Position numbers and translations under genes: made by a program. This document shows positions 1-64,000 of a stretch of 64,000 bases of DNA, piece after piece. Numbering within the stretch: the stretch's first letter is position 1; the number at the start of each line of letters is the position of its first letter. The notes below the pieces were generated by a model, which made no database searches, was not told the origin of the DNA, and saw only the letters and a list, made by a program, of their open reading frames with translations. The DNA lies in the NCBI RefSeq assembly GCF_055900595.2, contig NZ_CM148325.1, one strand, 5' to 3'.

Positions 1-718
1 AACCGATGACGAACGCGCACAGCTTTTATATGAGCGCGGAGTGTTGTATGATAGTCTCGGTCTGAGGGCATTAGCGCGTAACGATTTTTCGCAAGCGCTG
101 GCAATCCGACCGGATATGCCTGAAGTATTCAATTACTTAGGCATATATTTAACGCAGGCAGGCAATTTTGATGCTGCCTATGAAGCGTTTGATTCTGTAC
201 TTGAGCTTGATCCAACTTACAACTACGCGCACTTGAATCGCGGGATCGCATTATATTACGGCGGTCGTGACAAGTTAGCGCAAGATGATCTGCTGGCGTT
301 TTATCAAGACGATCCCAATGATCCTTTCCGTAGTCTGTGGCTTTATCTCGCCGAGCAGAAGCTCGATGAGAAGCAGGCTAAAGAAGTGTTAAAACAGCAC
401 TTCGAAAAATCGGATAAGGAGCAGTGGGGATGGAACATTGTCGAGTTCTACCTGGGCAACATTAGCGAACAAACGTTAATGGAAAGGCTCAAGGCGGACG
501 CAACGGATAACACCTCGCTCGCTGAGCATCTCAGTGAAACCAACTTCTATTTAGGTAAGTACTACCTAAGTCTGGGGGATTTGGACAGCGCCACGGCACT
601 GTTCAAACTGGCGGTTGCCAACAACGTTCATAACTTTGTTGAGCACCGATACGCATTGTTGGAATTATCGCTCCTGGGCCAGGACCAAGATGACCTGGCA
701 GAATCGGACCAGCAATAG
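1..718 (+). CDS. nlpI: Lipoprotein NlpI, TPR-repeat protein; 5' end lies upstream of the window
   Basis: Reading frame is open from base 2; translation (…[26 protein letters not shown]…ESDQQ*) matches NlpI C-terminal region as I recall it; stop at 716-718. Confidence 0.9.
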
Positions 719-824
719 CTGACGTACACATCAGCCCGTAATCTTTTTTGATTGCCATCACCTTAACGGGTGAGGGCGTTGTTGTTCGTTAATACACCTA
801 CTTTGAGCCGGTTCACACTTTTCA

Positions 825-905
825 ATGAAAATTGCTGATCAATTTCATGATGAGTTATGTAGACTGGCCGCCATTAATTTTGAGGCACACGTACTACATG
901 GCTGA
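825..905 (+). CDS. yrbN: Small 26-aa upstream ORF ([26 protein letters not shown]) ending on the deaD start codon
   Basis: ATG at 825; TGA at 903-905 overlaps deaD ATG (898-900) in the sequence ATGGCTGA. Not in the ORF track (under 60 aa). Matches my recollection of the small protein YrbN. Confidence 0.55.
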
Positions 906-2787
906 ATTCGAAACCACTTTTGCAGATCTGGGCCTGAAGGCTCCTATCCTTGAAGCCCTTAACGATCTGGGTTACGAAAAACCATCTCCAATTCAGGCAG
1001 AGTGTATTCCACATCTGCTGAATGGCCGCGACGTTCTGGGTATGGCCCAGACGGGGAGCGGAAAAACGGCAGCATTCTCTTTACCTCTGCTGCAAAATCT
1101 TGATCCTGAGCTGAAAGCACCACAGATTCTGGTGCTGGCACCGACCCGCGAACTGGCGGTACAGGTTGCTGAGGCAATGACGGATTTCTCTAAACACATG
1201 CGCGGCGTAAACGTGGTTGCCCTGTACGGCGGCCAGCGTTATGACGTGCAATTACGCGCCCTGCGTCAGGGGCCGCAGATCGTTGTCGGTACTCCAGGCC
1301 GTCTGCTGGACCACCTGAAACGTGGCACTCTGGACCTCTCTAAACTGAGCGGTCTGGTTCTGGATGAAGCTGACGAAATGCTGCGCATGGGCTTCATCGA
1401 AGACGTTGAAACCATTATGGCGCAGATCCCGGAAGGTCATCAGACCGCTCTGTTCTCTGCAACTATGCCGGAAGCGATTCGTCGCATTACCCGCCGCTTT
1501 ATGAAAGAGCCGCAGGAAGTACGCATTCAGTCCAGCGTGACTACCCGTCCTGACATCAGCCAGAGCTACTGGACTGTGTGGGGGATGCGTAAAAACGAAG
1601 CGCTGGTACGTTTCCTGGAAGCGGAAGATTTTGATGCGGCGATTATCTTCGTTCGTACTAAAAACGCGACTTTGGAAGTGGCAGAAGCTCTTGAGCGTAA
1701 CGGCTACAACAGCGCTGCACTGAACGGTGACATGAACCAGGCGCTGCGTGAGCAGACTCTGGAACGCCTGAAAGATGGTCGTCTGGATATCCTGATTGCG
1801 ACCGACGTTGCGGCCCGTGGCCTGGACGTTGAGCGTATCAGCCTGGTAGTTAACTACGATATCCCGATGGATTCCGAGTCTTACGTTCACCGTATTGGTC
1901 GTACAGGCCGTGCGGGGCGTGCTGGTCGTGCGCTGCTGTTCGTTGAGAACCGCGAGCGTCGTCTGCTGCGCAACATTGAACGCACTATGAAGCTGACCAT
2001 TCCGGAAGTAGAACTGCCGAACGCAGAGCTGCTGGGCAAACGCCGTCTGGAAAAATTCGCCGCTAAAGTACAGCAGCAGCTGGAAAGCAGCGATCTGGAT
2101 CAATACCGTGCACTGCTGAGCAAAATTCAGCCGACTGCAGAAGGTGAAGAGCTGGATCTCGAAACTCTGGCAGCCGCACTGCTGAAAATGGCACAGGGTG
2201 AACGTACTCTGATCGTGCCGCCAGATGCGCCGATGCGTCCGAAACGTGAATTCCGTGACCGTGATGACCGTGGTCCGCGCGATCGTAACGACCGTGGCCC
2301 GCGTGGCGACCGTGAAGATCGTCCACGTCGTGAACGTCGTGATGTTGGCGATATGCAGCTGTACCGTATTGAAGTGGGCCGCGATGATGGTGTTGAAGTT
2401 CGTCATATCGTTGGCGCGATTGCTAACGAAGGTGACATCAGCAGCCGTTACATCGGTAACATCAAGCTGTTTGCTTCTCACTCCACCATCGAACTGCCGA
2501 AAGGTATGCCGGGTGAAGTGCTGCAACACTTTACGCGTACTCGCATTCTCAACAAGCCGATGAACATGCAGTTACTGGGCGATGCACAGCCGCATACTGG
2601 CGGTGAGCGTCGTGGCGGTGGTCGTGGTTTCGGTGGCGAACGTCGTGAAGGCGGTCGTAACTTCAGCGGTGAACGCCGTGAAGGTGGTCGTGGTGATGGT
2701 CGTCGTTTCAGCGGCGAACGTCGTGAAGGCCGCGCGCCGCGTCGTGATGACTCTACTGGTCGTCGTCGTTTCGGTGGTGATGCGTAA
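898..2787 (+). CDS. deaD: ATP-dependent DEAD-box RNA helicase DeaD/CsdA (629 aa)
   Basis: Helicase motifs in translation: [30 protein letters not shown]; RG/RGG-rich C-terminal tail. Start placed at MAEFETTF (898) rather than the ORF-track ATG at 832. Confidence 0.95.
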
Positions 2788-2810
2788 TTCGCTGACCCGC
2801 AGAACTCTGC

Positions 2811-2828
2811 CGTAAAGTAAAATATACA
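2811..2828. promoter_or_regulatory. Candidate TyrR box (cGTAAA-N6-TaTACA) upstream of mtr
   Basis: Sequence cgtaaagtaaaatataca resembles the TGTAAA-N6-TTTACA TyrR box consensus; mtr is a known TyrR/TrpR-regulated gene. Manual pattern match only. Confidence 0.35.
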
Positions 2829-2858
2829 GCCCCGATTTTAACAATCGGGGCTTTTTTT
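2829..2858 (+). terminator. Rho-independent terminator downstream of deaD
   Basis: Stem gccccgatt / aatcggggc with 5-nt loop followed by TTTTTTT (2852-2858). Confidence 0.75.
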
Positions 2859-2867
2859 CTGTCTTTT

Positions 2868-2885
2868 GTACTCGTGTACTGGTAC
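2868..2885. promoter_or_regulatory. Candidate TrpR operator in the mtr promoter
   Basis: gtACTcGTgtACTgGTAC resembles the trp operator core (ACTAGT-TA-ACTAGT-AC); located about 55-70 bp upstream of the mtr ATG. Confidence 0.45.
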
Positions 2886-2938
2886 AGTGCAATGCATAAC
2901 AACGCAGTCGCACTATTTTTCACTGGAGAGAAGCCCTC

Positions 2939-4183
2939 ATGGCAACACTAACCACCACCCAAACGTCACCGTCGCTGCTTGGCGGCGTGGTGATTATCGG
3001 CGGCACCATTATTGGCGCAGGGATGTTTTCTCTGCCAGTGGTCATGTCCGGGGCGTGGTTCTTCTGGTCAATGGCGGCGCTGATCTTTACCTGGTTCTGT
3101 ATGCTGCATTCCGGCTTGATGATTCTGGAAGCTAACCTGAATTATCGAATCGGTTCGAGTTTTGACACCATAACCAAAGATTTGCTAGGCAAAGGCTGGA
3201 ACGTGGTCAACGGCATTTCCATTGCCTTTGTGCTCTACATCCTGACTTACGCCTATATTTCTGCCAGCGGTTCGATTCTGTATCACACCTTCGCGGAGAT
3301 GTCGCTGAATGTTCCGGCACGAGCTGCAGGTTTTGGTTTTGCGCTACTGGTGGCGTTTGTGGTGTGGTTGAGCACCAAAGCCGTCAGCCGGATGACGGCG
3401 ATTGTGCTTGGGGCGAAAGTTATTACCTTCTTCCTCACTTTCGGCAGTTTGCTGGGGCATGTGCAGCCTGCGACATTGTTTAACGTCGCGGAAAGCAATG
3501 CGTCTTATGCACCGTATCTGTTGATGACCCTACCGTTCTGTCTGGCCTCATTTGGTTATCACGGTAACGTGCCGAGCCTGATGAAGTATTACGGCAAAGA
3601 TCCGAAAACTATCGTGAAATGCCTGGTCTACGGTACGCTGATGGCGCTGGCGCTGTATACCATCTGGTTGCTGGCGACGATGGGCAACATCCCTCGTCCG
3701 GAGTTTATCGGCATCGCCGAGAAGGGCGGTAATATTGATGTGCTGGTACAGGCGTTAAGCGGCGTGCTGAACAGCCGTAGTCTGGATCTGCTGCTGGTCG
3801 TGTTCTCAAACTTTGCGGTAGCGAGTTCGTTCCTCGGTGTTACGCTGGGTTTGTTTGACTATCTGGCAGATCTGTTTGGTTTCGATGACTCGGCTATGGG
3901 CCGCTTGAAAACGGCACTGTTGACCTTCGCACCGCCTGTTGTGGGTGGTTTGCTGTTCCCGAACGGATTCCTGTACGCCATTGGTTATGCTGGCTTAGCG
4001 GCTACCATCTGGGCGGCAATCGTTCCGGCGCTGCTGGCCCGCGCATCGCGTAAACGCTTTGGCAGCCCTAAATTCCGTGTCTGGGGCGGCAAGCCGATGA
4101 TTGCACTGATTCTGGTGTTTGGTGTTGGCAACGCACTGGTGCATATTTTATCGAGCTTTAATTTGCTGCCGGTGTATCAGTAA
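2939..4183 (+). CDS. mtr: Tryptophan-specific permease Mtr (414 aa)
   Basis: Translation matches Mtr as I recall it (aromatic amino acid permease family; paralog of TnaB/TyrP); multi-pass hydrophobic membrane protein. Confidence 0.95.
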
Positions 4184-4184
4184 T

Positions 4185-4290
4185 TAGCGGTGCCTTATCC
4201 GACATTTCTGCTGCCTACACAATGCCTGATGTGCTTCGCTTATCAGGCCTACGTAGGACAGCGTTGCCAGCTCGGATAAGGCTTCCCACG
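4185..4290. repeat. REP/BIME-type palindromic repeat cluster in the mtr-yhbW gap
   Basis: gccttatccgaca…ctgcctaca…gcctgatg…cgcttatcaggcctacgtagg…ggataaggc: typical REP palindromic units in convergent intergenic space. Confidence 0.6.
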
Positions 4291-4300
4291 TTAAAACACA

Positions 4301-5308
4301 CTATCCCAGTAACTCTTCCTTAACATCCATCGCCAGCTCAAACGAATGCAGGCGCGCCTGGTGATCGAAAATCTGCCCGTTAACCATAATCTCATCCGCG
4401 TCGGTTTCGCGCAGGATCGACTGCAAACCATGACGCACTTTCGCTTTATCACCCACCAGCGACATACTCAGCGCCTGCTGCACGCCATACTGCTCAGACG
4501 GTGACCAGAACTGATCCATATTTTGAATCGGTGGCGGCAGTTGCCCGGTTTCACCGCGGCGCAGCTTCACAAAGGCTTGCTGCATCGAGGTAAACAGGAA
4601 TTCGGCGTCGCGGTTGCTGTCGGCGGCGATAATATTGATGCACACCATCGCGTACGGTTTCTCCAGCCGCGCCGACGGTTTGAAGTTACTGCGATAAAGA
4701 TGCAGTGCCTGGAATAGCATATCCGGTGCGAAGTGTGAGGCAAACGCGAACGGCAGACCAAGCTGCGCCGCCAGTTGTGCACTGTAAAGGCTGGAGCCTA
4801 ATAACCACACGGGGATTTTCTCGCCATAGCCCGGTACAGGGCGCACATGCGGATTGGGATCACGGGCGTCAAACCAGTCCACCAGCTCCGCGACATCGCG
4901 GGGGAAATTATCAATATCGCCGCTCATATGGCGACGTAGTGCCATCATGGTTCGCTGGTCACTACCCGGAGCACGGCCCAGCCCCAAATCGATTCGCCCC
5001 GGATAGAGCGTATTGAGCGTACCGAACTGTTCGGCAATCACCAACGGTGAGTGGTTTGGTAACATCACGCCGCCAGACCCCAGATGCAGCGTGGTGGTAT
5101 TTGCCGCCAGATAGCCAATCAATACTGATGTTGCAGCACTGGCAATGCCGGTCATATTGTGGTGTTCCGCCAGCCAGTAGCGATGATAGCCGCGCTTTTC
5201 AGCCAGACGGGCGAGATCGAGAGAGTGGGAGAACGCTTCTCGCGCTGAAGAGCCTTCGGGGATGGGGGCCAGATCGAGTAGCGAAAACGCAATGGTTTTA
5301 TCAGTCAT
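4301..5308 (-). CDS. yhbW: Luciferase-like (LLM class) flavin-dependent monooxygenase, uncharacterised (335 aa)
   Basis: Translation recognised as YhbW; length matches. Confidence 0.9.
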
Positions 5309-5311
5309 AAC

Positions 5312-5382
5312 AGCTCACTTTGTTACCGATTAATCTTTAATACTGCATTAAAGAGTAGTTAAAGTTGTTAACAAAGTGAGCT
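5312..5382. repeat. Nested palindrome occupying the ubiV-yhbW gap
   Basis: Perfect 14-bp inverted repeat agctcactttgtta (5312-5325) / taacaaagtgagct (5369-5382) separated by 43 bp; inner 8-bp inverted repeat tctttaat / attaaaga (5334-5354) with 5-nt loop. Outer arm ends 4 bp from the yhbW start codon. Confidence 0.6.
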
Positions 5383-5388
5383 ATTTGC

Positions 5389-6267
5389 TTAGGCTTGCAG
5401 TTCCAGCCCAGCCAGCCGTCTCCAGTAGCCGTTACAGTCGCTGTTTGCCGTCAACGGGAGTGGTGCAGCGCCATTTTCATTAGCGCGGAAGGCGTCGAGC
5501 ATAGCGAAAGTGTCAGTACCCTGCGGTGACAGGCGGACCACATCAACCAGCCCCTGCATGGATGCCAGCTCGTTACCGAGGTTGTACACGTAGCCGCTCA
5601 TGGTCTGAATGCCATTGAGCACAAACACTTGTTGGTTTTCCTGCGACAGCACGTTGCGCCCGTTCGGATACTTAATGCAGCAGGTTTCACACTCATCTTT
5701 TGGGCGGTCTTCCGAACGCGCGGTAAAGCAGCGGGCGGAGTAGGCCAGCGGCAGATGACCGTAGCTCAAGACTTCCACTTCAAACTGGTTGCGAATGCCC
5801 AGCTCATCGCACTGATTAAGCAGATTCACCAGCCAGTCGCGGGAAAGTTCCACCGGCATACACCAGCGCATCATGCCCTGTTTGAGTAATATTTTCAGCG
5901 TCACCGCGTTGTAGCAGTTCAGCGCGTGTCCGGCGACGAACGGCAGTTTGCGCTCAGCGCACATATTCACCACGCCAAGATCGCTGGCTTCAATCAGAAA
6001 CTCACCGTTCTCAACATAGCGTTTCAGTTCGCCCAGTTCGGAGGATGCCTGCACCAGCGCCAGCGTGGAGAGCACAATCTGCTTGCCACTTCCGGCGAGC
6101 GATTTTGCCATCTCCAGCCAGTCGCCAACTTTGGTTGCCCGGCGTTTGCTACAGACCGCTTCACCGAGATAAATCACGTCTGCGCTGCTGGCGGCGGCCT
6201 GCTGATAAAAATCTTCCAGCGTCTCTTTTGGCCAGTACCACAGCACCGGCCCTAAGGAATATTTCAT
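5389..6267 (-). CDS. ubiV: U32-family protein UbiV (O2-independent ubiquinone biosynthesis; 292 aa)
   Basis: Translation recognised as YhbV/UbiV; start placed at MKYSLGPVLWYW (6267), overlapping the ubiU 3' end by a few nt. Confidence 0.85.
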   Translation of the reverse strand: MKYSLGPVLWYWPKETLEDFYQQAAASSADVIYLGEAVCSKRRATKVGDWLEMAKSLAGSGKQIVLSTLALVQASSELGELKRYVENGEFLIEASDLGVVNMCAERKLPFVAGHALNCYNAVTLKILLKQGMMRWCMPVELSRDWLVNLLNQCDELGIRNQFEVEVLSYGHLPLAYSARCFTARSEDRPKDECETCCIKYPNGRNVLSQENQQVFVLNGIQTMSGYVYNLGNELASMQGLVDVVRLSPQGTDTFAMLDAFRANENGAAPLPLTANSDCNGYWRRLAGLELQA

Positions 6268-6275
6268 TGCTCTTC

Positions 6276-7271
6276 TCACTGCCATTTACGGTGATACGCG
6301 CCAAGAGTGGTTTGCGTGCCTTCGGACATCGACCCGAGCGTCTCCATCCACGCGCTTTGTGGTACGAAGTTTTGCGGATCGGCCTTACAACGGTCGATAG
6401 CCTGACGCCAGACTTTTGCCACCTGGCTGACATACGCCGGGCTACGCTGGCGGCCTTCAATTTTCACCGAAGCGATATTCGCCGCCATTAACTCCGGCAG
6501 TAGCTCAAGGGTATTGAGACTGGTTGGTTCTTCCAGCGCGTGATAGCGCTCGCCGTCCACCAGATAACGCCCTTTACACAGTGTCGGATAACCTGCGTTT
6601 TCGCCGTCCTGATAACGGTCGATCAGCACTTCGTTCAGGCGAGATTCCAGCCCCTGCGGCGTTTGCTGCCAGCGCACGAAACGGGCCGGAGAACATGCCC
6701 CCACGGTGTTGGGCGACTCACCCGTCAGATACGACGACAGATAGCAACGACCTTCCGACATAATGCACAGACTGCCGAAAGCGAACACTTCCAGCGGTAC
6801 AGGCGTGACCCGCGCCAGTTGTTTCACCTGATGAATCGACAACACGCGCGGCAGCACCACGCGGGCAACGTCAAAATGGCGATGATAAAAGTGAATCGCC
6901 TCTTCATTGGTTGCTGAAGCCTGCACTGACACATGACGTTCAATATGCGGGTATCGCTGGGCGGCGTACTCCAGCATGGCGAGGTCGGCGAGAATCAGCG
7001 CATCGGCACCCAACTGCGCCGCCATATCCACGGCGCGCTGCCAGCGGGCGTAACCGTCCGGATGCGCAAAAGTGTTAATCGCGATGTGAAGTTTGCGGCG
7101 ATGTTGATGGACAAAACTCACCGCTTCCTGCAATTTTTTCTCGGTAAAGTTAAGGCCGGCGAAGTGACGGGCATTGGTATCATCTTTTAGCCCGATATAA
7201 ACAGCATCTGCGCCGTTTTCGATGGCCGCCTTAAGCGCCGGGAGATTTCCGGCAGGGCAGAGCAGCTCCAT
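6276..7271 (-). CDS. ubiU: U32-family protein UbiU (O2-independent ubiquinone biosynthesis; 331 aa)
   Basis: Translation recognised as YhbU/UbiU; start placed at MELLCPAGNL (7271) rather than the ORF-track ATG at 7298. Confidence 0.85.
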   Translation of the reverse strand: MELLCPAGNLPALKAAIENGADAVYIGLKDDTNARHFAGLNFTEKKLQEAVSFVHQHRRKLHIAINTFAHPDGYARWQRAVDMAAQLGADALILADLAMLEYAAQRYPHIERHVSVQASATNEEAIHFYHRHFDVARVVLPRVLSIHQVKQLARVTPVPLEVFAFGSLCIMSEGRCYLSSYLTGESPNTVGACSPARFVRWQQTPQGLESRLNEVLIDRYQDGENAGYPTLCKGRYLVDGERYHALEEPTSLNTLELLPELMAANIASVKIEGRQRSPAYVSQVAKVWRQAIDRCKADPQNFVPQSAWMETLGSMSEGTQTTLGAYHRKWQ

Positions 7272-7479
7272 AATTTTTCCTGAAGGGTGCGCTATCAAAA
7301 CGCAAAAATGTTAACGAACTGGGATTTTAGTTAACCTTGCAGCGACAATTTTTGATTTAAGGCAGTTAAAGTTGTATTGGTGGTAGCAGCAATTTCATAT
7401 GGAATTGTTGATTTATACCGCTATGTTATTTTTCTGATATGGCAAAATAGGATGATTGTTGAAACAGGGAGTAAAACTC

Positions 7480-8004
7480 GTGTTGGATAAACTGCGTTCC
7501 CGTATTGTGCATTTGGGGCCATCTCTGTTGAGTGTACCGGTAAAACTGACGCCATTTGCGCTAAAACGCCAGGTTCTTGAGCAGGTCTTAAGCTGGCAAT
7601 TCCGCCAGGCGCTGGATGATGGCGAGCTGGAGTTTCTTGAAGGGCGCCGGTTAAGTATTCATGTGCGTGATATTGACCTGCAATGGTTTACCTCGGTGGT
7701 GAATGGCAAACTGGTCGTTAGCCAGAACGCGCAAGCTGATGTGAGTTTTAGTGCCGACGCCAGCGATCTGCTGATGATTGCGGCGCGTAAACAAGATCCG
7801 GACACGCTCTTCTTCCAGCGTCGGCTGGTGATTGAAGGCGATACGGAGCTGGGGCTGTATGTGAAAAACCTGATGGACGCCATTGAACTGGAGCAAATGC
7901 CGAAAGCCTTACGCATGATGCTGCTGCAACTGGCGGATTTTGTTGAGGCGGGAATGAAAACCGCGCCTGAAACCAAACAGACATCGGTAGGTGAACCATG
8001 CTAA
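7480..8004 (+). CDS. ubiT: SCP2-domain protein UbiT (174 aa)
   Basis: Translation recognised as YhbT/UbiT; GTG start at 7480 preceded by GGGAG; divergent from ubiUV. Confidence 0.8.
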   Translation: MLDKLRSRIVHLGPSLLSVPVKLTPFALKRQVLEQVLSWQFRQALDDGELEFLEGRRLSIHVRDIDLQWFTSVVNGKLVVSQNAQADVSFSADASDLLMIAARKQDPDTLFFQRRLVIEGDTELGLYVKNLMDAIELEQMPKALRMMLLQLADFVEAGMKTAPETKQTSVGEPC

Positions 8005-8501
8005 TTCGAGTAGAAATTCCCATTGATGCGCCGGGTATTGATGCCCTGCTGCGTCGTTCATTCGAAAGTGATGCGGAAGCGAAGCTGGTTCACGATCTGC
8101 GTGAAGATGGCTTTCTGACGCTGGGGCTGGTGGCGACAGATGACGAAGGTCAGGTCATTGGCTATGTGGCATTCAGTCCGGTTGATGTGCAGGGCGAAGA
8201 CCTGCAATGGGTCGGCATGGCACCGCTGGCGGTAGATGAAAAATACCGTGGACAGGGGCTGGCACGCCAACTGGTCTATGAAGGACTCGATTCGCTTAAT
8301 GAGTTCGGCTATGCCGCAGTGGTGACGCTGGGCGATCCGGCGCTGTACAGTCGTTTCGGCTTTGAGCTGGCGGCGCATCACGATCTGCGTTGCCGCTGGC
8401 CGGGCACTGAAAGCGCCTTCCAGGTACATCGTTTAGCGGATGACGCGCTGAACGGCGTAACCGGTCTGGTTGAGTATCACGAGCACTTCAATCGCTTTTA
8501 A
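7998..8501 (+). CDS. yhbS: GNAT-family N-acetyltransferase (167 aa)
   Basis: Translation recognised as YhbS; start overlaps ubiT stop by 7 nt; 3' end overlaps yhbQ 3' end (convergent). Confidence 0.85.
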
Positions 8502-8790
8502 TCTTTGGGGTTTGCAGGCTGCTTATCAGCTCTGCAAACCCTGAGCCTTCCGCTACCAGACGTTCTTTTTGCCGTTTGGTCAGTTGTTTAACGCGATATT
8601 CCGCCCGTAGTGCCAGCGAACGGTCGCCCACTGGCGCGGAAAATGCCAGCGTCAGTTCACCTTTCCCACGCAGTGCTTTTGCGCCTTTGCCGCTTTGATG
8701 TTGCTGATAGCGGCGTTCGACATCCGTGGTGATCCCGGTATAAAGCTTATTGTCGGCGGTACGGATCAAGTAAAGAAACCAGGGTGTCAT
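8488..8790 (-). CDS. yhbQ: GIY-YIG domain protein (100 aa)
   Basis: GIY-YIG signature [23 protein letters not shown] in translation; start placed at MTPWFLY (8790); ORF track also allows 8802. Confidence 0.8.
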
Positions 8791-8840
8791 CGTCTGCGTC
8801 ACATGTTAAGGTCAGGCCCACAGTATAAAAGAGAACAGCT

Positions 8841-9263
8841 ATGGAAACACTCACCGCCATCAGCCGTTGGCTGGCAAAACAACATGTTGTCACTTGGTGT
8901 GTGCAGCAGGAAGGGGAATTGTGGTGCGCCAATGCCTTTTATCTTTTTGATGCACAGAAAGTTGCCTTCTACATTTTGACGGAGGAAAAAACGCGTCACG
9001 CGCAGATGAGTGGGCCGCAGGCGGCAGTTGCTGGAACGGTAAACGGTCAGCCGAAAACGGTAGCGTTAATTCGCGGCGTGCAGTTTAAAGGTGAGATCCG
9101 CAGACTGGAAGGTGAGGAAAGCGACTTTGCGCGCAAGGCGTATAATCGTCGCTTTCCGGTTGCCAGAATGCTGTCGGCGCCGGTGTGGGAAATCCGGCTT
9201 GATGAAATCAAATTCACTGACAACACGCTGGGCTTTGGTAAAAAAATGATTTGGCTACGTAGC

Positions 9264-9284
<21 letters not shown>
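8841..9284 (+). CDS. yhbP: Uncharacterised protein YhbP, pyridoxamine-5'-phosphate-oxidase-like fold (147 aa)
   Basis: Translation recognised as YhbP. Confidence 0.85.
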
Positions 9285-9820
<536 letters not shown>

Positions 9821-9821
9821 T

Positions 9822-9872
<51 letters not shown>

Positions 9873-9899
9873 GGGAGCGCAAGGCAGACAATTCTGTAA

Positions 9900-10545
<646 letters not shown>

Positions 10546-10617
10546 TTATTCCCAAGAATTGATAGTGAGCGTAATATTCACGCGCTTAATTATCATAATT
10601 TATTCCTGGGGAATGCT

Positions 10618-11658
10618 ATGACTGGTCAGTCTTCATCTCAGGCGGCAACGCCCATTCAGTGGTGGAAACCCGCGCTTTTCTTTCTCGTTGTCATTGCCGG
10701 ACTTTGGTATGTGAAATGGCAACCTTACTACGGTAAAGCCTTTACTGCCGCCGAAACTCACAGTATCGGTAAATCTATCCTTGCGCAGGCGGATGCTAAT
10801 CCGTGGCAAGCTGCGTGGGACTACGCGATGGTCTATTTCCTCGCGGTATGGAAAGCGGCGGTACTGGGGGTGATCCTCGGGTCGTTGATTCAGGTGCTGA
10901 TCCCTCGTGACTGGCTGCTACGCACGCTGGGGCAATCGCGCTTTCGCGGCACGCTGCTGGGAACGCTGTTTTCGCTGCCGGGCATGATGTGTACTTGCTG
11001 TGCGGCACCGGTCGCGGCGGGGATGCGTCGCCAACAGGTGTCGATGGGCGGGGCGCTGGCATTCTGGATGGGCAATCCGTTGTTAAACCCGGCGACGCTG
11101 GTGTTTATGGGTTTTGTCCTCGGCTGGGGCTTTGCGGCGATTCGTCTGGTGGCGGGACTGGTGATGGTGTTGCTGATTGCGACCCTGGTGCAAAAATGGG
11201 TGCGTGAAACACCGCAAACACAGGCACCGGTCGAAATTGACATGCCGGAAGTGCAGGGCGGATTCTTTAGCCGCTGGGGTAGGGCGCTATGGACGCTTTT
11301 CTGGAGTACGATCCCGGTATATATCCTTGCCGTACTGGCGTTGGGTGCCGCTCGCGTCTGGTTATTCCCCCATGCCGATGGTGCTGTCGATAACAGCCTG
11401 ATGTGGGTGATTGCGATGGCGGTAGCGGGATGCTTGTTTGTCATTCCCACGGCAGCAGAAATTCCGATTGTACAAACGATGATGCTGGCAGGTATGGGAA
11501 CCGCTCCGGCGCTGGCATTGTTGATGACGCTTCCTGCTGTAAGTTTGCCGTCGCTGATAATGTTGCGTAAAGCGTTCCCGGCGAAAGCCTTATGGCTGAC
11601 GGGTGCGATGGTGGCGGTGTCTGGTGTGATTGTCGGCGGGCTGGCGCTGTTGTTCTGA
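10618..11658 (+). CDS. yraQ: Inner-membrane permease YraQ (346 aa)
   Basis: Hydrophobic multi-pass protein; translation recognised as YraQ. Confidence 0.9.
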   Translation: MTGQSSSQAATPIQWWKPALFFLVVIAGLWYVKWQPYYGKAFTAAETHSIGKSILAQADANPWQAAWDYAMVYFLAVWKAAVLGVILGSLIQVLIPRDWLLRTLGQSRFRGTLLGTLFSLPGMMCTCCAAPVAAGMRRQQVSMGGALAFWMGNPLLNPATLVFMGFVLGWGFAAIRLVAGLVMVLLIATLVQKWVRETPQTQAPVEIDMPEVQGGFFSRWGRALWTLFWSTIPVYILAVLALGAARVWLFPHADGAVDNSLMWVIAMAVAGCLFVIPTAAEIPIVQTMMLAGMGTAPALALLMTLPAVSLPSLIMLRKAFPAKALWLTGAMVAVSGVIVGGLALLF

Positions 11659-11675
11659 TTTGAGGGAAAACATGT

Positions 11676-11858
11676 CGGATGCGGCGTAAACGCCTTATCC
11701 GACCTACGGTTTGCATCGTTGTAGGCCTGATAAGACGCGGCAAGCGTCGCATCAGGCAACGGCAGTCGGATGCGGCGCAGGCGCCTTATCCGACCTACGG
11801 TTTGCATCGTTGCAGGCCTGATAAGACGCGGCAAGCGTCGCATCAGGCATTACAAGGC
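11676..11858. repeat. Tandem pair of about 91-bp REP/BIME units
   Basis: gatgcggcg…cttatccgacctacggtttgcatcgttg[t/c]aggcctgataagacgcggcaagcgtcgcatcaggca occurs twice head-to-tail; ORF-track artefacts on both strands repeat the same peptides (MRRKRLIRPTVCIV…, MRRLPRLIRP…). Confidence 0.8.
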
Positions 11859-11862
11859 GTTG

Positions 11863-12438
11863 TTATTTAATGAACGTAAACGCCGTGGTTACCCGCTTCA
11901 CGCCGCTTACCCGGCTGGCAATATCTGCCGCCGCTTTCGCTTCACGTTCAGTCACCAGCCCCATCAGGAACACTTCACCGTTTTCGGTGGTCACTTTCAC
12001 GTTGGACGATTTCACCAGGTCGCTGGTTAAGAGCTGCGAACGCACTTTGGTGGTGATCCACGTATCGTTAGACGCTTCGCCCAGACCAATCGGCTGGCCC
12101 TGACGAATCTCGTTATACACTTCGTTGGCACCGTCTACGCCCATAGCAATCTGTTTGGCGCGAGCCGAAAGTTCAGCGTTTGGTGACTGCCCAACCAGCA
12201 GCACTTTGCCCTGATAGGCCGTTACATTAATGCGAGCTTCTTTCTTGATTTGTTCGTCTTTCGACAATGCGCTGTTCACGCGCACTTCCAGGGTTCCATC
12301 ATCCACCTGGGTGCCGACACTGCGTGGGTCAGTTGCGGCTTTTGTACCCACAGCCGCGGTGCCCACTACGGCGGCAGCAACGCAACCTTGCAACAGCAGT
12401 GCGGAAATAAGGACTGCGATTGGCGATAATGCCTTCAT
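11863..12438 (-). CDS. dolP: Outer-membrane lipoprotein DolP (YraP), dual BON domain (191 aa)
   Basis: Signal peptide with lipobox LLQGC; translation recognised as YraP. Confidence 0.9.
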   Translation of the reverse strand: MKALSPIAVLISALLLQGCVAAAVVGTAAVGTKAATDPRSVGTQVDDGTLEVRVNSALSKDEQIKKEARINVTAYQGKVLLVGQSPNAELSARAKQIAMGVDGANEVYNEIRQGQPIGLGEASNDTWITTKVRSQLLTSDLVKSSNVKVTTENGEVFLMGLVTEREAKAAADIASRVSGVKRVTTAFTFIK

Positions 12439-12447
12439 GTATTCTCC

Positions 12448-13038
12448 TTAAACATCCTGGTGAGGGAAAAGCGTGTTATCGATCAGATCGCACAAGCAAT
12501 TTACCGTCAGCATATGCATTTCCTGAATGCGAGCACTACGATGCGAAGGAATGCGGATCTCCACATCCTGTGGCCCTAACAACCCTGCAAGTTCACCGCC
12601 GTCATAGCCAGTCAATGCCACAATGGTCATATCACGCGTAACAGCAGCTTCTACTGCTTTTACGATATCGCGGCTGTTGCCACGGGTGGAAATGGCTAAC
12701 AACACATCTCCCGCATGCCCCAGCGCCCGCACCTGTTTTGCATACACTTCATCATGTAAGCGATCGTTGGCAATCGCCGTTAAGACAACATTATCAGTAT
12801 TTAGTGCAATGGCAGGTAAGCTGGGCCGCTCCGTTTCGAAACGGTTGATCATGCTGGCAGCAAAATGCTGTGCATTGGCAGCGGAAGTTCCATTACCACA
12901 ACAGAGGATTTTGTTGCCATTGAGCAGAGACTGAACCAGCGTCATGGCTGCACGGGAGATGGCATCCGGAAGCGCCTCTGCTGCCGCAATTTGAGTTTGA
13001 ATGCTTTCAGTGAAGCAAGCTTTAATTCGTTCTTGCAC
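12448..13038 (-). CDS. diaA: DnaA initiator-associating protein DiaA (SIS domain; 196 aa)
   Basis: Translation recognised as DiaA/YraO. Confidence 0.9.
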
Positions 13039-13057
13039 GCTAATCCTTAAACCTTAA

Positions 13058-13453
13058 TTATGAGTGGTCATTAAAGGCATCCTTAATCCACTCAACTTCA
13101 TTCCCGGTGAAGGCTACCACATCGAACCGGCAATCCACAGTATCAAAACTCCCATTATGACGCGCGAGCCACAAGCGGGCAGTCTGTAATAATTTGTGTT
13201 GTTTGCTGCGGGTCACACTGGCTGCCGCACCACCGTAAAGGGCTGAGCGGCGGTAACGCACCTCGACAAAAACGGTGGTCCTGCCTTCACGCATTATCAG
13301 ATCGATCTCGCCGCCACGCTCGTTCACGTTAGCGGCGACAAACCGCAGTCCTTTGCTCTCCAGCCAGCGACGCGCTTGTGCTTCCCACGCATCGCCGGTC
13401 TGTTTAGTGGTTAACTGGCGGGGACTACCTGACCTTGTTGGTACTGTAGCCAT
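13058..13453 (-). CDS. yraN: UPF0102 family protein YraN (131 aa)
   Basis: Translation recognised as YraN; annotated start overlaps the lpoA 3' end by 43 nt. Confidence 0.8.
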
Positions 13454-15447
13454 GATAACTTCCTGTTAATTACGCAATCCGGGTTAGCCGTCAGACTTCC
13501 GGTATTACCGTTGATTTCGAAACCCTGAACCTGGCGCATCTGTGAGAAATGATTTGCCAACGACCAGGCATCAACGCCCATCGCATACATGCGAGCCAGC
13601 GAATAATCGTTATTCACCGCACTGAGCGCCTGCTGCATTAATGGCAGATTACCGCCTGCCAGCATCGGGATTTCGCTATATTGCAAACCTTCCATTTCCA
13701 GACGGAAATCCGGACCCGCGGTGCCTTGTGCGCTGCGGGAACTGGCGTACAGCGTTGCACCACTCTGGCTACCGTTACGCATGGCGATCATCGGTTTGAT
13801 AAAAGCGATTTCACCCGGCGTTGCCACAATGTACACCGCATCGACACGACCGCCATTATTGGTGAACTGGTCATCGGTTGGCGTGGTTTGCAGCATTGGA
13901 TTGTTGGTCGTTATGCCTGAATCGGTTGTCGCTCTGGGAGTAATCGGGCTACCGGTTAAAGCGATACCAGAACCACCGTTAACTCCCGCGCGTAATTCGC
14001 TGGTGGAACCAAATTTTTGTTGCAAAACGGTGCCGCCGCCCAGCTTCTGCCACTCTTGCGCAAACGCATTGGCTACGCGATCGCCCAGCGAACTGCGAGG
14101 GATCAGCACCAGTGGCGCTTGTTTACCCTGGTCACGAATATGACGCGCTGCATCGCGCGCTTCGTCTTCCGGTGAAAGCGCGAAGTAACAAATATTGACG
14201 CGGTTTTCGATATTTTCCGGCTGGTTCAGTGCCAGCACGTTCAGCGGGGTGTTGCTTTTCAGTAACTCTTCAACGTTATTTTTCAGCAACGGACCGACCA
14301 CAATACTCGCGCCATCCTGCTGAACCTGGCTTAATATCTGGCTAAGCGGTTGTGATGAGGTATCATAAATTTTCAGCTCTGCGGATGGATTCGCGGGGGC
14401 GCTTACCGCCGCAGTGCTTGCCGCCGGGGCGCTTACAGGCACTGGTTGAGCCGCGGTTTCTTCGCCTGTCAGATCGCTAACCGAGGCTTGTGCCGGGCTG
14501 GCAACGCCGTCAACAGTTTGCTGCAGGGGTTGTTCTGCAACGTCTGCGATTGGTGCGGCAGTTGCCTGTGCCGCCACTGGCTGAGTGCCGATATTTTTCG
14601 CCGCTTCAAAGCCTTGCTGAATAGTGCGACCAAATACCGCTGCCTGGCCATTCAGTGGCAACAGCAGGGCGATTTTGTTGGTTGACGCTGGTTTAAATGC
14701 TTTTACGTTTACCAACTGCGTAGGCAGCATTTTCGCGCCCGGGTTGTTCGGATAACGTTTCTGCCAGTCGGCGATCCCAGCTTTCATCATGCCGGGATCG
14801 TTACGGTTATCAAACCAGACGCGCTGCAGATCAAGCCAGCCTTGCAGAATATTTTCGTCGGCGTTGATCACCAGCGTATTCGCCTGGTCCTGAGTCATGG
14901 AGGAGAGTGCCTGCCATGTAGCATCAATATTCTGTTGCTTTTCTTTCGCGCCGAGCAGGGGTTCCTGAGCAATTAAGGCGCGCAGTAAATCAATGGAAGG
15001 ACGCCCCTGACTGGCATCGATTTTTGCCTGCCAGTAACGCGCCTGCTGGTTTTGATCTAAATCGGCAGGTGTGATTTTCGCCAGCAGGGTTTGTGCGCCA
15101 GCAAAATCTTTCTGCGCCAGCTTAATTTCTACTGCCAGAAGAGTTTTCTCGCGACGCTGGTAATCGTTCAGTTCCTGCGGCAGTTGGTTAAACAGCTCCA
15201 CCGCCTGCCCGGTTTTACCTTCTTTCACCAGTGCACGAATGGCGAGTAATTGCCAGTTGATCCTGGTATCATCAGCGCTTTGCTGCATCTGCTGAAGATA
15301 AAAGGCAGAATCAGCCTGCGCCGTGCCCTGCATATAGGCAGTGGACTGATCGGGAGTATGGGTGCCACAACCGGCGAAAATCAGGGCTGCCAGAACAACA
15401 GGCAGACAACGCGCGGCTTTCAAACGAGAAAATGTTGAGGGTACCAT
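13411..15447 (-). CDS. lpoA: Penicillin-binding protein activator LpoA (678 aa)
   Basis: Lipoprotein signal (LIFAGC) plus TPR-like N-domain; start placed at MVPSTFSRL (15447) rather than the ORF-track ATG at 15477. Confidence 0.9.
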
Positions 15448-15511
15448 AATGTATCCAGTGATATTTTTTTTACGCAATGCTCAATATTAAATCGGCAATA
15501 CGGACGACACA

Positions 15512-16375
15512 ATGAAACAACACCAATCGGCGGATAATTCTCAGGGCCAGCTTTACATTGTACCGACGCCAATCGGCAATCTGGCAGATATCACCCAGCG
15601 TGCGTTGGAGGTTTTACAGGCCGTTGATCTGATTGCCGCCGAGGATACGCGTCATACCGGTTTACTGCTGCAACATTTTGGAATTAACGCCAGGTTGTTC
15701 GCCTTGCACGACCATAACGAACAACAGAAAGCCGAAACGTTACTGGCGAAGCTGCAGGAAGGGCAAAACATTGCGCTGGTGTCCGATGCCGGAACGCCAC
15801 TGATTAACGATCCCGGCTATCATCTGGTGCGTACCTGCCGAGAAGCGGGGATTCGCGTGGTGCCACTACCGGGGCCGTGTGCTGCTATCACTGCATTAAG
15901 TGCTGCGGGTTTACCATCCGATCGTTTTTGTTATGAAGGTTTCCTGCCTGCCAAATCAAAAGGCCGTCGTGATGCGCTAAAAGCCATTGAAGCGGAGCCG
16001 CGTACGCTGATTTTTTATGAATCCACCCACCGTCTGTTAGATAGCCTGGAAGATATCGTTGCTGTGCTGGGTGAGTCCCGTTACGTGGTGCTGGCGCGTG
16101 AGCTCACCAAAACCTGGGAAACCATTCACGGCGCGCCCGTTGGCGAGCTGCTGGCGTGGGTCAAAGAAGATGAAAACCGTCGCAAAGGTGAAATGGTGCT
16201 GATTGTTGAAGGCCATAAAGCACAGGAAGAAGACTTACCTGCCGATGCCCTGCGCACGCTGGCGTTGTTACAGGCTGAGCTTCCGCTGAAGAAAGCGGCG
16301 GCGCTGGCAGCAGAGATTCACGGCGTGAAAAAAAACGCGCTGTATAAGTATGCGCTGGAACAGCAGGGGGAGTGA
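15512..16375 (+). CDS. rsmI: 16S rRNA (cytidine1402-2'-O)-methyltransferase RsmI
   Basis: Translation recognised as YraL/RsmI; divergent from lpoA. Confidence 0.9.
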
Positions 16376-16380
16376 TTACA

Positions 16381-16411
16381 GGCGTCGCAGCAAGAATAGA
16401 GCTGCAACGCC
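16381..16411. other. Imperfect hairpin between convergent rsmI and agaI
   Basis: ggcgtcgcagc (16381-16391) / gctgcaacgcc (16401-16411), one mismatch; no flanking U-run, so not a canonical intrinsic terminator. Confidence 0.4.
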
Positions 16412-16424
16412 TACACCGGGCGAT

Positions 16425-17192
16425 TTAACGACGACACATCTCATCAATCATGCATGTGAAATAGTTATGCAGCCATAAAAACGAAGCCGGGATAGCGGTA
16501 GAGACTTTAGCCGTGAGAAAACGTTCTGTCGCATCCTGCTTTCCTTCGCCAGTTATCAGTAACAAAACTTCGCGGGCATTGAGAATATCCTTCAGGCCTA
16601 AAGTGATCCCACGAGTCACGGGGCGACCCGCGGTTTTTAACATCTCATGTTGTTGCGTTCTGGTATCAAGCTGGCTGATATGGCTTGCTGGTTGCAGACT
16701 TTCTCCCGGTTCGTTCAGCCCAAGATGGCCGTTTTTTCCCAATCCGAGAACGCATAAATCCAGACCGCCTTTGCGCGCAATCAGGTTCGTTACCCGTTCG
16801 CACTCTGTCTCATTTATCTCTTCAGAGCGAAAGCTGATGAGCTGGTCTTCACGTAGCCCCAGCGGCTGCACGATATGCTGTTGAAGGAAAGTTTCGCAGG
16901 TGCCAGGCATCGTTAATGGCAGATCCACCCATTCGTCGAGCTTCACGAAGGTCAGTTGGCTGACATCAACCTGCTGCTGGTGGATTTTTTCTACCAGATA
17001 ATGATACGTCAGTAATGGCGTGGCTCCGGTCGCCAGGCAAATCACGGCATCCGGTTTGCTACGGATCACGGCCAATAAATATTCGCTGGCACGTTCACTT
17101 AACGCCGTATAGTTTTCAACTTGTTGAAGGGTTTGCACAGGATGAAATTCCTTTAGTAAAGAGGCACCACCAGACGCAGTGCCTCGTTCCAT
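16425..17192 (-). CDS. agaI: Putative galactosamine-6-phosphate deaminase/isomerase AgaI (NagB family)
   Basis: Translation recognised as AgaI; start codon uncertain (ORF-track start used). Confidence 0.85.
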   Translation of the reverse strand: MERGTASGGASLLKEFHPVQTLQQVENYTALSERASEYLLAVIRSKPDAVICLATGATPLLTYHYLVEKIHQQQVDVSQLTFVKLDEWVDLPLTMPGTCETFLQQHIVQPLGLREDQLISFRSEEINETECERVTNLIARKGGLDLCVLGLGKNGHLGLNEPGESLQPASHISQLDTRTQQHEMLKTAGRPVTRGITLGLKDILNAREVLLLITGEGKQDATERFLTAKVSTAIPASFLWLHNYFTCMIDEMCRR

Positions 17193-17984
17193 TTACAAAA
17201 TGCCGAATGCGGAACAAACAATAGAGAGCACAAAAGTCACGCCGATTAACAGCACCGGATGCGCTTTTTTCACCCGCAGGAAGTAATACATCAGCAGGGT
17301 GTAGGCCATCGGTAAAATGTTCGGGAAGACTTTATCGAAGAAATCCTGCTGCAGCGCGACGCTGTGGGTACTGTCGATGGCAAACGATGTCACCACGTTA
17401 ATATGCACATACGAAGCGATCAGCCCGCCGATTACCGTGATCCCGAGGATGGTTGCCGAACGAGCAATCATCTGCGAGTTCTCTCGCACTTTATCGATCG
17501 CCTTCACGCCGACTGAATAACCGACGTGGGTCCAGCCGACGCGCAGGAAGAAGATAAGCAGGTAAACGGCGAAAAATAGAATCGGCCCCAGCAAGTTTCC
17601 CTGGCTGGCAAATGATGAGCAAATTCCCGCCATAATCGGCAATAAGGTAAACCAGAAAATCGCATCGCCAATCCCGGCGATTGGGCCAAACAGTGCCACT
17701 TTGAGGCCTTTAATGGTGTCGCGGTTTTCTCCTTTTTCTTCCATCGAAATTAATAACCCCATCAGGAATCCGACCAGATTCGGGTGGGTATTAATAAATT
17801 CGAGATTATCTTTCATCGCCGCGCTTAGGCCCGGTTTGTCGTCCTTATAAATCTTTTTCAGGATCGGCAACATCGCCCAGGTAAAACCTCCCGCCTGCAT
17901 CCTTTCGTAGTTAAAGCTCGCTTGCAGGAGTGACGAACGAAAGCCCAGACGGGTGATATCTTTTTTACTGATTTCAGATCCCAT
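17193..17984 (-). CDS. agaD: PTS mannose-family EIID component for N-acetylgalactosamine (263 aa)
   Basis: Translation recognised as AgaD; start at MGSEISKK (17984). Confidence 0.9.
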   Translation of the reverse strand: MGSEISKKDITRLGFRSSLLQASFNYERMQAGGFTWAMLPILKKIYKDDKPGLSAAMKDNLEFINTHPNLVGFLMGLLISMEEKGENRDTIKGLKVALFGPIAGIGDAIFWFTLLPIMAGICSSFASQGNLLGPILFFAVYLLIFFLRVGWTHVGYSVGVKAIDKVRENSQMIARSATILGITVIGGLIASYVHINVVTSFAIDSTHSVALQQDFFDKVFPNILPMAYTLLMYYFLRVKKAHPVLLIGVTFVLSIVCSAFGIL

Positions 17985-18777
17985 TGCTGTAGTCCTCTTC
18001 TTCATTTTTACTGGCAACGGGCTGCGGTTGCGCTTGCTGCCGGGATTTCGCATTGAAAAACTCATACACCGCAAAGCCTGCACCCAGTACGGCAACTGGC
18101 AACAGGTTGCTGACCTGGATGTAGCAAACAAACAAGAAACCGGCGATCAGGTAAGGGATATATTGCGCTTTGAACATCACGCGCAGCAGCAGGCCAAAAC
18201 CAACGGCAGGCAGAATGCCGCCAGCCACTTCAAAGCCGTGGGTCAGCCAGGCGGGCATCGCTTTCACCAGCGCCTGCATCGCCCCTTGCGCCAGGTAAGT
18301 ACAGAGGAAAGCAATCACCGCATACGCTGAAGCGACGATGAGCATCGTTGTCCAGTTAAGTCGGGAAAACGCTGCTGTATCCGCCTCTTTCGCACATTTA
18401 TCGGCTTTGGTCATAAATAATGAGAATGCCGAATAGAAGAACAGAATGACGTACTGCATTAACAAACTAAACGGCAGACCAAGGCCAATTGCCGTTTTGG
18501 CATCGACGCCAGTAGACCACGCAATGACGGTAGTCATCAGACCCGCCATAATTGGGTTGGGCGGCTGTACACCACCTGCGGGGGTTAATCCGGCGAAAGC
18601 CAGTTCTGTTAGGCCACCGGTAATTAAGCCAGTCTGAATATCACCGAGAATAGCACCTGTAAGGGTACAAACGATTATCGGGCGGAATAAAAATAAGGCT
18701 TCCAGCCAAAAATCAATCCCCAGAACGAAAACTAACGCCGCCAGGGATAATCCCTGAATTAGGGTTATTTCATGCAT
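17974..18777 (-). CDS. agaC: PTS mannose-family EIIC component for N-acetylgalactosamine (267 aa)
   Basis: Translation recognised as AgaC; overlaps agaD start by 11 nt. Confidence 0.9.
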   Translation of the reverse strand: MHEITLIQGLSLAALVFVLGIDFWLEALFLFRPIIVCTLTGAILGDIQTGLITGGLTELAFAGLTPAGGVQPPNPIMAGLMTTVIAWSTGVDAKTAIGLGLPFSLLMQYVILFFYSAFSLFMTKADKCAKEADTAAFSRLNWTTMLIVASAYAVIAFLCTYLAQGAMQALVKAMPAWLTHGFEVAGGILPAVGFGLLLRVMFKAQYIPYLIAGFLFVCYIQVSNLLPVAVLGAGFAVYEFFNAKSRQQAQPQPVASKNEEEDYSNGI

Positions 18778-18816
18778 TTTTATTACCTCAAACCAGTATT
18801 AAGGCGATTTTTGAAT

Positions 18817-19293
18817 TTAGTCAGGGATTTGTTCTTTTTGATCGCCGGGGACGTCCTGAATAAAAATATTCACACCGCGTTGTTTAATAAAGCGTAAGTC
18901 CGCGAGATCTTGATCGTCGATATAAACTTTACTGCTGATTTGCTTTTTACCTTCCGAGAAATGCATATTGCCGACGTTGACATCTTTCAGGTCAATGCCA
19001 CCTTCTATCAATTTACGTACCGTTTGCGGCGTACGGCAAATCAAGAAGATTTTCTGATGCGGTGCAGCTTTGCCGATGACGTTAATGGTTTTTTCGATAG
19101 TAAAGAAACGAATGCCAAAGCCGTAGGTTTCCGCGGTAATACCCATTAATTTTTGTTGAATATCATCGTTAGCGACAACATCATCCACGACTACCAGCAG
19201 ATTTGCACCGATGGTAGATGTCCAGGTCACACCAACCTGACCGTGAACCAGACGGTTATCAATACGGGTTAAGAGAATATTTGGACTGCTCAT
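18817..19293 (-). CDS. agaB: PTS mannose-family EIIB component (158 aa)
   Basis: Phosphorylatable His context RIDNRLVHGQV in translation. Confidence 0.9.
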   Translation of the reverse strand: MSSPNILLTRIDNRLVHGQVGVTWTSTIGANLLVVVDDVVANDDIQQKLMGITAETYGFGIRFFTIEKTINVIGKAAPHQKIFLICRTPQTVRKLIEGGIDLKDVNVGNMHFSEGKKQISSKVYIDDQDLADLRFIKQRGVNIFIQDVPGDQKEQIPD

Positions 19294-19459
19294 TGTGTAA
19301 TCCTCACCATAAAGTTGAATAATATAATTTTTTTAAATATATTATTGTTGCGATATTTTACTGATGTATTTATTAAGGTTTAGTTATCTCCTTTACCATT
19401 AAGGCACTCCCCGATATTAATCGGGAAGTACATTGGGATAAATCATAAAAAACTAATGA

Positions 19460-20332
<873 letters not shown>

Positions 20333-21487
20333 TTATGCCTGCCACGGATGAATGATTACGCCTTGCACCACACGGTTAACGGTGCCGCTGGCTGATGGGG
20401 TATCCGGCGTATTGCCCATGTGCAGCGACTGCATCAGTGCAAACGTCTGGGCGTACATCAGGAAGCAAAATGCCTGCTCAACGTCGATAAAGTGACGTGA
20501 CGGCGGCAGGATGATATGTGGACCGGCGGTAATAACGTCGTTGCCTTCCGCGGCGATGGCGATTACGCGCATTGCCTGGTTGTCACGGCGGAGTTCTGCC
20601 AGCAGATCAAGATCATACTGACGCGTATAGGGGTGGCTGGAGACAAACACCACCACCAGCGTTTCGTCATCGACCAGTGATTTAGGCCCATGACGGAATC
20701 CGGTCGGGGAATCATAAAAGGCCGCCAGTTTACCCGCCGTCAGTTCCAGTACTTTCAGCGCCGACTCGCGTGCTGCGCCCTGTAAGCCACCGCTGCCGAG
20801 ATAAACGATCCGTTTCCACGGTGCGTAACCAAACACACCTTCGCTGAAATCGCCCAGTGAGGTCAGGATCGCCTGGCAACGATCCGCTACGTCGCGGAAG
20901 GTCTGGCTATTGATTGTCTCAGGTGCGAAAACCGCGAGGCAGCTGGCCATCATAGTGGTAATGCTGCTTGTCATCGCAAAGCCGCGATCGTGCGTTTCTG
21001 CGGGCATCAGCAGGGCAAACGCGTTGTCGCTGTTGATCGCGTTTTGGTAAAGAGCGCCCGCTTCGTTGCAGGTGATCGGCAGGTGATAGCATTCCGGTAC
21101 AAACTGATTCGCCAGTTCCACGGCGGCGACGCTTTCCGGGCTGTTGCCAGATCGACCGAAGGAGATCAACAGCAGTGGATGCGCTGGGTTCAGGTATTCC
21201 ATTGGATTGGTGACCAGATCGGTGGTCGGTACGGCGCTGACGTTTTTGCCGGTATGGCTGGCAAGCCACGGCGCGATGATGTCACCGATAAATGCCGAGG
21301 TTCCGGCTCCGGTCAGAATGATCCGCAGATTCTCTTTGCGCAGTAACGGTTCAAGGAAGTTATTGAGAGCTGTACGTAACGCGTCGATGTTGGTGAGTGA
21401 ACGGATCCATGCGCGAGGCTGATGGCGGATCTCTTCTTCAGTCCATGTGCCGGTGGTGGCGGCCGCTGGGGTGTAATTTTCTGGCAT
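20333..21487 (-). CDS. agaS: SIS-domain sugar isomerase/deaminase AgaS (384 aa)
   Basis: Translation recognised as AgaS. Confidence 0.9.
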   Translation of the reverse strand: MPENYTPAAATTGTWTEEEIRHQPRAWIRSLTNIDALRTALNNFLEPLLRKENLRIILTGAGTSAFIGDIIAPWLASHTGKNVSAVPTTDLVTNPMEYLNPAHPLLLISFGRSGNSPESVAAVELANQFVPECYHLPITCNEAGALYQNAINSDNAFALLMPAETHDRGFAMTSSITTMMASCLAVFAPETINSQTFRDVADRCQAILTSLGDFSEGVFGYAPWKRIVYLGSGGLQGAARESALKVLELTAGKLAAFYDSPTGFRHGPKSLVDDETLVVVFVSSHPYTRQYDLDLLAELRRDNQAMRVIAIAAEGNDVITAGPHIILPPSRHFIDVEQAFCFLMYAQTFALMQSLHMGNTPDTPSASGTVNRVVQGVIIHPWQA

Positions 21488-21837
21488 AACTCAATCCTTA
21501 GTCTGATGAACTTGACTTCCGGCATTGCAGGTTTCGCTTGCCTTTCGTTTCATTTCACTTGGTGATTCGTTTCGTTGATTAAAATCTATAGAAAAGAAAT
21601 CGAAAGTTCAATGGAGAAAAAAGAAATAAAACGAAATTTGTGATCGTTGAAAGAAAAGACAAGGGAAGATTAAAGGATTGCGTGATGACGTCGCTATGTG
21701 TACCGATTGCTGGAAGCGGCGTACCGTAGAGCGGATAAGACGCGCCAGCGTCGCATTCGACACCACTGCACAGATTAAAACGAAAGAAAAAGAAAGGCCT
21801 TACGGGGGAAGTGAAGGCCCAATAAAGGAGCAAACCA
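21488..21837. promoter_or_regulatory. agaS promoter region with AgaR-type operator repeats and a REP remnant
   Basis: Multiple CTTTCGTTTC / AACGAAA motifs (cctttcgtttcatttcac; gaaatcgaaagttc; aaataaaacgaaattt) consistent with DeoR-type AgaR operators; REP-like ggataagacgcgccagcgtcgcat near 21733-21760. Confidence 0.5.
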
Positions 21838-22971
21838 TCAAAACGAAGCTAATTGACCCTGAATCCAGATTTGTTGCACATACAGTCCGCTATTCAGCGC
21901 AACGACGCTGGCGCGTTTGCCCGGTTTAAGTGATCCCAGAACACCATCAACACCCAGCATTCGCGCCGGATGCAGCGATGCCATATGGATGGCTTCCGCA
22001 GGCGTTACGCCCGTCAACTCGACCATGTTGCGCACTGCCGCATCGACAGACAGCGTACTGCCCGCCAGCCCACCGGACGCGGTACGGACAACGCCACCGC
22101 GCATCTGCACTTCTTCACCACATAACGTATATTGACCATCCGGCATCCCGGCTGCCTGCATCGCATCAGTTATCAGCACTATTCTCTCTTTCGCACAGCA
22201 ACAACACAGCGACATCGCCGCCGGATGTACATGATGCCCATCGGCTATCAATTCCAGCCAGGCGCGCTTGTCCGTTAAACCCGCGCCAACCATTCCCGGT
22301 TCGCGGTGATGTAATCCTGTCATCCCGTTATAGCAATGCACCAGGCCGTCTGCGCCAGCATCAAATACGGCGCGGGTTTGTTGCCAGGTTGCTGCGCTAT
22401 GTCCCAGCATTACCCGCACGTTCTGCTGTTTAAGATGACGAATGGCTTGTAACGCGCCCGTTTTTTCCGGTGCCAGCGCCACCACGCGCAAGGTATGCCG
22501 TGAAACAGCAATCAATTGATCCAGCTCGGCAATTTCCAGCTCGCGAAACAGCTCCGGCGGATGTGCGCCTTTATTCTGCGGCGTGAAGTACGGTCCTTCG
22601 AGATAACTCCCCAGCACTTGCGCACCAGGTCCACCGCGCTGGCAGCGTAGAGCAATACGTTCCAGCGCCGCATGAATGGTATTAAGCGGCGCGGTTACGG
22701 TAGTCGGCAACCAACTGCCGACACCTTCCCGTGCCTTGTGCATTGCCAGCTTGTCGAGCACATCCGGCGCGTCATCCATAACATCAACGCCCGCACCACC
22801 GTGTACATGGGTATCGATATAAGCGGGGCAGAGCAGTTCCGCATCGCGTTCAGTCACGCCCACTGGAATCGGTTCGATTGCTGCAATTACACCGTCAGCA
22901 ATATGCAACTGATGATCATCAAGCCAGCCCTCCTCAGTCAGCAGTCTTCTGGCGCGCAGAACGTGTGTCAT
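21838..22971 (-). CDS. agaA: N-acetylgalactosamine-6-phosphate deacetylase AgaA, full length (377 aa)
   Basis: NagA-family metal-binding motif (YIDTHVHGGAG) in translation; start at MTHVLRARR (22971). Confidence 0.85.
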   Translation of the reverse strand: MTHVLRARRLLTEEGWLDDHQLHIADGVIAAIEPIPVGVTERDAELLCPAYIDTHVHGGAGVDVMDDAPDVLDKLAMHKAREGVGSWLPTTVTAPLNTIHAALERIALRCQRGGPGAQVLGSYLEGPYFTPQNKGAHPPELFRELEIAELDQLIAVSRHTLRVVALAPEKTGALQAIRHLKQQNVRVMLGHSAATWQQTRAVFDAGADGLVHCYNGMTGLHHREPGMVGAGLTDKRAWLELIADGHHVHPAAMSLCCCCAKERIVLITDAMQAAGMPDGQYTLCGEEVQMRGGVVRTASGGLAGSTLSVDAAVRNMVELTGVTPAEAIHMASLHPARMLGVDGVLGSLKPGKRASVVALNSGLYVQQIWIQGQLASF

Positions 22972-23402
22972 ATTCCTTCCTCGACCGGACATTCTTCATG
23001 GCAGCGGCCTAACTCGTCTACCAGACTGGTCAGCCCACGGTGTCCACACTCCAGCGCCTGCACACGGAATTCTTCACCGCTTAACCCTTCGCGCTCCAGC
23101 ACCATTTCCAGTAACAGTTGCAAATTGGTGCCGGTGATCACTTCATAGCCCGGTTTTTGCATCGCCAGCGTTGAAGCCACGCGAAACGGTGTGCCGCCCA
23201 GCAAATCTGTCAGAAAAACAATGCCGTCTTCACAATCCAGTTGGGCGATGGCTTCTTCAAGCTGCGATGTAAGCAGCGCAGTGCTTGAGGTTTCCGGAAA
23301 ATCAATGGCGATAAACTGCGACTGCTCGCCGAGGATTTGCTTCATTGCTTTTTCCATGCCGCTGGCAAATCCGCCATGCCCTGTCAAAATAATACTTAAC
23401 AT
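22968..23402 (-). CDS. agaF: PTS mannose-family EIIA component (144 aa)
   Basis: Translation recognised as AgaF; overlaps agaA start. Confidence 0.85.
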   Translation of the reverse strand: MLSIILTGHGGFASGMEKAMKQILGEQSQFIAIDFPETSSTALLTSQLEEAIAQLDCEDGIVFLTDLLGGTPFRVASTLAMQKPGYEVITGTNLQLLLEMVLEREGLSGEEFRVQALECGHRGLTSLVDELGRCHEECPVEEGI

Positions 23403-23419
23403 CTAATACCTCATTGTAT

Positions 23420-24304
23420 TTAAAGGAAATGACAGAATTTACCGACGATGCCAAGAACCACGGTAACCGCAATCAGGCGCAGCGGACTCCAGCCGCGGCG
23501 TACCAGCCAGAACATGGTCAGGGTGTAGACCAGCGGTAAGAAGGCAGGCATCAGTTTGTCGATAACGTCAGCCTGCAGCTTAACCACTGCGTCGCCCGCC
23601 GTGATTTCCAGCGTGGTGCTTAAACGAACATAGGTTGCCACCAGCGCGCCGATTACCGTCATCCCAACGATTGACGCAGCATGGCCGACTTTTTTGGTAT
23701 TCGCTTTAATGAGTGGAATCGCCGCCACGCCCATGCGGTAAGCATAATGCGCCAGACCAAAACGCAGCCCCAGGTGTACCACGTTGAACAGCACAATAAA
23801 GACGACTGCGCCAAGAATAGAGCCTTGCAATGCCAGACTGGCTCCAATCCCGCCACAAATCGGCAGTAACGTTAGCCAGAACATGGCATCGCCAATCCCG
23901 CCGAGCGGCGCACCGACGGCAATTTTGGTGCTCTGAATACTGTTAACGTCCTGCTTAGAACGCTCCATCGCAAGGATAATGCCGATAACAAACGTCACCA
24001 GAAACGGATGGGTATTGAAGAAACCCATATGTCCCTTCATGGCGCGCGCCAGGTCGCGTTTATTAGTGTGGATCTTTTTCAGAGCAGGCAGCAGACCGTA
24101 CAACCAGCCGGAAGCCTGCATACGTTCGTAGTTAAAAGACGCTTGTAACAGCATGGAACGCCAGGCGACGCGGTTGATATCTTTTTTCGTCAGCTCTGCG
24201 CCAATGCTCTGATCTTCATACACGTTTTCATTGACGCCTGTCAGCAGTGTCTCTTCATTTTCGCTGACGTTCGGCAGGGTGGTTTGATTAGATGCCATCT
24301 TCAA
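23420..24304 (-). CDS. agaE: PTS mannose-family EIID component (galactosamine)
   Basis: Paralog of AgaD in translation. Confidence 0.85.
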   Translation of the reverse strand: MKMASNQTTLPNVSENEETLLTGVNENVYEDQSIGAELTKKDINRVAWRSMLLQASFNYERMQASGWLYGLLPALKKIHTNKRDLARAMKGHMGFFNTHPFLVTFVIGIILAMERSKQDVNSIQSTKIAVGAPLGGIGDAMFWLTLLPICGGIGASLALQGSILGAVVFIVLFNVVHLGLRFGLAHYAYRMGVAAIPLIKANTKKVGHAASIVGMTVIGALVATYVRLSTTLEITAGDAVVKLQADVIDKLMPAFLPLVYTLTMFWLVRRGWSPLRLIAVTVVLGIVGKFCHFL

Positions 24305-25067
24305 ATTCCTCTTTCTGTGCCGCAGGTTGAGTCGGTTCAGGAGATTTACGCAGCAAGTCGATCAGCGCCATCGCCAGCGCGGCGGCAGCAATAGCCAGCA
24401 CCGGTAACTTGAGCCAGGCTGCGGCAACAAAGCCCAGGATGAAGTAGGGGATGTAGACGTTTTTCATCATGATTTTCAGCAGCACGGCAAAACCGATTGC
24501 TGGCATGATGCCACCCGCGACGCCGAGGCCGTCGATTAATCGTTGCGGCAGGACATCAATGATGGTTTTGGCATGTTCTGCGCCGAAGTAGATAGGCAGG
24601 AAAGCGCAGAGAAAATAGAACGTGCCGAGTGCCAACAGTGCCAGATAGTTCACGCGTTCAATGCCGCGTGTATCGGCGTTCTCCGCCATCCGGTCGCAGC
24701 GGGACATTACGCCAGACATCACCGAGAACAGGAAGGTAATCCCCATCTGTACTGCGACAGCGAAAGGTACGGCGACACCGACCGCGACATCCGGTTTCAC
24801 GCCAGTAGTAATGGCAAACGCCGTGCCGACGATAGTTCCGATAATCACGTTAGGCGGCTGTGCGCCCGCCAGTGGTGCCAGCCCCATCCACACCAGTTCC
24901 AGCGTACCGCCGGTTAAAATACCGGTATGCAGATCGCCAAGCACCAACCCAACTAACGGGCCGAGGACCACCGGGCGGTGCATATGGGTCAAGCCGTTAA
25001 ACATATCCAGGCCAGCGATAAAGGCGATAATGCCCAACGCAAATGCCTGCAACAGACTGATTTCCAT
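24288..25067 (-). CDS. agaW: PTS mannose-family EIIC component, full length (259 aa)
   Basis: Paralog of AgaC in translation; overlaps agaE start by 17 nt. Confidence 0.85.
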   Translation of the reverse strand: MEISLLQAFALGIIAFIAGLDMFNGLTHMHRPVVLGPLVGLVLGDLHTGILTGGTLELVWMGLAPLAGAQPPNVIIGTIVGTAFAITTGVKPDVAVGVAVPFAVAVQMGITFLFSVMSGVMSRCDRMAENADTRGIERVNYLALLALGTFYFLCAFLPIYFGAEHAKTIIDVLPQRLIDGLGVAGGIMPAIGFAVLLKIMMKNVYIPYFILGFVAAAWLKLPVLAIAAAALAMALIDLLRKSPEPTQPAAQKEEFEDGI

Positions 25068-25077
25068 AATGAATCCC

Positions 25078-25551
25078 TCAAAGTAATTTAAAGAGGTCCA
25101 CAGCAGGTTCTGTCGGAACGCCCTGAACGAAGCATTCCACCCCAGCGGCTTTCAGGTCGTTAAATGCCGCGATATCGCTCGCATCCACAGAAACCGTTTT
25201 GGCAATTTGCTGCTTGCCATTGGCATAGTGCATGTTGCCAACGTTAATGCGACTCACCGGGACCCCACCTTTAACCAGCATCAGGAAATCGGCAGGTGTT
25301 TTACAAACCAGCAGAATTTTCTGCCGATCGGCGGCGCGGTGGATGTTGTCGATCACTTTTTGCAGCGTCCAGAAACGTACGGCGATCCCTTCAGCCAGTA
25401 CCATTTCCATCAGGTTTTGTTGTACCGGATCTTCGGCAACCTCATCATTGGCTACCAGCACCAGATTTGCCCCCGCAAATCCGACCCACTGAACGCCGAC
25501 CTGACCGTGAATCAAGCGTTCATCAATCCGGCTTAAAACAATATTTGGCAT
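25078..25551 (-). CDS. agaV: PTS mannose-family EIIB component (157 aa)
   Basis: Paralog of AgaB; start at MPNIVLSRIDER (25551) with AGAGGA SD. Confidence 0.85.
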   Translation of the reverse strand: MPNIVLSRIDERLIHGQVGVQWVGFAGANLVLVANDEVAEDPVQQNLMEMVLAEGIAVRFWTLQKVIDNIHRAADRQKILLVCKTPADFLMLVKGGVPVSRINVGNMHYANGKQQIAKTVSVDASDIAAFNDLKAAGVECFVQGVPTEPAVDLFKLL

Positions 25552-25573
25552 AGCGTGTTCCTCTTTGTTTTGC

Positions 25574-26854
25574 TTATTGGCCTTCACAGGCTGTGTGGTA
25601 CTGCGCCAGGATGTCCTGAATATGGTTGATAATGAGTTCCCGTGGCGTTGGCTGCAGCTCGCCGGAGCGAACTTTCACGTATTGCAGCGGCAGGTACTGA
25701 CTGATGAGCGGCAGCGGAATTGGTGCATCCGCCAGGTTACGAACCAGATGGGCGAAAGCGTCATCAATCTGGCTGTCCGGCCAGTAATAGCGCACGCGAT
25801 CCGAGTAGCTATAACCACGCGCCAGACGACGCGCGTTGCCATCACCGTGGTAGTGGCTTTGCCAGTATTCCGGGCGGTCGAGCATCACGTTTTCCAGCAC
25901 CTGACGCAGACCGGAACAGGCTTTTGCTGGCACCAGTTCTTCTTCAATCGCCGCCAGAGAGAACAGAGCTTCACGCAGGGCGAAGGTGAGCGCCGGACCA
26001 ACTTTCAGAATGGCAAAGTGGTCAATCACCAGCTGGCGCAGCGATTGCGGCGTTTGGTAATCGGTAGAGTGCGCTTCGAAAATCAGCGTTTCGTAGTTTT
26101 CGACCATCTGGCTTAAGGCGGTCGCTTTAGCTGGCTGATAATCAATAACGTTGGTGTGATCGAATTCGACGCCGGGTTGTACCACCAGAGCAATGATGCG
26201 TGGCCAGATGGCATTCAGACCTTGCTTTTCAAAGGCGTGACGATGGGCTTCCAGCGTGGCGCGGGCGGCATCCGGCGTAGTGACCGCCAGCTCGCTTAAG
26301 GTTTCATGCGCGCCGCCAGGTACCGGCACTTCGGTACCAATGACATACACCAGATCGGCTTCGCCAAAGTGTTCACGGCAGGTTTCTTCCGCGACTTTAG
26401 CCAGTCGGGCGGCGCGTTCAGCCACGATGTCATCGGTTAAGGGAACCGGATCGTCCTGACAGGACATGCTGCAATCAAGGTGAATTTTTTTGAATCCTGC
26501 CGCCACGTAGCTTTTAATCAAATCATCGGCATTTGCCATCGCCTGAGCTGCAGGCAGGTTTTGCCAGCGGTTTGGCCCCAGATGATCGCCACCCAGAATC
26601 AACGCGTCTTGTGGGAAATTCAATGAGTCGGCGAGCTGACAAACAAAGCCGCGAAAATCGGCGGGTGTCATTCCGGTATAACCACCGAACTGGTCCACCT
26701 GATTGGATGTCGCTTCAATCAGTAACGGTGTTTGGTTTACACTGGCGTAGCGGATTGCAGCTTCCAGCACCAGCGGGTGTGCGGAACAAACGGCATAAAT
26801 CCCATTTGTTTTGCCCTCTTTGTGCTGCCTCACCATTTCTGTCAGATGTTTCAC
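25574..26854 (-). CDS. kbaZ: Tagatose-bisphosphate aldolase non-catalytic subunit KbaZ (426 aa)
   Basis: Translation recognised as KbaZ/AgaZ; GTG start at 26854 preceded by GGAGAGG; ORF track extends further upstream. Confidence 0.8.
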
Positions 26855-27102
26855 TTTCCTCTCCAGTTCAGATTGCTGCGATATTAATCTTTCGTTTTGT
26901 TTCAGTTGATACTGCGTCATGGTGAGATAAAAATAAAACGAAAGATAATAGTTTTCTGATCTGATTCACAAAAGAAACATAATGAAAGTCACTGAAACGA
27001 GAGTAGCTTGCGTCAATGGGCAAGGTGGGCTTGCATTTGCTCAATAGAAAGGCGTTAATAGGCAAAACGAAATGAAACGAAAGTTTTACGAAAGGACTTA
27101 CT
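26855..27102. promoter_or_regulatory. Divergent kbaZ / agaR promoter region with AgaR-type operator repeats
   Basis: Repeated AACGAAA / CGAAAG motifs (aaacgaaagataatag; gcaaaacgaaatgaaacgaaagttttacgaaagg). Confidence 0.5.
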
Positions 27103-27912
27103 ATGAGTAATACCGACGCTTCAGGCGAGAAGCGAGTGACAGGCACCAGCGAGCGACGAGAACAAATCATTCAGCGCCTGCGACAGCAAGGGAGTGTGCA
27201 GGTTAACGATCTGTCGGCATTGTATGGCGTATCTACTGTGACGATCCGCAACGATCTGGCGTTTCTGGAAAAGCAGGGGATCGCTGTGCGGGCCTATGGC
27301 GGCGCGTTGATCTGCGATAGCACGACGCCGTCAGTCGAGCCATCAGTGGAAGATAAAAGCGCGCTGAACACTGCGATGAAACGCAGCGTTGCGAAAGCTG
27401 CCGTTGAGTTGATTCAGCCAGGTCATCGGGTGATCCTCGATTCCGGGACCACCACGTTTGAGATTGCTCGTCTGATGCGCAAGCACACTGACGTAATTGC
27501 GATGACCAATGGTATGAACGTAGCCAATGCACTGCTGGAAGCAGAAGGCGTTGAACTTCTTATGACCGGCGGGCATCTGCGGCGTCAGTCGCAATCTTTT
27601 TACGGCGATCAGGCTGAACAATCGCTACAAAATTACCACTTCGATATGCTGTTTCTTGGCGTAGATGCTATTGATCTGGAGCGCGGCGTCAGCACGCATA
27701 ATGAAGATGAAGCCCGTTTAAACCGTCGGATGTGCGAAGTTGCGGAACGGATCATCGTGGTCACCGATTCCAGTAAGTTCAACCGTTCCAGTTTACATAA
27801 GATCATTGATACTCAACGTATCGACATGATCATTGTTGATGAAGGCATTCCTGCGGATAGTCTGGAAGGACTGCGAAAGGCTGGGGTTGAAGTGATTCTG
27901 GTCGGGGAGTGA
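27103..27912 (+). CDS. agaR: DeoR-family transcriptional repressor AgaR (269 aa)
   Basis: Translation recognised as AgaR. Confidence 0.9.
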
Positions 27913-27966
27913 GAAATGGTGCCCGCTGGTCAACACCAATGCGTTCGGCGGGCATTGTGAACACCA

Positions 27967-28431
27967 TCAATGGTTTTCTTCTGTCTCTTGGGTGAGGCTT
28001 TCCCAGTCGGCAGGAGGATGTCCTCTTTTTAACATTTTACTGAATACGGTATAGGCATCTGTTTTTTTACCGTAGGTGCGCAGCGTGTTTTCATCGTTCA
28101 TCCATCCCAGAATGATGACTTTCTCTTTTTCACTGTAACGAAAGAAGAGACGATAGCGACCAGCACCAAATTTTACCCGTGACCAGTCTTTATTTTTCCC
28201 AGAGCCTAACGACTTGCCATGACGGAATGCCGGTGATGATGGATTGACCGTGATATGCTCCTCAATCACTTTATGGACCACCGCCAATAACTTTGTGGCA
28301 GCTTTTCTCTGATAATTTTCAGGATCTTTTCCCTTTAATGCCTCGACTTCGGCAACTAAAGCATCGTAGGTTTCCTGAAAACAGGGATGAGCATATAGCG
28401 CCCAACCATTAACCCTTTGTGGAAAATCCAT
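27967..28431 (-). CDS. yhaV: Toxin YhaV, ribosome-dependent mRNA interferase (154 aa)
   Basis: Translation recognised as YhaV; ATG overlaps the prlF stop (TAATG). Confidence 0.9.
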   Translation of the reverse strand: MDFPQRVNGWALYAHPCFQETYDALVAEVEALKGKDPENYQRKAATKLLAVVHKVIEEHITVNPSSPAFRHGKSLGSGKNKDWSRVKFGAGRYRLFFRYSEKEKVIILGWMNDENTLRTYGKKTDAYTVFSKMLKRGHPPADWESLTQETEENH

Positions 28432-28766
28432 TATTCGTCGTCGCCAATCTCATCGTCAATGTTGACGTCCATGCCAGCGACAAGTTTCTTTCCTTGTTGA
28501 ATGTCGAATGGACGAGTTTTTTGCGGGTTGTTCTGGATATCTGCATCCAGAAAACGCAAAAATGCATTCATAGTATGATCCTCCTGTTCATCTCCCAGTC
28601 GGCACATAAATACTTGCCCACCAGGCAGAATTTCGTAATGAATGCTGTCCAGGCCTGGCTTCAGTTTTAAGGCCTCACGCACTGGCGCGGGGATAGTTGT
28701 TTGTCCGCGTATCGTGACCTTTGATTCAGTGGTCAGTACAGCGTTAGAGCGAGCATTAGCGGGCAT
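28431..28766 (-). CDS. prlF: Antitoxin PrlF/SohA (AbrB-fold; 111 aa)
   Basis: Translation recognised as PrlF; acidic C-terminus (DDEIGDDE). Confidence 0.9.
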   Translation of the reverse strand: MPANARSNAVLTTESKVTIRGQTTIPAPVREALKLKPGLDSIHYEILPGGQVFMCRLGDEQEDHTMNAFLRFLDADIQNNPQKTRPFDIQQGKKLVAGMDVNIDDEIGDDE

Positions 28767-28821
28767 TATTTACTGTCCTTTTACAGCCTGTTTTCTGCTC
28801 AAATTATAAGCTTGAACTAAG

Positions 28822-28837
28822 GTAATGCAAATGCATT
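28822..28837. promoter_or_regulatory. Candidate prlF-yhaV operator palindrome
   Basis: Perfect inverted repeat TAATGCA-AA-TGCATTA about 55-70 bp upstream of the prlF ATG; TA modules are typically autoregulated at such palindromes. Confidence 0.4.
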
Positions 28838-28914
28838 ATTAATGGATGTGTGGACTTTAAACAATAAAAACATGGCACTAAGGCCATGTTTTGCGAGGGA
28901 CGTTCCAAAAGAAA

Positions 28915-30486
28915 TCAGGTCACCGGTGCCGGGTTAAACACCGCCAGCTGGTTATGCAGTCCCCATTGATCTGAGAAGGTTTTCTTCTTCCCGCTGGCGA
29001 CGTCGAGAATAAAGTGGAACAGCTTCCAGCCCACTTCTTCTATGGTTTCTTCGCCGGTGGCGATGGTGCCTGCGTTGATATCCATTAAGTCAAACCAACG
29101 GTTTGCCAGTTCGGTGCGGGTCGCCATTTTAATGACGGGTACTACCATCAGGCCATATGGCGTGCCGCGACCGGTCGTAAACACTTGCACGGTAATCCCT
29201 GATGCCACCTGTTGCGTGCCACAGACAAAATCGCTGGCTGGCGTCGCGGCGTAAATTAATCCGCGTTTAGTCGGGCGTTGACCGGGCGATAGCACTTCAA
29301 CAATTGCGCTTTTACCCGATTTAGCAATGGAGCCGAGAGCCTTCTCCACTACGTTTGCCAGACCGCCTTTCTTGTTGCCCGGAGAAGGGTTGGCGCTGCG
29401 GTCGGTTTTTCCCATATTCAGATAGTTATCGTACCACTCCATCTCTTCCAGCAGACGCTTGCCGACCTCTTCGTTCACTGCGCGCGGCGTCAGCAGATGG
29501 ATCGCGTCACGCACTTCTGTGACTTCCGAGAACATCACTGTTGCACCGCAGCGCACCAGTAGATCAGACGCATACCCAACCGCTGGATTTGCCGTTACGC
29601 CAGAAAACGCATCGCTGCCACCGCACTGCATGCCGACAACCAGTTCTGAAGCCGGACAGGTTTCTCGCTGACGTTGATTCAGTTTTTGTATATGGCGTTC
29701 GGCGACCTGCAAAATATCCTCGACCATGGACTGAAAACCGACATGCTTTTCATCCTGCAAACTGACAATGCTGGCGCTTTCTACTGGAATAGCTTGCACA
29801 TCATCCGTTCCAGTCAGCAGGCGCTCAGGCTGCAACTTTTCACAACCCAGACCAATCACCATTACTTCGCCGCCAAAGTTAGGGTTCAGCGAAATATTGT
29901 GAATGGTACGGATAGGCACAACTGCCGCCGGTGCGTTAATCGCCACGCCACAACCGTACAAATGATTCAGCCCCACCACGCCATCGACGTTCGGGTATTT
30001 CGGTAGCAGATCGCGTTCAATGATTTTTACTACGTAGTCCACCACGCCTGCCACACAGTGGACGCTGGTGGTGATGCCGAGCAGGTTTTTGGTGCCCACG
30101 CTGCCATCAGCATTGCGATAGCCCTCAAAGGTGTATCCTTCCAGCGGCGGTAAGGGTTCCGGGACTTTGGTTGCCAGTGGCAGTGTGTGTAACGGCGGCG
30201 CTTCCGGTAGTACAACCATTGATTCGTCGATCCAGCTTCCGCGTGGGATTGCGCGCACGGCGTAACCAATCACTTCACCATAACGAATAATTTCACCATT
30301 AGCCGGAATGTCCAGCAATGCGACTTTATGCCCCTGGGGAATATGTTCAATTAATTCCAGCCCATCCGGAAAACGCGTTCCTGCTTTCAGGCCATTATCA
30401 TTAACAATAATTGCCACATTATCTGTGTCATGAACTTTTATATAAAACGCAGTTGGCGTTTCTTGTCTGATTTCGATGTTGGCCAT
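28915..30486 (-). CDS. garD: Galactarate dehydratase GarD (523 aa)
   Basis: Translation recognised as GarD. Confidence 0.95.
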
Positions 30487-30861
30487 TGTGCAATATTCTC
30501 CAGCCAGGGGTTATTAAAATGAGGATCTGGTCTCATTTAAAAAATAAATGACTTCATTGGGTGAAATAAGAATGTCAGGAGTTTAAACGCAGAAATGTGA
30601 TCAATGTCAATCATTTCAGGGATTGCAGTGCCGCCCGGCAGGGTAAAGCGCAAATCTGTGCTTTAGCGCGCAACCTTATGTGCATATGCTCAAAATAATA
30701 TTTAAATAGTAATAATAAAATTAGCATTTGCACAATGATTATTATTCTCTCGCTGCTTATACTAATTCCTGAGTTCATTGTCGTAACGGCATAAATAAAA
30801 CTCATAAATAACACATTCCCCATAATAATAAAAATCAGCATAAGTACCCGAGGTAAATAAA

Positions 30862-32196
30862 ATGATTCTGGACACCGTTGACGTAAAAAAGAAAGGCGTG
30901 CATACCCGCTATTTAATATTACTGATTATTTTTATTGTTACCGCCGTTAACTACGCCGATCGTGCAACGCTGTCTATTGCTGGTACCGAAGTGGCAAAAG
31001 AGTTGCAGTTAAGTGCGGTTTCGATGGGTTACATCTTTTCTGCTTTTGGCTGGGCCTACTTGCTGATGCAAATCCCCGGCGGCTGGCTGCTTGATAAGTT
31101 TGGCTCGAAAAAAGTTTACACCTACAGCCTCTTTTTCTGGTCGCTATTCACCTTCCTGCAAGGCTTTGTTGATATGTTCCCGCTGGCCTGGGCAGGGATC
31201 TCCATGTTCTTTATGCGCTTTATGCTCGGCTTCTCGGAAGCGCCATCATTCCCGGCGAACGCCCGTATTGTCGCCGCCTGGTTCCCGACGAAAGAACGTG
31301 GTACTGCCTCCGCCATCTTTAACTCGGCGCAATATTTCTCGCTGGCGCTCTTTTCGCCTCTGCTTGGCTGGCTGACTTTCGCCTGGGGATGGGAGCACGT
31401 CTTTACCGTTATGGGGGTGATTGGTTTTGTGCTGACGGCGCTGTGGATCAAGTTGATTCATAACCCGACAGATCACCCACGTATGTCTGCGGAAGAGCTG
31501 AAGTTTATATCTGAAAATGGCGCGGTGGTCGATATGGACCACAAAAAGCCGGGCAGCGCGGCAGCAAGCGGTCCCAAACTGCATTACATCAAGCAATTGC
31601 TCTCTAACCGCATGATGCTGGGTGTATTTTTCGGGCAATATTTTATCAACACCATCACCTGGTTCTTCCTTACCTGGTTCCCGATTTATCTGGTGCAGGA
31701 AAAAGGCATGTCGATTCTGAAAGTGGGTCTGGTCGCCTCGATTCCGGCACTGTGTGGTTTTGCGGGCGGCGTGCTCGGTGGTGTCTTCTCGGATTATCTG
31801 ATCAAACGCGGTTTGTCCCTGACCCTGGCACGTAAGTTACCGATTGTGCTGGGAATGTTGCTGGCTTCCACCATCATCTTATGTAACTACACCAACAACA
31901 CCACGCTGGTGGTCACGCTGATGGCGCTGGCTTTTTTTGGCAAAGGATTTGGTGCTCTGGGCTGGCCGGTGATTTCTGACACCGCGCCGAAAGAGATTGT
32001 TGGCCTCTGCGGCGGCGTCTTTAACGTCTTTGGAAATGTTGCCTCCATTGTCACTCCACTGGTGATTGGCTACCTGGTAAGTGAACTGCACTCCTTCAAT
32101 GCAGCACTGGTTTTCGTGGGATGTTCAGCGCTGATGGCGATGGTCTGCTACCTCTTCGTAGTTGGCGACATTAAACGTATGGAATTGCAGAAATAA
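30862..32196 (+). CDS. garP: MFS galactarate/glucarate/glycerate transporter GarP (444 aa)
   Basis: Translation recognised as GarP. Confidence 0.9.
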   Translation: MILDTVDVKKKGVHTRYLILLIIFIVTAVNYADRATLSIAGTEVAKELQLSAVSMGYIFSAFGWAYLLMQIPGGWLLDKFGSKKVYTYSLFFWSLFTFLQGFVDMFPLAWAGISMFFMRFMLGFSEAPSFPANARIVAAWFPTKERGTASAIFNSAQYFSLALFSPLLGWLTFAWGWEHVFTVMGVIGFVLTALWIKLIHNPTDHPRMSAEELKFISENGAVVDMDHKKPGSAAASGPKLHYIKQLLSNRMMLGVFFGQYFINTITWFFLTWFPIYLVQEKGMSILKVGLVASIPALCGFAGGVLGGVFSDYLIKRGLSLTLARKLPIVLGMLLASTIILCNYTNNTTLVVTLMALAFFGKGFGALGWPVISDTAPKEIVGLCGGVFNVFGNVASIVTPLVIGYLVSELHSFNAALVFVGCSALMAMVCYLFVVGDIKRMELQK

Positions 32197-32211
32197 GCAA
32201 AGGTATAAGCG

Positions 32212-32982
32212 ATGAATAACGATGTTTTCCCGAATAAATTCAAAGCCGCACTGGCTGCGAAACAGGTACAAATTGGTTGCTGGTCAGCACTCTCTAACCC
32301 GATTAGCACTGAAGTTCTTGGTTTGGCTGGGTTTGACTGGCTGGTGCTGGATGGCGAACATGCGCCAAACGATATCTCCACGTTTATTCCGCAGTTAATG
32401 GCCCTGAAAGGCAGCGCCAGCGCGCCAGTAGTGCGAGTGCCGACCAACGAGCCGGTAATTATAAAGCGTCTTCTGGATATCGGTTTCTATAACTTCCTGA
32501 TTCCTTTTGTAGAAACAAAAGAGGAAGCAGAGCAGGCGGTGGCATCAACCCGTTACCCACCGGAAGGCATTCGCGGCGTCTCCGTTTCTCACCGCGCCAA
32601 TATGTTTGGCACCGTGGCGGATTATTTCGCTCAGTCGAACAAGAACATCACCATTCTGGTCCAGATAGAAAGTCAGCAGGGCGTAGATAACGTCGATGCC
32701 ATTGCCGCTACCGAAGGTGTAGACGGTATCTTTGTCGGCCCCAGCGATCTGGCTGCGGCATTAGGCCATCTCGGCAATGCCTCGCACCCGGATGTACAAA
32801 AAGCAATCCAGCATATTTTTAACCGTGCCAGTGCGCACGGCAAACCCAGCGGTATCCTCGCGCCGGTCGAAGCCGATGCGCGTCGTTATCTGGAATGGGG
32901 CGCGACGTTTGTGGCTGTCGGCAGCGATCTCGGCGTCTTCCGCTCTGCCACTCAGAAACTGGCTGATACCTTTAAAAAATAA
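32212..32982 (+). CDS. garL: 5-keto-4-deoxy-D-glucarate aldolase GarL (256 aa)
   Basis: Translation recognised as GarL (HpcH/HpaI aldolase family). Confidence 0.9.
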
Positions 32983-33011
32983 CCACCACCGCAACAAGAG
33001 AGATGATTGAT

Positions 33012-33902
33012 ATGACTATGAAAGTTGGTTTTATTGGCCTGGGGATTATGGGTAAACCAATGAGTAAAAACCTTCTGAAAGCAGGTTACTCGCTGGTGGT
33101 TGCTGACCGTAACCCAGAAGCTATTGCTGACGTGATTGCTGCAGGTGCAGAAACAGCTTCTACGGCTAAAGCGATCGCTGAACAGTGCGACGTCATCATA
33201 ACCATGCTGCCAAACTCCCCTCATGTGAAAGAGGTGGCGCTGGGTGAGAATGGCATTATTGAAGGCGCGAAGCCAGGTACAGTATTGATCGATATGAGTT
33301 CTATTGCACCGCTGGCAAGCCGTGAAATAAGCGAAGCGCTGAAAGCGAAAGGCATTGATATGCTGGACGCCCCGGTGAGCGGCGGTGAACCGAAAGCCAT
33401 CGACGGTACGCTGTCAGTGATGGTGGGCGGCGACAAGGCTATTTTCGACAAATACTATGATTTGATGAAAGCGATGGCGGGTTCCGTGGTGCATACCGGG
33501 GAAATCGGTGCAGGTAACGTCACCAAACTGGCAAATCAGGTCATTGTGGCGCTGAATATTGCCGCGATGTCAGAAGCGTTAACGCTGGCAACCAAAGCGG
33601 GCGTTAACCCGGATCTGGTGTATCAGGCAATTCGCGGTGGACTGGCGGGCAGTACCGTGCTGGATGCCAAAGCGCCGATGGTGATGGACCGCAACTTCAA
33701 GCCGGGCTTCCGTATTGATCTGCATATTAAGGATCTGGCAAATGCGCTGGATACTTCCCACGGCGTCGGCGCGCAACTGCCGCTCACAGCTGCGGTTATG
33801 GAGATGATGCAGGCACTGCGAGCAGATGGTTTAGGAACGGCGGATCATAGCGCCCTGGCGTGCTACTACGAAAAACTGGCGAAAGTCGAAGTTACTCGCT
33901 AA
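33012..33902 (+). CDS. garR: Tartronate semialdehyde reductase GarR
   Basis: NAD-binding GFIGLGIMG motif; start placed at MTMKVGF (33012); 33003 and 33018 are alternatives. Confidence 0.85.
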   Translation: MTMKVGFIGLGIMGKPMSKNLLKAGYSLVVADRNPEAIADVIAAGAETASTAKAIAEQCDVIITMLPNSPHVKEVALGENGIIEGAKPGTVLIDMSSIAPLASREISEALKAKGIDMLDAPVSGGEPKAIDGTLSVMVGGDKAIFDKYYDLMKAMAGSVVHTGEIGAGNVTKLANQVIVALNIAAMSEALTLATKAGVNPDLVYQAIRGGLAGSTVLDAKAPMVMDRNFKPGFRIDLHIKDLANALDTSHGVGAQLPLTAAVMEMMQALRADGLGTADHSALACYYEKLAKVEVTR

Positions 33903-33998
33903 TGACGTCGTGCCCGGATGGCGTATTGCAATCCGGGCCTGGAATCCAGGCCGAATAAGAGAAACGCCCTCCGGCGTCATGTGGTAACAGGCATAGGT

Positions 33999-35144
33999 AT
34001 GAAAATCGTAATCGCCCCAGACTCTTATAAAGAAAGTTTATCTGCCAGCGAGGTTGCGCAGGCGATAGAAAAAGGATTTCGGGAAATTTTTCCTGATGCA
34101 CAGTATGTTTCCGTTCCGGTTGCCGACGGTGGTGAAGGAACGGTGGAAGCCATGATTGCAGCCACCCAGGGGGCTGAACGTCACGCCTGGGTTACAGGGC
34201 CGCTGGGCGAGAAAGTGAATGCCAGTTGGGGGATCTCCGGCGATGGCAAAACCGCGTTTATCGAAATGGCGGCGGCCAGTGGGCTGGAACTGGTACCTGC
34301 GGAAAAACGCGATCCACTTGTGACCACTTCACGCGGTACTGGCGAGTTAATCCTGCAGGCGCTGGAGAGCGGCGCGACAAACATTATTATCGGCATTGGC
34401 GGCAGCGCCACCAACGACGGCGGCGCAGGCATGGTGCAGGCGCTGGGGGCGAAATTATGCGATGCCAACGGCAATGAAATTGGTTTTGGCGGCGGTAGCC
34501 TTAATACTCTGAATGATATTGATATTTCCGGCCTCGATCCGCGCTTAAAAGATTGTGCTATTCGCGTCGCTTGTGATGTCACCAATCCGCTGGTGGGCGA
34601 TAACGGCGCATCGCGCATCTTTGGCCCACAAAAGGGAGCCAGTGAAGCGATGATTGTCGAGCTGGACAATAACCTCTCTCACTATGCCGATGTCATTAAA
34701 AAAGCGCTGCATGTTGATGTGAAAGATGTCCCCGGCGCAGGAGCTGCGGGCGGTATGGGCGCGGCGCTGATGGCGTTTCTTGGTGCGGAACTGAAAAGTG
34801 GTATTGAAATCGTCACGACGGCGCTGAATCTGGAGGAACATATTCACGATTGTACGCTGGTGATCACCGGTGAAGGGCGTATTGACAGCCAGAGTATACA
34901 CGGCAAGGTTCCGATTGGCGTCGCAAACGTGGCGAAAAAGTACCATAAACCGGTGATTGGCATTGCGGGTAGCCTGACCAATGATGTTGGCGTTGTACAT
35001 CAGCATGGCATTGATGCGGTCTTCAGCGTATTGACCAGTATTGGTACGTTGGACGAAGCATTCCGCGGGGCTTATGACAATATTTACCGTGCTTCACGTA
35101 ATATCGCCGCGACACTGGCGATTGGAATGCGCAACGCGGGGTGA
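33999..35144 (+). CDS. garK: Glycerate 2-kinase GarK (381 aa)
   Basis: Translation recognised as GarK; start at MKIVIAPDSYK (33999) rather than the ORF-track ATG at 33918. Confidence 0.9.
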   Translation: MKIVIAPDSYKESLSASEVAQAIEKGFREIFPDAQYVSVPVADGGEGTVEAMIAATQGAERHAWVTGPLGEKVNASWGISGDGKTAFIEMAAASGLELVPAEKRDPLVTTSRGTGELILQALESGATNIIIGIGGSATNDGGAGMVQALGAKLCDANGNEIGFGGGSLNTLNDIDISGLDPRLKDCAIRVACDVTNPLVGDNGASRIFGPQKGASEAMIVELDNNLSHYADVIKKALHVDVKDVPGAGAAGGMGAALMAFLGAELKSGIEIVTTALNLEEHIHDCTLVITGEGRIDSQSIHGKVPIGVANVAKKYHKPVIGIAGSLTNDVGVVHQHGIDAVFSVLTSIGTLDEAFRGAYDNIYRASRNIAATLAIGMRNAG

Positions 35145-35176
35145 CAAGGGCGCGCAAACCCTCTATACTGCGCGCC
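35145..35176 (+). promoter_or_regulatory. rnpB promoter (-10 TATACT with GC-rich discriminator)
   Basis: ggtgacaagggcgcgcaaaccctctatactgcgcgcc immediately 5' of the mature M1 RNA; the -35 region overlaps the garK stop codon. Confidence 0.5.
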
Positions 35177-35553
<377 letters not shown>

Positions 35554-35564
35554 ATTTTAACGAA

Positions 35565-35596
35565 AACCCGCCAGCGTAAACTGGCGGGTTTTTGCT
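35565..35596 (+). terminator. Rho-independent terminator of rnpB
   Basis: cccgccag-cgtaaa-ctggcggg hairpin followed by TTTTT. Confidence 0.7.
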
Positions 35597-35825
35597 TTTG
35601 AGGAGGGTGGTCGGAAAGATGAACGTCTTATCTGGCCTACAAAACAACGAAAATTCAATATATTGCACAGAGGCAATGTAGGCCTGATAAGCGTAGCGCC
35701 TCAGGCAATTTTGTGTTTATCATCAGTCTCGAATCTGCTTCGGCAAGCTTTTACTTTTGGTGCAGACGGAAAGATGAACGAATATCTAAGCTATTAATAA
35801 TAGACTTTGCAAGAAATCATTACAT

Positions 35826-36995
35826 TTATATTTCATTTAAAAGATCGTAATCATACGTATATTCTTTGCTAATAAAACGACACTCGTTGAAGCTAAATTC
35901 ATCGTCTGAAAAGGAATTGTCAACAGAATCTCTTTCTTCCTCCAGGCTATTATCTGAAAGCAAGTCGTTTGAGTTAGTATAATCTAGGTTGTAATCGACA
36001 GTATAATTAATTTCTGGATTGGTTTGGTAATCATTTTTTTTGACGCAATCATATTCCTCAATAATTTTGTCGATATAATCATATGCTTTTTCTAATGAGA
36101 AGTTTTTCATCTCTGGTAATTTAACTTTGCTCAAATAATTATTAATTTTTGAGGAGTTTTTATATATGCTTTTTGTTAATTCTTTTTCTAATTTGTCTGT
36201 TATATTTGCTGTTGGTATGGATTTTATAATCGCATATCTCATGATTTTTAATTGATCTTCGGTTAAATCTCCAAGCTCATTTAAACAACTTTCGACAAAG
36301 TTGATTTTTTCTCTGGAATAATCATCGCTGATACTTGTTAACGCTGGGGTGATTTTTAATAAAGAATTCCATGAGATAGTACCATTGTGTGTCGAACGCA
36401 TAAAATTTATATTGTACATATTGGTTTTAGTAAACTTTGTTGCAAACAATGTAAAGGGATCTAAAGTCGCGTAAGCCATATGTTTATTTGAAAAATCATA
36501 ACCAGTTAAATCGACGTTATGCAAGTCCAGATAGGATAAATCTATTACGTCGCCTGCTCCAGAGCTAAAGATTACATTTAATCTTCTGATTTCATTGTAA
36601 ATTCCCTCTAATGAACAATTTGTGTTCATGATGTCTGCTGAAATTTTTATGTTATTTAACGGTTCACAAATTATAAGCTTGCAGGTATTGTCTGATCGTT
36701 GCGTTATTTGGGCATTATAACCTAAAAAGTCTATGCGAAGAGACGAGTTATTATAAAGTATTACATTTTTTAAGTATGCTAATTCTTGTTGAAAATCACC
36801 ATCGATAATACATGTTCCACCAGGTTGCAACGCGCAGATTAACGTGAGCATTTGATTAGAAGTCTGTTTTAGTTTTACTACACCTGGTGCTAGTGCTTTG
36901 AGGTCATTTATTATGGGGGTTTCAGGAATGTCATTCATTTTTATACGTACTAAATCATTACCTAAGTCATTACCTATTGATGAAACCGGGAACAT
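35826..36995 (-). CDS. yhaC: Uncharacterised protein YhaC, AT-rich gene (389 aa here)
   Basis: Long ORF with Asn/Ile/Tyr/Lys/Asp-rich composition and low GC; pentapeptide-repeat-like stretch (DLSYLDLHNVDLTGYDFS); acidic Ser/Asp/Glu-rich C-terminus. Confidence 0.8.
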   Translation of the reverse strand: MFPVSSIGNDLGNDLVRIKMNDIPETPIINDLKALAPGVVKLKQTSNQMLTLICALQPGGTCIIDGDFQQELAYLKNVILYNNSSLRIDFLGYNAQITQRSDNTCKLIICEPLNNIKISADIMNTNCSLEGIYNEIRRLNVIFSSGAGDVIDLSYLDLHNVDLTGYDFSNKHMAYATLDPFTLFATKFTKTNMYNINFMRSTHNGTISWNSLLKITPALTSISDDYSREKINFVESCLNELGDLTEDQLKIMRYAIIKSIPTANITDKLEKELTKSIYKNSSKINNYLSKVKLPEMKNFSLEKAYDYIDKIIEEYDCVKKNDYQTNPEINYTVDYNLDYTNSNDLLSDNSLEEERDSVDNSFSDDEFSFNECRFISKEYTYDYDLLNEI

Positions 36996-37016
36996 TATTT
37001 TATCCTTTTTAAATAA

Positions 37017-37556
37017 TCAATGAGAATCATGATTAAAATGATCTGGTGAAAAAAAGAGAATTTGCCAACAATCTGAAACATTGTCAGTTTTATTAAAATG
37101 ATTAAATTCCGTTAAGATAACTTCTTTTTGCGTGAACTTTGCGCAAAACTTAAAAATTGTCTCCTTGATACACTCCAGATCTTTTCTATTGATGGCTGAA
37201 CAAGTACATTTTTCGCCAAAAGGTGAAAATGTGCCTACATCTAAAGTTTGTATTATATAATCATCATTTACTCCTGTAGAAATATCTATGATGAATGGAC
37301 TTCTATTTTCCGGTTGGATTCGGATCATTACAGAAGAAACATCACCTTTATAGACATTCAATGCAGTAATCGCAGATAATATTCTCCGCAATTCATTGCT
37401 TATGCTGTAAATTTCATTAACGTCATTTGTCGATATAATCTCGGCAAATTTTATTTTTACCTTCCAATAATCAATGTTTCTATTATAAGTGTTAACAGTT
37501 TCGTACATTGGTGGTATCGAAGGGGGTAAAAAATGTGAAACCGAATAACCTTTCAT
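37017..37556 (-). CDS. yhaB: Uncharacterised protein YhaB (179 aa)
   Basis: AT-rich ORF 21 bp downstream of yhaC on the same strand; start placed at MKGYSVSHF (37556); ORF track extends to 37586. Confidence 0.75.
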   Translation of the reverse strand: MKGYSVSHFLPPSIPPMYETVNTYNRNIDYWKVKIKFAEIISTNDVNEIYSISNELRRILSAITALNVYKGDVSSVMIRIQPENRSPFIIDISTGVNDDYIIQTLDVGTFSPFGEKCTCSAINRKDLECIKETIFKFCAKFTQKEVILTEFNHFNKTDNVSDCWQILFFSPDHFNHDSH

Positions 37557-37794
37557 TGATGCCTGCCTTGTCATCATGACAAACAATAATCAATGCTTAT
37601 TTTCCTTGCACGGTTCGCTCACAACTATCAAAAAACGCTCAATTACCTGGCATTACAGTCAACGAAGCAAAATTCTGTGGTCTACAACGATGTAAAGCAC
37701 AACGAAAATCCTCCTTGTTCTCTTATTCTGATCGTATAGCGATGAACATCAATTATTCGTTTTGTGATCATCAACACAAAATGCTATTTAGTAA

Positions 37795-38169
37795 CTATGG
37801 TGACAGTAGAAACGAGGGGAAACGATTGCATTCACAAAATGACGTCCTGTAAGAAGGGTGAAAGTTGATGTTAATCAATTGTTCGAGATGATCAATATCT
37901 GTATTCGAAATTTTAAAACATTGATAAAATAAATGTTTGCCCTCCAACAAATAGCGAGAAAAAATGTGACGTGCCGCATTATTTATCGCTGAAAATGATT
38001 TATTTATAATAAAATTTGATAACTTGCTCATAAAATTTAACTCAAAATTTGCCTGGTAATTATCCGCTAATTGCTTGAAATATGGTCGCAGCTGCTTTTT
38101 TTTATTAACCACATAACGAATGATGTTATCGCCATAAAATATGGTTATCCCTGTCATTTTTTTTGACAA
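37795..38169 (-). CDS. tdcR: Putative threonine dehydratase operon activator TdcR; start codon uncertain
   Basis: AT-rich ORF divergent from tdcA at the position where tdcR lies; in-frame alternative starts at MTGITIFYG and MSKLSNF; the annotated protein may be shorter than the 124-aa ORF. Confidence 0.55.
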   Translation of the reverse strand: MSKKMTGITIFYGDNIIRYVVNKKKQLRPYFKQLADNYQANFELNFMSKLSNFIINKSFSAINNAARHIFSRYLLEGKHLFYQCFKISNTDIDHLEQLININFHPSYRTSFCECNRFPSFLLSP

Positions 38170-38266
38170 AAATCAGGGTTTATGCTGATTTATATACTTT
38201 AACTTATTGATATATAAAAGCATTTAATTGATACAGTGATATCCAGAAAAGTATTGAAAGTTAATT

Positions 38267-38282
38267 TGTGAGTGGTCGCACA
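38267..38282. promoter_or_regulatory. Candidate CRP site in the tdc promoter
   Basis: TGTGA-gtggtc-gCACA (one mismatch from TGTGA-N6-TCACA), about 70 bp upstream of the tdcA ATG; tdc is known to be cAMP-CRP dependent. Confidence 0.5.
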
Positions 38283-38345
38283 TATCCTGTTCATTTCATT
38301 TTGATACACTTCATGCCGTCAATGAGGTTATTAACGTAGGTAGTT

Positions 38346-39284
38346 ATGAGCACTATTCTTCTTCCGAAAACGCAGCATCTGGTAGTCTTTCAGGAAGTCA
38401 TTAGAAGTGGCTCTATCGGCTCGGCTGCAAAAGAATTAGGGTTAACTCAACCCGCCGTCAGTAAAATCATTAACGATATTGAAGACTATTTTGGTGTGGA
38501 ATTAGTGGTGCGGAAAAATACCGGTGTAACATTAACACCTGCCGGTCAATTGTTACTCTCCCGTTCCGAATCCATTACCCGTGAAATGAAAAATATGGTG
38601 AATGAGATAAGCGGTATGTCTTCTGAGGCGGTGGTGGAAGTCTCGTTTGGTTTTCCTTCATTGATTGGTTTTACTTTTATGTCCGGGATGATCAACAAGT
38701 TCAAAGAGGTGTTCCCGAAAGCGCAGGTTTCTATGTATGAAGCGCAACTGTCTTCGTTCCTACCGGCAATCCGCGACGGTCGCCTGGATTTTGCGATTGG
38801 TACGTTAAGCGCAGAAATGAAGCTTCAGGATTTACATGTTGAGCCACTGTTCGAGTCCGAGTTTGTGCTGGTAGCCAGTAAGTCCCGAACATGCACCGGC
38901 ACCACCACGCTGGAGTCGTTGAAGAACGAACAGTGGGTGTTGCCACAAACCAATATGGGGTACTACAGCGAGCTGCTCACCACGTTACAAAGAAATGGCA
39001 TCAGTATTGAAAACATCGTTAAAACCGACTCAGTCGTGACAATTTATAATCTTGTTCTCAATGCTGATTTCTTAACTGTAATTCCTTGTGATATGACTTC
39101 ACCTTTTGGTTCTAATCAATTTATTACTATTCCGGTTGAAGAAACATTACCTGTGGCACAATATGCCGCGGTATGGTCGAAAAATTATCGTATTAAAAAA
39201 GCAGCATCGGTTTTGGTGGAATTAGCCAAAGAGTATTCATCTTATAATGGGTGTAGACGAAGGCAATTAATTGAAGTTGGTTAG
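38346..39284 (+). CDS. tdcA: LysR-family transcriptional activator TdcA (312 aa)
   Basis: Translation recognised as TdcA; N-terminal HTH. Confidence 0.95.
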   Translation: MSTILLPKTQHLVVFQEVIRSGSIGSAAKELGLTQPAVSKIINDIEDYFGVELVVRKNTGVTLTPAGQLLLSRSESITREMKNMVNEISGMSSEAVVEVSFGFPSLIGFTFMSGMINKFKEVFPKAQVSMYEAQLSSFLPAIRDGRLDFAIGTLSAEMKLQDLHVEPLFESEFVLVASKSRTCTGTTTLESLKNEQWVLPQTNMGYYSELLTTLQRNGISIENIVKTDSVVTIYNLVLNADFLTVIPCDMTSPFGSNQFITIPVEETLPVAQYAAVWSKNYRIKKAASVLVELAKEYSSYNGCRRRQLIEVG

Positions 39285-39382
39285 TTATTTGTTTTTATTT
39301 AAACATAAATAATCCACCTGTCTGTTTTGCAGGTGTCGGTTACGGTTACCTACATATTTAATTCAGGCTAAGAGGTTTTATA

Positions 39383-40372
39383 ATGCATATTACATACGAT
39401 CTCCCGGTTGCTATTGATGACATCATTGAAGCAAAACAACGACTGGCTGGGCGAATTTATAAAACAGGCATGCCTCGCTCCAACTATTTTAGTGAACGTT
39501 GCAAAGGTGAAATATTCCTCAAATTCGAAAACATGCAGCGTACCGGTTCATTTAAAATTCGTGGCGCATTTAATAAATTAAGTTCACTGACCGATGCGGA
39601 AAAACGTAAAGGTGTAGTGGCCTGCTCTGCGGGCAACCATGCGCAAGGGGTTTCGCTCTCCTGCGCGATGCTGGGTATCGACGGTAAAGTGGTGATGCCA
39701 AAAGGCGCGCCGAAATCCAAAGTAGCGGCAACGTGCGACTACTCCGCTGAAGTTGTTTTGCATGGTGATAACTTCAACGACACTATCGCTAAAGTGAGCG
39801 AAATTGTCGAAATGGAAGGCCGTATTTTTATCCCACCTTATGATGATCCGAAAGTGATTGCCGGTCAGGGAACGATTGGTCTGGAAATTATGGAAGATCT
39901 CTATGATGTCGATAACGTGATTGTGCCAATTGGCGGTGGCGGTTTAATTGCTGGTATTGCGGTAGCGATTAAATCAATTAACCCGACTATTCGTGTTATT
40001 GGTGTACAGTCAGAAAACGTTCACGGCATGGCGGCTTCTTTCCACTCCGGAGAAATAACCACGCACCGAACTACCGGCACCCTGGCGGATGGTTGTGATG
40101 TCGCCCGCCCGGGTAATTTAACTTACGAAATCGTTCGTGAATTAGTCGATGACATCGTGCTGGTCAGCGAAGACGAAATCAGAAACAGTATGATTGCCTT
40201 AATTCAGCGCAATAAAGTCGTCACCGAAGGCGCAGGCGCTCTGGCATGTGCTGCATTATTAAGCGGTAAATTAGACCAATATATTCAAAACAGAAAAACC
40301 GTCAGTATTATTTCCGGCGGCAATATCGATCTTTCTCGCGTCTCTCAAATCACCGGTTTCGTTGACGCTTAA
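39383..40372 (+). CDS. tdcB: Catabolic threonine dehydratase TdcB (PLP-dependent; 329 aa)
   Basis: PLP-lysine context SFKIRGA in translation. Confidence 0.95.
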
Positions 40373-40390
40373 TTAATTCGTTGAGGATAG

Positions 40391-41725
<1,335 letters not shown>

Positions 41726-41750
41726 TCCGTAACTCAGGATGAGAAAAGAG

Positions 41751-42959
41751 ATGAATGAATTTCCGGTTGTTTTGGTTATTAACTGTGGTTCGTCTTCGAT
41801 TAAGTTTTCCGTGCTCGATGCCAGCGACTGTGAAGTATTAATGTCAGGTATTGCCGACGGTATTAACTCGGAAAATGCATTCTTATCCGTAAATGGGGGA
41901 GAGCCAGCACCGCTGGCTCACCACAGCTACGAAGGTGCATTGAAGGCAATTGCATTTGAACTGGAAAAACGGAATTTAAATGACAGCGTGGCCTTAATTG
42001 GCCACCGCATCGCTCACGGCGGCAGTATTTTTACCGAGTCCGCCATTATTACCGATGAAGTCATTGATAATATCCGTCGCGTTTCTCCACTGGCACCCCT
42101 GCATAATTACGCCAATTTAAGTGGTATTGAATCGGCGCAGCAATTATTCCCGGGCGTAACTCAGGTGGCGGTATTTGATACCAGTTTCCACCAGACGATG
42201 GCTCCGGAAGCTTATTTATACGGCCTGCCGTGGAAATATTATGAAGAGTTAGGTGTACGCCGTTATGGTTTCCACGGCACGTCGCACCGCTACGTTTCCC
42301 AGCGCGCGCATTCTTTGCTGAATCTGGCGGAAGATGACTCCGGCCTGGTCGTGGCGCATCTTGGCAATGGCGCGTCAATCTGCGCAGTTAGCAACGGTCA
42401 GAGTGTTGACACCTCAATGGGAATGACGCCGCTGGAAGGCTTGATGATGGGTACCCGCAGTGGCGATGTCGACTTTGGGGCGATGTCTTGGGTCGCCAGT
42501 CAAACCAACCAGAGCCTGAGTGACCTGGAACGCGTAGTGAATAAAGAGTCGGGATTATTAGGTATTTCCGGTCTTTCTTCGGATTTACGTGTTCTGGAAA
42601 AAGCGTGGCATGAAGGACACGAACGCGCGCAACTGGCAATTAAAACCTTTGTTCACCGAATTGCCCGTCATATTGCCGGACACGCAGCCTCATTACGTCG
42701 CCTGGATGGAATTATATTCACCGGCGGAATAGGAGAGAACTCAAGTTTAATTCGTCGTTTGGTCATGGAGCATTTGGCTGTATTAGGCGTAGAGATTGAT
42801 ACAGAAATGAATAACCGCTCTAACTCCTTTGGTGAGCGAATTGTTTCTAGTGAAAATGCGCGTGTCATTTGCGCCGTTATTCCGACTAACGAAGAAAAAA
42901 TGATTGCTTTGGATGCCATTCATTTAGGCAAAGTTAACGCGCCCGCAGAATTTGCATAA
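41751..42959 (+). CDS. tdcD: Propionate/acetate kinase TdcD (402 aa)
   Basis: Acetate-kinase family; start at [16 protein letters not shown] (41751). Confidence 0.9.
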
Positions 42960-42992
42960 TTTAGTTGAAGTATTGTAGAGAGATTATTTTTC

Positions 42993-45287
42993 ATGAAGGT
43001 AGATATTGATACCAGCGATAAGCTGTACGCCGACGCATGGCTTGGCTTTAAAGGTACGGACTGGAAAAACGAAATTAATGTCCGCGATTTTATTCAACAT
43101 AACTATACACCGTATGAAGGCGATGAATCTTTTCTCGCCGAAGCGACGCCAGCCACCACGGAATTGTGGGAAAAAGTAATGGAAGGCATCCGTATCGAAA
43201 ACGCGACTCACGCGCCATTGGATTTCGATACTAATATTGCCACCACTATTACCGCTCATGATGCGGGATATATTGACCAGCCGCTGGAAAAAATTGTTGG
43301 CCTGCAAACGGATGCACCATTAAAGCGCGCGCTGCATCCGTTCGGCGGTATTAATATGATTAAAAGTTCATTCCACGCATATGGCCGTGAAATGGACAGT
43401 GAATTTGAGTACATCTTTACCGATCTGCGTAAAACCCATAATCAGGGCGTATTTGATGCGTACTCACCGGATATGCTGCGCTGCCGTAAATCGGGTGTAC
43501 TGACTGGTTTGCCAGACGGTTATGGTCGTGGGCGTATTATCGGTGACTACCGCCGCGTGGCGCTTTACGGCATCAGTTATCTGGTACGTGAACGCGAACT
43601 GCAATTTGCCGATCTCCAGTCTCGTCTGGAAAAAGGCGAAGATCTCGAAGCCACTATCCGTCTGCGTGAGGAGCTGGCGGAACATCGTCGTGCGCTGTTG
43701 CAGATTCAGGAAATGGCGGCGAAATACGGTTTTGATATCTCCCGTCCGGCGCAGAATGCGCAGGAAGCGGTGCAGTGGCTTTACTTCGCTTACCTAGCGG
43801 CAGTGAAATCACAGAACGGCGGCGCAATGTCTCTTGGCCGTACGGCATCGTTCCTCGATATCTACATTGAGCGCGACTTTAAAGCTGGCGTGCTCAATGA
43901 GCAGCAGGCACAAGAACTGATCGACCACTTCATTATGAAGATCCGTATGGTGCGCTTCCTGCGTACGCCGGAATTTGATTCGCTGTTCTCTGGCGACCCG
44001 ATCTGGGCGACGGAAGTGATCGGTGGGATGGGGCTGGACGGTCGTACGCTGGTGACCAAAAACTCTTTCCGTTATCTGCACACCCTGCACACTATGGGGC
44101 CAGCACCGGAACCAAACCTGACCATTCTGTGGTCGGAAGAATTACCGATCGCCTTCAAAAAATATGCCGCGCAGGTGTCTATCGTCACCTCTTCCTTGCA
44201 GTATGAAAACGACGATCTGATGCGTACTGACTTCAACAGCGACGATTACGCGATTGCCTGCTGCGTTAGCCCGATGGTGATTGGTAAGCAAATGCAGTTC
44301 TTTGGTGCACGCGCTAACCTGGCGAAAACGCTGCTCTACGCAATTAACGGCGGGGTGGACGAGAAGCTGAAGATTCAGGTCGGCCCAAAAACAGCACCGC
44401 TGATGGACGACGTGTTGGACTACGACAAAGTGATGGACAGCCTCGACCACTTTATGGACTGGCTGGCGGTGCAGTACATCAGCGCGCTGAACATCATCCA
44501 CTACATGCACGACAAGTACAGCTACGAAGCCTCGCTGATGGCGCTGCATGATCGTGATGTCTATCGCACTATGGCGTGTGGCATCGCGGGCCTGTCAGTG
44601 GCGACGGACTCCCTGTCTGCCATCAAATATGCCCGCGTGAAACCAATCCGTGACGAAAACGGCCTGGCGGTGGACTTTGAAATCGATGGCGAATATCCGC
44701 AGTACGGCAACAATGATGAGCGTGTAGACAGTATTGCCTGCGACCTCGTTGAACGTTTTATGAAGAAAATTAAAGCGCTGCCGACCTATCGCAACGCCGT
44801 CCCTACCCAGTCGATTCTGACTATCACTTCTAACGTGGTGTACGGGCAGAAAACCGGTAACACGCCGGACGGTCGTCGCGCCGGAACACCGTTCGCACCG
44901 GGCGCTAACCCGATGCACGGTCGTGACCGTAAAGGTGCCGTGGCCTCGCTGACGTCGGTGGCGAAACTGCCGTTCACTTACGCCAAAGACGGTATCTCGT
45001 ACACCTTCTCAATTGTCCCGGCGGCGTTGGGCAAAGAAGATCCAGTACGTAAAACCAACCTTGTCGGCCTGCTGGATGGGTATTTCCACCACGAAGCGGA
45101 TGTCGAAGGCGGTCAACACCTCAACGTCAACGTAATGAATCGGGAAATGCTGCTGGATGCCATCGAGCACCCGGAAAAATATCCTAACCTGACAATCCGT
45201 GTCTCTGGCTACGCCGTGCGCTTCAACGCACTGACCCGTGAACAGCAACAAGATGTTATTTCACGTACTTTTACCCAGGCGCTCTGA
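42993..45287 (+). CDS. tdcE: 2-ketobutyrate/pyruvate formate-lyase TdcE (glycyl radical enzyme; 764 aa)
   Basis: C-terminal glycyl-radical motif RVSGYAVRF. Confidence 0.95.
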
Positions 45288-45300
45288 CGCCGGAGGATGT

Positions 45301-45690
45301 ATGAAAAAGATTATCGAAACGCAACGTGCCCCAGGCGCAATCGGCCCTTATGTTCAGGGTGTTGATTTAGGCAGCATGGTCTTCACCTCCGGGCAAATTC
45401 CGGTTTGCCCGCAGACAGGTGAGATCCCGGCTGATGTGCAAGATCAGGCGCGTTTAAGCCTCGAAAACGTCAAAGCGATCGTGGTTGCTGCCGGGCTGAG
45501 CGTGGGTGATATCATCAAGATGACCGTGTTCATCACCGATCTGAATGATTTTGCCACCATCAATGAAGTCTATAAGCAGTTCTTCGATGAGCATCAGGCG
45601 ACCTACCCGACCCGGAGCTGTGTGCAGGTCGCGCGTTTGCCGAAAGATGTGAAGCTGGAAATTGAAGCCATCGCAGTACGTAGTGCGTAA
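45301..45690 (+). CDS. tdcF: RidA-family enamine/imine deaminase TdcF (129 aa)
   Basis: Translation recognised as TdcF; start at MKKIIETQ (45301). Confidence 0.9.
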   Translation: MKKIIETQRAPGAIGPYVQGVDLGSMVFTSGQIPVCPQTGEIPADVQDQARLSLENVKAIVVAAGLSVGDIIKMTVFITDLNDFATINEVYKQFFDEHQATYPTRSCVQVARLPKDVKLEIEAIAVRSA

Positions 45691-45761
45691 AGCCTCGTGA
45701 GCGGGACGGTCGCAAGGTCGTTCCGCTCCACTTCACTGAACGGCAATCCGAGGGTGTGGAT

Positions 45762-47126
45762 ATGATTAGTGCATTCGATATTTTCAAAATTGGGATTGGA
45801 CCCTCCAGTTCGCATACCGTGGGGCCGATGAATGCCGGAAAAAGTTTTATTGATCGGCTGGAAAATAGCGGCTTATTAACCGCGACGAGCCATATTATGG
45901 TCGATCTGTACGGGTCGTTGTCACTGACGGGCAAAGGCCATGCCACGGATGTCGCCATCATCATGGGACTAGCAGGAAACAGTCCGCAGGATGTTGTTAT
46001 TGATGAGATCCCTGCATTTATTGAGTTAGTGACGCGCAGCGGGCGGTTGCCGGTGGCTTCTGGGGCGCATGTTGTTGATTTTCCTGTAGCAAAGAACATT
46101 GTTTTCCATCCTGAAATGTTGCCTCGTCATGAGAACGGGATGCGGATTACTGCCTGGAATGGGCAGAAAGAGCTATTAAGCAAAACTTACTACTCAGTCG
46201 GTGGCGGATTTATCGTTGAAGAAGAACACTTCGGTCTGTCGCACGATGTCGAAACCCTCGTACCTTACGATTTTCACTCAGCAGGTGAACTGCTGAAAAT
46301 GTGTGATTACAACGGCCTGTCTATTTCTGGCCTAATGATGCACAACGAGCTGGCGCTGCGCAGCAAAGCGGAAATTGATGCCGGGTTTGCCCGTATCTGG
46401 CAAGTGATGCACGACGGCATTGAACGCGGGATGAATACCGAAGGCGTGCTGCCAGGACCGCTTAATGTGCCTCGTCGTGCCGTTGCGTTGCGTCGCCAGC
46501 TGGTTTCCAGCGATAACATCTCTAACGATCCGATGAACGTCATCGACTGGATCAACATGTACGCGCTGGCAGTGAGTGAAGAAAACGCAGCCGGTGGGCG
46601 CGTAGTAACAGCGCCGACCAATGGGGCGTGCGGCATTATTCCGGCTGTGTTGGCTTATTATGATAAGTTCCGTCGCCCAGTAAATGAGCGGTCGATTGCC
46701 CGCTATCTACTGGCAGCGGGGGCTATTGGCGCGCTGTATAAAATGAACGCTTCCATCTCTGGCGCGGAAGTCGGCTGTCAGGGGGAAATTGGCGTGGCCT
46801 GTTCAATGGCGGCGGCAGGGTTAACTGAACTACTGGGCGGCAGTCCTGCGCAGGTATGCAATGCGGCGGAAATTGCGATGGAGCATAACCTTGGTCTGAC
46901 CTGCGATCCGGTTGCCGGACAGGTGCAAATCCCATGTATTGAACGTAATGCCATTAATGCCGTGAAAGCAGTAAACGCTGCGCGGATGGCGATGCGCCGC
47001 ACCTCGGCACCGCGTGTTTCACTCGATAAAGTGATCGAGACGATGTATGAAACCGGCAAAGATATGAACGATAAATACCGCGAAACATCACGCGGAGGAC
47101 TGGCCATTAAAGTGGTCTGCGGTTGA
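45762..47126 (+). CDS. tdcG: L-serine dehydratase TdcG, intact (454 aa)
   Basis: Fe-S L-serine dehydratase (SdaA/SdaB paralog); single uninterrupted frame. Confidence 0.9.
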   Translation: MISAFDIFKIGIGPSSSHTVGPMNAGKSFIDRLENSGLLTATSHIMVDLYGSLSLTGKGHATDVAIIMGLAGNSPQDVVIDEIPAFIELVTRSGRLPVASGAHVVDFPVAKNIVFHPEMLPRHENGMRITAWNGQKELLSKTYYSVGGGFIVEEEHFGLSHDVETLVPYDFHSAGELLKMCDYNGLSISGLMMHNELALRSKAEIDAGFARIWQVMHDGIERGMNTEGVLPGPLNVPRRAVALRRQLVSSDNISNDPMNVIDWINMYALAVSEENAAGGRVVTAPTNGACGIIPAVLAYYDKFRRPVNERSIARYLLAAGAIGALYKMNASISGAEVGCQGEIGVACSMAAAGLTELLGGSPAQVCNAAEIAMEHNLGLTCDPVAGQVQIPCIERNAINAVKAVNAARMAMRRTSAPRVSLDKVIETMYETGKDMNDKYRETSRGGLAIKVVCG

Positions 47127-47150
47127 CATTGCTGTCAGCTTTCATCCTTG

Positions 47151-47176
47151 GGTGCACAAATGTGCACCTTTTTTTT
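47151..47176 (+). terminator. Rho-independent terminator after tdcG
   Basis: ggtgcaca-aa-tgtgcacc perfect hairpin followed by TTTTTTTT. Confidence 0.8.
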
Positions 47177-47400
47177 GTGATCTGCCGCAAATAGAGAATG
47201 AATATTCTCTTGCGGTTAATTTAGTAGAAAATTCTTATCCATCTCCGTTATTTCAAAGTCTTGATTGTGAAGATTTTCTCTGACCTCGCGCGTATCATTT
47301 CCTTATTCTAATAACTCGCCTGCAAAAATGTAGACCGCATATCGCCTTGATGCGGCTCGGAAAAAAATAATAAGCCCTACAAAATATTGAGCGAGAAATT

Positions 47401-48732
47401 ATGGAAATTGCATCGAATAAAGGCGTCATTGCAGACGCTTCGACCCCGGCAGGTCGTGCTGGAATGAGTGAGAGCGAGTGGCGAGAAGCGATCAAATTCG
47501 ACAGTACTGACACCGGCTGGGTGATTATGAGTATCGGGATGGCGATTGGCGCGGGGATTGTTTTTCTCCCGGTGCAGGTCGGTTTGATGGGATTGTGGGT
47601 ATTTTTGCTCTCATCGGTGATTGGTTACCCGGCAATGTATCTGTTTCAGCGGTTGTTTATTAATACGCTGGCAGAATCACCAGAGTGTAAAGATTACCCC
47701 AGCGTCATCAGCGGTTATTTAGGTAAAAACTGGGGCATCCTGTTAGGTGCGCTCTATTTCGTGATGTTGGTGATCTGGATGTTCGTCTATTCCACCGCCA
47801 TCACCAACGATAGTGCTTCCTACCTGCATACCTTCGGTGTGACGGAAGGGTTGCTGTCAGACAGTCCCTTTTATGGTCTGGTACTGATTTGCATTCTGGT
47901 GGCGATCTCCTCACGCGGCGAGAAATTGTTATTCAAAATTTCGACTGGCATGGTGCTGACTAAGCTGCTGGTGGTTGCGGCGCTGGGCGTGTCGATGGTG
48001 GGAATGTGGCATCTGTATAACGTCGGTTCGCTACCGCCGCTGGGGCTACTGGTGAAAAACGCCATTATTACTCTGCCGTTTACCCTGACGTCGATTCTGT
48101 TTATCCAGACGTTAAGCCCGATGGTGATCTCTTATCGCTCGCGGGAAAAATCAATTGAAGTGGCGCGGCATAAAGCATTGCGGGCAATGAATATCGCGTT
48201 TGGCATTTTGTTTGTCACCGTCTTTTTCTACGCCGTGTCGTTCACGCTGGCGATGGGACATGACGAAGCGGTAAAAGCCTACGAGCAGAATATTTCCGCG
48301 CTGGCAATTGCGGCGCAGTTTATTAGCGGTGACGGCGCAGCGTGGGTGAAAGTGGTCAGCGTCATTCTTAATATTTTTGCCGTAATGACTGCATTCTTTG
48401 GTGTCTATTTAGGTTTTCGCGAAGCAACGCAAGGGATCGTAATGAACATCCTGCGTCGTAAGATGCCCGCCGAGAAGATTAACGAAAATCTCGTTCAGCG
48501 CGGCATCATGATTTTCGCCATTTTGCTGGCCTGGAGCGCCATCGTACTGAACGCACCGGTGTTGAGCTTCACCTCTATCTGTAGCCCGATTTTCGGCATG
48601 GTAGGGTGCTTGATCCCGGCGTGGCTGGTTTACAAAGTACCGGCATTGCACAAATACAAAGGGATGTCTCTGTACCTGATTATCGTCACTGGTTTGTTGC
48701 TTTGTGTATCTCCGTTCCTGGCATTTTCTTGA
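47401..48732 (+). CDS. cyuP: Cysteine/serine transporter CyuP (YhaO; 443 aa)
   Basis: Translation recognised as YhaO; paralogous to TdcC/SdaC. Confidence 0.9.
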   Translation: MEIASNKGVIADASTPAGRAGMSESEWREAIKFDSTDTGWVIMSIGMAIGAGIVFLPVQVGLMGLWVFLLSSVIGYPAMYLFQRLFINTLAESPECKDYPSVISGYLGKNWGILLGALYFVMLVIWMFVYSTAITNDSASYLHTFGVTEGLLSDSPFYGLVLICILVAISSRGEKLLFKISTGMVLTKLLVVAALGVSMVGMWHLYNVGSLPPLGLLVKNAIITLPFTLTSILFIQTLSPMVISYRSREKSIEVARHKALRAMNIAFGILFVTVFFYAVSFTLAMGHDEAVKAYEQNISALAIAAQFISGDGAAWVKVVSVILNIFAVMTAFFGVYLGFREATQGIVMNILRRKMPAEKINENLVQRGIMIFAILLAWSAIVLNAPVLSFTSICSPIFGMVGCLIPAWLVYKVPALHKYKGMSLYLIIVTGLLLCVSPFLAFS

Positions 48733-48759
48733 TTTACCTGAAATTTTAAGGTTTTTATT

Positions 48760-50070
48760 ATGTTTGATTCGACTTTAAATCCGTTATGGCAGCGTTACAT
48801 CCTCGCCGTTCAGGAGGAAGTAAAACCGGCGCTGGGATGTACTGAACCAATTTCACTGGCGCTGGCGGCGGCGGTTGCTGCGGCAAAACTGGAAGGTCCG
48901 GTTGAACGTGTAGAAGCCTGGGTTTCGCCAAATCTGATGAAGAACGGTCTGGGCGTCACCGTTCCCGGCACGGGAATGGTGGGGCTGCCGATTGCGGCGG
49001 CGCTGGGCGCGTTAGGTGGTAATGCCAATGCCGGGCTGGAGGTGCTGAAAGACGCAACGGCGCAGGCAATTGCCGATGCCAAAGCACTGCTGGCGGCGGG
49101 GAAAGTCTCGGTTAAGATCCAGGAACCTTGCGATGAAATCCTCTTCTCACGCGCCAAAGTCTGGAGCGGTGAGAAGTGGGCGTGTGTCACCATCGTTGGC
49201 GGGCATACCAACATTGTGCATATTGAGACGCACAATGGCGTGGTGTTTACCCAGCAGGCCAGTGTGGCAGAGGGCGAGCAAGAGTCGCCACTGACGGTGC
49301 TCTCCAGAACGACGCTGGCTGAGATCCTGAAGTTCGTCAATGAAGTGCCGTTTTCGGCGATCCGCTTTATTCTCGATTCCGCGAAGTTAAATTGCGCGTT
49401 ATCGCAGGAAGGTTTGAGTGGTAACTGGGGGCTACATATTGGCGCGACGCTGGAGAAACAGTGTGCACGCGGTTTGCTGGCGAAAGATCTCTCTTCATCC
49501 ATTGTGATTCGTACCAGCGCGGCATCCGATGCGCGTATGGGCGGTGCTACGCTTCCGGCAATGAGTAACTCCGGCTCGGGTAACCAGGGGATCACTGCAA
49601 CAATGCCTGTGGTGGTGGTAGCAGAACACTTCGGGGCCGATGATGAACGGCTGGCGCGTGCGCTGATGCTTTCGCATTTGAGCGCGATTTACATCCATAA
49701 CCAGTTACCGCGTTTGTCTGCGCTTTGTGCCGCAACGACCGCAGCAATGGGGGCCGCCGCCGGGATGGCATGGCTGGTGGATGGGCGTTATGAAACCATC
49801 TCGATGGCGATCAGTAGTATGATCGGCGATGTCAGCGGCATGATTTGCGATGGTGCGTCCAACAGCTGCGCGATGAAGGTTTCGACCAGTGCTTCGGCTG
49901 CGTGGAAAGCAGTGTTAATGGCGCTGGATGATACCGCTGTGACCGGTAATGAAGGTATTGTGGCGCATGATGTTGAGCAGTCGATTGCCAACCTGTGTGC
50001 GCTGGCAAGCCATTCGATGCAGCAAACGGATCGGCAGATTATCGAGATTATGGCGAGCAAGGCCAGATAA
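48760..50070 (+). CDS. cyuA: L-cysteine desulfidase CyuA (YhaM; 436 aa)
   Basis: Translation recognised as YhaM. Confidence 0.9.
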
Positions 50071-50084
50071 ACGCCTGGTTTTGG

Positions 50085-50195
<111 letters not shown>

Positions 50196-50202
50196 CTTGT
50201 CT

Positions 50203-50367
50203 TTACGCGGTAGCTTCATCCTCGGCTAAACGCGTTTCAGCATCCGCGACAATGGCTTCCAGTTCGCTCAACATCTCTTCATAGCCAAAATTATTGGCGG
50301 TGCGAGCCGGTTCCTTCGCCACCACGGGCTTCACCGGCTGACGCTTTTTGGCCGATTTTTTACTCAT
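50203..50367 (-). CDS. yhaL: Small protein YhaL (54 aa; MSKKSAKKRQPVKPVVAKEPARTANNFGYEEMLSELEAIVADAETRLAEDEATA)
   Basis: Not in the ORF track (under 60 aa); ATG at 50367 with AGGGAG SD; 22 bp upstream of yhaK on the same strand. Confidence 0.6.
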   Translation of the reverse strand: MSKKSAKKRQPVKPVVAKEPARTANNFGYEEMLSELEAIVADAETRLAEDEATA

Positions 50368-50389
50368 CTTCATCTCCCTGTAAAAACAA

Positions 50390-51091
50390 CTAGACAGGCA
50401 AATCTATCAGCAAAGCGCGCAGTGGGGAATCGGCAACCAGCGTAATGTTAGCCTCGTCACGAATAAACGCCCCATCACCGCAGGTCAGCGCCGCTTTCTC
50501 TTCATGATGCGTAAGCGCATGAAATTGCCCGTGAATCGATTGCAAATACGCGCGTGGTCCATGCAACTGGAAATTCGCACTTTCGCCTTTGTCGAGCACA
50601 ATATGATGCAGCCATACTTGCTGGCGCAACTGCAGGCTTCCCATCGCCCCCTCTGGCGAGGCGATTAATTGCTGCTTGTCCATATTAAGCGCCAGCTTTT
50701 GAATCAGCGGATTCTCTCGCTGCGGGCAGGCATCCAGCCAAAGCTGCATTCGCGTTAACGGTTTGTCTTTGCTGAGATTGTGTTCGCTATAGCTGACACC
50801 CGGCTGGGTAGAGAGCAGCAACGCTTCACCTGCGTAGGCCTGAATATGATTGCCTTCGCTGTCGCGATACTCAGCTTCTCCATCCAGAATCACATTTAAA
50901 ATATCGACTTTGGGATAGGTTCGTGGCTGAAAGGCGGCACCTGGGGCCAGAACTTCCTGGTTAAGCACACGCAGGGAGGCATAACCTAACAATTTCGGGT
51001 CGAAGTAGTGTCCAAAGGAAAAAGTATACCGGGCCTGCAACCATCCGTAGTCTGCTTGTCCACACTGCCTGGCAGTTCGGGTAGTAATCAT
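50390..51091 (-). CDS. yhaK: Pirin-like cupin protein YhaK (233 aa)
   Basis: Translation recognised as YhaK. Confidence 0.9.
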   Translation of the reverse strand: MITTRTARQCGQADYGWLQARYTFSFGHYFDPKLLGYASLRVLNQEVLAPGAAFQPRTYPKVDILNVILDGEAEYRDSEGNHIQAYAGEALLLSTQPGVSYSEHNLSKDKPLTRMQLWLDACPQRENPLIQKLALNMDKQQLIASPEGAMGSLQLRQQVWLHHIVLDKGESANFQLHGPRAYLQSIHGQFHALTHHEEKAALTCGDGAFIRDEANITLVADSPLRALLIDLPV

Positions 51092-51195
51092 AATTCTTGA
51101 CCTCTCTTTACTTCCTTTTATGGTAAGGGGCTGGACGCTACATTGTTAGCCAGATATTCTGCCCGGTATGTTCAAATTTCCTGAATGAGAACGAA

Positions 51196-52092
51196 ATGGC
51201 CAAAGAAAGGGTATTAACGCTGGAAGCACTACGGGTTATGGATGCGATCGATCGCCGGGGCAGTTTTGCGGCGGCGGCGGATGAGCTGGGACGCGTGCCT
51301 TCCGCACTTAGCTACACCATGCAAAAACTAGAAGAAGAGCTGGATGTGGTGTTGTTTGACCGCTCGGGCCATCGCACCAAATTCACCAATGTCGGGCGAA
51401 TGTTGCTGGAGCGAGGGCGCGTTTTGCTGGAAGCCGCAGATAAACTGACTACCGATGCGGAAGCTCTCGCGCGCGGTTGGGAAACGCATCTCACCATTGT
51501 GACCGAAGCGCTGGTACCGACACCTGCCTTTTTCCCGTTAATTGACAAACTGGCGGTAAAAGCCAATACCCAACTGGCAATCATCACTGAAGTGCTGGCA
51601 GGGGCGTGGGAACGGCTGGAGCAGGGGCGGGCGGATATTGTTATCGCGCCGGATATGCATTTTCGCTCCTCGTCGGAGATCAACTCGCGCAAACTCTATA
51701 CCTTAATGAACGTCTATGTTGCCGCGCCTGATCACCCGATTCATCAGGAGCCGGAACCGTTATCTGAAGTGACGCGCGTGAAATATCGTGGAATTGCGGT
51801 GGCGGATACCGCTCGTGAGCGCCCGGTGTTGACCGTACAGCTGCTGGACAAACAGCCGCGCTTAACGGTGAGCACGATTGAAGATAAACGTCAGGCATTA
51901 CTGGCGGGGCTTGGCGTGGCGACGATGCCGTATCCGATGGTCGAAAAAGATATTGCGGAAGGGCGGTTGCGTGTCGTCAGCCCGGAATCGACCAGCGAGA
52001 TCGATATTATTATGGCCTGGCGTCGTGACAGTATGGGGGAAGCGAAATCCTGGTGTCTGCGGGAAATTCCCAAACTTTTTAGCGGAAAATAA
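51196..52092 (+). CDS. yhaJ: LysR-family transcriptional regulator YhaJ (298 aa)
   Basis: Translation recognised as YhaJ; N-terminal HTH. Confidence 0.9.
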   Translation: MAKERVLTLEALRVMDAIDRRGSFAAAADELGRVPSALSYTMQKLEEELDVVLFDRSGHRTKFTNVGRMLLERGRVLLEAADKLTTDAEALARGWETHLTIVTEALVPTPAFFPLIDKLAVKANTQLAIITEVLAGAWERLEQGRADIVIAPDMHFRSSSEINSRKLYTLMNVYVAAPDHPIHQEPEPLSEVTRVKYRGIAVADTARERPVLTVQLLDKQPRLTVSTIEDKRQALLAGLGVATMPYPMVEKDIAEGRLRVVSPESTSEIDIIMAWRRDSMGEAKSWCLREIPKLFSGK

Positions 52093-52109
52093 TATTTGTT
52101 ATTTTTAAT

Positions 52110-52132
52110 AAAAAGGGGCGAAATATCGCCCC
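52110..52132 (-). terminator. Hairpin terminator downstream of yhaI (also 3' of yhaJ)
   Basis: ggggcg-aaatat-cgcccc; on the minus-strand transcript the hairpin is followed by UUUUU. Confidence 0.55.
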
Positions 52133-52142
52133 AATTCTAAGA

Positions 52143-52499
52143 TTAATTTGAACCAAACTTCGGATCGTTTCCGTAACGATTGCTGCCAGAATTGCCTTCT
52201 AAACAGGCAAATACAAACAGAACTAACCAGCCAATGACCGGTACCAGATAGAGAAGCGCCCACGCACCTGAACGGTCAGTATCGTGCAGACGACGAACGC
52301 ACAGAGCAATGACCGGAATGATTGTTGCTGCCAGGTAAATGAGAGAAAGGAATGGAAACTCTAAACCTAAAATCAATTGAATGACATTGATAATAGTGCC
52401 GACGATGGCGTTAATCAGAGTAAACATCCAGTACTCTTTACGACGTGCACGACCAGAGAAACCAACATAATTTTTTAATACGGCTAAATACAACTGCAT
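52143..52499 (-). CDS. yhaI: DUF805 inner-membrane protein YhaI (118 aa)
   Basis: Paralog of YhaH (shared LKNYVGF-GRARRKEYWMF…RRLHDTDRS motifs). Confidence 0.85.
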   Translation of the reverse strand: MQLYLAVLKNYVGFSGRARRKEYWMFTLINAIVGTIINVIQLILGLEFPFLSLIYLAATIIPVIALCVRRLHDTDRSGAWALLYLVPVIGWLVLFVFACLEGNSGSNRYGNDPKFGSN

Positions 52500-52740
52500 A
52501 AAAACATCCCTTTAATTAAAAGTTGCGAAAGTCTATTCCGGAGATGGAGTAAATGCTATTCGTATCTTTCTTTTTCGGATGTTATAAAGGTTTTGATATT
52601 TAAGATAAATACATGGCCGTTTTTTATATGTAATTTATATAACGACATTGAAATAATTTAAATAAACATTAGTAGATTATTTATTCATCAACATGATGAT
52701 AAAAGCCGGATGAGTCAGACATCCGGCGAGGAGATTTGTT

Positions 52741-53106
52741 TTAAGGTTCCAGTTTCGGATCTGGTCCAAAGCGGTTTTCGCCTGGCGTACCTGCCTGGCA
52801 GTTAAAGACGATGATAATCAGCCAGCCGATAAACGGAATTAAGAACAGCAGTGCCCACCACGCCGAGCGGTCGGTGTCGTGCAGGCGGCGGAACTGAACT
52901 GCCCACCATGGTAAAAACACCAGAATACCGTAGATTGTCGTCAGGATGCCTTCGCCACCGGCGCGTTGCCAGCCTAACATTTTATCCAGCAGCCCCAGCA
53001 CGAACGTAAAGATGATGTTGACCAGAATAAACATCCAGTACTCTTTGCGCCGCGCACGGCCCCGGAAACCGACATAATTTTTTAGTACTTTCAGATACCA
53101 GTCCAT
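52741..53106 (-). CDS. yhaH: DUF805 inner-membrane protein YhaH (121 aa)
   Basis: Start at MDWYLKVLKNYV (53106); paralog of YhaI. Confidence 0.85.
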   Translation of the reverse strand: MDWYLKVLKNYVGFRGRARRKEYWMFILVNIIFTFVLGLLDKMLGWQRAGGEGILTTIYGILVFLPWWAVQFRRLHDTDRSAWWALLFLIPFIGWLIIIVFNCQAGTPGENRFGPDPKLEP

Positions 53107-53229
53107 TTTTGCCTCAATTTTGCTCAATCACTTGTTTTTAAAGCAGCAAATTAAGAATAGACGTGAATGAAATGGCAGTAAATATTATCTCGATGAATTA
53201 ATAAGGCGCTGTGAAGGATAAGGGCAAGC

Positions 53230-53352
53230 GCAAAATTGCCAGATGCGCTACGCTTATCTGGACTGCGCGGTCATTGCAACATATTGAATATAAATGTTTT
53301 GTAGGTTTGATAAGGCGTTTACGCCGCATCCGACATGAACAACACGCACTTA
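53230..53352. repeat. Diverged copy of the REP module found upstream of yqjG
   Basis: gcaaaattgccagatgcgctacgcttatctgg…attgaatataaatgttttgtaggtttgataaggcgtttacgccgcatccgacatgaacaacacgcactt aligns by eye with the 54397-54780 repeat units. Confidence 0.55.
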
Positions 53353-53388
53353 GCTAATTATCAGAGGCACCTCGTAAGGTGCCTTTTT

Positions 53389-54375
53389 TTAACCGAAGCG
53401 AACATCTCGTCCATGCGGTTCATCGAGATCCTGCCACGGACCAATTGAAATAATCCCCGTAGGGTTGATGGTCTTATGGCTGCGGAAGTAATGATTACGG
53501 ATGTGATCGAAATTGACGGTTTCGGCAATTCCCGGCATCTGGTAGATATCGCGCAGGAAGCCATACAGATTCAGGTAATCGCTGATGCGGTGCTTATCAC
53601 ACTTGAAGTGGGTCACATACACTGGATCAAAACGCACCAGCGTGGTCCACAGGCGAATATCGGCTTCGGTTAGCTGGTTGCCGGTCAGGTAACGGTGCTG
53701 ACCTAAAATCTGTTCCAGTCGCGCCAGCGATTCAAACACTTTCGCCACCGCCTCGTCGTAGGCTTGCTGGCTGGTGGCAAAACCGGCTTTATACACGCCA
53801 TTGTTAACGGTGTCGTAAATCCAGCCATTAAGTTCGTCAATTTTCGTTTGCAGGGCTGAAGGGTAGTAATCTCCAGCTTTCGCACCCAGCGCATCAAACG
53901 CGGTATTAAACATGCGGATGATTTCCGCTGATTCGTTGCTGACAATGGTGTGGTTCTTCTTGTCCCAGAGTACGGGAACAGTAACTCGTCCGCTGTAGTG
54001 TGGATCGGCGTGGAGATAAAGCTGATACAGAAATTCATGTTGATAGAGCGTATCGCCGGTTGCTCCCGGAAAACTGTCATCAAAGGTCCAGCCGTTTTCC
54101 AGCATTAACGGGTTCACTACGGAAACGGAAATAAACGGTTCCAGCCCTTTGAGTTTACGCATGATCAGCGTGCGGTGCGCCCACGGGCAGGCGAGTGAAA
54201 CATAGAGATGATAACGATCTTTCTCTGCGGCAAAACCGCCTTTGCCAGTGGGGCCTGGCGCGCCATCGGCAGTGAGCCAGTTACGAAATGCGGAAGCTGA
54301 ACGTTGAAATTTACCGCCGGTGGATTTGGTGTCGTACCAGGTGTCATGCCAGACGCCGTCAATCAGTTGACCCAT
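53389..54375 (-). CDS. yqjG: Glutathionyl-hydroquinone reductase YqjG (Xi-class GST; 328 aa)
   Basis: Start at MGQLIDGVWHD (54375) with GGAGGAGAG SD; the ORF-track 448-aa version is an artefactual upstream extension through the tandem repeats. Confidence 0.9.
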   Translation of the reverse strand: MGQLIDGVWHDTWYDTKSTGGKFQRSASAFRNWLTADGAPGPTGKGGFAAEKDRYHLYVSLACPWAHRTLIMRKLKGLEPFISVSVVNPLMLENGWTFDDSFPGATGDTLYQHEFLYQLYLHADPHYSGRVTVPVLWDKKNHTIVSNESAEIIRMFNTAFDALGAKAGDYYPSALQTKIDELNGWIYDTVNNGVYKAGFATSQQAYDEAVAKVFESLARLEQILGQHRYLTGNQLTEADIRLWTTLVRFDPVYVTHFKCDKHRISDYLNLYGFLRDIYQMPGIAETVNFDHIRNHYFRSHKTINPTGIISIGPWQDLDEPHGRDVRFG

Positions 54376-54396
54376 TTTTCTCTCCTCCAATAGCAA

Positions 54397-54780
54397 AAAC
54401 GAGGAGCGTTTCTCCTCGTTTGAGACTGATGGCAAACGCAAAACTGCCTGATGCGCTATGCTTATCAGGCCTACGAGGTTTCTGCAATGTATTGAATTTG
54501 CATGTTTTTGTAGGCCGGATAAGGCGTTCACGCCGCATCCGGCATGAACAACGTGCACTTTGTCAACAATCTGAAACGAGGAGCGTTTCTCCTCGTTTGA
54601 GACTGATGGCAAACGCAAAACTGCCTGATGCGCTATGCTTATCAGGCCTACGAGGTTTCTGCAACGTATTGAATTTGCATGTTTTTGTAGGCCGGACAAG
54701 GCGTTCACGCCGCATCCGGCATGAACAACGCGCACTTTGTCAACAATCTGAAACGAGGAGTGTTCCCCCTCGTTTTTTAT
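54397..54780. repeat. Tandem array (about 2.2 copies) of a 177-bp composite unit: perfect hairpin plus REP pair
   Basis: Units begin at 54397, 54574 and 54751 (partial); each carries aaacgaggagcgtttctcctcgttt followed by REP units (gcctgatgcgctatgcttatcaggcctac…gtaggccggataaggcgttcacgccgcatccggca); the two full copies differ at 3 positions. Confidence 0.8.
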
Positions 54781-54799
54781 CGTTAAGTATAGCGCGTAC

Positions 54800-55192
54800 T
54801 TACCACTTTTTATTCAACAGACGGTCGATGCTATACGCGCCCGGACCGGTAATCGCCAGCAGCAGGAATCCGCCAGAAATAGTCAGGTTTTTCATAAACA
54901 TCAGCGAGTTCATGCCTTCTGCAAAATTGCTGTGAAATAAAAATGCCGTCAGCAGCGTAAAGCCCGCAGTAAACAGGGCAGTGGTACGTGTCAGGAAACC
55001 AAACAGGATTGCCAGACCACCACCAAACTCAAGCAGAATCACCAGTGGCAGCATAAAGCCTGGGACACCCATCGCTTCCATATATTGTTGCGTACCCGCG
55101 TAGCCAGTAATTTTTCCCCAACCTGCCGTAATAAACAGAATCGGCATTAAAATGCGTGCGACCAGTACCCCAACATCTTCTAATTTTTTCAT
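54800..55192 (-). CDS. yqjF: DoxX-family inner-membrane protein YqjF (130 aa)
   Basis: Start at MKKLEDVGVL (55192); ORF track extends to 55282. Confidence 0.85.
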   Translation of the reverse strand: MKKLEDVGVLVARILMPILFITAGWGKITGYAGTQQYMEAMGVPGFMLPLVILLEFGGGLAILFGFLTRTTALFTAGFTLLTAFLFHSNFAEGMNSLMFMKNLTISGGFLLLAITGPGAYSIDRLLNKKW

Positions 55193-55378
55193 CTTACTCT
55201 CCACTGCGCCGCTCAGGCTGCTGATTGTTTTTTTGTGCAAGGGCGCGGTATTAGCGTCGTTGCTTTCGATGGAGAGAATCATAAACGTGGCGAAGCGTGA
55301 TTGTTAGCAAGGAAAACTGTCAAATATTTTCAAAAAATTTGAGGAATAAGGCCGGAATGTCTCCGGCCAGAGAGGAAG

Positions 55379-55678
55379 TTAACCGCGAAGCTGTTGTTGC
55401 TTGAGGGTTGTTTTCACCAGACGCCAGGCGCTCCATACACCAAAACCGCGTCTGGCCCAGCGGACCAGCATATTGGGATGACGAATCGTCCAGATAGCCA
55501 TCACACTACTGCCAACCAGCGCCCAGGAGCGCAGACTCAGCAGCATATTCCAGCGACGATCATAAGCGCCTGTCGCCTCCAGCCATTCACGACGACTGGC
55601 GGAAAGATCCAGCCGTTGTTGCTGGATCTGGCTAAGCAGTTGCGCCTTACGTCGTTCACGTTCGACTTTACTGCTCAC
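55379..55678 (-). CDS. yqjK: Small uncharacterised protein YqjK (99 aa)
   Basis: GTG start at 55678 (VSSKVERERRK), overlapping the yqjE 3' end by 11 nt. Confidence 0.7.
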   Translation of the reverse strand: MSSKVERERRKAQLLSQIQQQRLDLSASRREWLEATGAYDRRWNMLLSLRSWALVGSSVMAIWTIRHPNMLVRWARRGFGVWSAWRLVKTTLKQQQLRG

Positions 55679-56072
55679 GGGACTCCTCCTCGAGCAGTTG
55701 CCGATCGTTTGCCAGCTCATGGCGCGTATGGCGCAGTAAGGTGGATTTACGCGATTTACGTAACGTCCAGATACCGCCAATGAGTGCCAGTAGCAGCAAC
55801 ACCACGGTGGTGGCAATCATCGCATTCAGGCGATATTGCGGATCAACCGCCCAGATAATCAGCACCATCAGGCTCATAAGACCAAATGCAGCGAAAAGCA
55901 TCGTCAGGCCCAGCATCAGTAAAAGCTGAAAGAGATTGGCTTTTTCCTCTTCCAGCTCCACCACCGCCAGCCGCAGACGTGTCTCCACCATTTCAACCAT
56001 GATGGAAACAATTCGCTGCCCGATGCCCAGAACGCTTTTACCGGGCCCTTGCGCGTGATGAGTGTCCGCCAT
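55668..56072 (-). CDS. yqjE: Inner-membrane protein YqjE (134 aa)
   Basis: Start at MADTHHAQGPG (56072). Confidence 0.85.
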   Translation of the reverse strand: MADTHHAQGPGKSVLGIGQRIVSIMVEMVETRLRLAVVELEEEKANLFQLLLMLGLTMLFAAFGLMSLMVLIIWAVDPQYRLNAMIATTVVLLLLALIGGIWTLRKSRKSTLLRHTRHELANDRQLLEEESREQ

Positions 56073-56074
56073 AA

Positions 56075-56380
56075 TTAACGACGCGACAGCAGAACGCCGA
56101 GCACTACACCGATTGCAGCGCCAATGCCCACGCCCGTCCACGGATTTTCACGCACATACTCATCGGCACGCGCCGCCGCGACACGGGTTTGTTTGGCAAT
56201 GGCATCACCGGTTTCACCCAGGCGATAACGGCTCTGTTTCAGTGCCTGCTCCGCTTTGCTACGAATCTTACTCAACTCTTCTTTCGACTTCTCGCCAGAT
56301 GAGCTAAGCACCTCTTCCAGCGTATCGGAAAGGGATTTCAACTCAGCACGCAGATGTTCCGTAGTGTGTTCTTTCGACAT
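56075..56380 (-). CDS. yqjD: Ribosome-associated membrane-anchored protein YqjD (ElaB/YgaM family; 101 aa)
   Basis: Translation recognised as YqjD; C-terminal transmembrane anchor. Confidence 0.9.
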   Translation of the reverse strand: MSKEHTTEHLRAELKSLSDTLEEVLSSSGEKSKEELSKIRSKAEQALKQSRYRLGETGDAIAKQTRVAAARADEYVRENPWTGVGIGAAIGVVLGVLLSRR

Positions 56381-56417
56381 AGTTTTCTCCAGGTGAGTAA
56401 GTAGTGACTATTGTGAG

Positions 56418-56786
56418 TTAGTAGTCGCGCGCTTCCAGCTTTTTCAGCTCTTCCTGCGCTTCTGCCAGTTTCCGTTCGCGTTTGGCAATCTTATCGGCAT
56501 CGCCTTTTTGCTTCGCCTCGGCTAAATCTTGCTGGCGTTCCGCCACCTCATCTTTCTGCTTTGCGATTTTCTTCTGATGATCGGCACGCAGCTGGCTATC
56601 TGAACAGTTGGCCCGGACTTCACTCAGGGCTTTATTCAGACCGTCAATACGATTCTGGTTTTGGTGTTTTTCGGCATAGCTGATCTCCTTAAGGATATTT
56701 TGCTCCTTTTCCTGACACAGGGTAGTGGCATAACTACCGGTACTAAGAGCAAAAAGAGAAACAGCTAAAGCGATGCGGTATTTCAT
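56418..56786 (-). CDS. yqjC: Periplasmic DUF1090 protein YqjC (122 aa)
   Basis: Signal peptide followed by a coiled-coil-like K/E-rich region; start at MKYRIALAV (56786). Confidence 0.85.
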   Translation of the reverse strand: MKYRIALAVSLFALSTGSYATTLCQEKEQNILKEISYAEKHQNQNRIDGLNKALSEVRANCSDSQLRADHQKKIAKQKDEVAERQQDLAEAKQKGDADKIAKRERKLAEAQEELKKLEARDY

Positions 56787-56932
56787 TCTTGAACCTTCCA
56801 TTGTGATTCGGACCTATTACAAAGGAACGATTGTCCAGACAACGAAGCGGTAGTGTTAACCACCGCCTCATTAATCATAGACAGTTACGGTGAAATCACC
56901 AAAGTGAGTGATCTGTTTCGGATAACAGGAAG

Positions 56933-57316
56933 TTATCCGAAGCGATGAGAGTTATCCCGCAATCGGGTTAGCCACTGCATAGCCTGACTATTATTGTCCT
57001 GCTGCGCAATGATGTAGCCATGGGGCAATGTTCTGTCGAGAACCGCTTTTGCTGCGGCACTCTGGTCGCTGGAGTCAAACGTAATTAACAGAGTGTCGTT
57101 TTTAGGGGTGATGCTTTTGAAAGGGATGCCGTGAGCGTCAAGGTGATGCCAGATTGAAAAACCGTCTGGCATCGTTGTGCCTTGATGAACGGCACGAATC
57201 GCCAGCGTAGACTCTTGCTGGCGAACCGCGGACCAGGCCAGCAACAGCGTGCCGACCAGAAGTAAAACAGCGCCGGACCAGGTTAGCTGGCGAAGCGACA
57301 TGCGAGGTATTAGCAT
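56933..57316 (-). CDS. mzrA: Modulator of EnvZ/OmpR MzrA (YqjB; 127 aa)
   Basis: Translation recognised as MzrA. Confidence 0.85.
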   Translation of the reverse strand: MLIPRMSLRQLTWSGAVLLLVGTLLLAWSAVRQQESTLAIRAVHQGTTMPDGFSIWHHLDAHGIPFKSITPKNDTLLITFDSSDQSAAAKAVLDRTLPHGYIIAQQDNNSQAMQWLTRLRDNSHRFG

Positions 57317-57319
57317 CCC

Positions 57320-57982
57320 TTACCCCCGATTTCCATATTTCTTTTTCCATAACACGACCAGAGAACCTGCCAGGCCAAACACCAGCAGCACCACCGGGAG
57401 CAGCATCAGGCATGACATCAGCTGGTCCTCGTACTTTAAAAATACCGGCGTTTTGCCGAGCATGTAACCCAGAGTTGTCAGGATTAATACCCACAGCAGA
57501 CCGCTCATCCAGTTGAAGAACTGAAAGCGCGCGTTATTCAGCCCTGATAACCCGGCAATCGTCGGCAGCAGTGTTCTGACAAACGCAATAAAGCGACCAA
57601 TTAACAGCGCCGATAAACCGTGTTTATGAAAAAGATGGTGTGCGCGTTGATGATAATGCGCGGGTAAATGAGATAGCCAGTTTTGTACGGTGCGGGTATT
57701 GCCCAGCCATCGCCCCTGAATATAGCTGACCCAGCAGCCGAGGCTGGCGGCAACGGTCAGTAGCAGAATCGTTTGCGGATAGCCCATCGCGCCTTTCGCA
57801 ATCAATACGCCGACCAACACCAGTAAACTGTCGCCCGGTAAAAAGGCCGCCGGAAGCAAGCCGTTTTCAAGGAACAAAATTACAAATAAAACAAAATAGA
57901 GCATGCCAATCATCGACGGATTGGCCAGGGTTTCAAAATCCTGCGCCCACAGGGCTTGCAGCAATTGGGTCAAAAGTTCCAT
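57320..57982 (-). CDS. yqjA: DedA-family inner-membrane protein YqjA (220 aa)
   Basis: Translation recognised as YqjA. Confidence 0.9.
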
Positions 57983-58326
57983 TCATTATTCCTGGTGAAT
58001 CGGTTAACGCCACGCTGGTTTTAAAAGATGCACTACCGCAATGTTATTGCTGTTTTGGTATGTTCTGCGGGTTTGATACATCAACACAGCCTGAACTATT
58101 CCCTGTTAAATCGTGAGATAAGAAAGCATTCAAAAGCATAAATTCAAATTGAATCTAATTGTAACAAAGGTCAACGTTGTTCGTTATCAAAATTACATGT
58201 CCGTGGTGTCTGATTTTGCTGAATGCAGGGGAGGGTGGCGAGAGGATTTACACAGGCTGACACTTTATACTTTTCGCTTACCGACGAGGCAAACAGGCGC
58301 GTCGTTGCGCCTGCCGAATGGGGATT

Positions 58327-59103
58327 TCATTTGCTGCCGCTGGTGGCCGTATCAAGATGCACAACGGGATTTTCGGCGAACAGATAGCGGTCGGCATTGA
58401 ACTCGAAATCGTCGCTGGTTTCGTTAAATAACATGATCTTGGTGTTTTCCAGATGCTGCCACATTGCCAGCTTCGCGGCATGGGGATCTTTACGAATTAA
58501 CGCTTTGAGGATCTGATCGTGGTCATCGCACCAGTTATCGACAGTACGGGCATCAATATGCTCGTGCAGTTTTTTCCAGTATGGGTTATGGCTACGTTGG
58601 GTCCACATTTTTTCAACGATGGCTGCCAGGGCGGAGTTCTGCGTCGCCAGGGCAACCTGAATATGGAACTGCAAATCCCATTCGGAATCACGGAAGCATT
58701 GTTCGCCGCGCGCCTGCTCCTGGATGGCCATCAGTTTCATGATGTCCTGTTTGGTTACCTGGGTCGCTGCGAACTCGGCAATATTACTTTCGATGAGCTG
58801 ACGTGCCTGAAGCAGCTCAAACGGACCGTAATTGGCGAATTCCATATTAGTGTCAGCCGACTGCTGATGGCGCGGCTGGTTGGAAACCACATGAATACCC
58901 GAGCCTTTACGCACCTCTACATAGCCTTCAACTTCAAGCATGATGATGGCTTCACGAACCACGGTGCGACTGACGTTTTTTTCATCGGCAATAAAGCGCT
59001 CAGCAGGCAGTTTATCACCCACCAGATAGACGCCCTGTTCGATGCGCTCTTTCAGATCAGCGGCAAGTTGTTGATACAAACGGCGTGGTTCAGTGATTTC
59101 CAT
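58327..59103 (-). CDS. exuR: GntR-family hexuronate regulon repressor ExuR (258 aa)
   Basis: Start at [12 protein letters not shown] (59103). Confidence 0.9.
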
Positions 59104-59232
59104 ATGCGCTCCAGGCATGATACGGCAGACTATATTTGTTATACCACTTTTGCGAGTTTAGCTCTACTCGCAGTGATGAAAAAGCCGCCTGAGAAGGCGG
59201 CTTTGAAGGGAAACTAAAACTTACACGAAGCC

Positions 59233-60531
59233 TTAATGTTGCGGTGCGGGATCGTTATGTGATTCCTGCGCCACCTCAATCGCCGGTTTGTTCTGCAACA
59301 CGGTCCAGATAACCAGCGCACCCAGCAGGTCGAATACTGCCAGAACTGCGAACAGCGGGCTGAAGCCGATGGTGTCAGCCAGTGCACCGACTACCAGTGC
59401 AAACAGCGTACTTGCCAGCCATGCGGACATCCCGGTTAAACCGTTCGCCGTCGCCACTTCGTTACGACCGAACACGTCAGAAGAGAGCGTAATCAGTGCG
59501 CCAGACAGGGCCTGGTGAGCAAAACCACCGATACACAGCAGCATAATCGCGACATACGGGTTAGTGAACAGACCGATCATACCTGGGCCAATCATCAGCA
59601 CCGCACCCAGCGTTACTACCATCTTACGGGAAACGATCAGGTTCACGCCAAACCAACGCTGGAACAGCGGCGGCAGGTAACCACCGAGGATACAACCAAG
59701 GTCAGCAAACAGCATTGGCATCCAGGCGAACATCGCGATCTCTTTCAGGTTAAAGCCGTAAACTTTAAACATGAACAGCGGGATCCACGCGTTAAAAGTA
59801 CCCCAGGCAGGTTCAGCCAGGAAACGCGGTAGCGCGATACCCCAGAACTGACGGTTACGCAGGATCTGACCAACGGACATTTTCTTCGCTGTGTCAACCT
59901 GGTGCTGGGCTTCCTGACCATTAATAATGTAGTCACGTTCTTCATCGGTCAGATGTTTTTGGTCGCGCGGATGCTTGTAGAAAATCAGCCATGCCATCGC
60001 CCAGATAAAGCTCAACGCACCGGAGATGATAAATGCCATCTGCCAGCTGTGCATCACGATTGCCCATACCACCAGCGGCGGCGCAATCATCGCACCAATC
60101 GAAGAACCTACGTTAAAGTAGCCGACCGCGATGGAACGCTCTTTTGCCGGGAACCATTCGGAACTGGCTTTCAGACCCGCCGGGATCATCGCCGCCTCTG
60201 CAGCACCTACCGCACCACGAGCAACCGCCAGGCCACCCCAGCTACCTGCCAGCGCGGTTGCGCCACAGAACACAGCCCACAGTACAGCAAACATTGCGTA
60301 ACCGATTTTCGTACCCAGCACATCCAGTACATAACCTGCTACCGGTTGCATGACCGTATAAGCAGCAGAATAGGCTGCGATGATATAGGAATACTGTTGG
60401 GTGGAGATGTTTAACTCTTCCATCAGAGTTGGCGCAGCTGCCGCCACAGTGTTACGCGTCAGGTAACCAAGCACGGTGCCGAGCGTCACCAGTGCGATCA
60501 TATACCAACGTAACCCTTTAATTTTACGCAT
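59233..60531 (-). CDS. exuT: Hexuronate (glucuronate/galacturonate) MFS transporter ExuT (432 aa)
   Basis: Start at MRKIKGLRWYM (60531); the ORF-track 472-aa version is an upstream extension. Confidence 0.9.
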   Translation of the reverse strand: MRKIKGLRWYMIALVTLGTVLGYLTRNTVAAAAPTLMEELNISTQQYSYIIAAYSAAYTVMQPVAGYVLDVLGTKIGYAMFAVLWAVFCGATALAGSWGGLAVARGAVGAAEAAMIPAGLKASSEWFPAKERSIAVGYFNVGSSIGAMIAPPLVVWAIVMHSWQMAFIISGALSFIWAMAWLIFYKHPRDQKHLTDEERDYIINGQEAQHQVDTAKKMSVGQILRNRQFWGIALPRFLAEPAWGTFNAWIPLFMFKVYGFNLKEIAMFAWMPMLFADLGCILGGYLPPLFQRWFGVNLIVSRKMVVTLGAVLMIGPGMIGLFTNPYVAIMLLCIGGFAHQALSGALITLSSDVFGRNEVATANGLTGMSAWLASTLFALVVGALADTIGFSPLFAVLAVFDLLGALVIWTVLQNKPAIEVAQESHNDPAPQH

Positions 60532-60784
60532 GTAAAACCTCATCGTTTTGTTATATCCGCAGGAAGCGCGGCCATCATCCCGCCAGAGGCTGAAGATGTT
60601 AGTTACGACCGGGTAACCGAAAAAAAACCGGCACGCCCCGAACGTTGCCATGAAAGTTTCGTGCTAATTCGGCTTCCGTACCGGTTAACCCGATTCATCT
60701 AACAAATGAATGAATCGGCAATTTGCATTCCGTCGACTTATGATTTGCGACGGCAGAAAGATAACTTGTCATACAACTTTAAAA

Positions 60785-60800
60785 GGTGAGAGCCATCACA
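60785..60800. promoter_or_regulatory. Candidate CRP site in the divergent exuT / uxaCA control region
   Basis: gGTGA-gagcca-TCACA (one mismatch from TGTGA-N6-TCACA); hexuronate genes are known to be CRP-activated. Confidence 0.3.
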
Positions 60801-60911
60801 AATGTGGGAATATTTGTAGGGACATTACCTGATGACAGCGAGGCCAGTACTGGCGCGGCTTGCAGCGAGATTTACCACTTTGAGAGTAATTTTTTTAACT
60901 ACGTTTATTGA

Positions 60912-62426
<1,515 letters not shown>

Positions 62427-62440
62427 GGTCTGGGGTTGAT

Positions 62441-63928
62441 ATGCAATACATCAAGATCCATGCGCTGGATAACGTCGCGGTTGCTTTAGCAGATTTGGCG
62501 GAAGGCATAGAAGTCAGTGTCGATAACCAGACTGTTACGCTGCGCCAGGATGTTGCTCGTGGACATAAATTTGCGTTAACGGATATCGCAAAAGGGGCCA
62601 ACGTCATTAAATATGGCCTGCCGATTGGTTATGCATTGGCGGATATTGCGGCGGGGGAACACGTTCACGCCCACAATACGCGCACGAATCTGAGCGATCT
62701 GGATCAGTATCGCTATCAACCTGATTTTCAGGATCTGCCTGCGCAAGCGGCAGATCGTGAAGTGCAGATCTATCGTCGCGCGAACGGCGATGTCGGGGTG
62801 CGTAATGAGCTGTGGATCCTGCCAACCGTGGGCTGTGTCAACGGCATCGCGCGGCAGATCCAGAACCGTTTCCTGAAAGAGACCAACAACGCCGAAGGTA
62901 CTGACGGCGTGTTCCTCTTCAGCCACACCTACGGCTGCTCACAGCTGGGCGACGATCACATCAATACCCGCACCATGCTGCAAAATATGGTGCGCCACCC
63001 GAACGCGGGCGCAGTGCTGGTGATTGGTCTGGGCTGTGAAAACAACCAGGTTGCCGCATTCCGTGAAACGTTGGGCGATATCGATCCTGAACGCGTTCAT
63101 TTCATGATCTGCCAACAGCAGGATGATGAGATCGAAGCCGGGATCGAGCATTTGCATCAGCTGTATAACGTGATGCGCAACGACAAGCGTGAGCCAGGCA
63201 AACTCAGCGAACTGAAGTTTGGTCTGGAGTGCGGTGGTTCTGACGGTCTTTCTGGTATTACTGCTAACCCGATGCTGGGGCGTTTCTCTGACTACGTGAT
63301 TGCTAACGGCGGTACTACCGTACTGACCGAAGTGCCGGAGATGTTTGGCGCAGAGCAGTTGCTGATGGACCATTGCCGCGACGAAGCAACGTTTGAAAAA
63401 CTGGTCACTATGGTCAACGACTTCAAACAGTACTTTATTGCCCATGACCAGCCGATCTATGAAAACCCATCGCCGGGGAACAAAGCGGGCGGTATCACCA
63501 CGCTGGAAGACAAATCACTTGGCTGTACCCAGAAAGCGGGTTCCAGCGTCGTGGTTGACGTGCTGCGTTACGGCGAGCGTCTGAAAACGCCGGGGCTGAA
63601 CTTGTTAAGTGCGCCGGGTAACGATGCCGTAGCGACCAGCGCCCTGGCGGGTGCGGGCTGCCATATGGTGCTGTTCAGTACTGGTCGTGGCACGCCGTAT
63701 GGTGGATTTGTGCCGACGGTGAAAATCGCCACCAACAGTGAACTGGCGGCGAAGAAAAAACACTGGATCGACTTTGACGCGGGTCAGCTGATCCACGGTA
63801 AAGCGATGCCGCAGTTGCTGGAAGAATTTATCGACACCATCGTTGAGTTTGCCAACGGTAAGCAAACCTGCAACGAGCGTAACGACTTCCGCGAACTGGC
63901 GATCTTTAAAAGCGGCGTAACGCTATAA
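62441..63928 (+). CDS. uxaA: Altronate dehydratase UxaA (495 aa)
   Basis: Translation recognised as UxaA. Confidence 0.95.
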   Translation: MQYIKIHALDNVAVALADLAEGIEVSVDNQTVTLRQDVARGHKFALTDIAKGANVIKYGLPIGYALADIAAGEHVHAHNTRTNLSDLDQYRYQPDFQDLPAQAADREVQIYRRANGDVGVRNELWILPTVGCVNGIARQIQNRFLKETNNAEGTDGVFLFSHTYGCSQLGDDHINTRTMLQNMVRHPNAGAVLVIGLGCENNQVAAFRETLGDIDPERVHFMICQQQDDEIEAGIEHLHQLYNVMRNDKREPGKLSELKFGLECGGSDGLSGITANPMLGRFSDYVIANGGTTVLTEVPEMFGAEQLLMDHCRDEATFEKLVTMVNDFKQYFIAHDQPIYENPSPGNKAGGITTLEDKSLGCTQKAGSSVVVDVLRYGERLKTPGLNLLSAPGNDAVATSALAGAGCHMVLFSTGRGTPYGGFVPTVKIATNSELAAKKKHWIDFDAGQLIHGKAMPQLLEEFIDTIVEFANGKQTCNERNDFRELAIFKSGVTL

Positions 63929-63950
63929 AGTCGAAATGAGTTGTTAATAA

Positions 63951-63990
63951 AAAACGGCGTTTCATAATGTGAAGCGCCGTTTGCTTTTCC
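63951..63990 (+). terminator. Probable rho-independent terminator of uxaCA
   Basis: aaacggcg…(ttca/tgaa inner pairing)…cgccgttt hairpin followed by a T-rich tract (gcttttcc). Confidence 0.55.
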
Positions 63991-64000
63991 ATACCTGCTA

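Follow-up and report, generated by a model that had tools for sequence, protein, structure and literature searches.

A BIME-1 element doubled in tandem, together with the native intergenic hairpin, between yqjF and yqjG of Escherichia coli

BIME-1 elements (RIP/RIB) were described by Gilson, Bachellier and Hofnung, by Oppenheim (1993) and by Boccard and Prentki (1993), and their features are summarised in PMC3333891. They are composed of a y-type and a z1-type REP in inverted orientation, set head to head on either side of a long, conserved L linker that contains an IHF-type site, they lie at the 3' ends of transcription units, and they have conserved outer motifs and a presence that varies by strain. 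BIME-2 and atypical BIME arrays instead combine y and z2 REPs with short S linkers and s, l or r spacers, bind gyrase strongly and lack an IHF site. In the REPIN/RAYT description (Bertels and Rainey 2011, PMC3116915), the REP doublet is the replicative unit and is accompanied by a single-copy RAYT gene in the genome, and in P. fluorescens tandem REPIN clusters can take in flanking sequence (PMC3116915). The mechanism by which REP and BIME sequences are disseminated has been stated to be unresolved (PMC3333891, 2011; PMC8266576, 2021), and RayT, with chemistry of the IS200/IS605 HUH type, gives no target duplication (PMC3333891).

The array described here occupies the spacer between yqjF and yqjG in a 64-kb stretch of DNA, which we call the window. 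Both genes are encoded on the minus strand. The yqjG gene (53389-54375), for a glutathionyl-hydroquinone reductase of 328 aa, is supported by the open reading frame list, by the K-12 annotation and by the RefSeq record of a genome that is 100% identical over this region, and yqjF (54800-55192; DoxX family, 130 aa) is taken from the RefSeq annotation of identical and related genomes. The spacer measures 424 bp, or approximately 69 + 2 x 177, and the array lies 24 nt 3' of the yqjF stop codon, inside a terminator-like hairpin. Tandem Repeats Finder places it at 54397-54775 with a period of 177, 2.1 copies, 97% matches and a score of 716, and a repeat search and direct reading agree that the full copies (54397-54573 and 54574-54750) are 98% identical and differ by three substitutions (AATG/AACG, GGATAAGG/GGACAAGG and AACGTGC/AACGCGC). 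These values bear out the preliminary description of this DNA, in which a 177-bp tandem unit of hairpin plus REP pair, with three substitutions, had been read in about 2.2 copies.

Three hairpins and two elements alternate along the array. The 25-nt hairpin AAACGAGGAGCGTTTCTCCTCGTTT is perfect, as first reported, at 54397-54421 (H1) and 54574-54598 (H2), and identity falls to 88% in the third copy (54751-54775), whose stem contains an A.C mismatch. H1 reads AAACGAGGAG-CGTTT-CTCCTCGTTT, carries an A-run on the plus strand, adjoins the yqjG ribosome-binding site on its upstream side and is homologous to the single hairpin of alleles that lack the element. H2 is identical to H1 and constitutes the junction made by the tandem duplication. 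H3 (54751-54778, with its tail) reads AAACGAGGAG-TGTTC-CCCCTCGTTT, is followed by a T-run on the plus strand and represents the right-hand copy of the duplicated target. Between the hairpins lie two 152-bp elements, copy 1 at 54422-54573 and copy 2 at 54599-54750, such that each 177-bp unit consists of a complete BIME-1 and one 25-bp copy of the hairpin native to the yqjF-yqjG spacer. The hairpin and REP pair had been described as one module, and they have indeed been duplicated together, but the hairpin stands outside the repeat family: it is the native intergenic hairpin, which is single in empty alleles.

Judged by its sequence, the REP pair is a complete BIME-1 (RIP/RIB; a REPIN): it contains an IHF-like site, and its ends are conserved. 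Two REPs are inverted head to head (CTAC ... GTAG), namely TGCCTGATGCGCTATGCTTATCAGGCCTAC at 54445-54474, which ends in CTAC, and GTAGGCCGGATAAGGCGTTCACGCCGCATCCGGCA at 54510-54544, which begins with GTAG; the same pair recurs in copy 2 at 54622-54651 and 54687-54721. The short left-hand REP is presumably of the z1 type, by comparison with the published consensus. The REP on the right shares 30 of 32 positions with the one crystallised with RayT (PMC3479197), and by our reading of PMC3333891 the crystallised sequence is the y REP of the REPtron. The L linker (54475-54509 in copy 1, 54652-54686 in copy 2) is 35 bp long, is conserved across loci (TGCAATnTATTGAATTTGCA...) and contains a putative IHF site on the minus strand, ATTCAATACATTG at 54485-54497 in copy 1, with one mismatch to WATCAANNNNTTR, and ATTCAATACGTTG at 54662-54674 in copy 2. 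The mobile unit reaches past the REPs to imperfect inverted end motifs of approximately 15 bp (GAGACTGATGGCAAA... at one end of copy 1 and ...TTTGTCAACAATCTG at the other), and the ends of the insert coincide with the BIME-1 ends at uspB-pitA, entD-fepA and yhaC-rnpB and with those of at least 48 full-length BIME-1 copies in other genomes. Like described BIME-1 elements, this one has two REPs, probably of the y and z1 types, inverted across an L linker with an IHF-like site; it has conserved outer motifs, varies by strain and lies between genes, where a transcription unit (yqjF) ends.

Unlike them, it is doubled in tandem together with a copy of its target hairpin, whereas BIME-1 is said to occur as single copies (PMC3333891). 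We nevertheless file the unit as BIME-1, because one copy per locus is a usual arrangement of the element rather than a property of its sequence. In being head-to-tail and strain-variable in copy number the array resembles those of BIME-2, although its spacer is a locus-specific terminator hairpin. The best matches to the 152-bp insert elsewhere are only approximately 88-93% identical, and with no donor found we rejected recent copying from another locus of the genome. Among Rfam families, only sub-threshold matches to naRNA4 (REP-derived) and a marginal match of ES036 to the L linker were returned, and thus no informative RNA family.

We counted alleles in 5,426 complete E. coli genomes, a comparison that the preliminary description had proposed when it suggested a strain-variable copy number, and this suggestion proved correct. 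About 98.4% of complete genomes have no copy, 1.4% have one and 0.18% have two; the 89 filled yqjF-yqjG alleles comprise 78-79 with one copy, 10 with two and none with three. A 62-nt query across the H2 junction is fully matched in only 10 of the 5,426 genomes, and because each of these ten has three junction places, each carries exactly two copies. Recovery of the two-copy form in ten independent complete genomes also means that the array is not an assembly artefact.

The empty allele, as sampled in K-12 and in further genomes, is a 69-bp spacer that contains a single hairpin, which in K-12 is AAAAACGAGGAG-CTTC-CTCCTCGTTTTTT. Three of them read base by base (K-12, strain Z30) have the same 24-nt hairpin with the CTTC loop, and the remaining sampled empty alleles have the same overall length. 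One-copy alleles have the form hairpin(CGTTT)-BIME-hairpin(TGTTC), and filled E. coli alleles carry 5-nt loops in both hairpin copies. Since the loops of these filled alleles have 5 nt and the empty loops read have 4, the loop changes must have followed or accompanied insertion. We also considered that an empty allele whose loop has 5 nt (CGTTC) might exist outside the sample, from which single C-to-T changes would generate both filled loops. However, a synthetic 135-nt query with this loop had no exact match among 5,422 matching genomes, and the best match (99.3%, span 134) is the K-12-type 4-nt loop, which leaves such an allele unsupported.

The duplication had also been called recent, and this stands in a relative sense only: the doubling is common to two sub-lineages whose flanks have diverged by approximately 0.9% and which share the same derived T in copy 1. 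The insertion itself is old. Its orthologue, in one copy, occurs in Escherichia sp. E1V33, which belongs to a cryptic lineage of the genus and in which the BIME is 97.4% identical to that of the E. coli one-copy allele, compared to at most 92.9% for other loci.

Duplication of the hairpin extends to other BIME-1 loci. Both alleles were recovered at yqjF-yqjG, uspB-pitA, yhaJ-yhaH and uvrB-yvcK, and at all four the empty allele has one hairpin and the filled allele has two, placed around the element. A survey of full-length BIME-1 copies, chosen for intact L linkers and intact ends, yielded at least 36 independent loci in species of Escherichia and Pseudocitrobacter. Compared to 1,260 mismatched-flank controls, the flanking direct repeats are at or beyond the 99th percentile for 22 of 36 loci among the matches listed and above the control maximum for 14 of the 36 listed (Mann-Whitney p = 8e-12). 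At the listed loci these repeats begin 0-2 nt from the element, are 13-29 bp long and correspond to whole stem-loops. A stable hairpin abuts at least one end of the element at 28 of 36 loci among the matches listed, compared to 5 of 135 control windows. The 14 of 36 listed loci that lack a significant flanking repeat could reflect decay or a second mode of insertion.

At uspB-pitA, the same asymmetric C.A stem mismatch is kept in both hairpin copies, and therefore both arms were copied in direct order. This shared mismatch rules out a scheme wherein the element enters the hairpin loop and the two halves are healed by folding back. Escherichia sp. E1V33 carries, at another locus, a hairpin-BIME-hairpin-BIME-hairpin arrangement with a period of 169. 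No description of a hairpin or terminator duplication flanking a BIME or REPIN was found in the full-text literature searched, and Bachellier 1997, Boccard and Prentki 1993 and Gilson 1991 may already note it.

These observations establish the structure of the array, its polymorphism and the duplication of the hairpin, and they lead us to propose, with a probability of roughly 0.8, that a BIME-1 inserted at the yqjF hairpin, that the hairpin was duplicated in the process, and that tandem doubling then occurred via the hairpin repeats. In the first step, one BIME-1 would insert at the intrinsic-terminator-like hairpin 3' of yqjF and duplicate the whole 24-25-bp hairpin to yield hairpin-BIME-hairpin, the left copy retaining the A-run and the right copy the T-run. 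Cutting or joining of the two strands may take place at opposite hairpin feet, or at those of an extruded cruciform, with a stagger equal to the hairpin length and with both gaps filled by repair synthesis. In the second step, the resulting 25-bp direct repeats would support unequal crossing-over or replication slippage to give hairpin-BIME-hairpin-BIME-hairpin with a period of 177 bp. Such exchange or slippage between the flanking hairpin repeats is the most likely route of doubling, and H2 is identical to H1, as expected for an exchange in the first 10 nt of the repeat.

Perhaps the filled allele is instead ancestral for the genus, in which case most E. coli would have lost the element by precise excision, through recombination between the hairpin copies, and the window would retain and amplify an old state. 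The orthologous insertion in E1V33 fits this history, 25-bp direct repeats are a plausible deletion substrate, and whole BIME-1 excisions were reportedly described by Bachellier et al. in 1997. Yet deletion between hairpins with diverged loops (CGTTT/TGTTC or CGGTT/TTTC) should leave 5-nt or otherwise different loops, whereas the empty alleles read, from K-12 and Z30, share the 24-nt hairpin with its CTTC loop, and approximately 98% of complete genomes are empty. We consider ancestral presence followed by widespread loss to be unlikely; the allele frequencies suggest that the direction of change was a gain.

RayT would be the usual suspect for the enzyme. The preliminary description had advised looking for a REP-associated transposase elsewhere in this genome. 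An intact, annotated rayT is carried by strain Z0117EC0005, whose sequence agrees with the window over 1.4 kb at 100% identity; the gene lies outside the 64-kb window. The gene is detected in 3,574 of the 5,426 genomes. An intact rayT in the carrier also permits a different account of the doubling, as local amplification mediated by RayT through cleavage and rejoining at REP-proximal CT sites, as proposed for BIME-2 arrays, rather than as homologous exchange between the hairpin repeats. RayT cleaves between C and T, and Ton-Hoang et al. propose that transposition or recombination is followed by local BIME amplification (PMC3333891). However, a BIME-1 and a whole hairpin together account exactly for the 177-bp period, H1 is reproduced cleanly and base for base at the new junction, no breakpoint adjoins a REP, and the element type is the one said to occur singly (PMC3333891), so we regard this account as improbable compared to exchange or slippage between the hairpin repeats.

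On the coding (minus) strand, a terminator scan flags H1 (54421-54397) as terminator-like, with a 10-bp stem, a 5-nt loop and then TTTTTGC, the TTTTT being present because H1 keeps the plus-strand A-run. H2 and H3 are followed by TTTCAG on this strand and were left unflagged by the scan. H1 thus displays the G+C-containing stem-loop and T-run of an intrinsic terminator and is a predicted terminator of the coding strand. A terminator-like structure had previously been read on the plus strand in the last copy, even though no plus-strand gene ends there. The hairpin and T-run do exist in this right-hand copy, but they are half of a bidirectional-looking A-tract/hairpin/T-tract that was split by the insertion, and the copy that is terminator-like on the coding strand is the left-hand H1. 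With the original tract split and the minus strand read at H1, the puzzle vanishes. A literature search for yqjF-yqjG co-transcription returned only papers on YhaJ and yqjF-promoter biosensors.

It is doubtful that the array is a selected regulatory module, tuning read-through from yqjF to yqjG or stabilising yqjF mRNA while paired IHF sites shape the local DNA, since a strong fold is inherent in palindromic repeats, even though that of the entire coding-strand intergenic RNA is far better than the fold of shuffled controls (-176.8 kcal/mol, z = -10.2), and since the array is rare (1.6% of genomes filled, 0.18% doubled), with no sign of a sweep and with substitutions accumulating in its copies, notwithstanding a terminator-like hairpin directly before the yqjG ribosome-binding site and the effects on mRNA stability, attenuation and IHF binding established for the REP/BIME family (PMC3333891; PMC2817692). 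The array could equally be near-neutral selfish DNA. The roles suggested earlier for such modules, as terminators, mRNA stabilisers or recombination hotspots, are known for the family and would be candidates here. By analogy to the family, its likely consequences would include extra stem-loops in the yqjF-yqjG RNA, which may cause attenuation or protect the 3' end of yqjF, and two putative IHF sites 177 bp apart. The locus itself is ordinary, being a known kind of element with a strain-variable insertion and a tandem doubling. Situated between two non-essential genes, it can serve as a typing marker and offers a natural series of zero, one and two copies in which the effects of BIME-1 on read-through and mRNA stability can be measured.

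More tentatively, BIME-1 elements may generally spread by structure-directed insertion that targets terminator-type hairpins, with the entire stem-loop duplicated and the length of the duplication set by the hairpin and not by the enzyme. The REP doublet and the single-copy RAYT gene are shared with the REPIN model, but single-strand transposition of the IS200/IS605 kind predicts no target duplication, and here the target is, as a rule, duplicated over the length of the hairpin. MITEs, for example ERIC and Correia elements, are similarly small, non-coding and intergenic, with terminal inverted repeats, target duplication and presence/absence polymorphism. Their target duplications, however, are short and of fixed length (e.g. 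TA), whereas those of BIME-1 span 13-29 bp and track the length of the target stem-loop, and we know of no matching DDE transposase for BIME-1. Class C group II introns, IS1397 and the IS110-family elements found in REPs likewise choose sites by DNA secondary structure at gene ends, but they insert beside or inside a hairpin with no duplication or one of only 3-4 bp, and none of them, to our knowledge, duplicates an entire stem-loop.

If this is true, BIME-1 insertion would leave a footprint of a new kind, which would place a first concrete constraint on how REP/BIME sequences disseminate, and it would explain the 3'-end location, precise loss and tandem amplification of BIME-1. A hairpin-duplication footprint across loci and species makes this decades-old question testable, as it predicts the target (terminator hairpins or cruciforms), the geometry of cutting (opposite hairpin feet) and two by-products, precise excision and tandem amplification via the flanking repeats.

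REP modules that are homologous to each other flank yqjG on both sides, as first noted. The diverged copy beyond yqjG aligns at 53223-53351 (81.5% over 130 bp) and belongs to an older, decaying BIME-1 between yqjG and yhaH (53214-53365), which has an IHF-like site at 53277-53289 and is also full length (153 bp) in K-12. Adjoining its right end, and overlapping the yqjG stop codon, is a hairpin read from the sequence as GGCACCTCGTAAGGTGCC followed by T7 (53366-53390); to the left of this element, the best alignment to the GGCACC hairpin scores 6.5, short of the control 99th percentile of 9, and does not support a further copy there. The relative that had been noted near 50.1 kb is confirmed at 50114-50194 (85.7% over 84 bp), within a REP pair (50090-50194) that resembles a BIME and is located between yhaM and yhaL, two convergent genes; its linker has diverged, and the end motifs of BIME-1 are missing. 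A fourth relative, which is truncated, lies at 35620-35730.

The spacer between yqjF (54800-55192) and yqjG (53389-54375), both on the minus strand of the window, which runs antiparallel to K-12 coordinates, is occupied by a repeat array, such that the transcription order, if any, is yqjF, array, yqjG. Tandem Repeats Finder reports a single array at 54397-54775 (period 177, 2.1 copies, 97% matches, score 716), in agreement with the tandem duplication proposed in the preliminary description. The two full copies (54397-54573 and 54574-54750) are 98% identical in a repeat search of the window, and direct reading finds differences at three positions, as had been counted by eye. In the same search the 25-nt hairpin recurs every 177 bp as H1 (54397-54421), H2 (54574-54598) and H3 (54751-54775), which score 100%, 100% and 88% identity, respectively. 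Two relatives suspected earlier are also real: a diverged one across yqjG (53223-53351; 81.5% over 130 bp), the other close to 50.1 kb (50114-50194; 85.7% over 84 bp). A fourth, truncated relative lies at 35620-35730.

The 177-bp unit had been read as a repeat that includes its hairpin, but the hairpin belongs to the target. A single hairpin, AAAAACGAGGAG-CTTC-CTCCTCGTTTTTT, bordered by an A-run and a T-run on opposite sides, is already present in the empty, 69-bp spacer of K-12. One-copy alleles from other strains carry a left hairpin (...AAAAACGAGGAG-CGTTT-CTCCTCGTTT), then a 152-bp insert that starts GAGACTG... and ends ...CAATCTG, and then a right hairpin (AAACGAGGAG-TGTTC-C(T/C)CCTCGTTTTTT...). 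The unit therefore combines the 152-bp insert with an additional copy of the native hairpin, and the window spacer measures 424 bp, or about 69 + 2x177.

Over its full length, the insert can be aligned with the repeats found at uspB-pitA, entD-fepA and yhaC-rnpB. In order, the outer motif GAGACTGATGGCAAACGCAAAAC is followed by a short inverted REP that closes with CTAC, a linker of 35 bp (TGCAATnTATTGAATTTGCA...), a REP that opens with GTAG and a second outer motif, ATGAACAACGCGCACTTTGTCAACAATCTGA; the two outer motifs are imperfect inverted repeats of each other over roughly 15 bp. The linker of each copy contains an IHF-like site, ATTCAATACATTG, with one mismatch to the consensus WATCAANNNNTTR, and the GTAG REP matches at 30 of 32 positions the REP co-crystallised with the REP-associated enzyme RayT (PMC3479197). 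In the published account, a BIME-1 element has a y REP and a z1 REP with a long, conserved L linker between them that carries an IHF site (PMC3333891). The insert matches this architecture, its REPs being putatively of y and z1 type, and its sequence places it in BIME-1 (RIP/RIB; a REPIN). Rfam family ES036 (CssrF sRNA) matches the L linker on the minus strand at 54467-54507 and 54644-54684, the first match barely exceeding the gathering score (38.4 versus 37.6 bits), a hint that the model of this family essentially represents part of the BIME-1 repeat. At 35560-35790 (minus strand), a BIME-1 is cut off inside its y REP, and the presence of CGTTCATCTTTCCG..CACC..AAAAG on either side suggests a deletion or duplication at the break.

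The preliminary description also remarked on a plus-strand hairpin and T-run where no plus-strand gene ends. The hairpin and T-run are indeed seen at the right copy, but the predicted terminator is oriented along the minus strand. This arrangement arises because the native hairpin has both an A-run and a T-run, which the insertion splits, leaving the A-run at the left hairpin copy and the T-run at the right. On the coding strand of yqjF and yqjG, the left copy (54421-54397) is followed by TTTTTGC and is the sole copy flagged in a terminator scan, and this predicted terminator closely precedes the yqjG ribosome-binding site; on that strand, TTTCAG follows H2 and H3. The whole spacer RNA has a predicted fold of -176.8 kcal/mol (z = -10.2), as expected for a stack of palindromes. 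Overall, the original observation stands and its interpretation holds in part, with the hairpin now assigned to the target, the predicted terminator to the minus strand and the module to BIME-1.

Both filled (with BIME-1) and empty alleles were recovered at four loci, namely yqjF-yqjG and three more that are polymorphic, and at all four a single hairpin in the empty allele corresponds to a pair around the element in the filled allele. The empty-allele hairpin is AGCGGGCCAGTAAACTGACCCGCTC at uspB-pitA (L008/L012/L013 among the genome stretches fetched for comparison; 1,939 genomes filled), AAGCACCTTTTACAAGGTGCTT at yhaJ-yhaH (L075/L134; 2 filled) and AAGCCGGAATATTCTTCCGGCTT at uvrB-yvcK (L082/L135; 3,677 filled), with the hairpin on both sides in the filled alleles of the latter two. 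In the filled uspB-pitA allele, the right hairpin is without its TAAA loop and a C.A mismatch is kept in both copies. Within the window, a 96-bp direct repeat (52404-52499 versus 53011-53106; 77% identical) spans the 5' ends of the adjacent paralogues yhaI and yhaH (DUF805); some E. coli lineages have a single DUF805 gene beside yhaJ, and BIME-1 is there in two genomes.

A survey with the BIME-1 core pattern, using one representative genome per species, returned at least 120 loci (L014-L133); among the matches listed, 48 full-length elements had usable flanks and represent 36 independent loci. At these 36 listed loci, the local direct-repeat score of an element's left flank against its own right flank averages 11.7, compared with 5.5 for 1,260 mismatched flank pairs (Mann-Whitney p = 8e-12); 22 of the 36 score at or above the 99th percentile of the controls, and 14 score higher than any control. 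The repeats in these matches begin 0-2 nt from the element, are 13-29 bp long and comprise whole stem-loops, usually with an A-run ahead of the left copy and a T-run behind the right. The adjoining 30 nt fold at -10 kcal/mol or below on at least one side at 28 of the 36 listed loci (both sides at 15), as do only 5 of 135 control windows (p = 2e-12). Thus, a whole terminator-like hairpin is generally found directly duplicated around BIME-1.

Among the matches listed, paired hairpin copies differ chiefly in their loops, including apparent inversions (TAAA/TTTA, AA/TT). Loop differences occur at L032, L052 versus L064, L017 and L028, and in the window between 54397-54421 and 54751-54775; L028 also has one compensatory stem change, T-A to C-G. 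Filled E. coli yqjF-yqjG alleles have 5-nt loops in both copies. The loop is 4 nt in all empty alleles read base by base, and the overall length of the remaining sampled empties matches this form. Full or near-full BIME-1 elements also appear on contigs labelled as a Bacteroides MAG (L037), Desulfosporosinus sp. OT (L071, 262 bp) and Methylobacterium frigidaeris (L092, 261 bp), most likely through enterobacterial contamination of these assemblies.

Since the duplication length follows the stem-loop and is not fixed, the data suggest a geometry in which one strand would be cut or joined at one foot of the hairpin and the second strand at the opposite foot. The substrate could be an extruded cruciform or single-stranded hairpins at a replication fork, and two hairpin-length single-stranded gaps would then be filled by repair synthesis. 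Loop insertion healed by fold-back synthesis is excluded by the stem asymmetry retained at uspB-pitA. The obvious candidate enzyme is RayT, which binds a REP of the type found in the insert (PMC3479197). The rayT gene is intact in strain Z0117EC0005 (L139:16463-19106), whose genome is identical to the window over 1.4 kb, and is present in only 3,574 of 5,426 complete genomes. However, the known single-strand chemistry of RayT predicts no target duplication (PMC3333891), and we therefore do not settle on it; how REPs and BIMEs disseminate has been stated to be unknown (PMC3333891; PMC8266576). In Z0117EC0005, remnants of IS3-family and IS110-family transposases directly follow rayT.

The doubling probably arose by unequal exchange or slippage between the 25-bp direct repeats that flank the element in a one-copy allele. 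Such an event would give a period of 152 + 25, exactly as observed, and the middle hairpin would match H1 exactly if the switch fell inside the first 10 nt. In P. fluorescens, REPINs have been reported to form tandem clusters "including the flanking sequences" (PMC3116915). The hairpin-BIME-hairpin-BIME-hairpin layout seen at yqjF-yqjG in the window recurs, with a period of 169, at a different locus in Escherichia sp. E1V33, and further tandem BIME-1 arrays are found in Escherichia sp. MOD1-EC7003. The arrays seen in cryptic Escherichia lie at L118:7860-8260, L129 (minus strand, 0-720) and L131 (minus strand, 2700-3040): one has the hairpin-flanked layout with period 169, another has three copies with a 7-bp spacer, GCCGCCT (period 160), and the remaining one has a period of 130.

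Copy number at yqjF-yqjG is strain-variable, as had been anticipated, with 0, 1 or 2 copies among complete E. coli genomes. The site is filled in 89 of 5,426, with two copies in 10 (middle junction present, three junction places each), one copy in 78-79, including strain SMS-3-5, and three copies in none of the 5,426; all other sampled genomes are empty (spans of 1040/1046 versus 1401). These numbers are fixed by the total of 187 junction places, which equals 10x3 + 78x2 + 1. A derived AACGTGC in copy 1 is common to N96, RMDEC465 and the window lineage, which later acquired two further substitutions in copy 2, and by this sequence evidence the doubling has a single origin. The duplication, first proposed to be recent, is not brand new, since the flanks of two-copy sub-lineages differ by about 0.9% and the doubling must therefore have been inherited.

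The insertion itself is old, or else was exchanged between lineages, because E1V33, of a cryptic lineage, carries an orthologous one-copy BIME-1 in its yqjF-yqjG hairpin (L116:7640-7960; loops CGGTT and TTTC). This element is 97.4% identical to that of E. coli, compared with at most 92.9% (median 88%) for BIME-1 elements from other loci. The same 2-kb stretch of E1V33 holds two further BIME-1-like elements.

It is already known that entire BIME-1 elements can be present or absent and that BIMEs vary in copy number, and BIME-1 has been described as single-copy (PMC3333891), whereas the window has two tandem copies. The yqjF-yqjG locus fits this known kind, is unsurprising by itself and is alone of low to moderate interest; the general hairpin footprint lifts the overall interest to moderate. 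A full-text literature search found no description of whole-hairpin flanking duplication, although classical papers may contain one. The yqjF-yqjG region of the window (53900-55300) shares only about 94.7% identity with K-12 and 90-95% with most E. coli; such divergence is high for a core region and may stem from an old class of alleles or from recombination.

Follow-up and report, generated by a model that had tools for sequence, protein, structure and literature searches.

A base-resolved map of the YhaJ-controlled yqjF promoter with a candidate activation site

The 186-bp region between yqjK and yqjF in the 64-kb stretch of E. coli chromosome analyzed here (the window, at its full length) is very probably a YhaJ-dependent sigma-70 promoter together with the leader of yqjF. 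Since yqjF lies on the minus strand, positions 55193-55378 are upstream of it. The original prediction was that this spacer is the yqjF promoter controlled by the LysR-type regulator YhaJ, and our analysis supports it as correct; the link between YhaJ and yqjF is itself already known and has been in print since 2016. The addition made here is modest and consists of a promoter map and a candidate activation site.

Locus, regulator and published regulation

We took gene coordinates from the RefSeq annotation of the identical strain Z0117EC0005 and converted them to window positions (Table 1). A 1201-bp query around the spacer is 100% identical to this strain and finds matches in about 5422-5425 of 5426 complete E. 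coli genomes. The converted annotation reproduces exactly the predicted 186-bp spacer at 55193-55378, and it gives yhaJ the same coordinates as had been proposed (51196-52092, about 3 kb away), at a distance of 3.1 kb from the spacer. Gene order around yqjF mirrors that of K-12, and yhaJ is divergent from yhaK, not from yqjF. Annotation, Pfam and comparison with K-12 all indicate that an intact yhaJ gene accompanies the yqjF promoter in the same genome. Its product shares 295 of 298 residues with K-12 YhaJ, retains both domains and matches the YhaJ chains in the PDB (8h58, 8h5a and 9irz).

The regulation of yqjF by YhaJ is well documented. Induction of yqjF by 2,4-dinitrotoluene (DNT) requires YhaJ (Palevsky et al. 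2016, PMC5031710). In the same study, purified YhaJ shifted a probe of ~300 bp from upstream of yqjF, MEME yielded a 16-nt motif of the T-N11-A type containing a TCA-N7-TGA dyad, and single-base changes in the 16-nt consensus removed ~98% of DNT induction (PMC5031710). ChIP-seq peaks of YhaJ were found at yqjF and yhaK in EHEC and UPEC (Connolly et al. 2019, PMC6765310), and occupancy at yqjF is independent of growth condition and YhaJ dosage (2020 mBio paper, PMC7315121). Gel shift, motif mutagenesis and the yhaJ deletion (PMC5031710), together with ChIP-seq and ChIP-PCR (PMC6765310, PMC7315121), bear out the predicted control of the yqjF promoter by YhaJ. These binding and induction data come from the K-12, EHEC and UPEC alleles, and the function of the window allele is read here from its sequence.

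The prediction that DNT breakdown products are the inducers also agrees with the literature, in which the inducer is 2,4,5-trihydroxytoluene or its analogues and not DNT itself (PMC12781885, PMC10562874). Trihydroxytoluene, a metabolite, has been named the likely inducer (PMC12781885), with methylhydroquinone and hydroquinone as inducer analogues (PMC12781885, PMC10562874), and the YhaJ effector domain has been crystallized with methylhydroquinone, which it binds with a Kd of ~11 mM (PMC10562874). The role suggested is the degradation of quinol-like compounds (PMC5031710). The isolated wild-type DNA-binding domain of YhaJ binds C55, an evolved version of the promoter, at very high concentration only (PMC11739112). 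Because of this concentration requirement and the Kd of ~11 mM, the physiological ligand and the binding mode are uncertain, and the original prediction was right to call the natural ligand and the physiological role incompletely defined (PMC10562874).

On the other side of yqjF, the spacer to yqjG measures 424 bp in the window (54376-54799), as against 69 bp in K-12. A 355-bp REP array, absent in K-12, separates the two genes; it consists of two tandem 177-bp REP-containing units, with the array called by TRF at 54397-54775. Rfam gives an ES036 match just above its gathering score and naRNA4-like matches below theirs. Some strains carry an additional 177 bp at this locus (1378 versus 1201 bp), consistent with a third unit. 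The array could affect co-transcription of yqjG with yqjF, and a 448-aa open reading frame at 53389-54735 is yqjG artificially extended through it.

Table 1. Features of the yqjF locus and promoter in the window. The index counts from the first T of the YhaJ box (window coordinate = 55342 minus index).
Feature	Position	Strand	Index	Basis or remark
yhaK, pirin family	50390-51091	-		annotation; Pfam Pirin
Sister site in the yhaK/yhaJ divergent promoter, TCAGGAAATTTGA-N22-CTAACAA, 18 nt, TACCAT	51143-51184	-		pattern search; K-12 anchoring
yhaJ, LysR-type regulator, 298 aa	51196-52092	+		annotation; Pfam HTH_1 and LysR_substrate
yqjG, glutathionyl-hydroquinone reductase	53389-54375	-		annotation; Pfam GST_N_2/GST_C_2
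yqjF, DoxX family, 130 aa, regulated gene	54800-55192	-		annotation; Pfam DoxX, E = 2.5e-21
yqjK-yqjF intergenic region, 186 bp, whole yqjF control region	55193-55378	-		annotation; sequence
Shine-Dalgarno GGAGAG, six bases before the yqjF ATG (55192-55190)	55197-55202	-		sequence
Start-proximal block TCTCTCCATCGAAAGCAA	55277-55260	-	65-82	near-invariant across 79 species
-10 hexamer TATGAT (predicted)	55283-55278	-	59-64	TAnnnT in 79/79 species, nine variants; promoter scan
-35/-10 spacer, 18 nt (predicted)	55301-55284	-	41-58	63 sequences, length constant (79 species)
Weak -35-like CTAACA	55307-55302	-	35-40	78/79 species; promoter scan
Candidate second YhaJ contact ACAGTTTTCCTTG	55320-55308	-	22-34	identical in 71/79 species
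Invariant 21-bp block ACAGTTTTCCTTGCTAACAAT, includes CTAACA	55320-55300	-		cross-species comparison
YhaJ recognition site, 16-nt motif TCAAATTTTTTGAAAA	55327-55342	-		published motif located in the window
Core dyad TCA-N7-TGA, TCAAATTTTTTGA	55330-55342	-	0-12	centre 55336, ~-65 from predicted start; TCA and TTTGA invariant, 7-nt spacer in 18 forms (79 species)
Terminator-like hairpin after yqjK, GGCCGGAGACATTCCGGCC then T-rich tail	55350-55368	-		terminator scan
yqjK	55379-55678	-		annotation

Recognition dyad and conserved promoter layout

The published motif is present in the spacer. The K-12 form, TCAAATTTTTTGAAGA (quoted in PMC11739112 from PMC5031710), and the form in the window, TCAAATTTTTTGAAAA, are identical at 15 of 16 positions; both dyad arms are intact and the sole difference falls outside the core dyad. 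The original prediction had proposed a search for T-N11-A boxes, and a site of this type is indeed present, but the plain search discriminates nothing, with 3913 matches in the window versus 3887 expected. TCA-N7-TGA is likewise not enriched (20 matches versus 16.2 expected). A bare search for either pattern is therefore no better than chance, and the weight of the dyad rests only on its position, its conservation and the composite pattern described below.

Several further dyad matches in the window are recorded here as observations. One TCA-N7-TGA, TCATAATTCTTGA, at 51088-51100, overlaps the yhaK start codon and may be there by chance. An AT-rich dyad, TCATTTTTTTTGA, occurs twice. Its copy at 36031-36043 lies within a minus-strand open reading frame, and that at 38154-38166 is ~180 bp upstream of a plus-strand 312-aa open reading frame (38346-39284), in a neighborhood that by K-12 gene order is presumably the tdc region. 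TdcA, the tdc activator, is another LysR-type protein.

A scan with the YqjF protein gave 80 loci, one per species, from Escherichia, Citrobacter, Enterobacter, Klebsiella, Raoultella, Kluyvera, Leclercia, Lelliottia, Phytobacter, Kosakonia and other Enterobacteriaceae, 79 of which had enough upstream DNA for comparison. We aligned these loci without gaps on the box, taking its first T as index 0. TCA-N7-TGA is present upstream of yqjF in all 79 species, at -150 to -154 from the ATG in 78 of them and at -165 in one. Downstream of the dyad, conserved and variable segments alternate at fixed offsets (Table 1). A MAFFT alignment gives the same picture of conservation, and in it the GGAG before the ATG is invariant.

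The fixed-offset TAnnnT, preceded by a spacer of free sequence and constant length, is the signature of a -10 hexamer. A promoter scan of 54700-55900 returned CTAACA-18-TATGAT as its only match. From this pair, transcription is predicted to start at A 55270 or C 55271. A start at ~55270 in turn would place the dyad centre, 55336, at -65/-66, where LysR-type proteins usually have their recognition site. We deduced the -35, the -10 and the start from sequence comparison, and all positions relative to +1 are predicted; published work was searched for an experimentally mapped start of yqjF transcription, and nothing usable was found.

The leader shows no unusual structure. Rfam finds no matches in 55193-55378, even at E = 1, and folding of the 78-nt leader is not better than that of shuffled sequences (z = -0.26); on these grounds we rejected an RNA element for both spacer and leader. 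We also rejected a 160-aa extended yqjF that would begin at the ATG contained in TATGAT (55282). Owing to the TAnnnT variation of the hexamer, no more than 31 of the 79 species have this ATG, and the annotated start has the conserved GGAG. INRI-seq reports that translation starts in the initiation region of yqjF, on which the start codon and Shine-Dalgarno sequence are marked (PMC9825163).

Candidate activation site, other YhaJ targets and the evolved promoter C55

In classical LysR promoters, such as those of benA (BenM/CatM) and cbnA (CbnR), a T-N11-A dyad near -65 is accompanied by a weaker second site two helical turns downstream that overlaps the -35 element, and the poor -35 makes the promoter dependent on the activator. 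The invariant 21-bp block of yqjF is located where such a second site would be expected. The candidate second contact, ACAGTTTTCCTTG, has its centre two helical turns (22 bp) past that of the dyad, at ~-44 from the predicted start. The 2025 paper on the YhaJ DNA-binding domain uses BenM and CbnR as templates and states that assignment of the recognition and activation sites is still to come (PMC11739112). For yqjF, in contrast to the classical promoters, we propose both an activation site and a shift of the protein in response to effector.

The arrangement recurs at a second YhaJ target. YhaJ binds the yhaK/yhaJ promoter in vitro and in vivo (PMC5031710, PMC6765310, PMC7315121), and this promoter shares with yqjF the order TCA-N7-TGA-N22-CTAACAA, 18 nt, TAnnnT. 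Across the 64 kb of the window, TCA-N7-TGA-N22-CTAACAA, a 42-bp composite, has two occurrences against 0.07 expected; the two sites are PyqjF (55342-55301) and PyhaK (51184-51143), and there are no others. Nearly all species have the composite pattern at both promoters. Of the 80 loci, 69 have a site of the yhaK type at a distance of 2.4-3.7 kb from yqjF, so that linkage of yqjF with yhaJ/yhaK is retained in these, and 5 of the 11 loci lacking the site are truncated. The two promoters also differ. The yhaK/yhaJ promoter is divergent from the regulator gene in the classical LysR manner, while yqjF is regulated remotely, from a distance of 3.1 kb. The yhaK/yhaJ promoter has no CATCGA block, and it is reported to respond only weakly to DNT (PMC5031710).

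We anchored the K-12 YhaJ targets yqjF, yhaK, ybiJ and yhhW on the box in the same way as the species set. At index 22-34 they read ACAGTTTTC (yqjF), GCAGAATAT (yhaK), TCAATTCTC (ybiJ) and TCAATTTTC (yhhW), and the PyhaK counterpart of ACAGTTTTCCTTG at the same offset is GCAGAATATCTGG. A CA(G/A) half-site begins the second site in all four of these forward-oriented targets, at the same offset. A -10-like hexamer follows at index 59-64 in yqjF (TATGAT), yhaK (TACCAT) and ybiJ (GATACT). GCTAACAAT is at an identical offset in PyqjF and PyhaK and is missing from PybiJ and PyhhW, while CATCGA, the core of the start-proximal block, has the same offset in K-12 PybiJ and PyhhW and is missing from PyhaK. 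Two further targets, bssS and yoaC, gave no test of the two-part geometry: the bssS promoter holds one-mismatch near-matches only, including the G-N11-A variant already noted by Palevsky, and yoaC has no box within 420 bp.

A widely engineered biosensor for explosives is built around the yqjF promoter. We obtained the sequence of its laboratory-evolved version C55 from the supplements of PMC8882911 and PMC12781885 and compared it with K-12. Nine changes fall in the aligned promoter, five of them between the dyad and the -10. Two of them, A to T at index 22 and G to A at index 25, convert the second site to TCAATTTTC, the ybiJ/yhhW form, such that the ACAG half-site of yqjF becomes the TCAA of ybiJ, yhhW and C55. 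CTAACA and TATGAT are unchanged, and TTGACA becomes TTGTCA. C55 also carries an A to G change at index 12, the 13th motif base (window 55330), turning TGA into TGG, and this very change at the 13th motif base was reported to abolish DNT induction (Palevsky et al., PMC5031710). C55 thus works despite an arm reported to abolish induction, an apparent contradiction; it is possible that the better second site compensates for the TGG arm.

Because the spacing fits, the half-site is common to four targets and C55 is changed at this position, we read block 55320-55300 as a candidate YhaJ activation site, merged with the weak -35 CTAACA. A broader proposal, which we put forward tentatively and at slightly less than an even chance, is that this block (the ACAG half-site plus GCTAACAAT) is the activation site and forms, with the dyad and the CATCGA block, a fixed three-part geometry of YhaJ promoters across Enterobacteriaceae. 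Conservation of the start-proximal block exceeds what a start site would require. The block may be a third point of YhaJ contact, the site of another factor or a constraint on the initial transcript.

The alternative that survives best is that YhaJ uses the dyad at 55342-55330 alone, and that 55320-55300 and 55277-55260 are kept for another reason, for instance a second regulator or constraints from RNA polymerase or the initial transcript. Published footprints and mutagenesis do not cover these two blocks (PMC11739112), and neither block is universal among YhaJ targets, GCTAACAAT being shared only with PyhaK and CATCGA only with PybiJ and PyhhW. We nonetheless regard it as rather unlikely, given that 55320-55300 is at the LysR activation-site spacing (22 bp centre to centre, overlapping the -35), that the CA(G/A) half-site keeps its offset in all four forward-oriented targets, and that two of the nine C55 changes turn the half-site into TCA.

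Much less probable is a promoter in which TTGACA (55323-55318) is the working -35, so that YhaJ would sit at ~-49, overlapping or adjacent to the -35, and not at -65. TTGACA is a perfect consensus hexamer, and K-12 has CATCAT, a 4/6 match to the -10 consensus, 18 nt downstream of it. However, only 34 of 79 species have TTGAC, the others reading CTGAC, TCGAC, TCTAC, TCAAC or TTAAC; the corresponding -10 partner in the window allele is CACGCT, a 2/6 match; and the promoter scan did not return the pair. With the hexamer mutated to TTGTCA, and hence destroyed, in the improved C55, we rejected TTGACA as the -35. Finally, it is most improbable that yqjF is transcribed mainly by read-through of the yqjK-containing genes, with the spacer acting as a leaky terminator: yqjK and yqjF share a strand 186 bp apart and the T-tail of the yqjK hairpin is interrupted, but strong inducible reporters are obtained with cloned fragments that begin inside yqjK, ~80 bp before the stop codon of that gene (PMC12781885, PMC8882911), point mutations in the dyad abolish induction (PMC5031710), and the promoter geometry is conserved in 79 species.

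The window allele and a proposed mechanism

The window allele is rare among sequenced strains. Identity of at least 99% over the 231 bases at 55170-55400 is found in 16 of 5426 complete genomes, and megablast with the 231-base query matched 3711 genomes, as against 5422 with the longer query; 2497 of the 3711 are at 90-95% identity and most at ~93-94%. It shares with the K-12 promoter the locus, neighbors, -35-like hexamer, -10, Shine-Dalgarno and spacer lengths, and its motif matches at 15/16 positions. Aligned over 231 bases, the two are separated by thirteen substitutions, with a cluster of four in the unconstrained -35/-10 spacer, and by a single 1-bp indel. Eight promoter positions differ, none of which touches the arms of the box, the invariant block, the -35 or the -10; one substitution, A for C at 55265, changes the start-proximal block. 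The stem of the yqjK terminator hairpin is identical in K-12, with a single change in the loop. From this comparison we see no reason to expect altered regulation of the window allele. The YhaJ box in this allele is embedded in a 23-bp near-palindrome, TCAAATTTTTT-G-AAAATATTTGA (55320-55342). As a general feature of the promoter this palindrome was rejected, being allele-specific and not kept across species.

A divergent arrangement of regulator and target is common for LysR-type proteins and is not obligatory. YhaJ serves many scattered targets, as opposed to one adjacent operon (PMC5031710, PMC6765310).

We propose the following mechanism for yqjF. On the minus strand, the yqjK terminator hairpin is followed by the dyad, the 21-bp block, the 18-nt spacer and the predicted -10 hexamer, and then by a predicted start at ~55270, the 78-nt leader, the Shine-Dalgarno sequence and the ATG at 55192. 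The -35 CTAACA would be deliberately weak, in a promoter that is otherwise poor. YhaJ, encoded 3.1 kb away, would be on its site constitutively and would bind a hydroxylated aromatic compound such as hydroquinone, methylhydroquinone or the 2,4,5-trihydroxytoluene derived from DNT/TNT. Effector-bound YhaJ would then activate RNA polymerase as the usual LysR-type tetramer.

The value of this re-analysis lies in a conserved, base-resolved map of the promoter, comprising the dyad, the candidate activation site, the -35, the -10, the predicted start and the start-proximal block. Such a map is said to be missing in the biosensor literature that we searched, and it would allow mutagenesis of the promoter to be rational instead of random. 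The three-part geometry, if true, would account for the improvement of the biosensor by the C55 mutations.
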